A stretch of 19,318 nucleotides of DNA. It comes from a virus (lineage: Duplodnaviria; Heunggongvirae; Uroviricota; Caudoviricetes). A model generated the notes under the pieces. It was not told the origin of the DNA, did no database searches, and saw only the letters and a list, made by a program, of their open reading frames with translations. Where the stretch lies: the IMG/VR virus record IMGVR_UViG_2537561980_000013; one strand, 5' to 3'. Positions 1 through 19,318 of this stretch are shown here, piece after piece (within the stretch, counting starts at the first letter, position 1; every line of letters begins with the position of its first letter). The translations under genes and the position numbers were made by a program.

Positions 1-387
1 CCATTCAGCGCTGCCGCCCCCGGGCGCACTGATTGCTGTTCCATCGACAAGACGCAATCTCTTTCCGCTTGTACAACCCGTAACTGCGGCGCGTACAGCA
101 AGTGTTTGTGCGGCAAGTATGCCAAACCAGTCGGCGGCATTCCGCAGCCGCTTCAGGAGAGCCACGTCAGATAATGTTGCAACGTCATGGAGCTGAGCCC
201 ATGCAGTGACTTCACGTAATGACATCCCCCCGGGGCCGTAAGCCAGCCCCAGACGTAGCAGAGTTGCAGCATCACGAATTTCGCGGCGGCGGGTTAGAGC
301 CCCGGCATTACGTGCCGAAGTATCCAGTTCTTCGGGCTTACCAATATGGGCCAGAATTGCTGACCAGTTATCGTGAGAGTAATTCAT
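1..387 (-). CDS. insL: IS186/IS4-family transposase, N-terminal 129 codons (C-terminus outside window)
   Basis: Manual minus-strand translation from the ATG at 387-385 gives MNYSHDNWSAILAHIGKPEELDTSARNAGALTRRREIRDAATLLRLGLAYGPGG..., matching my recollection of the IS186 transposase N-terminus. Not in the ORF track because the reading frame is open to the window edge. Confidence 0.8.
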   Translation of the reverse strand, partial: MNYSHDNWSAILAHIGKPEELDTSARNAGALTRRREIRDAATLLRLGLAYGPGGMSLREVTAWAQLHDVATLSDVALLKRLRNAADWFGILAAQTLAVRAAVTGCTSGKRLRLVDGTAISAPGGGSAEW

Positions 388-442
388 CGGCACGTTAAAT
401 CATATCAGGCGTAATACCACAACCCTTAAGTTAGCGCTTATG
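1..442 (-). mobile_element. IS186-like (IS4 family) insertion sequence, partial; transposase-start-proximal end
   Basis: Reverse complement of 420-442 is CATAAGCGCTAACTTAAGGGTTG, which I recall as the IS186 terminal inverted repeat. The element runs off the 5' edge of the window. Confidence 0.75.
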
Positions 443-464
443 GGATCTCTCCCCGCCAGGTCTC

Positions 465-620
465 TTACCTTTCAGATTCGTAGGCTGTGAAGACAGTGAC
501 CTCCGTCTGGCCGGTTCGGATTCGTACCTCGCAGAGGTCTTTCCTCGTTACCAGTGCCGTCACAATGACGGTTAAACAGATGACGATCAGAGCGATTAAT
601 ATCGCTTTATGCTGCTTCAT
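465..620 (-). CDS. hok: Hok/Gef-family type I toxin (51 aa, single TM helix)
   Basis: Manual translation gives MKQHKAILIALIVICLTVIVTALVTRKDLCEVRIRTGQTEVTVFTAYESER, a near match to recalled HokD/RelF and HokC/Gef. AAGGAG RBS 8 nt upstream; TAA stop at 467-465. Too short for the ORF track. Confidence 0.85.
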   Translation of the reverse strand: MKQHKAILIALIVICLTVIVTALVTRKDLCEVRIRTGQTEVTVFTAYESER

Positions 621-742
621 AGCCTGCTTCTCCTTGACCTTTTGGTCGGTAAGAGGCTAATCTACGTATGCTAAGCATAGATATGGCCTCAGATTAATGT
701 TAAGCGTCTTGCAGGACGCGTAATGTTATCTGGGGCTTTCTT

Positions 743-777
743 CTATCTGCTTTTCGGGTAATGCCTGAAGCAGATAG
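743..777. promoter_or_regulatory. Perfect 10-bp inverted repeat (CTATCTGCTT / AAGCAGATAG, 15-nt loop) in the presumed hok mRNA leader / sok region
   Basis: Read directly from the sequence. No flanking U-tract on either strand, so probably an RNA structural element or operator rather than a terminator. Confidence 0.3.
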
Positions 778-801
778 CCTCAAGCACCCGCAACGATTGT
801 A

Positions 802-1047
802 TCAATGTCTGGCTTTTTTTCTATAGAAATCACCTGGAAGGGTGAATATCCACATCAGAAGAAATGTTGCAGCAAACATGATCCCTAATGGCCAGACCGC
901 GCCAAAGAAAATCCATACTAAGATCTCCTCTGCTTGTTCTTTGCGGTCGATATCGACAAGCATTTTTCGGCTGATCATGTATACACAGAAGCCAATACAA
1001 ACATATCCTGCAAAAGCGATCGCTAACTGTAAAAAATCAGATTGCAT
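802..1047 (-). CDS. Small inner-membrane protein, two predicted TM helices, charged C-terminus (81 aa from internal ATG; track ORF extends to 1128)
   Basis: ORF track 802..1128. The ATG at 1047 has a GAGG RBS 9 nt upstream and avoids overlap with the upstream gene; the ATG at 1128 has no RBS. Hydrophobic stretches FLQLAIAFAGYVCIGFCVYMI and ILVWIFFGAVWPLGIMFAATFLLMWIFTL. Confidence 0.45.
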   Translation of the reverse strand: MQSDFLQLAIAFAGYVCIGFCVYMISRKMLVDIDRKEQAEEILVWIFFGAVWPLGIMFAATFLLMWIFTLPGDFYRKKARH

Positions 1048-1097
1048 CTCCGACCTCAAACCGAAAACGCCAGGTGACTCCAGATTAGAGCAATCTA

Positions 1098-1367
1098 TCA
1101 CCCTCTGAATCCTGCCGGTATACCCCATTGTTCGTTATCTTTATTTTTGGCTAAAACCGCATTAAGAGCTTCGTTTACCGTCATGCAATGCGGCAGATTA
1201 TCGAAGTTTGATATCCCGCCAATATCAGGAGAACGCTTGTCCTTCAGGTAAGCATATTTCCGCGCTGCCGCCTCTACTTTCTGCTTGAACTCATGTTTTT
1301 GAGCGCGTTTTTTGGATAACCGCAGATTGTCAGCCTTTGCTTTTGCCTCAGCGATCCATGAAGTCAA
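1098..1367 (-). CDS. Hypothetical basic/helical protein (89 aa)
   Basis: ORF track. Start overlaps the stop of the upstream gene by 4 nt (translational coupling). No family recognised. Confidence 0.45.
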   Translation of the reverse strand: MTSWIAEAKAKADNLRLSKKRAQKHEFKQKVEAAARKYAYLKDKRSPDIGGISNFDNLPHCMTVNEALNAVLAKNKDNEQWGIPAGFRG

Positions 1368-1942
1368 TTTTTTGAGTCTGGTCGTTCCGGCACCGCCGGA
1401 AACTGATCTTTTTGTTTTTTAACTTGTGACTTCTTATTCTTTATTGCCACGTCATCCTGACAGGGGGAGGGGGTATCATTTTGACATGGGGGTGTGGATA
1501 AAAAATTAAATAAAGCCAATGTCTTAGCGAGAACAGCTTTAACCTTGGTTGCCGCTGAAGAGATCTTTAATTTGCTTTCAATCAGCGCATTTTTGGCTTG
1601 TTGTGCGAAGGCCAAAAAGGATGGTGTAAACCGGTACAGGTTAGCGCGACGTTCACGGTGATCGCCGATAACAATCTCTACAGACAGGATTCCTTTGTTT
1701 ACAGCTTCACGGAATGCACGAACGACGGTTGATTGGCTATAACCAGTTTCTGCCGCGATCAGGCGGTGAGGCTTGTGAATGAAGTATTCACTGGTTGTTG
1801 CCGCGAGATTTGCACATTGCGACAAGATATGCCCGGCGCTACGGGATAGACCGGAGTGTGTTACAAAGCAGGCCAATTCATAGCCAGAAAAAGTAAAATC
1901 GCTCATCGTTATACAGCTCAGGAAAGTGACTTTAGCCAGCAT
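1364..1942 (-). CDS. Putative winged-HTH DNA-binding protein (regulator or replication-initiator-like); start uncertain (1942 or 1906)
   Basis: ORF track. Segment LIAAETGYSQSTVVRAFREAVNKGIL resembles a helix-turn-helix; C-terminal region is Lys/Ser/Pro-rich. Neither candidate start has a strong RBS. Confidence 0.5.
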   Translation of the reverse strand: MLAKVTFLSCITMSDFTFSGYELACFVTHSGLSRSAGHILSQCANLAATTSEYFIHKPHRLIAAETGYSQSTVVRAFREAVNKGILSVEIVIGDHRERRANLYRFTPSFLAFAQQAKNALIESKLKISSAATKVKAVLAKTLALFNFLSTPPCQNDTPSPCQDDVAIKNKKSQVKKQKDQFPAVPERPDSKN

Positions 1943-1971
1943 TACAATGCTGGTGGTTCTTACTACGTCTG

Positions 1972-2772
1972 TTAGCGCGTCGCCGCGACAGGCACCAGCA
2001 CACCAGCATCAAGCAATCGCTTCATAAGCCACTGCTGACCTTTGCCGGTTATACGAGTCGTGAAAGAAATCCTGCTTCCATTGCTTGTATCGATCACGGT
2101 TTCTTTAAGGGTGAAATACCCACGGGATATGTATTCTTGTTTGGGGACGTTCCTGCGTTCACCGGTTGCGATCAGAATTCCGTTATCACGCAACCAGGTG
2201 AAGAGATAGTTTTGGCCCAGGCCGAGCACTTTGGCATAGTTGCCGATTAGAACCCCGCTGGCGGTAGCAACGCGTTCGGCGAATTCGACTTTAGGTGCAT
2301 CCATAAGCATTTTTTGCTCCAGCCGTTGCTTTTGCTCTGCCAGGTCGGCAGCCAAACGGAGAGCTTCAGGGAGACTCTGCGGAATAGCAGGTTGTAATCT
2401 TCCAGCTCGATAGTCGATAAATGTCTGGTTTACCTTCAGCCGAAACGCGGGAGAAATCCAGCCTGCGTACTCCACAGCGAGCAATTCATGGGCAAAAGTG
2501 CCGCCGCCACGGCCTTCGAACGAAACTATGCAATTCTGCATAGTTTCTTTTTCAAGCTCTTCGATGAGCTGTTTAGCTGACAGCGTTCTTAGCCATTGAG
2601 CTGGCGCTTTATGGGCACCGAGTCCGCTCGCTCTGTGTAGAGCATTAAGGTTGTAACGGCCAGCGCGGTCGGTCGTAATTTCAACACCACAAATAACGGG
2701 CAGAGTGGTTGAAGGATCGACATTTTGATGAAGGTTTGATATATTCATATCCGCATTGAATGTTTGTTGCAT
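1972..2772 (-). CDS. Phage anti-repressor, KilA-N N-terminal domain plus KilAC/ANT C-terminal domain
   Basis: ORF track. N-terminus (YNLNALHRASG...WLRT...AVEYAGWISPAFRLKV) has the KilA-N pattern; C-terminus (LPEALRLAADLAEQK...GNYAKVLGLGQNYLFTWLRDNGIL...GKGQQWLMKRLLDAG) has the ANT pattern. GGAGA RBS upstream. Confidence 0.8.
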   Translation of the reverse strand: MQQTFNADMNISNLHQNVDPSTTLPVICGVEITTDRAGRYNLNALHRASGLGAHKAPAQWLRTLSAKQLIEELEKETMQNCIVSFEGRGGGTFAHELLAVEYAGWISPAFRLKVNQTFIDYRAGRLQPAIPQSLPEALRLAADLAEQKQRLEQKMLMDAPKVEFAERVATASGVLIGNYAKVLGLGQNYLFTWLRDNGILIATGERRNVPKQEYISRGYFTLKETVIDTSNGSRISFTTRITGKGQQWLMKRLLDAGVLVPVAATR

Positions 2773-2830
2773 TTTTTCTCCAAATTTGCATCAACCTTCA
2801 ATCACCAGCTCGAAATGGTGATTCTTTGCA

Positions 2831-2860
2831 CTTAGAAAACGAAATTTATTAGAGCAAATT
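2831..2860. promoter_or_regulatory. Conserved element copy 1 (CTTAGAAAACGAAATTTATTAGAGCAAAT), upstream of the 1972-2772 anti-repressor gene
   Basis: 15-nt core AAATTTATTAGAGCA is identical to 4510-4524, with similar flanks; read directly. Confidence 0.4.
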
Positions 2861-2903
2861 TTTCTGACTCGATCCAGATCGGGTTGGACGATCTGCTCAG
2901 AAA

Positions 2904-2934
2904 CCTGCCAGTTTGCTGGCAGGTTTTTTCTTTT
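2904..2934. terminator. GC hairpin (CCTGCCAG-tttg-CTGGCAGG) followed by TTTTTTCTTTT on the plus strand; possible bidirectional terminator
   Basis: Read directly. The strong T-tract is on the plus strand, while the adjacent stop codon (2936) belongs to a minus-strand gene. Confidence 0.5.
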
Positions 2935-2935
2935 G

Positions 2936-3979
2936 TTAACCTATTGCTACTGGTTTTAACAAACCAGCATCAAGTAGCTTGCGAGTTAACCACTGCTGGC
3001 CTTTACCCGTTAATTGGGGCGTCAGCCGTATCTGGTAGCCATTTTCATCATCCAGCACCACTTCTTTCACCGTGAAATACCCGGCGTTGATGTACTGTTG
3101 GCGCGGTACGTTTTTGCGCGCACCAAAAGCCATGAGAATGCCGTTCTGGCGCAACCATGAGAAAAGGGCGTTTTGCTTAAGTCCAACGACCTTTGCAAAG
3201 TTCCCGATCAGGATTCCATTAGCCGCTGATACCCGGTCGGCAAAATCGACTTTAGGGGCTGCGGCCACCAGCTGTTGTTCCAACTGCATTTTCTGTTCTG
3301 CCAACTCGGCAGCCAGGCGTAGAGCGTCTGGTAATGTTTGGGGGATCGATGGGGCAGGGGAGTTTGCCTGCTGCAATTCTTCCAGTTTGTCGATCAGCGA
3401 ACGGCGGACTGCTTTTGACTCGCGCGCGGCGACTCGCAGGGCTTGTTTGTAGGTCATGGTTATGACAACCATAGGCGTACCGCCACCTGGCGGCACGGTT
3501 GCACTTTTTGTGTAACCGTCCTCACCTTCTAATTCGTCGAGTATTTTTTTGATGAATTTGTTGTTCCGAACCTCTGGTTCCCCACATAACTTACGCGCTT
3601 CATTGACCATCTTTAACAGCGTCTGGCTGTCGATTGTGTCTCCAGTGTTGGAGATAACATTCACAGCTGGTGATGGCGTAGCTGAAGCAACAGATGCTGG
3701 TTTTTTAACATTCAAATTATTACTGGTCATTCTATGTGCCTCCTTTCTCATTTCTGCTGCCACCGTTGCGTAACGTAGACGTCCTTGTTCAATCAAATAA
3801 TCCCTGATCTCGGCTATCAGTAGCCTGTTGATCACAGCCTTATCTGTTCGGGTATAAAAACGTCTGGTTATCATGAAATAGTTGGCAATTGCGCCGGGGA
3901 TCTCCCGTGTCGGCATACAGGCAGTATGCAGGGCGATCGCTTCGGCTATGTCATTACGGGTGACGAGAGGTTTTTTCAT
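2936..3979 (-). CDS. Phage anti-repressor paralog with KilAC/ANT C-terminal domain and a distinct N-terminal region
   Basis: ORF track. C-terminal ~130 aa closely parallel those of the 1972-2772 product (LPDALRLAAELAEQK...GNFAKVVGLKQNALFSWLRQNGIL...GKGQQWLTRKLLDAG). AGGGGG RBS upstream. Confidence 0.75.
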   Translation of the reverse strand: MKKPLVTRNDIAEAIALHTACMPTREIPGAIANYFMITRRFYTRTDKAVINRLLIAEIRDYLIEQGRLRYATVAAEMRKEAHRMTSNNLNVKKPASVASATPSPAVNVISNTGDTIDSQTLLKMVNEARKLCGEPEVRNNKFIKKILDELEGEDGYTKSATVPPGGGTPMVVITMTYKQALRVAARESKAVRRSLIDKLEELQQANSPAPSIPQTLPDALRLAAELAEQKMQLEQQLVAAAPKVDFADRVSAANGILIGNFAKVVGLKQNALFSWLRQNGILMAFGARKNVPRQQYINAGYFTVKEVVLDDENGYQIRLTPQLTGKGQQWLTRKLLDAGLLKPVAIG

Positions 3980-4197
3980 AAAACCCCCTGAACGTCGGCA
4001 GAGAAGGGGAGGTTCCAGTAACTAAGTGAATTGCGCGAGTTAGTTGAAAAACGGGCAGTAAAAATGCAGGGGCCATCAGGCAATTGAGAGCGTGCTTCGT
4101 CTTCTGTTGCTGCGATGACGAAGTGATAGTGGTGTTTTTTGCAGGAATAGAAACGCCAGATGAATTCTTGGCGTGCGCAAGGATTGGCATTAACCAT
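3976..4197 (-). CDS. Small hypothetical protein (73 aa), translationally coupled to the downstream anti-repressor
   Basis: ORF track. GAGG RBS 8-9 nt upstream of the ATG at 4197; stop overlaps the next start by 4 nt. Preferred over the alternative-frame ORF 3954..4190. Confidence 0.5.
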   Translation of the reverse strand: MVNANPCARQEFIWRFYSCKKHHYHFVIAATEDEARSQLPDGPCIFTARFSTNSRNSLSYWNLPFSADVQGVL

Positions 4198-4496
4198 AGT
4201 TACGGCCTCGTAAGTTGATAAACAACCTGCGACCCGCTGCTAAACAGGTGGCAGGACGTGACGGGGTTAGCAGACTGGCACTTACGAAACCAGCAGGCCG
4301 AAGCCTCCCCATCACGCCCCACCATAATTCGGGCGTAACGTGGTTTACGGACACAAAAATACCGCAATATCGGAAATCTGCGGTTGTCCGCGTAAGTATT
4401 CAGGCTGCTAAACCCGGTCGCAGAATTTGCTACGACGGCGAAACTATAAGCCTGAACGATTAAAAGGTCAATATGATGCAAAAAGATAGCATTCGC

Positions 4497-4528
4497 GACT
4501 TAAAAATACAAATTTATTAGAGCAGATT
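4497..4528. promoter_or_regulatory. Conserved element copy 2 (CTTAAAAATACAAATTTATTAGAGCAGAT) at the head of the minus-strand anti-repressor operon
   Basis: Same 15-nt core as 2842-2856. A possible minus-strand -35 (TTGCAC, revcomp of 4535-4540) lies just outside it. Confidence 0.4.
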
Positions 4529-4558
4529 AGTGTCGTGCAATAGATATATTATTTGTGA

Positions 4559-4667
4559 TGAAAAATAATGCAGATGGATATTGTAACTTTAAGATGGATA
4601 TCAATAGTCGATACATAAATTAAGTTAGCAATAAACTATTAACTTAAGAAATAATGCAGATGGTGAA
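4559..4667. repeat. Direct repeats AAATAATGCAGATGG (4563-4577 and 4649-4663) in the AT-rich divergent intergenic region
   Basis: Read directly; TAAGTTAG also occurs twice (4621-4628, 4697-4704). Candidate operator sites. Confidence 0.4.
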
Positions 4668-4807
4668 CTTGTCTCTGACTTTTCAGCTATACACAATAAG
4701 TTAGGGATAGCTTATAAAAAGTTGATTAATTGATATAAGTCAATGGGAGTATTCTTGTTTACTTTCCGTTCTTGTGGTAACTTCTCGCCGGTTTTTGTTT
4801 TTCTGGG

Positions 4808-5329
4808 ATGATTCTTATGTCTAAAAAGTATACTTTATGCGCTCTTGTTGTATCTGCAATTCTTCTTTCTGGGTGTCAATCTAGCGGTGCTGATTATGCT
4901 GCCGATGTTTATGATACCGCTCAATTGAATTCGAAGCAGGAAACAAAGACAGTCAATATTATCTCTGTGCTTCCAGCTAAAGTGAAAGTTGATAATAAAG
5001 CTAATAAAGAAGCGGCACAGACATTTGGTGCGGTACTGGGAGCTGTTGCTGGGGGCGTTGCCGGTTATAATGTTAAAGGCACATCGACACTGGGTGCTGT
5101 AGCTGGCGGTACTGGTGGTGCGGCTCTTGGTGCAGCGGCTGGTTCTTTGGTTAGTGATAAAACAATTGTTGAAGGTGTTTCACTGACTTATAAAGAAGGA
5201 ACTAAGGTGTTCACTTCAACTCAAGTTGGTAAAGCATGCCAGTTTACAACGGGGCTTGCTGTGCTTATTTCAACTAAAGATAATGAAACTCGAATTCAGC
5301 CAAATGCTACTTGTCCAGAAAAGAAATAA
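4808..5329 (+). CDS. SlyB/PCP-like glycine-zipper outer-membrane lipoprotein (start 4808 or 4817)
   Basis: ORF track. Signal peptide with lipobox LLSGC; two glycine-zipper stretches (GAVLGAVAGGVAGY, GAVAGGTGGAALGAAAGS); overall architecture parallels recalled SlyB. AT-rich codon usage. Confidence 0.8.
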   Translation: MILMSKKYTLCALVVSAILLSGCQSSGADYAADVYDTAQLNSKQETKTVNIISVLPAKVKVDNKANKEAAQTFGAVLGAVAGGVAGYNVKGTSTLGAVAGGTGGAALGAAAGSLVSDKTIVEGVSLTYKEGTKVFTSTQVGKACQFTTGLAVLISTKDNETRIQPNATCPEKK

Positions 5330-5332
5330 TTT

Positions 5333-5872
5333 ATGAATAAAATTATTTTATTTCTAATCTTTTCTACGTTTAGTGTAGGCACTGCCTTGGCTAACTCGTT
5401 GCAAAGTCAAATTGCTGCTATTGCTCAAGCGGAAAATGAAGGGCGAGCTAAAGAGCAGCAAGCTGAGGATGCCAGAAAAGAACTTATTCGCCAACAAGCA
5501 CAAGCTGAACGTATTAGAAGAGAAAAAGCAGCATCTGCCGCTGCTGCACGCGAAAAACAGCGTGTTGCTGCAGAAAATGAACGTAGAGCGAAACGAGAAG
5601 CCGAGCTAGCAAATGACAAGAAGCGAGATCAAGCTTATGAGGATGAGCTTCGCAAGCTGCAACTCGAAAGCATGAAACTCGAACTGCAAGCAAAAGCGGC
5701 TCGTGTCCAGCGAGAAAACGATTTTATAGAGCAGGAGTTGAAGGAGAGAGCAGCTAAGACAGATGTAATTCAGTCTGAGGCTGATGCAAATAGAAATATT
5801 TCTACAGGAAGTAAAGATTTACTGCAAAGCGAAGGAAAAGCTAGAGAGAAGAAAGCTAGCAGTTGGTGGTAG
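5333..5872 (+). CDS. Secreted (signal-peptide) Ala/Glu/Arg/Lys-rich coiled-coil protein
   Basis: ORF track. N-terminal signal peptide (…FSVGTALA|NS), then ~150 aa of charged heptad-like sequence. Starts 3 nt after the lipoprotein stop (operon). Confidence 0.7.
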   Translation: MNKIILFLIFSTFSVGTALANSLQSQIAAIAQAENEGRAKEQQAEDARKELIRQQAQAERIRREKAASAAAAREKQRVAAENERRAKREAELANDKKRDQAYEDELRKLQLESMKLELQAKAARVQRENDFIEQELKERAAKTDVIQSEADANRNISTGSKDLLQSEGKAREKKASSWW

Positions 5873-5911
5873 TAATCACTACGATTGCGAGCATACTGTC
5901 ACAAATGACAA

Positions 5912-6519
<608 letters not shown>

Positions 6520-6529
6520 GAGGGCTGAT

Positions 6530-7141
6530 ATGGGGTTTAATGTTGCTTCAGTAAAGTCTTATGTATCTTCGGCATTAACGACGACATTATTTGGCTCCGG
6601 CGTTGGTGAACGGGAAGTTGGTAAGCTGACGTCAATCATCATGAACAAAATGCTGTTCGCGCAAGGATGGCAGTTCTCTGTCGAAGTTGATGGACTGGAG
6701 GGGGCAGACTTCTTTGCCAAAGATATTACCTACCACGATTACAGCATCGAATATGAAACGATTAAAATCGGCGGAGGGAATATCCTTCAACCAACGGAGC
6801 GTTCGCCTGGGCAGATAACAATGATGGTCAGGGATACCGTTGATGGCCTCGTTTTGGACTGGTTTAAGACGGCAAAAAGTCGGGTGATCAATCCGGACGG
6901 TACCGGGAATATACCGTCTAAATATTTGCTCAATGTGCGTATTTATCGGTTGCTGTCTTCCGGCTTAACCAAACTGGAAAATGAGATGACGGTATTCCCG
7001 GTCACTACCGGCGATGTCACCTATGCGCGAGATCAGGTTACTGAATTTAAGTCATTCCCAATGACCTTCGCATTGCACAGCACGTTTAACCAATCCTCAA
7101 GTTCTTTGGCTTCCCTTCTGGGCTTTAGCTTTTCTCTTTGA
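6530..7141 (+). CDS. Putative major tail / tail tube protein
   Basis: ORF track. GAGG RBS. Position upstream of chaperone and tape measure genes; motifs FSVEVDGLEG...IEYETIKIGGG...SPGQITMMVRD are reminiscent of tube proteins. Weak assignment. Confidence 0.5.
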   Translation: MGFNVASVKSYVSSALTTTLFGSGVGEREVGKLTSIIMNKMLFAQGWQFSVEVDGLEGADFFAKDITYHDYSIEYETIKIGGGNILQPTERSPGQITMMVRDTVDGLVLDWFKTAKSRVINPDGTGNIPSKYLLNVRIYRLLSSGLTKLENEMTVFPVTTGDVTYARDQVTEFKSFPMTFALHSTFNQSSSSLASLLGFSFSL

Positions 7142-7155
7142 ATTAAGGAGCAAGG

Positions 7156-14941: not shown

Positions 14942-17266
14942 ATGAATGACGTTACAGTTGTTACATCGGTTACTTACCCATCACCCGAGTCGTTGGCTCT
15001 GGTGGCTGATGTGCAATACCACGAACCATATCTGTCAGCCGCGCTAAACCGAAAATTCAGGGGAATTGTTGACCCTGGATTTTATGCTGGTTTCCTGCCG
15101 AAGCCTGGCGGTGGGATGAACCTGTTAATCACCTCAGTGGATGGTGATAAAACCGCTGGCGCGGCGTCAGTGAATATTGGTGAATTCTACCAGGTAACTA
15201 TTCAGCAGCGTAAGGATATTTCTCTTGCACTTAGCGCAGGTAAGAAATATGCAATTGTGCTGAAGGGAAGATACCTCCTTGGAGAAGATTCTTATCAGGT
15301 TAATACCGCGTCACATATTCATGCGGCTGAATTTGTTGCCAGAACCTATACCGATTCATATCAGTTAGGAGATGGGGAACTGCTTGTTTGTACGGTGAAT
15401 ATCCCTGCTGGCGTATCTGCTATTACTCAGGAAATGATAGATGTATCCGACCGCATCGATCTCACGATAGGCATTGAAATTTCCGACTCTGTAACCAGTA
15501 CCAGAAGTGATGTCGCTGCAAGTTCGCTGGCGGTTAAAAAAGCCTACGATCTGGCGAAAAGCAAGTATACGGCGCAGGATGCAAGCACAACACAAAAGGG
15601 ATTAGTTCAGCTCAGTAGCGCAACTAACAGCGACAGCGAAACAATGGCGGCTACCCCTAAAGCCGTTAAGTCTGTAAAAGAGCTGGCTGATACCAAAGCG
15701 CCAATAGAAAGCCCAGAGCTTACAGGAACGCCAACCGCGCCTACGGCAGCGCAAAGTACAAACAGCACGCAGATCGCAAACACAGCCTTTGTTAAGGCAG
15801 CTATAACAGCACTTATCAATGGTGCTCCTGGAGCACTGGATACGTTGAAAGAAATTGCGGCTGCGATCAATAACGACCCGAATTTCAGCACAACTATCAA
15901 CAATGCCCTGGCTCTCAAAGCGCCTTTGGCAAGCCCTGCATTAACGGGTATCCCTACTGCACCTACCGCTGCACAGGGCACAAACAATACGCAGATCGCT
16001 ACGACTGCTTACGTACGGGCTGCTATATCTGCATTGGTCGGCTCATCACCAGAAGCTCTTGATACCCTGAATGAGCTTGCAGCAGCACTTGGCAATGACC
16101 CGAACTTTGCGACAACAATGACAAATGCGCTGGCAGGGAAACAGCCACTTGATGCAACTTTAACAGCGCTCGCTGGCCTTACGACTGGCGCAAATAAATT
16201 GCCGTACTTTACCGGTACAGACACTGTTTCCCAGACTGATTTAACGTCAGTCGGTCGCGATATCCTGGCTAAAACAAGCACACTGGCTGTTATCCAATAC
16301 CTTGGTTTAAGAGAAATCGGTACCAGCGGTGAAAAGATCCCCCTGTTGAGCACGGCTAACACATGGAGTGCACGCCAGACTTTCAACGGTGGGATCACCG
16401 GGGCGCTGACAGGGAACGCCGACACCGCGACGAAATTGAAAACAGCACGCACGATTGGCGGTGTGGCATTTGATGGTACTGCGAATATTAATTTACCTGG
16501 TGTTAACGTTGCGGGGAATCAGAATACATCCGGTAACGCGGCTACAGCGACCAAGTTACAAACCGCGAGAACTATAAATGGGGTGTCGTTTGACGGTTCT
16601 AAAAACATTGAGCTAACTCCAAGGTCTATAGGCACGATCAACTCAACAACCATGTCTTTTATTGGTGGTGCAGGATGGTTCAAGCTGGCAACTGTAACCA
16701 TGCCACAGGCAAGTTCCGTAGTTTACATAAGCCTGATTGGTAGTTCTGGATATAATGTTAACTCCCCTATGCAGGCTGGTATATCTGAACTTGTTCTTCG
16801 TGCGGGAAATGGGAATCCAAAAGGTCTTACTGGTGCGTTATGGCGACGGACATCGGTTGGATTTACTAATTTTGCATGGGTGAATACATCCGGTGATACC
16901 TATGATGTTTATGTTGAAATAGGTAATTACGCCACGGGTGTAAATATCCAGTGGGATTATACCAGTAACGCCAGCGTAACGATTCATACATCACCAAATT
17001 ACACAGTAGATAAACCAACTGGTCTTACTGATGGAACGGTATATGTTATTTACAGTTCGCACATTAAACCGACCGCCACGGATGTCGGCGCATTACCAAT
17101 AACCGGAGGAAATCTCAACGGCGGTTTAACGGCTACTGGTGAGATCGTTTCAAGATATGCAAATGGTTTCCGCATTGCCTATGGAAGCTACGGATTCTTT
17201 ATCCGAAACGATGGCTCAAAGACATATTTCATGTTGACCAATTCGGGTAACAGCCTGGGAACCTAT
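14942..17266 (+). pseudogene. Side tail fibre gene (P2 gpH / lambda Stf / Mu S type), 3' end truncated by IS2
   Basis: Track ORF 14855..17353; the real start is the ATG at 14942 with AAGGA RBS. Conserved blocks QKGLVQLSSATNSDSETMAATPKAVK, SPALTGIPTAPTAAQGTNNTQIATTAYV, ALDTLNELAAALGNDPNFATTMTNALAGKQPLDATLTALAGL, KLPYF, VGRDILAK match recalled tail fibres. The frame runs into IS2 at 17267 and ends 29 codons later. Confidence 0.8.
15707..16150 (+). repeat. Internal tandem duplication in the tail fibre (2 x 222 bp, 74 aa each)
   Basis: Two consecutive units of [A/E]SPxLTGxPTAPTAAQxTNxTQIAxTA[FY]V[KR]AAIxAL...P[GE]ALDTL[KN]E[IL]AAA[IL][NG]NDPNF[SA]TT[IM][NT]NALAxKxPL read directly. Confidence 0.6.
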
Positions 17267-17277
17267 TGGATTTGCCC

Positions 17278-18183
17278 CTATATTTCCAGACACCTGTTAT
17301 CACTTAACCCATTACTGGCTTGCTGCCGTAGATATTCCCGTGGCGAGCGATAACCCAGTGCACTATGCGGATGCCATTCGTTATAATGCTCGAATGCCTC
17401 TGCAAGGTTCTTTGCTGCCGTTAACCCGTCTGGTTTGGGCATGACACTGATGTAGTCACGCTTTATCGTTTTCACGAAGCTCTCTGCTATGCCGTTACTC
17501 TCCGGACTCCGCACCGCCGTGTTCTTCGGTTCAAGCCCCAACATCCGGGCAAACTGCCGTGTTTCATTAGCCCGGTAGCATGAACCATTATCCGTCAGCC
17601 ACTCTACTGGAGACGCCGGAAGCTCGTTGCCGAAACGGCGTTCCACCGCTCCCAGCATGACGTCCTGTACTGTTTCACTGTTGAAGCCGCCCGTAGTGAC
17701 CGCCCAGTGCAGTGCCTCACGGTCACAGCAGTCCAGCGCGAACGTGACTCTCAGTTTTTCTCCGTTATCACAGCGGAACTCGAACCCGTCAGAGCACCAT
17801 CGCTGATTACTTTCTTTCACAGCCACTCTGCCGGTATGTGCCCGTTTCGATGGCGGTACAGCGGGTTTTCGCTCAAGCAACAGCGCATTCTGGCGCATGA
17901 TCCGGTAAATACGTTTGGCATTGATCGCAGGCATACCATCAAGTTCGGCCTGTCTGCGAAGCAGCGCCCATACCCGACGATAACCATATGTGGGCAGCTC
18001 TCCGATAACATGGTGTATACGGAGAAGCACATCCGTATCATCTGAGTGACGGCTGCGGCGACCATCTTTCCAGTCATCGGTTCGTCTGAGAATGACGTGC
18101 AACTGCGCACGCGACACCCGGAGACAACGGCTGACTAAGCTTACTCCCCATCCCCGGGCAATAAGGGCGCGTGCGCTATCCAC
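17278..18183 (-). CDS. insD: IS2 transposase OrfB (InsD), 301 aa; normally expressed as an InsCD fusion by -1 frameshifting
   Basis: ORF track. Translation ([34 protein letters not shown]...) matches recalled IS2 InsD. Confidence 0.9.
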
Positions 18184-18506
18184 TTTTTTGCCCGCCCATA
18201 TTCAACGGCTTCTTTAAGGAGTTCATTTTCCATCGTTTTTTTGCCGAGCAGGCGCTGGAGTTCTTTAATCTGCTTCATGGCGGCAGCAAGTTCAGAGGCA
18301 GGAACGACCTGTTCTCCTGCGGCCACAGCAGTAAGACTTCCCTCCTGGTATTGCTTGCGCCAGAGAAATAACTGGCTGGCTGCCACACCGTGTTGCCGGG
18401 CAACAAGGGAGACTGTCATTCCCGGTTCAAAACTCTGCTGAACAATAGCGATCTTTTCCTGTGTAGTACGCCGTCTGCGTTTCTCCGGTCCTAAGACATC
18501 AATCAT
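18141..18506 (-). CDS. insC: IS2 OrfA (InsC), 121 aa
   Basis: Track ORF 18141..18551 is extended upstream; the internal ATG at 18506 gives [47 protein letters not shown]..., matching recalled IS2 InsC. Confidence 0.9.
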
Positions 18507-18780
18507 CTGCTCTCCAATGACTAGTCTAAAAACTAGTATTAAGACTATCACTTAAATAAGTGATATTGGTTGTCTGGAGATTCAGGGGGCCAGTCTAACG
18601 GGTGATGAAGTCGTATCATTAGATAAACACATCAACACCAGTGCTACTGATACAGATCAAATACAAGCATTTATAGTTTCAACATGGATGGCGCCTTTTC
18701 AAAATGATATGTATTCAGAAGATAATCCTATCTCACCTTACTATAAAATTGAATGGTAGACGATTGACCAAATAAATCAT

Positions 18781-18810
18781 AACGAGATACTTTTATAATA
18801 GTATCTCGTT
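18781..18810. promoter_or_regulatory. Perfect 10-bp inverted repeat (AACGAGATAC-N10-GTATCTCGTT) with TATAAT in the loop, 31 bp upstream of the lytic transglycosylase gene
   Basis: Read directly. Candidate operator overlapping a -10 hexamer, or a weak terminator. Confidence 0.4.
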
Positions 18811-18841
18811 CCTTTCATTCAATCCTCACACATGAAAAAAT

Positions 18842-19318
18842 ATGCGCTCACCAAAAGTTAAATTCTTAACCATCTTCACGTTTTGTATATTTATTACAAA
18901 AATGTCTTTCGCCAGCAACTCTTGCTCTAATGAATCAGGAACAATGTTCAGAATCGAACCAAATTTAATTAAAGCTATCGCTCTTGTTGAAAGCAATCTA
19001 AAAAAGGATAGCATAGGCAAGAACAGAGATAAGAATAACAACATAAAGAGTTTAGATTATTGGTTAATGCAGATAAACCAGATGCATATTCCCCTGTTAA
19101 AAAAACGTGGAATAATAAAAGATGAACGAGATTTGTTAGATAACCCTTGTCTGAACATTAAAATAGGAACCGAGATTTTATATAACCATTTTTCACGTTG
19201 TGGAGTAACGTGGCAATGCCTGGGGACTTATAATGCGGGTTTTGCAATGGATAACCAAAAAAAGAGACAGCAATATGCCCCAAAATATATATTGTATATA
19301 CCAGGCTTAATGAACTAG
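18842..19318 (+). CDS. IagB/IpgF/EtgA-family specialised lytic transglycosylase with signal peptide (158 aa)
   Basis: ORF track. Signal peptide; family-1 lytic transglycosylase motifs ALVES (catalytic Glu), WLMQIN, GTYNAGF. Very AT-rich coding sequence; stop at 19316-19318. Confidence 0.8.
   Translation: MRSPKVKFLTIFTFCIFITKMSFASNSCSNESGTMFRIEPNLIKAIALVESNLKKDSIGKNRDKNNNIKSLDYWLMQINQMHIPLLKKRGIIKDERDLLDNPCLNIKIGTEILYNHFSRCGVTWQCLGTYNAGFAMDNQKKRQQYAPKYILYIPGLMN

Follow-up and report, generated by a model that had tools for sequence, protein, structure and literature searches.

The window, a stretch of 19,318 nt, opens inside a copy of the insertion sequence IS186, the end of which lies 22 bp behind the stop codon of an intact hok toxin gene. 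The same spacing was reportedly described for E. coli K-12 by Pedersen & Gerdes in 1999 (Mol Microbiol 32:1090), who are said to have found IS186 22 bp after hokC and hokE. The question is how this arrangement arose in the DNA studied here and what it means for the toxin gene. The favoured explanation, which is considered probable, is that IS186 inserted into a GGGG-N6-CCCC hairpin and thereby parted the hok mRNA from its 3' elements, in an event that was both independent and recurrent. The arrangement has been known since 1999 for K-12; the plasmid cases are a further independent instance of it, with no new mechanism.

The IS186 copy and its distance from hok

Positions 1-442 of the window, on the minus strand, correspond to nucleotides 1-442 of the 1339-bp element, which is cut by the window edge. 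Their reverse complement is 100% identical (0 mismatches) to the first 442 nt of K-12 IS186A. IS186 is classed in the IS4 family and carries the label 'IS421 family' in RefSeq. The N-terminal 129 residues of the InsL transposase are encoded at 1-387 (minus strand, from the translation; start codon 385-387), and the coding sequence leaves the window leftwards, co-directional with hok. The 23-bp terminal inverted repeat, CATAAGCGCTAACTTAAGGGTTG on the minus strand, occupies positions 420-442, where it is exact, as it is in K-12 and the sister plasmids; one such repeat lies in the window, and both are seen in the sister plasmids and in K-12. As for the length of about 1.34 kb and the InsL gene that characterize IS186, the window holds 442 nt, and the complete element of 1339 bp is present in the sister plasmids L002, L005, L006, L008 and L009. 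As the window opens inside the IS, the distal junction and the second copy of the target duplication were read in near-identical plasmids.

The hok ORF (465-620, minus strand, from the ORF list) encodes an intact toxin of the HokD type with 51 aa and ends with the stop codon TAA at 465-467. Direct reading gives a spacer of 22 bp (443-464, minus strand) between the end of the IS and this stop codon. The original prediction, made from the sequence alone, had placed the IS terminus at 442, the hok stop at 467-465 and a gap of 22 bp between them, and all three values hold; the boundary of the IS is ambiguous by 1 nt because its last G could equally well belong to a duplication of 11 bp. The idea that hok belongs to a composite transposon, a structure reported for hokE (PMC13463583), was considered and rejected: no second IS186 repeat is present in the 19.3-kb window, and the sister plasmids contain one IS with its own duplication.

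Source replicon

The neighbours of hok are P1 genes, namely c4 RNA, icd/ant, kilA and repL, followed by morphogenesis genes. The c4 antisense RNA (4244-4329, minus strand, 70.8 bits) and its a1/b1 target (4397-4449, minus strand, 55.3 bits) are located upstream of icd/ant. Because these elements of the P1 immunity-I region are present, the source replicon is identified, as judged from the sequence, as a P1-like phage-plasmid of E. coli. In P1 itself rlfAB presumably stands beside repL, at the position where the hok/sok module sits here. A comparative study of P1-like phage-plasmids describes rlfAB as a variable region and makes no mention of hok or IS186 there (PMC9603915).

The hok gene, mok, Sok and promoters

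The Hok protein is identical to K-12 HokD at 46/51 positions, to HokC at 41/51 and to HokE at 18/51, in agreement with the earlier assignment closer to HokD/RelF than to HokC or HokE. The protein agrees with the Hok type, a peptide of about 50 aa that has a transmembrane helix at the N-terminus and a conserved C-terminal portion. The match to the NCBIfam Hok subfamily has an E-value of 1.5e-13 and a score of 50.3 bits, below the curated cut-off of 73 bits. In RefSeq the protein of L002 (50/51 identical) is named HokD, and that of the identical-flank plasmid L001 is named Hok/Gef family protein.

The hok mRNA leader with the Sok target is located at 615-789 (minus strand) and was aligned to K-12 hokC and hokE. 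It matches the full-length Rfam model RF01794 'sok' with 114.9 bits against a gathering score of 59. The 5' end of the mRNA within this leader (tac, 778-789, minus strand) reads GGGUGCUUGAGG. Relative to K-12 hokC the leader/Sok region contains an additional 18 nt at 704-721 (minus strand), ACGCGUCCUGCAAGACGC, which form a small hairpin and are aligned by Rfam as a loop insertion. The hok promoter (796-823, minus strand) consists of a -35 box TAGAAA, a 16-nt spacer and the extended -10 box TG-TACAAT, and it aligns with the TATAAT upstream of K-12 hokC. The antisense RNA Sok probably lies at about 670-746 on the plus strand, as projected from the annotated K-12 sokC via the alignment. A putative Sok promoter on the plus strand, recognized by eye and below the scan threshold, has a -35 box TTGACC at 634-639 and a -10 box TAATCT at 658-663.

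The mok frame (607-678, minus strand; start at 678, TAA at 607-609) comprises 23 codons here versus 68 codons in most sister plasmids. It is shortened because the exchange Q4H in Hok (CAA to CAT) creates a TAA in the mok frame. The short mok and the Q4H SNP are rare and are common to the window and NZ_CP122822. The truncation may represent decay after the insertion of the IS or may be neutral, and it could on its own alter the translation of hok.

Target site and duplication

The hok-proximal copy of a 10-bp target-site duplication, GGATCTCTCC, is located at 443-452 and matches the distal flank of the IS in the sister plasmids; this copy alone falls in the window. Matching duplication copies surround the IS in 9 sister plasmids (L001, L002, L005-L009, L012 and L013). 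The sequence GGATCTCTCC itself is found at the other IS end too in L001, L002, L005, L007-L009, L012 and L013, and in NZ_CP196313 (L002) it stands on both sides of a 1339-bp IS. IS186 makes repeats of 10-11 bp, and a 10-bp duplication is typical (PMC13463583).

The unoccupied site in related plasmids reads GGCGGGGATCTCTCCCCGCC, and in IS-free plasmids the two flanks join via one copy of the 10-mer to give GTGGCGGGGATCTCTCCCCGCCAGG. The empty site of L014 has GGATCTCTCC once, as does that of L015, the sole difference of which lies just outside. The corresponding 10 bp of L016 differ by one substitution (AGATCTCTCC). The empty site is a perfect hairpin with an 8-bp stem (GGCGGGGA/TCCCCGCC) and a 4-nt loop, just 3' of hok. 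The spacer at 443-464 represents the hok-proximal half of this GC hairpin after it was split, reading GGCGGGGAGAGAUCC... in the mRNA sense; the sequence before insertion was GGCGGGGAGAGAUCCCCGCC.

With its segment GGGGATCTCTCCCC, the empty site has the G run (G>=4), the interval (N3-6) and the C run (C>=4) by which an IS186 target is recognized. The target consensus of IS186 was reportedly given as GGGG-N6-CCCC by saiSree et al. in 2001, and the hairpin after hok fits this rule. A scan of the 19.3-kb window for GGGG-N4-8-CCCC found no motif remaining, and the restored site is the only one in the region. Because the restored site is unique in the region and the junction is shared by 16 genomes and 13 plasmids, the position of the insertion is not attributed to chance.

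Two variants of the empty target were observed. The stem is weakened in L015 (about 2890-2910, GGGGATCTCTCCCCACC), and the run of four G is broken in L016 (about 2500-2520, GGCGGAGATCTCTCCCC). The latter should be a poorer target for IS186 and would provide a natural control. Natural versions of the 20-bp hairpin include GGAG in NZ_AP040221, CCCCACC in the HCP5S3_I2 plasmid and the form in hokD of Qin.

Occupancy of the site in P1-like plasmids

Among 5,426 complete E. coli genomes the site is unoccupied in 202, occupied in the orientation of the window (orientation A) in 16 and in the opposite orientation (orientation B) in 45. The corresponding numbers for the plasmids in PLSDB are 217, 13 and at least 56, the orientation-B hosts including Salmonella, E. 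fergusonii and Cronobacter. About a quarter of the sites are thus occupied (61/263 in the E. coli genomes, at least 69/286 in PLSDB), counted as raw records with related plasmids included. In a phage collection, 6 of 6 P1-like phage records spanning the site are unoccupied. For the census, sites were scored by BLAST coverage thresholds; 15 loci (the window and 14 others) had their junctions inspected at the level of single bases. The orientation-B count of 45 in E. coli was obtained with a plasmid-specific query; a broader query yields 395 genomes, including those with chromosomal hokC::IS186.

In the junctions read base by base the duplication GGATCTCTCC is common to both orientations of the IS, and the same hok-flank haplotypes were found with an empty site and with the IS in either orientation. 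L006 has a different left flank and the variant duplication GGATCACTCC; because this variant stands on both sides of the IS, the plasmid is regarded as the product of a separate insertion event. In L010 and L011 (NZ_CP020936 and NZ_CP158185) the left duplication is GGATCACTCC and the right one GGATCTCTCC, and the left flank contains a MazG-like gene. Their mismatched duplications indicate recombination through IS186 between two occupied plasmids. As about a quarter of the sites carry the IS, which is found in either orientation and with two or more duplication variants, the site is considered a recurrent hot spot. Target specificity of IS186 for the hairpin following hok ORFs is taken as the cause of the arrangement; the original prediction named neither this cause nor the recurrent hits in both orientations.

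Loss of the 3' mRNA elements and predicted consequence

In unoccupied sister loci fbi (CCUCAAUGCACCC) and a terminator are located 3' of the insertion point. Neither is present downstream of hok in the window, and in relatives they are found on the far side of the IS; with respect to these elements the locus is a disrupted member of the hok/sok group. Since both elements lie beyond the insertion point, both are severed from hok. The distance of fbi into the IS-distal flank is 35-41 nt at hokC, hokE and the P1-like locus.

A restored hok mRNA of 426 nt was assembled from the two flanks and folded. In this fold the first 12 nt, GGGUGCUUGAGG, are paired to CCUCAAUGCACCC about 50 nt after the stop codon; the minimum free energy is -168 kcal/mol (z = -8.4 versus shuffled sequences), and the GC hairpin and a terminal terminator hairpin are included. 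The energies of the 5'-3' duplex are -18.3 kcal/mol for hokC, -15.2 kcal/mol for hokE and -21.0 kcal/mol for the plasmid locus, with a compensatory change in hokE. When the interrupted transcript, which extends into the IS, was folded, the pairing of the ends was lost and the 5' end formed a local hairpin. In hok of plasmid R1 the local 5' hairpin is the conformation of the processed, Sok-accessible mRNA. The terminal repeat of IS186 (…AAGCGC…) was considered as a stand-in for fbi and rejected, as it did not pair with the 5' end in the folds of the interrupted transcript. The proposal that the insertion removes 3' mRNA elements is thus sustained: the insertion point precedes both fbi and the terminator, end-pairing is lost in the fold, and on the intact loci the 3' element is not situated wholly upstream of position 443.

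According to the proposed mechanism, IS186 would have transposed into its preferred motif GGGG-N6-CCCC, represented by the GC-rich hairpin 12-21 nt past the hok stop codon. Insertion at GGCGGGGATCTCTCCCCGCC would have given rise to the two copies of GGATCTCTCC and to the distance of 22 bp between stop codon and IS end. The toxin ORF with its promoter is untouched, as are the Sok gene and the Sok target, and the other half of the hairpin, fbi and the terminator are now predicted to lie 1.35 kb away. Transcripts of hok would run into IS186 and, in the orientation of the window, into the sense strand of the transposase. The interrupted mRNA would be unable to adopt the inert, long-lived full-length state that is closed between its 5' and 3' ends; it would fold straight into the open form, bind Sok and be degraded. 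No stable reservoir of toxin mRNA would then outlast Sok, and neither plasmid-free segregants nor cells under transcription arrest would be killed. The disarmed locus would still be transcribed and regulated by Sok, with the toxin gene intact.

Loss of the killing function at this locus is accordingly a prediction from the folds and from comparison with K-12. At K-12 gef/hokC the adjacent IS186 is thought to disrupt fbi and mRNA processing, and the gene is still transcribed and regulated by the antisense RNA (PMC3562002). The term 'inactivated' is an extrapolation from K-12, because removal of fbi could also give more, not less, translatable mRNA.

Origin of the junction and alternative explanations

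Transposition of IS186 into the plasmid locus, separate from the events at hokC and hokE and with no import from the chromosome, is supported by the sequence of the junction. The event is regarded as independent because both the duplication and the spacer are locus-specific (GGATCTCTCC versus GGATCACTCC at hokC and GGAGTAATCC at hokE). Of the two origins originally suggested, independent or recombined, the former therefore stands with the locus-specific duplication, the spacer and both flanks, and the latter does not. Near-identical IS186 copies are possible substrates for recombination, and the hybrid duplications of L010 and L011 demonstrate recombination through the IS between plasmids. That the junction was acquired from the chromosome, through gene conversion or recombination with a hok::IS186 locus of the hokC/hokE type, is nevertheless very improbable: the spacer of 22 bp, the duplication and the flanks on either side are specific to the plasmids, hokC and hokE differ in duplication and spacer, the duplication matches on both sides in the sister plasmids, and the two flanks add up exactly to the empty site. 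An assembly mis-join through repeated IS ends is an equally far-fetched source of the junction or its orientation. IS186 is a multi-copy element, the ends of which share 23-26 bp and could be confused with short k-mers, and the nearest relative has the opposite orientation. Yet unrelated projects yielded the same junction in the same orientation, in 16 complete genomes and in 13 plasmids of PLSDB; moreover, the sequence inward of the repeat is specific to one orientation of the IS, and it joins the flank without a break over 442 nt.

That nearest relative leads to a question about the history of the present copy, which concerns neither its structure nor its function. The flank of the window (443-5400) is 99.94% identical to NZ_CP122822 (L001, 4024-8981), with 2 mismatches and 1 indel. 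In this plasmid the site and the duplication are the same but IS186 points the opposite way, and plasmids sharing the orientation of the window are only 98.2-99.6% identical to the window flank. It is conceivable, though doubtful, that the copy in the window descends from an opposite-orientation IS that was flipped in place, the 23-bp inverted repeats having recombined or the element having been excised and inserted again into the restored hot spot. The rare mok-truncating SNP common to the window and NZ_CP122822 speaks in favour of such a flip, as does the lack of an unoccupied plasmid of the exact window haplotype among the best matches, and IS186 is documented to leave a hot spot by precise excision (PMC3861542). 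However, at lon a single site is documented to be hit independently in either orientation (PMC3045373), empty relatives may exist outside the sampled set, and the IS copies are near-identical, leaving no lineage signal in the 442 nt available. The use of IS variants as a lineage tracer was tried and found uninformative, with copies differing at only 2 positions across the plasmids and K-12; the IS of NZ_CP122822 has a 1-nt deletion at IS nucleotide 1132, a position outside the window. Unlikely, too, is that the high occupancy reflects positive selection for disarming hok in the phage-plasmid, beyond target preference, for example by avoiding self-killing when lytic growth shuts off host transcription. 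The occupancy (61/263 and at least 69/286), the recurrence of the insertions and the second degenerative change in an occupied haplotype, the mok stop, are in line with selection, but clonally related records are included in the counts, high frequencies are reached at IS186 hot spots even when the function of the target is not under selection, and the unoccupied state of all six P1-like phage records gives no support to a benefit in lytic growth. A link between IS186 and hok that goes deeper than a shared motif, be it landing pads with read-through, selected disarming or a flip in situ, is quite improbable. If landing pads were real, the 3' hairpins of hok genes would be favoured by IS186 across chromosomes, prophages and phage-plasmids; in the co-directional orientation of the window, read-through from the Sok-controlled hok promoter would then transcribe the transposase, and transposition would be tied to conditions that relieve Sok control.

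Comparison with other hok loci and IS186 hot spots

The favoured explanation, insertion of IS186 into the hairpin behind hok, was compared with the situation in K-12, where the geometry was measured on NC_000913.3 with the same definition of the terminal repeat as in the window. At hokC the end of IS186A is 22 bp from the stop codon, with the duplication GGATCACTCC; at hokE the end of IS186B is 21 bp from the stop, with the duplication GGAGTAATCC. The reported K-12 spacing was thereby recovered from the K-12 genome, as 22 bp at hokC and 21 bp at hokE. The plasmid locus resembles both in having an intact hok ORF followed after 21-22 bp by an IS186 end inside a GGGG-N6-CCCC hairpin, a 10-bp duplication, and fbi and the terminator moved to the far side of the IS. 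It has the features of an IS186-interrupted hok, with the IS end about 22 bp 3' of the intact ORF, the hairpin split and fbi displaced. In the window the transposase and hok run in the same direction, as at hokE and opposite to hokC. The plasmid locus differs from the K-12 loci in that the paralogue is of the HokD type with its own duplication, that it is located beside repL on a P1-like phage-plasmid, and that the site is polymorphic, being empty or occupied either way. Inactivation of K-12 hok loci by insertion elements is mentioned in passages of PMC2654758 and PMC7232551 that cite Pedersen & Gerdes 1999.

The target is a GGGG-N6-CCCC hairpin at the loci with both flanks available (hokC, hokE and P1-like); hokX keeps the hok-proximal half only. 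The unoccupied K-12 hokD reads GGGGGAGAAATCCCTC, with a C-run of only 3 and without G4/C4 runs. The hok gene of R1 is likewise without G4/C4 runs, its hairpin having only G3/C3 runs, and this hairpin is not known to be a target of IS186. Hok, the overlapping mok, the antisense Sok, the 5' tac, the 3' fbi and the GC hairpin after the ORF are parts common to hok/sok of R1 and this system; the difference is that the locus studied here is without its 3' end.

Insertion of IS186 at hokX in the cysH-iap/CRISPR-I region was described for E. coli B and others (PMC3903273, PMC7232551). In strain WG5 (NZ_CP024090, L018, 763-2125) the hokX gene beside the CRISPR-I array is followed by IS186 21 bp after the stop codon. 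At its other end the IS adjoins a CRISPR repeat. The flanks form no matching duplication, consistent with a deletion of the cas genes by IS186-mediated recombination, a loss that is on record for the hokX region (PMC3903273). The two loci share the 21-22 bp spacing and the GC-rich motif, whereas hokX is chromosomal and its duplication is missing. At the lon promoter IS186 inserts at a single site in either orientation (PMC3045373) and leaves this site by precise excision (PMC3861542). The lon site resembles the hok site as a nucleotide-precise hot spot of a G-run and a C-run, with recurrent independent insertions in either orientation. It differs in that a promoter is disrupted there, with a selectable phenotype, whereas here an mRNA is parted from its 3' regulatory elements.

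With these parallels, IS186 22 bp after hok in K-12 would be neither an accident of a laboratory strain nor a coincidence, and the geometry would be the predictable result of target choice meeting a conserved RNA hairpin. The locus may be useful as a clear illustration, provided by nature, of a regulatory RNA hairpin that contains an IS hot spot. Dozens of public plasmid sequences contain an IS-interrupted hok gene on which no comment was made, and the latest large survey of hok makes no mention of hok::IS186 interruption (bioRxiv 10.1101/2025.08.07.668861). In annotation, an intact 'HokD' ORF on a plasmid of this kind should not be taken for a working addiction module; to surveys of hok diversity, the interruption would offer a common and easily scored form of inactivation.

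Other features of the neighbourhood

The frame of repL, the lytic replication gene (1098-1943, minus strand), is broken into two ORFs, 1364-1942 and 1098-1367, by an indel at about 1414, owing to a T-run that is 1 nt shorter than in L001, L002 and L014. The split is either a true frameshift or a homopolymer sequencing error. An ORF of 108 aa with hydrophobic stretches is located between hok and repL (802-1128, minus strand); in NCBIfam no family was found for four neighbouring proteins, and this ORF was likewise unmatched. In some orientation-A plasmids (L008 and L009) a deletion of about 143 bp truncates the copy of this ORF. The truncated copy is named 'membrane domain protein' in RefSeq, and one record that contains it, NCTC11129, was deposited as part of the chromosome.

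What the first reader, a model, noticed from the sequence alone, without database searches (positions are those of the whole stretch)
1972..3979. Tandem anti-repressor paralogs with a shared C-terminal domain and different N-termini
Two adjacent minus-strand genes encode proteins whose C-terminal ~130 aa are clearly homologous (KilAC/ANT domain), while the N-termini differ: a KilA-N domain in one and an unrelated ~200-aa region in the other. Each has its own upstream conserved element. Duplicated anti-repressors with swapped sensor domains suggest two independent derepression inputs, or cross-talk with other prophages in the host.
Basis: partly seen in the sequence, partly recalled or inferred. 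Interest (0 to 1): 0.45.

Follow-up and report, generated by a model that had tools for sequence, protein, structure and literature searches.

The report
Phage P1 ant and kilA genes
The two genes are the long-studied antirepressor (ant1/ant2) and host-killing (kilA) genes of a P1/P7-type plasmid prophage of E. coli; they really do share a C-terminal domain, but this is textbook phage biology, not a discovery.

Summary
ORFs 1972-2772(-) (266 aa) and 2936-3979(-) (347 aa) share a C-terminal module of about 140 aa (62.9% identity; whole-protein BLASTP E 4e-66). Both match Pfam ANT/KilAC. Only the 266-aa protein has KilA-N.

The locus is not new. The window is 97-99% identical to phages P1 and P7 and to IncY P1-like plasmids. 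The 266-aa protein is 100% identical to P7 KilA. The 347-aa protein is 92.5% identical to P1 Ant1 and keeps the in-frame Ant2 start.

The "upstream conserved elements" are the C1 operators Op53 and Op51. Upstream of ant lie the C4 antisense RNA, its targets and icd. A terminator separates ant from kilA, and kilA heads the kilA-repL lytic replicon.

So the two genes are not independent sensors. Both are repressed by C1, the repressor that Ant inactivates. Whether KilA is an antirepressor is untested; evidence from other KilAC proteins points to host growth or division inhibition.

Small additions: the Ant N-terminal region is a helical Ant1-only extension plus a distantly Rha-like winged-helix domain, and the paralogy is old.

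Side finding: C4 loops and targets co-vary in 11 specificity combinations.

Verdict: already known, low interest.

The parts
1972..2772 (-). kilA (266 aa), first gene of the C1-controlled kilA-repL lytic-replicon operon
   Evidence: ORF. 100% identical to P7 KilA and 265/266 identical to P1 KilA. Annotated kilA in P1 and P7.
2404..2694 (-). KilA-N domain of KilA (aa 27-123)
   Evidence: Pfam PF04383, E 3.7e-21, 75.4 bits against a cut-off of 23.8.
1975..2397 (-). Shared C-terminal module of KilA (aa 126-266): linker helix plus KilAC/ANT domain
   Evidence: Pfam ANT at aa 152-254, E 2e-32. 62.9% identical to Ant1 aa 208-347. Ant C-terminal profile finds it at E 8e-34.
2717..2745 (+). P53as (PaskilA) antisense promoter inside the 5' end of kilA. 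Transcription start maps to 2753. The RNA would run about 184 nt to the hairpin and T-run at 2899-2936.
   Evidence: Hexamers identical to the P1 annotation. Found independently by the promoter scan: TCGACA-17-TATATT with TG. Length computed.
2842..2858 (-). C1 operator Op53 (OrepL), TTTGCTCTAATAAATTT, overlapping the -10 of promoter P53 (-10 at 2848-2853, -35 at 2871-2876). Three Dam GATC sites lie at 2871-2893.
   Evidence: Identical to the annotated P1 features. It is one copy of the 31-nt repeat.
2899..2928 (.). GC-rich 13-bp hairpin between ant and kilA. Likely terminator of the immI operon on the minus strand, and of the P53as RNA on the plus strand.
   Evidence: Terminator scan. Sequence shown.
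2936..3979 (-). ant1 (347 aa), antirepressor large subunit
   Evidence: ORF. 92.5% identical to P1 Ant1 and 89.7% to P7 Ant1. Annotated ant1 in P1 and P7.
2936..3730 (-). ant2 (264 aa), in-frame internal start within ant1, with its own Shine-Dalgarno AAGGAGG at 3739-3745
   Evidence: Mapped from the P1 annotation. Start context.
2939..3358 (-). Shared C-terminal module of Ant1/Ant2 (aa 208-347): long helix 216-252 plus KilAC/ANT domain
   Evidence: Pfam ANT at aa 234-336, E 5e-31. AF2 block-mean pLDDT mostly 87-97, with dips to 69 and 80 at aa 241-260. Alignment to KilA.
3338..3661 (-). Middle domain of Ant1, which is the N-terminal domain of Ant2 (aa ~107-214). Predicted beta-alpha-alpha-beta-beta-alpha-alpha winged-helix-like fold, distantly Rha-like. 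It contains a hypervariable patch at aa 153-173 (3461-3523).
   Evidence: It occurs as the N-terminal domain of many ~230-260-aa proteins. pLDDT above 90. Family consensus hits Pfam Phage_pRha at E 1.3e-4, 22.9 bits, below the cut-off. Variable patch shown.
3719..3979 (-). Ant1-specific N-terminal extension (aa 1-87), four predicted helices, no known family
   Evidence: A separable module in the representative search. AF2 helices 8-87, block-mean pLDDT 57-79. No Pfam hit. In relatives it is joined to ORF6N+KilAC instead.
3976..4197 (-). icd (73 aa), cell-division inhibitor. Its stop overlaps the ant1 ATG (ATGA), consistent with translational coupling.
   Evidence: 72/73 identical to P7 Icd. 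NCBIfam phage_ICD_like, E 3e-14. Overlap shown.
4208..4243 (-). C4 target sites on the icd-ant mRNA: b2 (4208-4215, next to the icd GAGG ribosome site) and a2 (4237-4243)
   Evidence: Mapped from the P1 annotation. Exact complements of the C4 loops.
4244..4329 (-). c4 antisense RNA gene (mature 77-nt RNA at about 4247-4323). Loops are b' CGTAAGT (4280-4286) and a' CTGCTAA (4267-4273).
   Evidence: Rfam RF01695, 70.8 bits against a gathering score of 45. Alignment to P1 and P7. Loop coordinates.
4390..4449 (-). a1/b1 upstream target sites of C4 (b1 at 4390-4397, a1 at 4405-4411)
   Evidence: Rfam RF03163 c4-a1b1, 55.3 bits against a gathering score of 46.7..
4443..4526 (-). immI promoters P51b (-10 at 4443-4448, -35 at 4466-4471) and P51a, plus C1 operator Op51 (4510-4526, TCTGCTCTAATAAATTT, the P7 form)
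   Evidence: TTGACC-17-TATAGT. Second copy of the 31-nt repeat.
1098..1942 (-). repL (with oriL inside it), second gene of the kilA operon. Here it is split into 192 + 89 aa by a 1-nt deletion in an A7 run.
   Evidence: Intact in close relatives.

Best explanation
The finding covers two adjacent but separate transcription units of a P1/P7-type (Punavirus, IncY) plasmid prophage of E. coli.

Unit 1 is the immI operon: promoters P51a/b with C1 operator Op51, then targets a1 and b1, the c4 antisense RNA, targets a2 and b2, icd, and ant1/ant2. C4 RNA is cut out of the same transcript. It pairs through its a' and b' loops with a2/b2 at the icd ribosome-binding site and so blocks icd translation. 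Because ant1 is translationally coupled to icd (ATGA overlap), it also blocks Ant synthesis. When Ant1 (347 aa) and the in-frame Ant2 (264 aa) are made, they form a complex that binds repressor C1 and removes it from its operators.

Unit 2 starts after a terminator hairpin: promoter P53 with C1 operator Op53, then kilA and repL/oriL, opposed by the ~180-nt antisense RNA P53as. KilA is made only after C1 is inactivated. It is dispensable for replication and for plaque formation, and it is toxic to the host.

The two proteins share an old, mobile C-terminal module (linker helix plus KilAC/ANT domain) attached to different DNA-binding-type N-terminal modules. KilA carries KilA-N. Ant2 carries a distantly Rha-like winged helix, and Ant1 adds an 83-aa helical extension in front of it.

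Shown here: gene identity, domain content, the regulatory elements and their conservation. Taken from the literature: C1 binding by Ant1/Ant2, C4 action, KilA lethality. Inferred: KilA most likely acts on the host (growth or division arrest through its KilAC module) rather than as a second antirepressor.
For: - DNA identity: 97-99% to P1, P7 and P1-like phage-plasmids over window 442/1084-8000. The segment 1900-4600 is present in 426 of 5,426 complete E. coli genomes, almost always on plasmids, and is 100% identical in NZ_CP122822.1.
- Protein identity: KilA 266/266 to P7 and 265/266 to P1; Ant1 92.5% to P1; Icd 72/73 to P7.
- Regulatory elements: every annotated P1 element maps onto the window, mostly unchanged. 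These are Op53, P53, the Dam sites, P53as, the ant2 start, the IHF site, c4, a/b targets, P51a/b and Op51.
- RNA: Rfam finds C4 and c4-a1b1 above their gathering scores.
- Expression signals: Ant2 has its own AAGGAGG; icd and ant1 overlap as ATGA; b2 abuts the icd GAGG.
- Separate units: a terminator hairpin lies between ant and kilA.
- Domains: Pfam results; the modular N-terminus.
- Literature: the Ant1/Ant2 heterodimer is an antirepressor and c4 RNA represses Ant synthesis (PMC8546580). KilA kills or blocks division and sits in the repL operon (PMC8201110). ant1, ant2 and kilA are non-essential in a CRISPRi screen (PMC10695390).
- KilAC domains on their own cause growth arrest or filamentation (Phi11 Gp07, PMC5944126; CreP) or inhibit the SOS response (AriS, PMC9043618).
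Against: Nothing contradicts the identification. The weak points concern function. No experiment here or in the papers I could read shows what KilA binds. Which Ant domain contacts C1 is unknown. KilA and Ant share 63% identity in the module that could be the C1-binding part, so an antirepressor role for KilA is not excluded. In this window repL is frameshifted, so unit 2 may not be fully functional in this particular element, unless the frameshift is a sequencing error. The Rha-like assignment of the Ant2 N-domain is below the Pfam threshold.
Confidence: 0.93

Rival explanations
1. One reading: KilA is a second antirepressor. Because it is itself repressed by C1 at Op53, it would act as a positive-feedback lock on the lytic decision, or it would act on repressors of other resident prophages.
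For: KilA shares 63% identity with Ant over the helix plus KilAC module. RefSeq annotates both as 'phage antirepressor'. [quoted passage not shown]
Against: No experimental evidence was found. The classical P1 immunity scheme recognises only Coi and Ant1/2 as C1 antagonists. Isolated KilAC domains of other phages act on host processes, not on phage repressors. The 'antirepressor' label in databases is carried over from the domain name.
Confidence: 0.2
2. The pair is a recent tandem duplication of one antirepressor gene followed by replacement of the N-terminus, or it is kept similar by gene conversion.
For: The genes are adjacent, in the same orientation, and share the C-terminal module.
Against: Nucleotide identity in the shared part is 61%. 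Third-codon-position identity is 36%. The longest shared exact word is 12 nt. The genes are in different operons separated by a terminator and a promoter. KilAC is known to be a mobile domain fused to many N-terminal domains. The arrangement is the same in P1, P7 and 33 of 56 informative viral loci.
Confidence: 0.03
3. KilA is a DNA-binding accessory factor of the lytic replicon: KilA-N binds at or near oriL, or at P53, and helps RepL. Its toxicity would be a side effect.
For: KilA-N is regarded as a DNA-binding domain (Iyer et al. 2002, from my own knowledge; restated). kilA is co-transcribed with repL.
Against: The P1 and P7 annotations describe kilA as non-essential for replicon function ([X15639, X15638], 8, 9). 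Knock-down has no effect on plating.
Confidence: 0.1

Closest known systems
Bacteriophage P1/P7 Ant1/Ant2 antirepressor (immI operon c4-icd-ant)
   Same: 92.5% (P1) and 89.7% (P7) protein identity. Same length, same in-frame Ant2 start with its own SD, same coupling to icd, and the same C4 RNA, a/b targets, promoters and Op51 operator.
   Different: A hypervariable patch at aa 153-173 and some substitutions at aa 86-110. The C4 b-loop and b targets differ from both P1 and P7 (CGTAAGT / ACTTACG), while the a-site is the P7 type. This allele is common in other P1-like elements.
Bacteriophage P1/P7 KilA (kilA-repL lytic replicon, P53/Op53/P53as)
   Same: 100% identical to P7 KilA and 265/266 to P1 KilA. 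Op53, P53, the Dam sites and P53as are identical.
   Different: The downstream repL carries a 1-nt deletion. The operator after repL (Op55/Orlf) is cut after 11 nt, where rlfA/rlfB are replaced by a small ORF and a hok/sok module.
AriS of Listeria phage phi10403S, Gp07 of S. aureus phage Phi11, CreP of Acinetobacter baylyi (other KilAC proteins)
   Same: A C-terminal or stand-alone KilAC/ANT domain, combined with exchangeable N-terminal domains (AntA/B, Bro-N, pRha). The domain alone inhibits the SOS response or cell division.
   Different: Distant in sequence, from different hosts, with different N-terminal domains and different regulation. None is known to bind a P1-type C1 repressor.
Ant of Salmonella phage P22 (immI) and Coi of P1
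   Same: Functional analogues: small-RNA-controlled (P22 sar) or C1-controlled proteins that inactivate the prophage repressor by binding it (own knowledge; Coi).
   Different: As far as I know (own knowledge, not tested here) they have no KilAC domain and are unrelated in sequence.

Membership tests
P1/P7 Ant1/Ant2 antirepressor | Near-full-length sequence identity to P1/P7 Ant1 | tested here: met
   322/348 aligned columns (92.5%) to P1 and 89.7% to P7.
P1/P7 Ant1/Ant2 antirepressor | Two products from one frame: an internal Ant2 start with its own ribosome-binding site | tested here: met
   ATG at 3730 preceded by AAGGAGG at 3739-3745, giving a 264-aa product. Maps onto the annotated P1 ant2.
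P1/P7 Ant1/Ant2 antirepressor | Lies in the immI operon behind c4 and icd, with C4 loops complementary to the a1, b1, a2 and b2 targets | tested here: met
   Rfam C4 and c4-a1b1 above their gathering scores. Exact complementarity. icd-ant1 ATGA overlap.
P1/P7 Ant1/Ant2 antirepressor | Operon promoter controlled by a C1 operator (Op51) | tested here: met
   TCTGCTCTAATAAATTT at 4510-4526, identical to the P7 Op(c4).
P1/P7 Ant1/Ant2 antirepressor | The Ant1/Ant2 complex binds and inactivates C1 | not testable with these tools
   Literature only (annotation; PMC8546580).
P1/P7 KilA | Sequence identity and KilA-N + KilAC architecture | tested here: met
   266/266 to P7. Pfam KilA-N E 3.7e-21 and ANT E 2e-32.
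P1/P7 KilA | First gene of the P53/Op53 operon, followed by repL, with antisense promoter P53as | tested here: met
   All elements are identical to the P1 annotation, and P53as was also found by the scan. repL is present but frameshifted.
P1/P7 KilA | Expression is lethal to the host | not testable with these tools
   Annotation and literature only.
Pfam ANT / KilAC domain (PF03374) | Score above the Pfam gathering threshold (25.3 bits) in both proteins | tested here: met
   112.2 and 107.6 bits.
Pfam Phage_pRha (PF09669), for the Ant2 N-terminal domain | Score above the gathering threshold (29.9 bits) | tested here: not met
   Ant1 itself gives no hit even at E<=10. The family consensus reaches 22.9 bits, E 1.3e-4. 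Among the 95 aligned homologues, 3 match at E<=0.001, best E 3.7e-8. So the domain resembles Rha distantly but is not a demonstrable member.
Recent tandem gene duplicates | High nucleotide identity, including synonymous positions | tested here: not met
   61% nucleotide identity, 36% third-position identity, longest shared word 12 nt.

The most novel reading that the evidence does not exclude
The shared helix plus KilAC module is the working part of both proteins and contacts the same partner. KilA, which is itself repressed by C1 at Op53, would then be a second, feedback-wired antagonist of C1, or would join mixed Ant/KilA complexes, locking in the lytic decision once derepression starts. The exchangeable N-terminal DNA-binding-type domains would only decide where or when each protein acts. 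This has been suggested informally (PMC8201110) but never tested.
Probability: 0.15. Interest if true: 0.4.

Novelty: already known. Interest (0 to 1): 0.08.

Why it matters
It matters little as a discovery. The locus is the classical immI / lytic-replicon region of P1 and P7, dissected in the 1980s and 1990s and present in roughly 8% of complete E. coli genomes. Two points have some residual value. First, the function of KilA and of the KilAC domain in general is still unsettled. The P1 pair, with one proven antirepressor and one toxic paralogue carrying the same domain, is a convenient system to settle it. Second, the side observation of many co-varying C4 loop/target alleles suggests far more immI immunity types among P1-like resistance plasmids than the classical P1/P7 pair. 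That bears on which phage-plasmids can coexist or induce one another.

Tried and rejected
- Sequence searches of both proteins, and of a 95-sequence profile, against all PDB chains found nothing meaningful. No solved structure detectable by sequence search exists for KilAC, KilA-N of this type, or the Ant middle domain.
- BFVD returned only other phage KilAC/antirepressor proteins.
- The word-indexed homologue search with the Ant N-terminus was swamped by relatives at >=90% identity. The exhaustive representative search was needed to reveal the two modules.
- Pfam and NCBIfam gave nothing for the Ant1 N-terminal 83 aa.
- Tandem Repeats Finder found nothing in the window.
- The P1 genome paper (Lobocka 2004) and Iyer et al. 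2002 are not in the held library. Statements from them are marked as my own knowledge.
- I considered and rejected a recent duplication or gene conversion and low-complexity similarity.
- I did not model KilA, because no diverse alignment could be obtained and the Pfam hit is unambiguous.
Full report
**1. The observation**

The two minus-strand ORFs exist exactly as described: 1972..2772 (266 aa) and 2936..3979 (347 aa). BLASTP between them gives E 4e-66. The real similarity is in the last ~140 residues, at 62.9% amino-acid and 61.0% nucleotide identity.

Pfam ANT/KilAC (PF03374) matches both proteins far above its cut-off: 112 and 108 bits against 25.3. KilA-N (PF04383, 75 bits) matches only the 266-aa protein. 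PHROGs places both in 'anti-repressor Ant' families.

The similarity is not low-complexity. The region is predicted as a long helix plus a compact alpha/beta domain, with block-mean pLDDT mostly 87-97 and dips to 69 and 80 at aa 241-260. A profile built from 94 Ant-family C-termini finds KilA at E 8e-34. A profile of the Ant middle domain scores -0.9 bits on KilA.

The 'upstream conserved element' is real too. A 31-nt direct repeat at 2830-2860 and 4498-4528 is 84% identical and shares the 15-mer TGCTCTAATAAATTT.

**2. What it is**

Megablast shows that window 442/1084-8000 is 97-99% identical to Punavirus P1, phage P7 and many P1-like phage-plasmids. Against plasmids, more than 5,000 records match and the best are IncY P1-like plasmids. 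Window 1900-4600 is present at >=80% coverage in 426 of 5,426 complete E. coli genomes, almost always on plasmids. It is 100% identical in plasmid NZ_CP122822.1.

- The 266-aa protein is identical to P7 KilA and differs from P1 KilA at one residue.
- The 347-aa protein is 92.5% identical to P1 Ant1 and 89.7% to P7 Ant1.
- The 73-aa ORF at 3976..4197 is Icd, 72/73 identical to P7.

I transferred the detailed P1 annotation onto the window through an alignment. Identical to P1:
- Op53 (2842-2858)
- P53 (-10 at 2848-2853, -35 at 2871-2876)
- three Dam sites
- the antisense promoter P53as (2717-2745, start at 2753)
- the ant2 start (3730)
- an IHF site
- the P51a/b hexamers

Op51 (4510-4526) is present in its P7 form, and the C4 a/b target sites differ from those of P1.

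Rfam independently finds the C4 antisense RNA (4244-4329, 70.8 bits) and its a1/b1 target motif (4397-4449, 55.3 bits). The promoter scan independently recovers P51b and P53as. The terminator scan finds a 13-bp GC-rich hairpin at 2899-2928 between ant and kilA.

So the finding spans the end of the immI operon (c4-icd-ant1/ant2) and the start of the lytic replicon operon (kilA-repL). These are two separate transcription units.

**3. How it works**

Shown here by sequence:
- Both units start with a promoter overlapped by a C1 operator.
- The C4 loops (b' CGTAAGT at 4280-4286, a' CTGCTAA at 4267-4273) are exact complements of b1/a1 and b2/a2.
- b2 abuts the icd Shine-Dalgarno.
- The icd stop overlaps the ant1 start (ATGA).
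- Ant2 has its own strong SD, AAGGAGG.
- The P53as transcript would run ~184 nt from 2753 to the hairpin and T-run. I recall a ~180-base RNA being reported for P1 (own knowledge: Heinrich et al. 1995).

Taken from the literature:
- C1 represses lytic genes, including repL.
- The Ant1/Ant2 heterodimer is an antirepressor, and c4 RNA represses Ant synthesis (PMC8546580; annotation).
- KilA kills the host or blocks division and is co-transcribed with repL (PMC8201110).
- ant1, ant2 and kilA are dispensable for plaque formation (PMC10695390).

The two genes are therefore not two sensors. Both are repressed by C1, the protein that Ant attacks. ant has an extra RNA lock (C4) that gives immunity specificity. 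kilA has its own antisense RNA.

**4. The different N-termini**

The exhaustive representative search with Ant1 aa 1-214 shows two separable modules:
- aa 1-93 occurs in few proteins.
- aa ~107-214 occurs at the very N-terminus of many 230-260-aa proteins. This is the Ant2 architecture.

The AF2 model has mean pLDDT 82.8 and agrees:
- four helices at aa 8-87 (block-mean pLDDT 57-79)
- a disordered linker at aa 88-113
- a confident beta-alpha-alpha-beta-beta-alpha-alpha domain at aa 115-206
- a long helix at aa 216-252
- the KilAC domain at aa 258-337

Ant1 itself has no Pfam hit in this region. The consensus of the middle-domain family hits Phage_pRha at E 1.3e-4, 22.9 bits, below the 29.9 cut-off. 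Of 95 aligned homologues, 3 match pRha at E<=0.001. I therefore call the domain distantly Rha-like, not a demonstrated member.

In relatives the Ant1 extension is joined to ORF6N+KilAC instead (P0135) or to middle+ORF6N+KilAC (P0121). This matches the known behaviour of KilAC as a mobile domain fused to various DNA-binding-type N-domains (Iyer et al. 2002 from my own knowledge).

**5. Age of the paralogy**

Third-codon-position identity in the shared part is 36% and the longest shared exact word is 12 nt. This is an old relationship, not a recent tandem duplication or gene conversion.

I looked at 56 viral-contig loci that share the C4 core and have >=3.6 kb downstream:
- 33 carry the complete ant + kilA tandem.
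- 8 have an Ant with the N-extension but no Rha-like domain and no kilA.
- 3 have ant only.
- 12 have neither.

Across these loci KilA-N is 98-100% identical, while the Ant middle domain ranges from 67 to 100%.

**6. What KilA does**

This is the only open question in the locus. I found no data supporting it.

KilAC domains expressed alone cause growth arrest and filamentation: Phi11 Gp07 and CreP, which also shows weak FtsZ co-IP. In Listeria AriS the domain damps the SOS response.

I therefore rate a host-directed role as most likely and the antirepressor role at about 0.2. Neither can be tested with these tools.

**7. Things seen on the way**

(a) The window's C4 b-site differs from both P1 and P7 while its a-site is the P7 type. 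In 116 complete C4 loci from viral contigs there are 6 b' alleles x 2 a' alleles, in 11 observed combinations. In 116/116 loci all four targets are exact complements of that locus's own loops. I could not establish whether more than the two classical specificities have been described.

(b) repL is split by a 1-nt deletion in an A7 run. The sit gene has a 297-nt tandem duplication and a premature stop. A third 1-nt homopolymer difference lies at ~2923. Close relatives have intact genes. These are either homopolymer sequencing errors or signs of a decaying prophage.

(c) The element is flanked or interrupted by IS421 (1-444) and an IS3-family element in the tail-fibre gene. rlfA/rlfB are replaced by a small ORF plus hok/sok, and the junction lies inside operator Op55.

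**8. Verdict**

The feature is already known. Interest is low.

Noticed in passing
window 4208-4411 (C4 loops at 4267-4286; targets at 4208-4243 and 4390-4411); loci L007-L126: The C4 antisense RNA has a b-loop (CGTAAGT) unlike P1 (CACTAAC) or P7 (CACAATC), and the b1 and b2 targets are changed to match. Across 116 C4 loci from viral contigs, 6 b' x 2 a' alleles occur in 11 combinations. In every locus the four targets are exact complements of the loops. This points to many more immI immunity types than the classical P1/P7 pair. I could not find whether this has been published.
   Followed up: yes
window ~1408-1414 (repL, 1098-1942, minus strand): A 1-nt deletion in an A7 run splits RepL (281 aa in P1/P7) into 192-aa and 89-aa ORFs. 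repL is intact in the closest plasmids. This is either a homopolymer sequencing error or inactivation of the lytic replicon.
   Followed up: partly
window 8119-8817 (sit / tape-measure-like gene): A 297-nt tandem duplication (8221-8432 and 8518-8729, 84% identical) is followed by a frame change and a stop at 8778. The gene that is a single ORF in P1 relatives is split into 219 + 996 aa here.
   Followed up: partly
window 3461-3523 (Ant1 aa 153-173): This is a hypervariable patch in the predicted beta-hairpin of the Ant2 N-terminal domain. It is essentially unalignable at the DNA level between this window, P1 and P7, while flanking codons are 95-100% identical. Across viral loci this domain varies from 67 to 100% identity while KilA stays at 98-100%. 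The variation is not linked to C4 type.
   Followed up: partly
window 1-1097: Homology to P1/P7 ends inside the C1 operator after repL: only ATTGCTCTAAT remains at 1084-1094. rlfA/rlfB are replaced by an 81-108-aa membrane-like ORF (802-1128), a hok/sok toxin-antitoxin (hok at 465-620; sok RNA by Rfam at 615-789, 114.9 bits) and the end of an IS421 copy (1-444).
   Followed up: partly
window 17278-18551 and 18842-19318: An IS3-family element (transposase ORFs of 301 aa and 136 aa; IS2-like by the plasmid hits) truncates the tail-fibre gene (14855-17353). Beyond it lies an SLT transglycosylase gene that is not part of the P1 order. The prophage looks rearranged or defective.
   Followed up: partly
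window 4808-5872: As in P7, and unlike P1, the simABC superimmunity genes are replaced by a lipoprotein with weak TraT similarity (173 aa) and a DUF5384 protein (179 aa).
   Followed up: partly
window 4563-4577 and 4649-4663: A perfect 15-nt direct repeat, AAATAATGCAGATGG, spaced 86 nt apart, lies in the divergent intergenic region between Op51 and the lipoprotein gene. Its meaning is unknown.
   Followed up: no
window 2419-2586 (KilA aa 63-118): The KilA-N part of KilA matches PADLOC model PDC-S22, a candidate defence-system protein, at E 7e-10. This is probably just a shared KilA-N-type domain.
   Followed up: no
window ~2923: The T-run after the ant-kilA terminator hairpin is one T shorter than in plasmid pRHB13-C03_3. 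Together with the repL deletion it is one of two single-base homopolymer length differences against pRHB13-C03_3 in the first 4.8 kb.
   Followed up: no

What the first reader, a model, noticed from the sequence alone, without database searches (positions are those of the whole stretch)
2831..4528. Conserved ~29-bp element upstream of both anti-repressor units, plus a plus-strand terminator inside the minus-strand operon
CTTAGAAAACGAAATTTATTAGAGCAAAT (2831-2860) and CTTAAAAATACAAATTTATTAGAGCAGAT (4497-4528) share an identical 15-nt core and similar flanks, each sitting 5' of an anti-repressor transcription unit. That pattern suggests a shared operator or promoter, which would give coordinated repression of both units. 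Between the two anti-repressor genes there is also a hairpin followed by a clean T-tract on the plus strand (2904-2934), antisense to the coding strand. This geometry would fit a short plus-strand antisense RNA analogous to sar in the P22 immI region.
Basis: partly seen in the sequence, partly recalled or inferred. Interest (0 to 1): 0.5.

Follow-up and report, generated by a model that had tools for sequence, protein, structure and literature searches.

The report
Known phage P1 repressor operators, antisense RNA
The repeated 29-bp element and the plus-strand terminator are well-studied control sites of a P1/P7-type phage-plasmid: two binding sites for the main phage repressor C1, and the end of a known antisense RNA that restrains the lytic replication genes. 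The finding is real but ordinary.

Summary
The window is a P1/P7-like phage-plasmid of E. coli, 96-98% identical to P1 and P7 over this region. Both observations are real.

- **The two 29-bp elements.** They hold the 17-bp asymmetric operators of the P1 C1 repressor (consensus ATTGCTCTAATAAATTT). Window 2842-2858(-) is OrepL/Op53, which overlaps the -10 of the kilA-repL promoter P53. Window 4510-4526(-) is Oc4/Op51, which overlaps the -35 of P51a, a promoter of the c4-icd-ant1/2 (immI) operon. The similar flanks are general: 17 annotated P7 operators share a T-rich...TAAG flank on one side.
- **The plus-strand terminator (2899-2934).** It ends the known P53as/PaskilA antisense RNA. Its promoter lies at 2717-2745 inside the start of kilA, the mapped start site is 2753, and the transcript is about 180 nt. 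All of this is annotated in the P1 GenBank record and base-identical here.
Shared operator and coordinated repression are correct. An antisense RNA does end at this terminator, but it opposes kilA-repL and P53, not ant.
- **The true functional counterpart of P22 sar.** This is the C4 RNA (Rfam match 4244-4329(-); 4247-4323 by homology with the P1 c4 annotation), encoded upstream in the same operon.

Novelty: already known. Side observations: a C4 specificity different from both P1 and P7, a repL frameshift, and mosaic junctions at C1 operators.

The parts
2842..2858 (-). C1 repressor operator OrepL (former Op53), TTTGCTCTAATAAATTT, 16/17 to consensus
   Evidence: motif; P1/P7 annotation; identical sequence and mapping
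2848..2876 (-). sigma-70 promoter PkilA (former P53): -35 TGGATC at 2871-2876, -10 TCTAAT at 2848-2853, the latter inside the operator
2871..2893 (.). three GATC Dam sites in the kilA regulatory region (2871-2874, 2877-2880, 2890-2893)
2717..2745 (+). promoter PaskilA (former P53as): TCGACA, 17-nt spacer, TG-extended TATATT, inside the first codons of kilA
   Evidence: independent scan, 10/12 with TG; annotated in P1, identical
2753..2934 (+). antisense RNA of about 180 nt. It is complementary to kilA codons 1-7, the kilA leader, Op53 and P53.
   Evidence: start site annotated in P1 and mapped to 2753; fold -58.7 kcal/mol, z -5.4; promoter-to-terminator distance invariant in 17 loci
2899..2934 (+). 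intrinsic terminator of the antisense RNA: 13-bp stem at 2899-2928, with a U6CU4 tract running from inside the 3' arm of the stem to about 2934
1972..2772 (-). kilA (266 aa; KilA-N plus ANT/KilA-C domains)
1098..1942 (-). repL, lytic replication initiator. In this window it is frameshifted by a 1-nt deletion in a T7 run at about 1414.
2936..3979 (-). ant1 (347 aa). ant2 is the in-frame internal start, 2936-3730.
3976..4197 (-). icd (73 aa), overlaps the ant1 start
4247..4323 (-). C4 antisense RNA, 77 nt processed form by homology (Rfam match 4244-4329)
   Evidence: (RF01695, 70.8 bits against a gathering score of 45)
4208..4243 (-). C4 target sites b2 (4208-4214, next to the icd ribosome-binding site) and a2 (4237-4243)
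4390..4411 (-). C4 target sites b1 (4390-4397) and a1 (4405-4411), within Rfam c4-a1b1 (4397-4449)
4443..4471 (-). promoter P1c4 (former P51b), TTGACC-17-TATAGT, outside the operator
   Evidence: (scan, 10/12)
4483..4512 (-). promoter P2c4 (former P51a). Its -35 (4506-4512) overlaps Op51.
4510..4526 (-). C1 repressor operator Oc4 (former Op51), TCTGCTCTAATAAATTT, 15/17 to consensus, identical to the P7 version

Best explanation
The window carries the immI operon (c4-icd-ant1/2) and the lytic replicon (kilA-repL) of a P1/P7-type phage-plasmid, with their published control elements intact. The core of each 29-bp element is a 17-bp asymmetric operator for the primary phage repressor C1. At 2842-2858 (OrepL/Op53) the operator covers the -10 hexamer and start region of promoter P53. 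Bound C1 therefore blocks RNA polymerase and keeps kilA-repL, and with it lytic replication, silent in the prophage. At 4510-4526 (Oc4/Op51) the operator covers the -35 of P51a and shuts the stronger entry into the immI operon. The downstream promoter P51b lies outside the operator. It can therefore keep supplying C4 RNA, which pairs with sites a2/b2 at the icd ribosome-binding site and so prevents Ant synthesis. The plus-strand terminator ends a second, separate antisense RNA. Promoter P53as/PaskilA (2717-2745) sits inside the first codons of kilA and fires towards P53. Its transcript of about 180 nt (2753 to about 2934) runs across the kilA ribosome-binding site, the leader, Op53 and P53, and stops at the hairpin and U tract just before the end of ant. 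It lowers kilA-repL expression in two possible ways: convergent-promoter interference with P53, and pairing with the first roughly 90 nt of the P53 mRNA. This adds a C1-independent brake on the lytic replicon. Shown here: sequence identity of every element with the annotated P1/P7 elements, the motif matches, the promoter and terminator predictions, and the Rfam C4 match. Inferred from P1 work rather than tested here: C1 binding, constitutive P53as activity, and the effect on repL.
For: - **Identity of the element.** The region is 95.9-98.1% identical to P1, P7 and many P1-like phages and plasmids.
- **P1 annotation.** The P1 record AF234172 annotates OrepL/Op53, PkilA/P53, PaskilA/P53as, 'transcription start site of RNA antisense to 5' region of kilA', Oc4/Op51, P51a, P51b, c4 and the a/b sites. 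P7 annotates Op(rep) and Op(c4).
- **Alignment.** Window 2700-2960 differs from P1 at one base plus one T in the terminator tail. All features map base-for-base.
- **Operator matches.** 16/17 and 15/17 to ATTGCTCTAATAAATTT, against 0.07 expected by chance. The consensus and '22 operators' are quoted in PMC8546580.
- **Published repression.** PMC9948254 states that Op53 overlaps P53 and that C1 binding inhibits kilA-repL. [quoted passage not shown] PMC8198154 states that C1 represses the c4-icd-ant operon and that full repression needs C4.
- **Independent scans.** The promoter scan finds P53as (+2717-2745, 10/12, TG-extended) and P51b. The terminator scan ranks the 2899-2928 hairpin first.
- **Transcript length.** 2753 to 2934 is 182 nt. 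This matches the 180-base transcript I recall from the abstract of the 1995 paper (from memory).
- **Conservation.** The P53as-to-terminator distance is 185-186 nt in all 17 loci examined. 510 plasmid records carry the 261-bp region at 95% identity or more.
- **C4.** Rfam matches C4 (70.8 bits) and c4-a1b1 (55.3 bits).
Against: Nothing in the sequence contradicts this. The limits are as follows.
- The c1 gene is outside the 19-kb window, so the cognate repressor is assumed from the complete relatives.
- No binding or transcript data exist for this particular element.
- The primary papers (Heinrich et al. 1995; Lobocka et al. 2004) are not in the held library. The 180-nt length, the constitutive activity and the promoter-down phenotype therefore rest on my memory of the abstract plus the GenBank annotation.
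- The terminator itself is not annotated in the P1 record. Its assignment as the 3' end of the antisense RNA is an inference from position and length.
- repL is frameshifted in this window, so the controlled replicon may be non-functional here.
Confidence: 0.93

Rival explanations
1. One reading: the plus-strand RNA ending at 2934 is a sar-like antisense RNA that represses the anti-repressor gene ant by pairing with its mRNA, as in the P22 immI region.
For: The geometry looks similar: a plus-strand hairpin and T tract inside a minus-strand cluster next to ant. An antisense promoter exists upstream.
Against: The transcript runs from 2753 to about 2934 and the ant1 stop codon is at 2936-2938. 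It therefore overlaps no ant coding or ribosome-binding sequence (ant1 start 3979, ant2 start 3730). It is complementary to kilA and P53 instead. Ant already has its own antisense regulator, C4, with target sites at the icd ribosome-binding site. No Rfam family other than a sub-threshold ctRNA hit on the terminator hairpin matches 2600-3050.
Confidence: 0.03
2. The hairpin is mainly, or also, the terminator of the minus-strand immI operon. On this view it is a bidirectional terminator that insulates c4-icd-ant from kilA-repL.
For: It lies 8 nt after the ant stop codon. The stem also forms on the minus strand, with dG -18.1 and z -4.2. The A-rich run before it on the minus strand is the usual signature of two-way terminators.
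Against: On the minus strand the stem is followed by CUGAGCAGAUCG. The only U residues (UUU) are paired in the stem, and the terminator scan reports the site on the plus strand only. In P1vir RNA-seq, ant1 and the downstream kilA are together the most highly expressed phage genes (PMC8201110). That fits read-through but does not prove it.
Confidence: 0.15
3. The 29-bp similarity is a chance repeat of AT-rich sequence with no shared function.
For: Two other exact 15-mer direct repeats occur in the same 19-kb window. The 15-mer also occurs in many unrelated viral contigs of a very large collection.
Against: Both copies match a defined operator consensus. They are annotated, experimentally named operators in P1 and P7. 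They keep the 1662-1670 bp spacing in P1-like contigs. They are 2 of 17 annotated P7 operators that share the same core and flank.
Confidence: 0.01

Closest known systems
Phage P1/P7 C1 repressor operators Op53 (OrepL) and Op51 (Oc4)
   Same: Same 17-bp asymmetric sequence: Op53 is identical to P1 and P7, and Op51 is identical to P7. Same position relative to P53 and P51a, same flanking genes, same spacing.
   Different: Nothing of substance. Op51 differs from the P1 version in its two outermost bases (TCTGC... against AATGC...). Homology to P1 stops right there, because the window carries the P7-type upf50.5/upf50.0 genes instead of simABC.
P1 P53as / PaskilA antisense RNA of the lytic replicon (Heinrich et al. 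1995, NAR 23:1468)
   Same: Identical promoter, start site and transcribed sequence. Terminator at the expected distance of about 180 nt.
   Different: The T tract is one T shorter than in P1/P7 (T6CT4 against T7CT4), a variant shared with about half of the P1-like loci. The repL gene it ultimately controls is frameshifted in this window.
P1/P7 C4 antisense RNA (Rfam RF01695) with a/b target sites
   Same: Same operon position, same fold and same processing-product coordinates by homology. The a' loop is of P7 type.
   Different: The b' loop is UCGUAAGU, with matching b1/b2 targets ACUUACG. This differs from both P1 (UCACUAAC) and P7 (UCACAAUC), so the predicted immI specificity differs from both.
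P22 immI sar RNA
   Same: A small RNA in an anti-repressor immunity region that works by base pairing. The functional analogue of sar here is C4, not the plus-strand RNA.
   Different: From established knowledge, sar is transcribed from the strand opposite to ant and covers the ant ribosome-binding site. Here the opposite-strand RNA covers kilA and P53. The ant regulator C4 is encoded on the same strand as its targets and acts at icd. No sequence or Rfam similarity to sar was found.

Membership tests
P1-type C1 repressor operator | Match to the 17-bp asymmetric consensus ATTGCTCTAATAAATTT | tested here: met
   16/17 at 2842-2858(-) and 15/17 at 4510-4526(-); 0.07 matches expected by chance; consensus as quoted in PMC8546580
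P1-type C1 repressor operator | Overlap with a sigma-70 promoter of a C1-controlled operon | tested here: met
   Op53 contains the P53 -10 hexamer TCTAAT. Op51 overlaps the P51a -35.
P1-type C1 repressor operator | Orthologous position to named operators of P1/P7 | tested here: met
   Alignments with AF234172 and AF503408
P1-type C1 repressor operator | Cognate c1 repressor gene in the same element, and C1 binding | not testable with these tools
   c1 (immC) lies outside the 19-kb window. Binding needs a footprint or EMSA.
P53as / PaskilA antisense RNA | Promoter within the 5' end of kilA, firing opposite to P53 | tested here: met
   +2717-2745 TCGACA-17-TG-TATATT, identical to the annotated PaskilA
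P53as / PaskilA antisense RNA | Transcript of about 180 nt ending at an intrinsic terminator | tested here: met
   Start site 2753 to the U tract at about 2934 gives 182 nt. Hairpin dG -19.9. The 180-nt figure is from my memory of the 1995 abstract.
P53as / PaskilA antisense RNA | C1-independent transcription and a negative effect on repL expression | not testable with these tools
   Needs reporter fusions or a promoter-down mutant
C4 antisense RNA (RF01695) | Covariance-model score above the gathering threshold | tested here: met
   70.8 bits against 45 at 4244-4329(-); c4-a1b1 55.3 bits against 46.7
C4 antisense RNA (RF01695) | Loops a'/b' complementary to a1/b1 and a2/b2, with b2 at the icd ribosome-binding site | tested here: met
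   b' UCGUAAGU against b1/b2 ACUUACG; a' CUGCUAA against TTAGCAG
P22 sar-type antisense RNA | Transcribed opposite to ant and complementary to the ant ribosome-binding site | tested here: not met
   The plus-strand RNA ends at about 2934, before the ant stop codon at 2936. It overlaps kilA and P53 only.
P22 sar-type antisense RNA | Sequence or structure similarity to sar | tested here: not met
   No such Rfam hit at the gathering or E<=1 thresholds

The most novel reading that the evidence does not exclude
The conserved unit recognised at C1-controlled promoters may be longer than the textbook 17 bp. Across 17 annotated P7 operators, the 11-12 bp on the AAATTT side carry a T-rich...TAAG motif at 0.3-1.1 bit per position, while the other flank is essentially random. 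If the flank is a functional part of the site, and if this has not been described, the operator definition would need extending. Possible roles are a contact or bend site for C1 or the Lxc co-repressor, or a shared initial-transcribed-region signal. I could not check the P1 genome paper's operator logo.
Probability: 0.2. Interest if true: 0.3.

Novelty: already known. Interest (0 to 1): 0.1.

Why it matters
It matters little as a discovery. The operators, promoters and both antisense RNAs were mapped in P1 and P7 between 1987 and 1995, and they are annotated in the reference genomes. The useful outcome is a correct annotation of this window:
- the immI operon and lytic replicon of a P1/P7 mosaic phage-plasmid;
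- the cue that its immI (C4) specificity is neither P1 nor P7;
- the cue that its repL reading frame is broken.

These points bear on whether this element is heteroimmune to P1 and P7 and whether it can still replicate lytically.

Tried and rejected
- **Primary papers.** Reading Lobocka et al. 2004 (PMC523184) and Heinrich et al. 1995 (PMC306884, DOI) failed because they are not held. I relied on GenBank annotation and on later open papers that cite them.
- **15-mer scan.** Most returned loci have a single match that I did not classify; some of them proved P1-like. The loci with two matches keep the 1662-1670 bp spacing, but the scan adds little as a specificity test.
- **Search for diverged homologues.** The aim was to test covariation in the antisense RNA and the terminator. 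Every hit in phages and plasmids is at least 95% identical, so no covariation test is possible.
- **Rfam on 2600-3050 at E<=1.** Only a sub-threshold ctRNA_p42d hit on the terminator hairpin (21 bits against a gathering score of 50). There is no curated family for this RNA.
- **Chance repeat.** Considered and rejected.
- **sar-type control of ant.** Considered and rejected on coordinates.
- **Bidirectional terminator.** Kept only as a minor possibility, because the minus strand lacks a U tract.
Full report
**What the window is**

Megablast of 1900-4800 against phage records gives full-length matches at 96-98% identity to P1-like phages. These include P7 (AF503408) and P1 itself (AF234172, 95.9% over the first 90% of the query). 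The whole 19.3-kb window is collinear with P1/P7 from repL through kilA, ant, icd, c4, tail-tube genes, sit, baseplate and tail-fibre genes. Hundreds of E. coli phage-plasmids carry the same DNA. The nearest is pSvP1_F, NZ_MN510446, essentially identical over 420-5400.

The minus-strand genes near the finding are:
- kilA, 1972-2772, 266 aa, with KilA-N and ANT domains;
- ant1, 2936-3979, 347 aa, with an ANT domain (ant2 is the in-frame internal start);
- icd, 3976-4197, 73 aa.

**Check of the observation**

They share the exact 15-mer AAATTTATTAGAGCA and 24 of 29 positions. The repeat finder reports 31 nt at 84% identity with a spacing of 1668.

A 15-mer repeat is not in itself exceptional in this window, because two other exact 15-mer repeats exist. 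What makes this one significant is the extended similarity, the position and the homology described below.

The hairpin and T tract are real. On the plus strand there is a 13-bp stem at 2899-2928 with dG -19.9 kcal/mol (z -5.5), followed by UUUUCUUUUG. It is the top terminator-like site in the region.

**What the 29-bp elements are**

The reverse complements read TTTGCTCTAATAAATTT (2842-2858) and TCTGCTCTAATAAATTT (4510-4526). These are 16/17 and 15/17 matches to the asymmetric 17-bp operator consensus of the P1 C1 repressor, ATTGCTCTAATAAATTT. The consensus and the count of 22 operators in P1 are quoted in PMC8546580.

The P1 record annotates, at the orthologous positions:
- 'monovalent C1-controlled operator OrepL; corresponds to former Op53; controls expression of kilA and repL';
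- 'Oc4; corresponds to former Op51; controls expression of c4'.

P7 annotates Op(rep) and Op(c4) at the same places. Alignments show that Op53 and its surroundings are identical in window, P1 and P7, and that Op51 is identical to the P7 version.

Mapping the annotated promoters onto the window gives the following:
- P53: -35 TGGATC at 2871-2876 and -10 TCTAAT at 2848-2853, so the -10 lies inside Op53.
- P51a: its -35 at 4506-4512 overlaps Op51.
- P51b: 4443-4471, TTGACC-17-TATAGT, also found by the independent scan. It lies 39 bp clear of the operator.

Later open papers state that C1 binding to Op53 inhibits P53 (PMC9948254). They also state that C1 represses the c4-icd-ant operon, with C4 RNA needed for full repression (PMC8198154). 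The repressor is C1.

**Why the flanks are similar**

I extracted the 17 C1 operators annotated in the first 100 kb of P7, oriented them on the consensus and measured column conservation.
- The flank on the ATTGC side is random, at about 0.1 bit per position.
- The 11-12 bp after AAATTT carry a T-rich tract ending in TAAG, at 0.3-1.1 bit per position. This is comparable to the weaker half of the operator itself.

Op(c4) reads gtatttttaag and Op(rep) reads cgttttctaag. Op(26), Op(hdm), Op(dam), Op(shtA) and Op(hea) look alike. The 29-bp similarity is thus a general property of these sites, not something special to these two. I could not check whether this extension has been described.

**What the plus-strand terminator belongs to**

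The P1 record annotates 'sigma 70 promoter PaskilA; corresponds to former P53as' and 'transcription start site of RNA antisense to 5' region of kilA'. These map to window 2717-2745 and 2753, with identical sequence. The promoter scan found the same site independently: TCGACA, a 17-nt spacer, and a TG-extended TATATT, matching 10 of 12 positions.

From 2753 to the end of the U tract at about 2934 is 182 nt. This fits the 180-base constitutive transcript that I recall from the abstract of Heinrich et al. 1995. [quoted passage not shown] The length and the phenotypes are from memory, because the paper is not held.

The RNA is strongly structured, at -58.7 kcal/mol and z -5.4. It is complementary to kilA codons 1-7, the ribosome-binding site, the leader of about 69 nt, Op53 and P53. 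In all 17 P1-like loci I had in hand, the promoter and terminator are both present 185-186 nt apart. The 261-bp region is at least 95% identical in 510 plasmid records.

On the minus strand the hairpin forms (dG -18.1) but has no U tract after it. It is therefore essentially a one-way terminator. The immI operon has no clean intrinsic terminator of its own, which leaves read-through into kilA possible. This last point is inference.

**Mechanism**

In the prophage, C1 sits on Op53 and Op51. P53 is blocked at its -10, so kilA and repL are silent. P51a is blocked at its -35. P51b, outside the operator, can continue to produce the leader that is processed to C4 RNA.

C4 pairs through loops a' and b' with sites a2/b2 at the icd ribosome-binding site. 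This stops icd translation and, through coupling, ant expression. That mechanism comes from P1 work (Citron and Schuster 1990, 1992, cited). The premature-termination step is from memory.

P53as fires head-on into P53 from 88 bp away. Its product can also pair with the 5' end of the P53 mRNA, which adds a repressor-independent damping of the lytic replicon.

Shown here: the sequence identity, the motifs and the predicted signals. Inferred from P1 work: binding, constitutive activity and regulatory effect.

**Comparison with P22 sar**

It is attached to the wrong RNA, however. The plus-strand RNA ends 2 nt before the ant stop codon and never overlaps ant.

The functional counterpart of sar is C4. 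Rfam matches RF01695 at 70.8 bits, 4244-4329(-), and its a1/b1 element at 55.3 bits. C4 is encoded on the same strand as its targets. No Rfam family matches the plus-strand RNA. The only hit is a sub-threshold ctRNA match on the terminator hairpin.

**Side observations**

1. C4 specificity. The window's b' loop is UCGUAAGU, with both targets changed to ACUUACG. P1 has UCACUAAC/GUUAGUG and P7 has UCACAAUC/GAUUGUG. The a' loop is of P7 type. Among the 18 sequences examined (the window, P1, P7 and P1-like loci), there are five b types and two a types in eight combinations. In each the b2 target shown is complementary to the b' loop. This element is therefore predicted to have an immI specificity different from both P1 and P7.
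2. repL frameshift. repL has a 1-nt deletion in a T7 run at about 1414, which truncates RepL to 192 aa. The gene is intact in P1, P7 and pSvP1_F. This could be a homopolymer sequencing error.
3. Mosaic junctions. Homology to P1/P7 on the left ends inside the third operator, Orlf/Op(rap). The ATTGCTCTAAT half is kept at 1084-1094 and the rest is replaced. A hok/sok module lies beyond it. Homology to P1 on the right ends exactly after the 15-nt core of Op51, where P7-type upf50.5/upf50.0 genes replace simABC. The conserved operators thus coincide with mosaic junctions.

**Verdict**

Both observations are confirmed. The operator interpretation is right, and the antisense-RNA idea is right in form but wrong in target. 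Everything is already known from P1 and P7, so interest is low.

Noticed in passing
window 4208-4214, 4247-4323, 4390-4397 (minus strand): The C4 RNA loop b' (UCGUAAGU) and both targets b1/b2 (ACUUACG) differ from P1 and from P7 in a mutually compensating way, while a' is of P7 type. Among the 18 sequences examined (the window, P1, P7 and P1-like loci) there are 5 b types and 2 a types in 8 combinations, each with a b2 target complementary to its b' loop. This predicts an immI specificity distinct from P1 and P7.
   Followed up: partly
window 2831-2841 and 4499-4509; P7 loci L123/L124 (17 annotated operators): C1 operators share a conserved flank (T-rich tract ending in TAAG, 0.3-1.1 bit per position over about 12 bp) on the AAATTT side only. 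The conserved unit is therefore about 29 bp rather than 17 bp.
   Followed up: partly
window 1098-1942 (minus strand), indel at about 1414: repL is split into two frames by a 1-nt deletion in a T7 homopolymer (T6 here), giving RepL of 192 aa instead of 281 aa. The nearest plasmid, pSvP1_F, as well as P1 and P7, have the intact gene. This is either a sequencing error or a defective lytic replicon.
   Followed up: partly
window 1077-1094 and 4510-4526: Mosaic junctions coincide with C1 operators. Homology to P1/P7 starts inside Orlf/Op(rap), where only ATTGCTCTAAT at 1084-1094 is retained. Homology to P1 ends right after the 15-nt core of Op51, beyond which the window is P7-like (upf50.5/upf50.0 instead of simABC).
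   Followed up: partly
window 615-789 (minus strand): A hok/sok type I toxin-antitoxin module (Rfam sok, 114.9 bits) sits where P1 and P7 have rlfA/rapA. Relatives carry an IS421 transposase next to it.
   Followed up: no
window 4563-4577 and 4649-4663: Exact 15-nt direct repeat AAATAATGCAGATGG, 86 bp apart, in the AT-rich intergenic region upstream of the lipoprotein gene at 4808-5329. It may be a regulatory site of the P7-type upf50.5 unit.
   Followed up: no
window 18921-18937 (+): CTTGCTCTAATGAATCA matches the C1 operator consensus at 13/17, as well as some annotated operators do. It lies in the part of the window (beyond about 16.6 kb) that is not P7-like.
   Followed up: no
window 8221-8432 and 8518-8729: A 212-nt direct repeat (84% identity, spacing 297) just upstream of the sit start (8817). 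Separately, the alignment to P7 breaks at window 8518/8519, and the sit ORF here is 996 aa against 1130 aa in P7.
   Followed up: no

What the first reader, a model, noticed from the sequence alone, without database searches (positions are those of the whole stretch)
4808..5872. Low-GC insert: SlyB-like glycine-zipper lipoprotein with a secreted coiled-coil partner (candidate envelope-level exclusion module)
This is the strongest candidate in the window for an uncharacterised accessory system. Two co-directional genes are separated by 3 nt and are visibly more AT-rich than the flanking phage genes (by-eye estimate about 35-40% versus about 50% GC). They sit at a classic moron position between the lysogeny-control region and the tail genes and are bracketed by a repeat-rich promoter region and a perfect hairpin. 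Gene 1 has a lipoprotein signal (LLSGC) and two glycine-zipper stretches with a SlyB/PCP-like overall layout. Gene 2 has a cleavable signal peptide followed by about 150 aa of Ala/Glu/Arg/Lys-rich predicted coiled coil, similar in composition to TolA domain II. Prophage-encoded outer-membrane lipoproteins are a known route to superinfection exclusion (Cor and Llp are lipoproteins that mask receptors), but I do not know a described system with a SlyB-paralog and periplasmic coiled-coil pairing.
Basis: partly seen in the sequence, partly recalled or inferred. Interest (0 to 1): 0.75.

Follow-up and report, generated by a model that had tools for sequence, protein, structure and literature searches.

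The report
Phage-borne copy of yfgH-yfgI envelope genes
A P1/P7-type phage-plasmid carries its own diverged copy of the bacterial yfgH-yfgI outer-membrane gene pair exactly where phage P1 keeps its sim superinfection-exclusion genes; the genes are real and well conserved, but belong to a known, partly characterised family, and an exclusion role is so far only a positional hint.

Summary
Two co-directional genes (4808/4817-5329 and 5333-5872) lie in a low-GC 1,376-bp cassette (40.2% vs 47.4% GC) between the immI immunity region and the late tail operon of a P1/P7-type phage-plasmid. They are P7 upf50.5/upf50.0.

The pairing is not undescribed. The genes are paralogues (68% and 47% identity) of the E. 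coli chromosomal pair I identify by synteny as yfgH-yfgI (srgIL in S. Typhi). Gene 1 is a SlyB-type glycine-zipper lipoprotein (profile vs SlyB 7OJF, E=5e-9; Foldseek E=8e-7). Gene 2 is DUF5384 (E=3e-43), predicted as one ~23-nm helix.

166 of 174 gene-1 homologues have an adjacent gene-2 homologue. The pair has entered at least three kinds of temperate element. Among P1-slot alleles dN/dS is 0.04-0.12.

New here: the cassette exactly replaces P1's simABC superimmunity operon, and every alternative cassette I inspected in that slot also encodes proteins with signal-peptide-like N-termini.

Best reading: a YfgHI-type outer-membrane module carried as prophage cargo. An exclusion role is plausible (about 0.25-0.3) but untested. 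It is not a TraT, Sim, Cor or PADLOC family member.

Verdict: new member of a known kind, moderate interest.

The parts
4244..4449 (-). Left-flank context: C4 antisense RNA (4244-4329) and its a1/b1 target region (4397-4449) of the immI immunity operon
   Evidence: Rfam RF01695 at 70.8 bits and RF03163 at 55.3 bits, both above their gathering scores; P7/P1 annotation
4510..4526 (-). C1 repressor operator Op51/Op(c4), AAATTTATTAGAGCAGA on the + strand; homology to P1 ends at 4524, inside it. This is the left cassette junction.
   Evidence: Annotation transferred from P7 and P1; BLAST breakpoint; sequence read directly. The 15/17 match to the operator consensus rests on my recollection of that consensus.
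4525..5900 (+). 1,376-bp low-GC cassette that replaces P1's 1,513-bp simABC segment
   Evidence: Window 1084-4524 and 5901-8385 align to P1 at 96-98% identity and the segment between does not; GC 40.2% vs 47.4%
4563..4663 (+). AT-rich upstream spacer with an exact 15-nt direct repeat AAATAATGCAGATGG (4563-4577, 4649-4663) and a 10-nt repeat AGATGGATAT (4572, 4592)
   Evidence: the repeat finder families D6 and D11
4729..4744 (.). Palindrome ATTGATATAAGTCAAT; candidate operator or promoter element specific to the mobile clade
   Evidence: TTGAYA-N3-4-GTCAA occurs upstream of gene 1 only in the P1-slot alleles and their prophage sister L013 (5 of 99 upstream regions, counting the window and its identical P7 copy separately; about 0.02 expected per region)
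4808..5329 (+). Gene 1 (P7 upf50.5): YfgH/SlyB-type glycine-zipper outer-membrane lipoprotein. The likely true start is ATG 4817, giving 170 aa. Lipobox Cys23; zipper helices about 64-88 and 94-113; C-terminal beta domain with invariant C144 and C169.
   Evidence: 68% identity to the E. coli chromosomal lipoprotein; profile vs SlyB 7OJF E=5e-9; Foldseek SlyB E=7.9e-7, TM 0.53/0.63; invariant columns; secondary structure; GGGA at 4805-4808 and 170-aa homologues
5333..5872 (+). Gene 2 (P7 upf50.0): YfgI/DUF5384. Signal peptide of about 20-21 aa ending ALA; poorly conserved ER/K-type spacer of variable length; conserved ~85-aa C-terminal helix ending in WW.
   Evidence: Pfam PF17358 E=3e-43, 147.8 bits against a cut-off of 25; 47% identity to the E. 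coli chromosomal partner; alignment A2; AlphaFold2 single helix, residues 4-178, pLDDT 87; composition and heptad analysis
5903..5921 (+). Late promoter LPsit (-22 region 5903-5911; -10 TAGAAT 5916-5921); right cassette junction and start of the backbone shared with P1
   Evidence: Annotation transferred from P1 and P7; homology resumes at 5901; conserved after three different cassette types
5906..5952 (+). Stable inverted repeat (18-nt arms, 12-bp perfect core) overlapping LPsit; a backbone element, possibly also a 3' stem-loop for cassette transcripts
   Evidence: the repeat finder I1; dG -25.5 kcal/mol, z = -5.2; conserved in P1 and Ro157c2YLVW; not followed by a T-run, and the terminator scan did not call it

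Best explanation
The cassette is a horizontally acquired, phage-plasmid-borne paralogue of the bacterial yfgH-yfgI envelope operon.

Gene 1 is exported, lipidated at Cys23 and sorted to the outer membrane. There its two glycine-zipper helices insert, and by homology with SlyB and YfgH it assembles into ring-like oligomers that enclose and stabilise patches of lipid and outer-membrane proteins.

Gene 2 is secreted to the periplasm as a roughly 23-nm rod. It has a variable ER/K-type spacer and a conserved C-terminal segment ending in two aromatic residues. It works with the lipoprotein, probably docking on it or on the outer membrane and reaching toward the cell wall or inner membrane.

The pair is probably transcribed from its own regulatory region, outside the late operon. 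That gives the carrier cell an extra, differently regulated dose of an outer-membrane-stabilising module: lysogenic conversion for envelope robustness.

Shown: identity of the genes, homology, pairing, mobility, purifying selection and slot replacement. Inferred: ring formation, physical interaction of the two proteins, expression in the lysogen, and the fitness benefit.
For: Identity: the window is a P1/P7-type phage-plasmid, and the genes are P7 upf50.5/upf50.0.

Homology: 68% and 47% identity over full length to the E. coli chromosomal pair in the ppk...guaA locus. The lipoprotein family profile matches SlyB 7OJF/7OJG over nearly its whole length, E=5e-9. SlyB is the only significant structural match, E=7.9e-7, TM 0.53/0.63. 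The lipobox Cys, all zipper glycines and two further cysteines are invariant.

Function of the homologue: YfgH fractionates with the outer membrane. Its deletion sensitises cells to SDS+EDTA and raises NPN uptake. It is induced by LpxC/LptD/BamA knock-down, and leaky expression rescues BamA/LptD depletion and OMP levels. AlphaFold3 models give SlyB-like rings (10.64898/2025.12.22.696046). yfgH interacts genetically with lptD, and its mutant is vancomycin-sensitive (PMC3219608). A yfgI deletion leaves 7% survival on nalidixic acid (PMC3536626).

Pairing: 166 of 174 gene-1 homologues have an adjacent gene-2 homologue. The two genes' distance matrices correlate at r=0.92, Mantel p<=0.001.

Maintained function: dN/dS is 0.04-0.12 among P1-slot alleles, with dS from 0.5 to above 1.

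Recurrent mobility, always as a pair: P1 slot (L001, L008, L107, L178); prophage tail-fibre ends (L010, L013); a Rep3 phage-plasmid with tail-fibre, holin and endolysin genes (L015).

Gene 2 shape: a single helix with pLDDT 87; the 158 mature residues correspond to about 23.7 nm.
Against: E. coli hosts already carry yfgHI, so a second, diverged copy is not obviously needed for plain stabilisation.

The slot's only characterised occupant (sim) is an exclusion function, and all the alternative cargos I inspected there have signal-peptide-like N-termini.

Slot alleles are far more diverged (dS above 0.5) than the 96-99% identical backbone. That pattern of cassette swapping is common at conflict loci.

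No promoter was identified, so expression in the lysogen is assumed.

The gene-1 AlphaFold model is poor (pLDDT 52). Ring formation and YfgH-YfgI contact are not shown even for the chromosomal proteins: the preprint itself says it lacks strong biochemical evidence of oligomers, and it does not mention yfgI.

There are no experimental data on the phage copy.
Confidence: 0.5

Rival explanations
1. Envelope-level exclusion module that functionally replaces sim. The SlyB-type ring lipoprotein and its periplasm-length rod alter the outer membrane or periplasm of the carrier cell so that incoming phage DNA (or conjugative DNA, as with TraT) cannot get in, for example by encasing receptor OMPs or obstructing the tail's path across the periplasm.
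For: The cassette occupies exactly the P1 simABC slot, bounded by the C1 operator and LPsit. The sim genes are annotated as superimmunity functions and are non-essential, and the region is one of eight variable low-GC regions of P1-like phage-plasmids (PMC9603915). SimA/B/C, both Ro157-type proteins and this pair all have signal-peptide-like N-termini. Slot alleles are strongly diverged on a near-identical backbone. A DUF559-domain gene is co-resident in the slot in a Cronobacter IncY plasmid. TraT provides a precedent for chromosomal outer-membrane lipoproteins co-opted repeatedly by mobile elements for exclusion (PMC11733297). There is a recurrent weak TraT Pfam signal, E=7e-5. A mobile-clade-specific upstream palindrome implies regulation distinct from the chromosomal copy.
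Against: No homology to SimC (E 0.04-5), to any PADLOC model, or to Cor beyond the signal peptide. The TraT matches are below threshold: 23.1 bits against a cut-off of 31, and Foldseek E about 0.3 with TM 0.25. The nearest characterised homologue has a housekeeping-like stress role, and the family is mostly chromosomal. From my own recollection of the older literature, not checked here: P1 and P7 are heteroimmune and plate on each other's lysogens, and sim acts visibly only from multicopy clones, so strong exclusion of P1-type phages by a single-copy prophage is unlikely.
Confidence: 0.27
2. The pair serves the phage's own lytic cycle or virion yield. It might hold the outer membrane together until programmed lysis, or reduce membrane shedding that would act as a decoy for progeny. 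It would not benefit the lysogen.
For: The cassette lies immediately upstream of the late tail operon. Mutants lacking yfgH are reported to bleb and shed outer membrane under vancomycin. YfgH is induced by outer-membrane damage.
Against: The cassette is upstream of, not inside, the LPsit-driven late operon. Equivalent slot contents (sim) are dispensable for P1 plaque formation. Roughly two thirds of P1-like elements in E. coli complete genomes lack the cassette (165 with it out of about 500).
Confidence: 0.1
3. A two-component spanin-like lysis pair: an outer-membrane lipoprotein plus a periplasm-spanning helical protein that fuse the membranes at lysis.
For: Superficial architecture only: an outer-membrane lipoprotein followed by a long helical envelope protein of periplasm-scale length. 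There is a weak PHROG hit to an Rz-like spanin, E=0.038, confined to the signal-peptide region.
Against: Orthologues are conserved in chromosomal housekeeping neighbourhoods with outer-membrane-protective phenotypes. Gene 2 has a cleavable-type signal peptide (AxA) rather than a membrane anchor. Gene 1 is a 150-residue SlyB homologue, which by my own knowledge is unlike a short proline-rich o-spanin. The pair is not in a lysis cassette and not under the late promoter.
Confidence: 0.02
4. Selectively neutral hitch-hiking cargo: a piece of foreign chromosome trapped in a recombination hotspot, with no role for the phage.
For: Low GC3, similar to the Xenorhabdus-type chromosomal pair (24/31% vs 27/24%). 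The slot is a known variable region.
Against: dN/dS of 0.04-0.12 for both genes across slot alleles with near-saturated synonymous sites. Both reading frames are intact in 165 E. coli complete-genome records and 163 PLSDB plasmids at >=99% identity. There are independent captures by other temperate elements, always as an intact pair.
Confidence: 0.04

Closest known systems
E. coli YfgH-YfgI (S. Typhi SrgI-SrgL) chromosomal envelope operon
   Same: Same two families, in the same order and tight spacing. 68% and 47% identity over full length. Same lipobox, glycine zippers, conserved cysteines, DUF5384 C-terminal block and terminal aromatic pair.
   Different: Located on a phage-plasmid in the sim slot rather than next to guaA. 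GC3 is 24/31% against 41/50%. The intergenic gap is 3 nt against 15 nt. The upstream region differs and carries a palindrome restricted to the mobile clade. In the NJ tree the copy branches with a prophage allele and nearer the Xenorhabdus copies than E. coli yfgH. The function of the phage copy is untested.
SlyB (PDB 7OJF/7OJG), outer-membrane glycine-zipper ring lipoprotein
   Same: Homologous over nearly the whole length (profile E=5e-9). Same order of elements: beta strand, two-helix glycine-zipper hairpin, beta domain. It is the only significant fold match.
   Different: Only about 25% identity in the structural alignment. SlyB has no DUF5384 partner that I know of (own knowledge, not tested). 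The YfgH preprint reports distinct suppressors (clsA vs the Mla pathway) and no cross-complementation between YfgH and SlyB.
Phage P1 SimA/SimB/SimC superimmunity operon
   Same: Identical genomic slot between the C1 operator/c4 promoters and LPsit. Low GC. The products have signal-peptide-like N-termini. The region is dispensable and variable among P1-like elements.
   Different: No detectable sequence similarity. Three genes rather than two. No lipoprotein and no glycine zipper.
TraT surface-exclusion lipoprotein of F-like plasmids (PDB 9FS5, 9E2V)
   Same: An outer-membrane lipoprotein that forms rings with an alpha-helical membrane domain. A chromosomal family co-opted repeatedly by mobile elements. 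There is a weak sub-threshold Pfam match across the glycine-rich helices.
   Different: The Pfam score of 23.1 is below the cut-off of 31. Foldseek gives E about 0.3-0.4 and TM about 0.25. TraT chains are about 225 residues against about 150 mature residues here, and TraT has an extracellular ring domain. Not a member.
Prophage outer-membrane lipoproteins Cor, Llp (receptor masking) and Bor (serum resistance)
   Same: Small prophage-encoded outer-membrane lipoproteins carried as cargo that change the surface properties of the lysogen (own knowledge).
   Different: The only similarity is in the lipoprotein signal peptide (PHROG Cor E=0.022, residues 10-54). Those are single genes without a periplasmic partner, and they have no glycine zipper.

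Membership tests
SlyB/YfgH-type glycine-zipper outer-membrane lipoproteins | Lipoprotein signal peptide with lipobox Cys and no Asp at +2 (outer-membrane sorting) | tested here: met
   A-I-L-L-S-G-C23-Q; Cys23 is invariant in 25 homologues. The +2 sorting rule itself is from established knowledge.
SlyB/YfgH-type glycine-zipper outer-membrane lipoproteins | Two consecutive GxxxG glycine-zipper helices | tested here: met
   G74, G78, G82, G86 and G104, G108 are invariant and G100, G112 nearly so; helices predicted at 64-88 and 94-113. The Pfam glycine-zipper models hit below threshold: PF05433 at 18.2 bits vs 24.2.
SlyB/YfgH-type glycine-zipper outer-membrane lipoproteins | Full-length sequence and fold homology to SlyB | tested here: met
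   Profile of A1 vs 7OJF: E=5e-9 over profile positions 9-162 and chain residues 6-153 of 155. Foldseek 7ojf_A: E=7.9e-7, probability 1.00, TM 0.53/0.63. Caveat: the query model has mean pLDDT 52.
SlyB/YfgH-type glycine-zipper outer-membrane lipoproteins | Assembly into ring oligomers that enclose lipid or OMP nanodomains in the outer membrane | not testable with these tools
   Only monomer prediction was available. For YfgH itself the rings are AlphaFold3 models without strong biochemical support.
YfgH subfamily | High identity to E. coli YfgH, including the C-terminal beta domain with two conserved cysteines | tested here: met
   68% identity over 167 residues with no gaps; C144 and C169 invariant.
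YfgI / DUF5384 (PF17358) | Pfam score above the gathering cut-off | tested here: met
   147.8 bits against a cut-off of 25, E=3e-43, profile positions 4-145 of 145.
YfgI / DUF5384 (PF17358) | Encoded immediately downstream of a yfgH-type lipoprotein gene | tested here: met
   A 3-nt gap here. 166 of 174 loci have the adjacent partner, with a modal gap of 15 nt.
TraT surface-exclusion protein (PF05818) | Pfam score above the gathering cut-off, or a significant structural match to the TraT decamer subunit | tested here: not met
   23.1 bits against a cut-off of 31. Foldseek 9e2v/9fs5: E 0.29-0.41, TM 0.24-0.25. The A1 profile does not retrieve TraT from the PDB at E<=10.
P1 Sim superimmunity proteins | Sequence homology to SimA, SimB or SimC | tested here: not met
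   BLASTP of both proteins against SimC gives E of 0.044 or worse, with only short spurious segments. SimA and SimB were not compared formally; their printed sequences show no obvious resemblance. Only the genomic position is shared.
P1 Sim superimmunity proteins | Confers exclusion of superinfecting P1-type phage | not testable with these tools
   Needs efficiency-of-plating assays.
Known anti-phage defence systems (PADLOC-DB v2) | Match to any defence-protein model | tested here: not met
   No family at E<=1 for either protein.
Cor / Llp receptor-masking lipoproteins | Homology beyond the signal peptide | tested here: not met
   PHROG Cor family: E=0.022, residues 10-54 only.
Two-component spanins (Rz/Rz1 type) | Membrane-anchored i-spanin plus a short o-spanin lipoprotein, located in a lysis cassette | tested here: not met
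   Gene 2 has a cleavable-type signal peptide. Gene 1 is a 150-residue SlyB homologue. The position is outside any lysis cassette. The PHROG spanin hit, E=0.038, covers the signal region only.
DNA methyltransferase (label of phrog_1277 and RefSeq records) | Any methyltransferase domain | tested here: not met
   No such Pfam or NCBIfam hit. The label is an annotation error.

The most novel reading that the evidence does not exclude
The P7-type cassette is a new kind of envelope-level exclusion system. A SlyB-type ring lipoprotein and a ~23-nm periplasmic rod, captured repeatedly from the chromosomal yfgHI stress operon by temperate phages and phage-plasmids, functionally replace P1 sim by blocking DNA entry of competing phages or plasmids across the outer membrane and periplasm. 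That would also imply that chromosomal YfgHI itself affects phage or conjugation susceptibility.
Probability: 0.25. Interest if true: 0.7.

Novelty: new member of a known kind. Interest (0 to 1): 0.42.

Why it matters
About a third of P1-like phage-plasmids in complete E. coli genomes (165 of about 500), and 163 PLSDB plasmids, carry this pair at >=99% identity. These elements are common vehicles of resistance genes.

Recognising the pair as a mobile yfgHI paralogue does three things. It corrects widespread mis-annotation ('DNA methyltransferase', 'tail tip protein'). It links a barely studied envelope operon to phage biology: YfgH was first characterised in a December 2025 preprint, and YfgI/DUF5384 has no assigned mechanism. 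And it gives a concrete hypothesis, testable by simple cloning: either an extra outer-membrane stabiliser that makes lysogens tougher against detergents, chelators or antibiotics, or a sim-replacing exclusion device.

The analysis also gives DUF5384 a first structural hypothesis: a single helix of periplasm-scale length with a variable spacer and a conserved C-terminal segment. Finally, it documents the sim slot as a hotspot for cargo with signal-peptide-like N-termini.

Tried and rejected
- Single-sequence search of the PDB found nothing for either protein; only the family profile found SlyB.
- The AlphaFold2 model of gene 1, built from a shallow 25-sequence alignment, was poor (pLDDT 52). 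I used it for a fold search with that caveat. I did not run a fold search on the gene-2 single helix, because any match would be uninformative.
- PADLOC gave no hits.
- NCBIfam gave only noise.
- The sigma-70 promoter scan was no better than chance, and the terminator scan did not call the 5906-5952 hairpin.
- I looked by eye for a sigma-E-like promoter (GTAACTT...TCTGG at about 4779-4806). I rejected it because the spacing is wrong and it is not conserved in L107.
- Rfam found no known RNA inside the cassette.
- The TL-2011b 'phage' copy and about 60 IMG/VR hits at 66-69% identity looked like further phage carriers. They are chromosomal yfgH at the edge of prophage predictions: same yfgG/pdeF flank, and they cluster with E. 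coli chromosomal yfgH.
- L015 has no nucleotide match in the phage collection. I call it a phage-plasmid only on PHROG evidence; 'SSU5-like' remains my guess.
- L010's tail module has only a 200-bp nucleotide match to known phages, so its phage nature rests on Pfam domains.
- The P1 genome paper (PMC523184) is not held, so statements on the Sim mechanism rest on my own knowledge.
- A literature search for DUF5384 returned nothing.
- The mirror-tree correlation shows co-inheritance only. It is not evidence of physical interaction.
Full report
**What is there.** The window is a P1/P7-type phage-plasmid (Punavirus). The region 4400-6000 is 99.1-99.7% identical to phage P7, SJ46, RCS47, JL22 and P1-like records. 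It matches 165 records of complete E. coli genomes over at least 80% of its length, almost all of them plasmids. The two ORFs at 4808-5329 and 5333-5872 are P7 upf50.5 ('outer membrane lipoprotein of unknown function') and upf50.0 ('membrane protein of unknown function'). To the left lies the immI immunity region. Rfam finds C4 antisense RNA at 4244-4329 and its a1/b1 targets at 4397-4449, both on the minus strand, with icd and ant beyond them. To the right lies the late operon pmgC/tubA-tub-pmgB-sit.

**The insert and its edges.** BLAST against P1 aligns window 1084-4524 and 5901-8385 at 96-98% identity. The 1,376 bp in between do not align. In P1 that space (1,513 bp) holds simA-simB-simC, annotated as the superimmunity operon. 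The left junction falls inside the C1 operator Op51 (window 4510-4526). The right junction falls at the -22 element of the late promoter LPsit (window 5903-5921). The cassette is 40.2% GC against 47.4% for the rest of the window, and lower than any same-size window elsewhere (minimum 42.5%). GC3 is 24% and 31% against 42-52% in neighbouring genes. The 'perfect hairpin' is real (5906-5952, dG -25.5 kcal/mol, z = -5.2). However, it is conserved downstream of three different cassette types and overlaps LPsit, so it belongs to the backbone. The AT-rich upstream spacer contains exact 15-nt and 10-nt direct repeats. A sigma-70 promoter could not be demonstrated.

**Gene 1.** The protein has the lipobox LSG-C23 with Gln at +2. 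It has two glycine-zipper helices and a C-terminal beta domain with two invariant cysteines. The likely start is ATG 4817, because GGGA lies 8 nt upstream and the closest relatives are 170 aa. A profile of 25 family members matches E. coli SlyB (7OJF/7OJG) over nearly its whole length at E=5e-9. The AlphaFold2 model was poor (pLDDT 52). Even so, SlyB was its only significant structural match (E=7.9e-7, TM 0.53/0.63). TraT decamer subunits ranked next but were not significant (E about 0.3-0.4, TM about 0.25). The Pfam TraT hit (23.1 bits) is below the cut-off of 31. So 'SlyB-like' is supported, and TraT membership is not.

**Gene 2.** It is a clear DUF5384 member (147.8 bits). The family alignment shows a signal peptide, a poorly conserved Ala/Glu/Arg/Lys/Gln-rich spacer of variable length, and a strongly conserved C-terminal ~85 residues ending in WW/WF/FF. 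AlphaFold2 predicts one continuous helix with pLDDT 87. The 158 mature residues correspond to about 23.7 nm, which I recall as roughly the width of the periplasm. Only residues ~92-135 show heptad-like a/d hydrophobicity. The N-terminal ~75 mature residues are 4-11% hydrophobic and look more like an ER/K single-helix spacer than a coiled coil.

**The pair is known on the chromosome.** The largest cluster of gene-1 homologues (3,349 member sequences, 68% identity) sits in E. coli between ppk-ppx-pdeF-yfgG and guaA-guaB-xseA, followed by a DUF5384 gene. I identify these as yfgH and yfgI from the synteny and my own knowledge of the K-12 map; one PLSDB record already auto-annotates the plasmid gene as 'yfgH_2'. 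Xenorhabdus has the pair between plsY and tsaD. The family reaches Pseudomonas, Pasteurellaceae, Sutterella and Campylobacter. Across 174 loci with a gene-1 homologue, 166 have the partner directly downstream. The two genes' distance matrices correlate at r=0.92, which shows they are inherited and transferred as a unit.

Published work shows the following. yfgH interacts genetically with lptD, and its mutant is vancomycin-sensitive (PMC3219608). YfgH is an outer-membrane lipoprotein whose loss sensitises cells to SDS/EDTA, and it is induced by outer-membrane damage. Leaky expression of it rescues BamA/LptD depletion, and it is modelled as SlyB-like rings (bioRxiv 10.64898/2025.12.22.696046). 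A yfgI mutant is nalidixic-acid sensitive (PMC3536626). The S. Typhi orthologues srgIL are induced by SdiA and AHL (PMC11619404). None of these papers mentions the phage-borne copies, and the YfgH preprint does not mention yfgI.

**The phage copy is a distinct, maintained, mobile lineage.** In a neighbour-joining tree without bootstrap support, the P1-slot alleles (window/P7, L008, L107) form a clade with a Salmonella prophage-end allele (L013) as sister. That clade lies nearer the Xenorhabdus chromosomal clade than E. coli yfgH. GC3 also resembles the Xenorhabdus pair. Other copies lie at the tail-fibre end of an E. coli prophage inserted beside torT (L010). Another sits next to the Rep3 gene of a ~102-kb element that also carries tail-fibre, holin, endolysin and exonuclease VIII genes (L015). 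These branch elsewhere in the tree, suggesting separate captures. Among P1-slot alleles dN/dS is 0.04-0.12 for both genes, while dS runs from 0.5 to above 1, on a backbone that is 96-99% identical. So the genes are functional, and the slot exchanges old, diverged alleles. A palindrome, TTGAYA-N3-4-GTCAA (window 4729-4744), occurs upstream of gene 1 only in this mobile clade, which hints at its own regulation.

**The slot.** PMC9603915 lists simABC as one of eight highly variable, low-GC regions of P1-like phage-plasmids. In complete E. coli genomes the pmgC flank occurs in about 500 records. Of these, 165 carry this cassette, 127 carry complete sim, and more carry partial or variant sim. A third type, in phage Ro157c2YLVW, encodes two unknown proteins, the first sharing SimA's leader peptide. 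Other elements add genes beside the pair: YfjT-like and SH3_3 proteins in L008, and a DUF559 protein in a Cronobacter IncY plasmid. SimA, SimB, SimC, both Ro157-type proteins and both proteins here all have signal-peptide-like N-termini by a simple hydropathy heuristic.

**Mechanism.** I commit to the following, at confidence about 0.5. The pair works biochemically like YfgHI: an outer-membrane ring-forming stabiliser plus a periplasmic rod. It is carried as lysogenic-conversion cargo that toughens the carrier's envelope. The main rival (about 0.27) is that the same architecture has been put to use as an envelope-level exclusion device replacing sim. The arguments for it are positional and comparative: the sim slot, the exported cargo theme, the allele turnover, and the TraT precedent for co-option of a chromosomal outer-membrane lipoprotein (PMC11733297). 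Against it stand the lack of homology to any exclusion or defence family and the housekeeping-like role of the closest homologue. I also recall that P1 and P7 plate on each other's lysogens, though I did not check this. A role in the lytic cycle, a spanin-like role and neutral hitch-hiking are each less likely (see the rival explanations).

**Verdict.** This is a new member of a known kind: a mobile yfgHI paralogue. Its context, replacing sim, I did not find described in the literature I searched. Interest is moderate (0.42). It would rise to about 0.7 if an exclusion function were shown.

Noticed in passing
window 4808-5329; RefSeq NC_050152, NC_031129, NC_042128, NC_019445; phrog_1277; OR339795: The lipoprotein is labelled 'DNA methyltransferase' in PHROGs and RefSeq phage records, and phage phi456 labels the pair 'minor tail protein / tail tip protein'. 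No methyltransferase or tail domain is detectable, so these are propagated annotation errors.
   Followed up: yes
L012 (TL-2011b) 1-3425; IMG/VR loci L108-L176: The TL-2011b record and dozens of IMG/VR prophage predictions end inside the chromosomal pdeF'-yfgG-yfgH-yfgI flank. Host DNA in these 'viral' records inflates the apparent phage distribution of the family.
   Followed up: partly
L177 2724-3899; L008 5032-9298; L178 5389-6648 (same slot as window 4525-5900): The sim slot is a cargo hotspot. Ro157c2YLVW has two proteins of unknown function with signal-peptide-like N-termini, the first sharing SimA's leader. L008 adds 107-aa, 118-aa, YfjT-like and SH3_3 genes. A Cronobacter IncY plasmid adds a DUF559-domain gene after the pair.
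   Followed up: partly
window 4729-4744: Palindrome ATTGATATAAGTCAAT (TTGAYA-N3-4-GTCAA) is found upstream of the lipoprotein gene only in the mobile clade (P1-slot alleles and the Salmonella prophage allele L013) and not upstream of chromosomal copies. The regulator is unknown.
   Followed up: partly
window 8119-11807 (sit tail gene): There is a 297-nt tandem duplication (8221-8432 and 8518-8729, 84% identical) relative to P1 and P7. The reading frame stops at 8778 and a second ORF starts at 8817, so sit appears split into 219-aa and 996-aa parts. This could be a defective prophage, a sequencing error or a real variant.
   Followed up: partly
window 4808 vs 4817: The annotated start of gene 1 is probably 9 nt too far upstream. 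ATG 4817 has GGGA 8 nt before it and matches the 170-aa homologues. The 31-aa signal peptide in the P7 annotation also disagrees with the lipobox at Cys23.
   Followed up: yes
window 3457-3578 (ant1): A short stretch inside ant1 does not align with P7 in the BLAST comparison but does align with P1, which suggests mosaicism within the immI region.
   Followed up: no
PLSDB NZ_CP060089.1 9306-9803 (Vibrio parahaemolyticus, 121-kb plasmid): A 48.5%-identical homologue of the lipoprotein lies on a large Vibrio plasmid; three Vibrio plasmid records match in all. This may be another mobile capture outside Enterobacterales.
   Followed up: no
L010 4104-5378: In the E. coli prophage beside torT, a PLD-domain (PLDc_2) protein gene sits directly next to the yfgHI-like pair at the prophage end. 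It may be additional cargo of unknown role.
   Followed up: no

Follow-up and report, generated by a model that had tools for sequence, protein, structure and literature searches.

The window, by which we mean the whole stretch of 19,318 nucleotides analysed, corresponds to bases 1-19318 of the 2012 draft contig AKNH01000050.1, whose start falls inside another IS. It carries a truncated tail-fibre gene of a P1-like phage-plasmid, a complete IS2 and a part of the ETT2 island (Table 1). The idea of an entire 19-kb contig with nothing but a 721-bp stub behind IS2 was considered and discarded: the contig, 180,356 bp long, runs on into ETT2.

Table 1. Features of the window, from left to right, with the basis of each assignment.
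Feature	Position	Strand	Basis
Partial IS4-family insertion sequence beside hok of the P1-like plasmid	1-443	-	complete element in sister contig L026
S', proximal part (775 codons) of the tail-fibre gene S, P1-like, interrupted by IS2	14942-17266	+	translation, Pfam, homology
CCTAT half-site, left repeat of the S::IS2 target duplication	17262-17266		intact S and AIGE01000007.1
IS2, complete, IS3 family, 1331 bp	17267-18597	- (transposase reads leftward)	ends, ORFs, profile matches, K-12 comparison
insD / orfB, 301 aa, DDE catalytic part	17278-18183	-	full-length match to NF006918
insC / orfA, 121 aa	18141-18506	-	NF006928
A AAA AAG slippery heptamer, -1 frameshift fusing orfA to orfB (presumed role)	18183-18189	-	GGGCAAAAAAGTGG present
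ACGGG half-site, right repeat of the ygeI::IS2 target duplication	18598-18602		empty and filled sites in relatives
'ygeI, codons 20-72 and stop codon	18598-18759	+	translation TGDEVVSLDK...KIEW*
IagB-like lytic transglycosylase of ETT2, 158-aa form	18842-19318	+	NF011856, Pfam SLT

The boundaries of IS2 are exact, from 17267 (TGGATTTGCCCC...) to 18597 (...GGGGGCCAGTCTA), and its termini, TGGATTTGCCCC and TAGACTGGCCCCC, are the same in 10 other copies. In an ungapped comparison with K-12 IS2H the element is 95.6% identical, with no gaps, and many copies that carry an IS3-family or IS2 annotation match it at 99.85% identity. Its size and identity fit the reference IS2 (about 1331 bp, at least 95% nucleotide identity). 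The identity of the two ORFs was judged by the IS2-specific NCBIfam cut-offs, which both of them pass: orfB reaches 709.7 bits with NF006918 'IS2 transposase TnpB' (cut-off 597), and orfA 276.4 bits with NF006928 'IS2 repressor TnpA' (cut-off 229). The heptamer presumably serves the frameshift known generally for IS2 and the IS3 family, and a programmed frameshift is annotated at this site in closed relatives. The terminal inverted repeats are imperfect, as expected of IS2 (about 40 bp), with arms at 17275-17306 and 18557-18588 that are 78% complementary. Two bases, T17751 and C18192, both synonymous, distinguish this copy from the IS2 of every relative at both parental sites described below, where G/A is found in all of them; the K-12 IS2 has C18192 only. 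As a discriminator between a recombinant and a collapsed consensus these positions turned out to be uninformative, being synonymous, absent from relatives and only half shared with K-12.

By its length, its orfA/orfB arrangement with an A6G frameshift site and its imperfect terminal repeats, the element resembles an IS2 simple insertion, and the parental sites do carry a 5-bp duplication. The window copy differs from this scheme as a sequence variant and, above all, by its two distinct half-sites: the 5-bp target duplication is missing, and CCTAT on the left and ACGGG on the right match at 0 of 5 positions. This absence, reported by the initial annotation, is confirmed here for a complete element. 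It does not remove the element from IS2, as the duplication marks the primary insertion event. Since the window IS2 has two different half-sites, it is not itself the product of a primary insertion.

The DNA on the left of IS2 is P1/P7-like. It displays the icd-ant-kilA-repL and sit-pmgA-bplA-16-R-S synteny, with 95-97% identity to P1, P7, RCS47 and others, and the P1-specific Pfam families Gp16, tail_fiber_R and RepL; parA and parB are located on a sister contig (L026). S' corresponds to the S gene of P1/P7. It matches Phage_fiber_2 and Gp34_trimer, it is 99.3% identical to the intact tail-fibre genes in NZ_CP116245.1 and NZ_CP097001.1, and its ORF runs on for 28 codons inside IS2 until a stop at 17353. 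At the other extremity of the window, the IS4-family element is complete in the same sister contig (11556-12668), where it encodes a 370-aa transposase matching NF033592, and homology to P1-like relatives devoid of this element ends at window position 444.

In the closest closed relative, ETEC1731, the P1-like element is 99.6% identical and forms a free circular plasmid of 99,950 bp. More generally, the P1-specific block pmgA-bplA-16-R is plasmid-borne at 473 of the 483 places where it occurs in closed genomes. The other 10 (~2%), in closed E. coli genomes, are chromosomal P1-like elements, among them that of NCCP 15734, which carries the closest intact S gene. The left side had been described as a prophage; it is a P1/P7-like phage-plasmid and probably not an integrated prophage, and the event at the junction would fuse two replicons.

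On the right of IS2, all 721 bases (721/721) are identical to CV839-06. The 'ygeI translation equals residues 20-72 of K-12 YgeI. The IagB-like ORF that follows reaches 105 bits with NF011856, under the cut-off of 208, and Pfam SLT also matches; the transglycosylase is annotated in CV839-06 and K-12, and as frameshifted in closed relatives. The ETT2 gene order ygeH-ygeI-transglycosylase-...-orgA/prgH matches according to the annotation of these two genomes, and beyond the window the source contig carries YscJ- and PrgH-family genes. The right side is the ETT2 type III secretion island, which is horizontally acquired, AT-rich and chromosomal. The horizontally acquired segment anticipated there thus receives a name, with a ygeI remnant, an IagB-like transglycosylase and then orgA/prgH-type genes. 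The shift in base composition across the element is likewise real: GC amounts to 0.460 at 16267-17266 and 0.469 at 1-17266, 0.527 within IS2 and 0.334 at 18598-19318, the earlier figure of about 50% for the left side being slightly high.

Comparison with relatives lacking the IS2, proposed in the initial annotation, is informative at both sites. On the plasmid side, intact S contains a single CCTAT followed by AATAATTTAAGG. In the sister draft contig AIGE01000007.1, IS2 is preceded by CCTAT and followed by CCTATAATAATTTAAGG, i.e. CCTAT is present on both sides, and distal S, lydAB and darA come next. On the chromosomal side, the empty ygeI site (K-12 and L007) reads GCGAATGCA-ACGGG-TGATGAAG, with one ACGGG, and five genomes carry the filled site ACGGG-IS2-ACGGG: CV839-06 and ETEC1731, both closed, UGAN01000002.1, AIGC01000017.1 and AIGD01000017.1. 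The IS2 of these relatives has the same ends to the base, with perfect duplications at both parental sites.

These alignments establish the window IS2, at the level of its sequence, as a hybrid of two insertions resident in this E. coli lineage, S::IS2 on the plasmid (CCTAT) and ygeI::IS2 on the chromosome (ACGGG), the exchange point being placed somewhere inside the 1.3 kb of common IS2 sequence. Because each half-site belongs to a separate documented IS2 insertion, 'inter-IS2 recombination', one of the two routes initially envisaged, is right as a formal description; the other one, a deletion, is not, the right junction being that of ygeI::IS2. The lack of a duplication does, as had been supposed, signal a junction of unrelated DNAs, with half-sites that trace to two separate IS2 insertions. 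Neither the junction S'-IS2-'ygeI nor its reciprocal is present in 5,426 complete E. coli genomes. No plasmid with the S'-IS2 junction was found in PLSDB, in which the sole partial match, in Sv' of ETEC1720, represents another IS2 insertion.

How this hybrid arose can be read in two main ways, and we are inclined, by a modest preference, to see in it an assembly mis-join across the IS2 repeat rather than a genuine cointegrate of plasmid and chromosome formed by IS2 x IS2 recombination. The assembler would have led both flanks, that of the plasmid and that of the chromosome, through the collapsed multicopy IS2, and the exchange would have taken place in silico. In the cell, the plasmid would retain S'-IS2-S'' and the chromosome ygeI'-IS2-'ygeI. 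That the junction might be an assembly product had not been envisaged in the first reading; the window belongs to a draft contig, and the sister drafts use three partners.

The S'-IS2 junction is also found in five near-identical sister draft contigs, in which it is differently resolved. The partner of S' across IS2 is S'' in AIGE, ynfB (at another resident chromosomal IS2) in AIGC and 'ygeI in the window, and the AIGA and AIGD contigs break within IS2 after S'. AIGC and AIGD assemble ygeI::IS2 canonically, and other assemblies of the lineage (L047, L048 and L012-L015) end exactly at the IS2 boundary. One unique flank is thus joined to different partners over the same repeat in independent assemblies of near-identical genomes. 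As in a repeat-induced chimeric contig, the join passes via a multicopy repeat of 1.3 kb, the partners vary and the window junction does not occur in closed genomes. ETEC1731, with a plain ygeI::IS2 beside a free P1-like plasmid, was counted on the side of an artefact, and so were the mostly plasmid-borne state of the P1-specific block in closed genomes, the start of the contig inside another IS, and T17751 and C18192, found in neither parental copy of any relative.

Several observations speak against a mis-join. The same drafts cross IS2 correctly three times, in ygeI for AIGC and AIGD and in S for AIGE. These correct crossings suggest that long-range (mate-pair) information was available, and the hybrid joins might then be based on evidence. 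Unlike a typical repeat chimera, the contig is long on either side of IS2 (17 kb and ~161 kb), with no short chimeric stub. In addition, plasmid and chromosomal copies of an identical 1.3-kb IS do commonly recombine through RecA, and IS2 copies without duplication occur in closed genomes of the lineage.

The main competing reading, which we hold to be quite possible although somewhat less than probable, is that RecA-dependent recombination of S::IS2 with ygeI::IS2 integrated the whole P1-like phage-plasmid in ETT2 in an Hfr-like manner. In such a cointegrate, two direct IS2 copies would bracket the integrated element. The window would represent one hybrid junction, CCTAT-IS2-ACGGG, and the reciprocal junction ygeI'-ACGGG-IS2-CCTAT-S'' would be expected about 100 kb away. 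Integration of F via IS2, IS3 or gamma-delta homology, as well as the ability of P1/P7 to integrate and give integrative suppression, are precedents that count in its favour. The flanks of the window IS2 are indeed halves of two pre-existing insertions, plasmid-borne in one case and chromosomal in the other. The lineage has both parental insertions, and one half of each is joined exactly in the window, with no new duplication, as predicted for an Hfr-type fusion; the difference is that the plasmid here is not F but a P1-like phage-plasmid, and that the supposed fusion is represented by one hybrid junction in a draft contig. The contig is unbroken from the P1-like DNA to the chromosome, and the canonical IS2 crossings elsewhere in the same assemblies indicate that linking information was probably used.

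P1-like elements do occur on the chromosome, as the places mentioned above illustrate. In a survey that lists 12 chromosomal P1-like regions, the cause of integration is unclear and 'remains to be clarified', Cre-lox or a transposable element being suggested as the route (Pfeifer & Rocha 2024, PMC10879196). As in those cases, P1-like structural and maintenance genes are contiguous here with chromosomal DNA, but those genomes are finished, whereas the linkage here comes from one draft contig and the sister drafts disagree.

Other observations weaken the case for a cointegrate. AIGC would call for an integration of its own, at another IS2 (ynfB), and AIGE is unintegrated. Two fixed integrations would have to be admitted among a few near-clonal isolates, to be compared with the low frequency of chromosomal P1-like elements in closed genomes. 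Neither junction is found in any closed genome. Finally, a simple recombinant of the G/A parental IS2 copies should lack T17751/C18192. As for short reads, they cannot tell a mis-join from a cointegrate: the four junctions at the IS2 boundaries are identical in the two configurations, and consequently short contigs (e.g. Logan SRR063724_63) do not discriminate between them. That Logan contig matches the window at 100% identity, and run SRR063724 therefore probably derives from the source strain, whose assembly is GCA_000268125.1.

A deletion is far less probable. In this reading, IS2 located in an integrated prophage made an adjacent deletion, or an intramolecular inter-IS2 deletion, with loss of the distal end and fusion of the tail region to the island; we consider it very improbable. 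IS2-bounded deletions are real in the lineage: ydfD'-IS2-ynfB, with flanks GATAA/ATATC, is present in closed CV839-06 and ETEC1731, and on the closed ETEC1731 plasmid ~3.2 kb of S is replaced by IS2, with flanks GACAC/GTGCA. Yet the DNA on the left derives from a P1-like phage-plasmid and that on the right from chromosomal ETT2, which are not neighbours on one molecule. Given the P1/P7-like nature of the phage-plasmid, an intramolecular IS2-mediated deletion does not fit. Moreover, a deletion would make a new right junction, whereas the actual one equals, to the base, the pre-existing ygeI::IS2 with its own duplication; on this comparison, an adjacent deletion already appears largely refuted. 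We also see no sign that a distal prophage end was removed, as the initial annotation proposed: sister strains have distal S along with the other P1 genes, and AIGE01000007.1 continues after IS2 with distal S and what remains of the P1-like genome. Transpositional cointegration via IS2 circles or dimers was considered as well and rejected, as it would create a new target junction and an existing one is reused here.

A simple IS2 insertion with mis-set ends or with a duplication decayed by mutation has practically no chance of being the explanation, the ends being exact over 1331 bp with termini identical in the other copies, the same ends carrying perfect duplications in relatives (ACGGG/ACGGG and CCTAT/CCTAT), so that the offset termini once feared are not the case, and the flanks being not diverged versions of each other but borders of two unrelated DNAs. 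No point in support of it was found.

Under either reading, a mis-join or a cointegrate, the mechanism is already known, and that of a cointegrate, homologous recombination of one IS copy with another, has stood in textbooks since the work on Hfr strains. Should the junction be a product of assembly, the 180-kb contig wrongly assigns 17 kb of plasmid sequence to the chromosome, and the lesson would be that an IS lacking its target duplication in a draft contig is not to be called a rearrangement before its linkage is checked. If the junction is real, for which we would tentatively allow a chance of about one in three, a P1-like phage-plasmid already crippled by an IS2 inserted into its tail-fibre gene would have been captured in ETT2 by recombination of that IS2 with a resident chromosomal one, and likewise, in AIGC, beside ynfB. 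The locus would then document the IS-homology-driven integration of a P1-like phage-plasmid, a rare event in view of its frequency in closed E. coli genomes (~2%), and, with the AIGC case included, it would offer a concrete and apparently recurrent route from P1-like phage-plasmid to integrated prophage.

The element at the junction is IS2 by family. It is complete, displays imperfect terminal repeats and an AAAAAAG frameshift site, and its gap-free identity of 95.6% with K-12 IS2H makes it an IS2 variant. The five bases that adjoin its ends read CCTAT to the left and ACGGG to the right; this copy therefore has no target duplication, as proposed in the initial annotation together with a sharp change in composition, which is also found (GC 0.47 on the left, 0.53 within IS2 and 0.33 on the right). 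The absent duplication reflects the history of this copy and is no ground for leaving the IS2 family.

Features of the window and their positions
Feature	Position	Strand	Remarks
IS4-family insertion sequence	1-443		start of contig lies within it; beside hok
repL	1098-1942	-	P1 lytic replicon initiator
sit	8119-11807		injection transglycosylase
bplA	12160-13581
IS2, complete	17267-18597	- (genes)	1331 bp; TGGATTTGCCCC... to ...GGGGGCCAGTCTA
orfB	17278-18183	-	above IS2-specific NCBIfam cut-off
orfA	18141-18506	-	above IS2-specific NCBIfam cut-off

A P1/P7-like phage-plasmid makes up the left 17.2 kb. Its genes here are icd, ant, kilA, repL (frameshifted), sit, pmgA, bplA, 16, R and S, the last encoding the tail fibre, with 95-97% identity to P1, P7 and RCS47. 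S is interrupted by IS2 after codon 775, the reading frame running on for 28 codons inside the element, and homologues of this proximal part (S') are mostly borne by plasmids of ~90-100 kb. The right flank is chromosomal DNA: ygeI codons 20-72 ('ygeI), then an IagB-like transglycosylase belonging to the ETT2 type III secretion island. The flank matches pig strain CV839-06 at 721/721 bases. With IS2 left out, S' (at 17264-17266) and 'ygeI (at 18598-18600) share a reading frame; as the sequences are unrelated, we take this as a coincidence (1 in 3 chance).

A full copy of the IS4-family element, encoding a 370-aa DDE transposase, lies on a sister contig (L026, 11556-12668); with this element at the contig start and IS2, the 17-kb plasmid segment is edged by two different ISs. 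Illumina draft contig AASAUA010000060.1, of the same sub-lineage, covers ~448-17265 of the window. RepL is split into ORFs of 192 and 89 aa (281 aa unsplit), and since nine contigs, belonging to several unrelated assemblies, share this split, it is probably true and not a sequencing error. The sit product (~1130-1240 aa in relatives) is broken into 219 and 996 aa by an A5 instead of an A6 run at 8742; sister drafts AIGA, AIGD and AIGE have A6 and AIGC A5, and the 996-aa form is also found on the closed ETEC1731 plasmid. At 12932, bplA lacks 12 bp, in frame, that all four DEC sister assemblies retain (473 vs 477 aa). This deletion, common to the window, GCA_012248985.1 and Logan SRR063724, is a sub-lineage marker and places the window's strain outside the four DEC isolates.

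Each half-site corresponds to half of an ordinary insertion. The intact S gene of NCCP 15734 reads ...GGGAACCTATAATAATTTAAGG, with a single CCTAT, and AIGE01000007.1 shows a simple insertion with perfect duplication, CCTAT|IS2|CCTATAATAATTTAAGG, after which come distal S, lydAB and darA. Similarly, K-12 ygeI (GCAACGGGTGATG) contains a single ACGGG, and ACGGG|IS2|ACGGG, with ygeH to the left, is present in CV839-06, ETEC1731, UGAN01000002.1, AIGC01000017.1 and AIGD01000017.1; this ygeI::IS2 boundary is the exact break point of many Illumina drafts of the lineage. Because each half-site matches a known insertion, the window combines the left junction of S::IS2 with the right junction of ygeI::IS2. 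This combination excludes mis-set IS2 ends. Also excluded are an adjacent deletion and a transpositional cointegrate, either of which would create a new junction instead of reusing an existing one. The remaining option is an exchange inside IS2 homology between the plasmid and chromosomal copies. The initial annotation was right that IS2 unites unrelated DNAs, here a P1-like plasmid and chromosomal ETT2, but wrong in invoking a deletion by which an integrated prophage lost its end, and it left an assembly origin unconsidered.

The window is bases 1-19318 of draft contig AKNH01000050.1 (180,356 bp, GCA_000268125.1), which runs on into ETT2; two other sequences from this contig (L033 and L046) are 100% identical to it, gap-free. 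We lean towards a mis-join by the draft assembler through a collapsed IS2 repeat. The exact S'-IS2 read-through protein also occurs in four draft contigs of the E. coli DECA collection (AIGA, AIGC, AIGD and AIGE), which, judged by accession order, are probably DEC7A-E. Their differences from the window are one SNP, the bplA indel, a homopolymer length and two IS2 bases. Among these near-identical genomes the same flank is resolved differently: it continues into distal S (S'') in AIGE, into ATATC-ynfB in AIGC and into ACGGG-'ygeI in AKNH, and the contig ends within IS2 in AIGA and AIGD. The ynfB partner joined in AIGC01000010.1 is a second resident chromosomal IS2; closed CV839-06 and ETEC1731 have it at the identical junction, with flanks GATAA/ATATC. 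AIGC and AIGD assemble ygeI::IS2 canonically. Other assemblies of the sub-lineage stop at the IS2 edge. Neither the window junction nor the predicted reciprocal IS2|CCTAT-S'' was found in 5,426 complete E. coli genomes (0 in both cases). In the closest closed relative, ETEC1731, the P1-like element (99.6% identity over pmgA-R) is a free circular 99,950-bp plasmid beside a plain ygeI::IS2, and, of the 483 places where closed genomes carry the P1-specific pmgA-bplA-16-R block, 473 are on plasmids. These findings count towards a mis-join. Nevertheless, sister drafts traverse IS2 correctly three times, suggesting that linking information was available, and AKNH01000050.1 extends far on either side of the element.

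A real plasmid-chromosome cointegrate formed by IS2 exchange is a serious possibility, which we hold to be the lesser one. Replicons commonly recombine through shared IS elements, closed genomes of the lineage do contain IS2 copies without duplication, and P1-like elements do occur on chromosomes. The window IS2 carries T17751 and C18192, both synonymous, where all copies in relatives, whether in S or in ygeI, have G and A, and these bases are not expected in a plain recombinant of two parental copies. They may stem from private mutation, gene conversion or consensus error. K-12 IS2 shares C18192 but not T17751, and none of the 5,426 complete genomes has an IS2 with fewer than two mismatches to the window copy. 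Short reads do not discriminate here, as both configurations hold the same four IS2 boundary junctions. All other readings, taken jointly, appear very improbable.

Other IS2 and P1-like cases were encountered. In CV839-06 (NZ_CP025753.1, 3070-4400), as in ETEC1731, an IS2 without duplication links truncated Qin-like ydfD to the ynfB upstream region. The ETEC1731 plasmid (NZ_CP122822.1) carries at 12001-13331 an IS2 of opposite orientation flanked by GACAC/GTGCA, without duplication, which replaces ~3.2 kb of S and leaves its first ~289 and last ~670 nt, a genuine case of deletion associated with IS2 within this plasmid lineage. On the P1-like, IncY plasmid of pig ETEC1720 (NZ_CP122864.1, ~6740-7980), an IS2-family element adjoins a tail-protein gene at its 3′ end. 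We interpret this tail-protein gene, which neighbours a cin-like recombinase gene, as the copy of S on the invertible C segment. The tail-fibre genes that such plasmids carry seem to be recurrent IS2 targets. The closed NCCP 15734 chromosome (NZ_CP097001.1, ~1-28400) contains a P1-like element whose S gene is the closest intact one (99.3%), then truncated ddrA, TnAs1 and IS26, and may represent a real chromosomally located P1-like element.

There is nothing new in kind at the window junction. In its hybrid half-sites the arrangement matches a putative Hfr-type replicon fusion by IS homology, and it fits a repeat-induced chimeric contig equally well. If real, it would document one way in which the chromosome captures a P1-like phage-plasmid.
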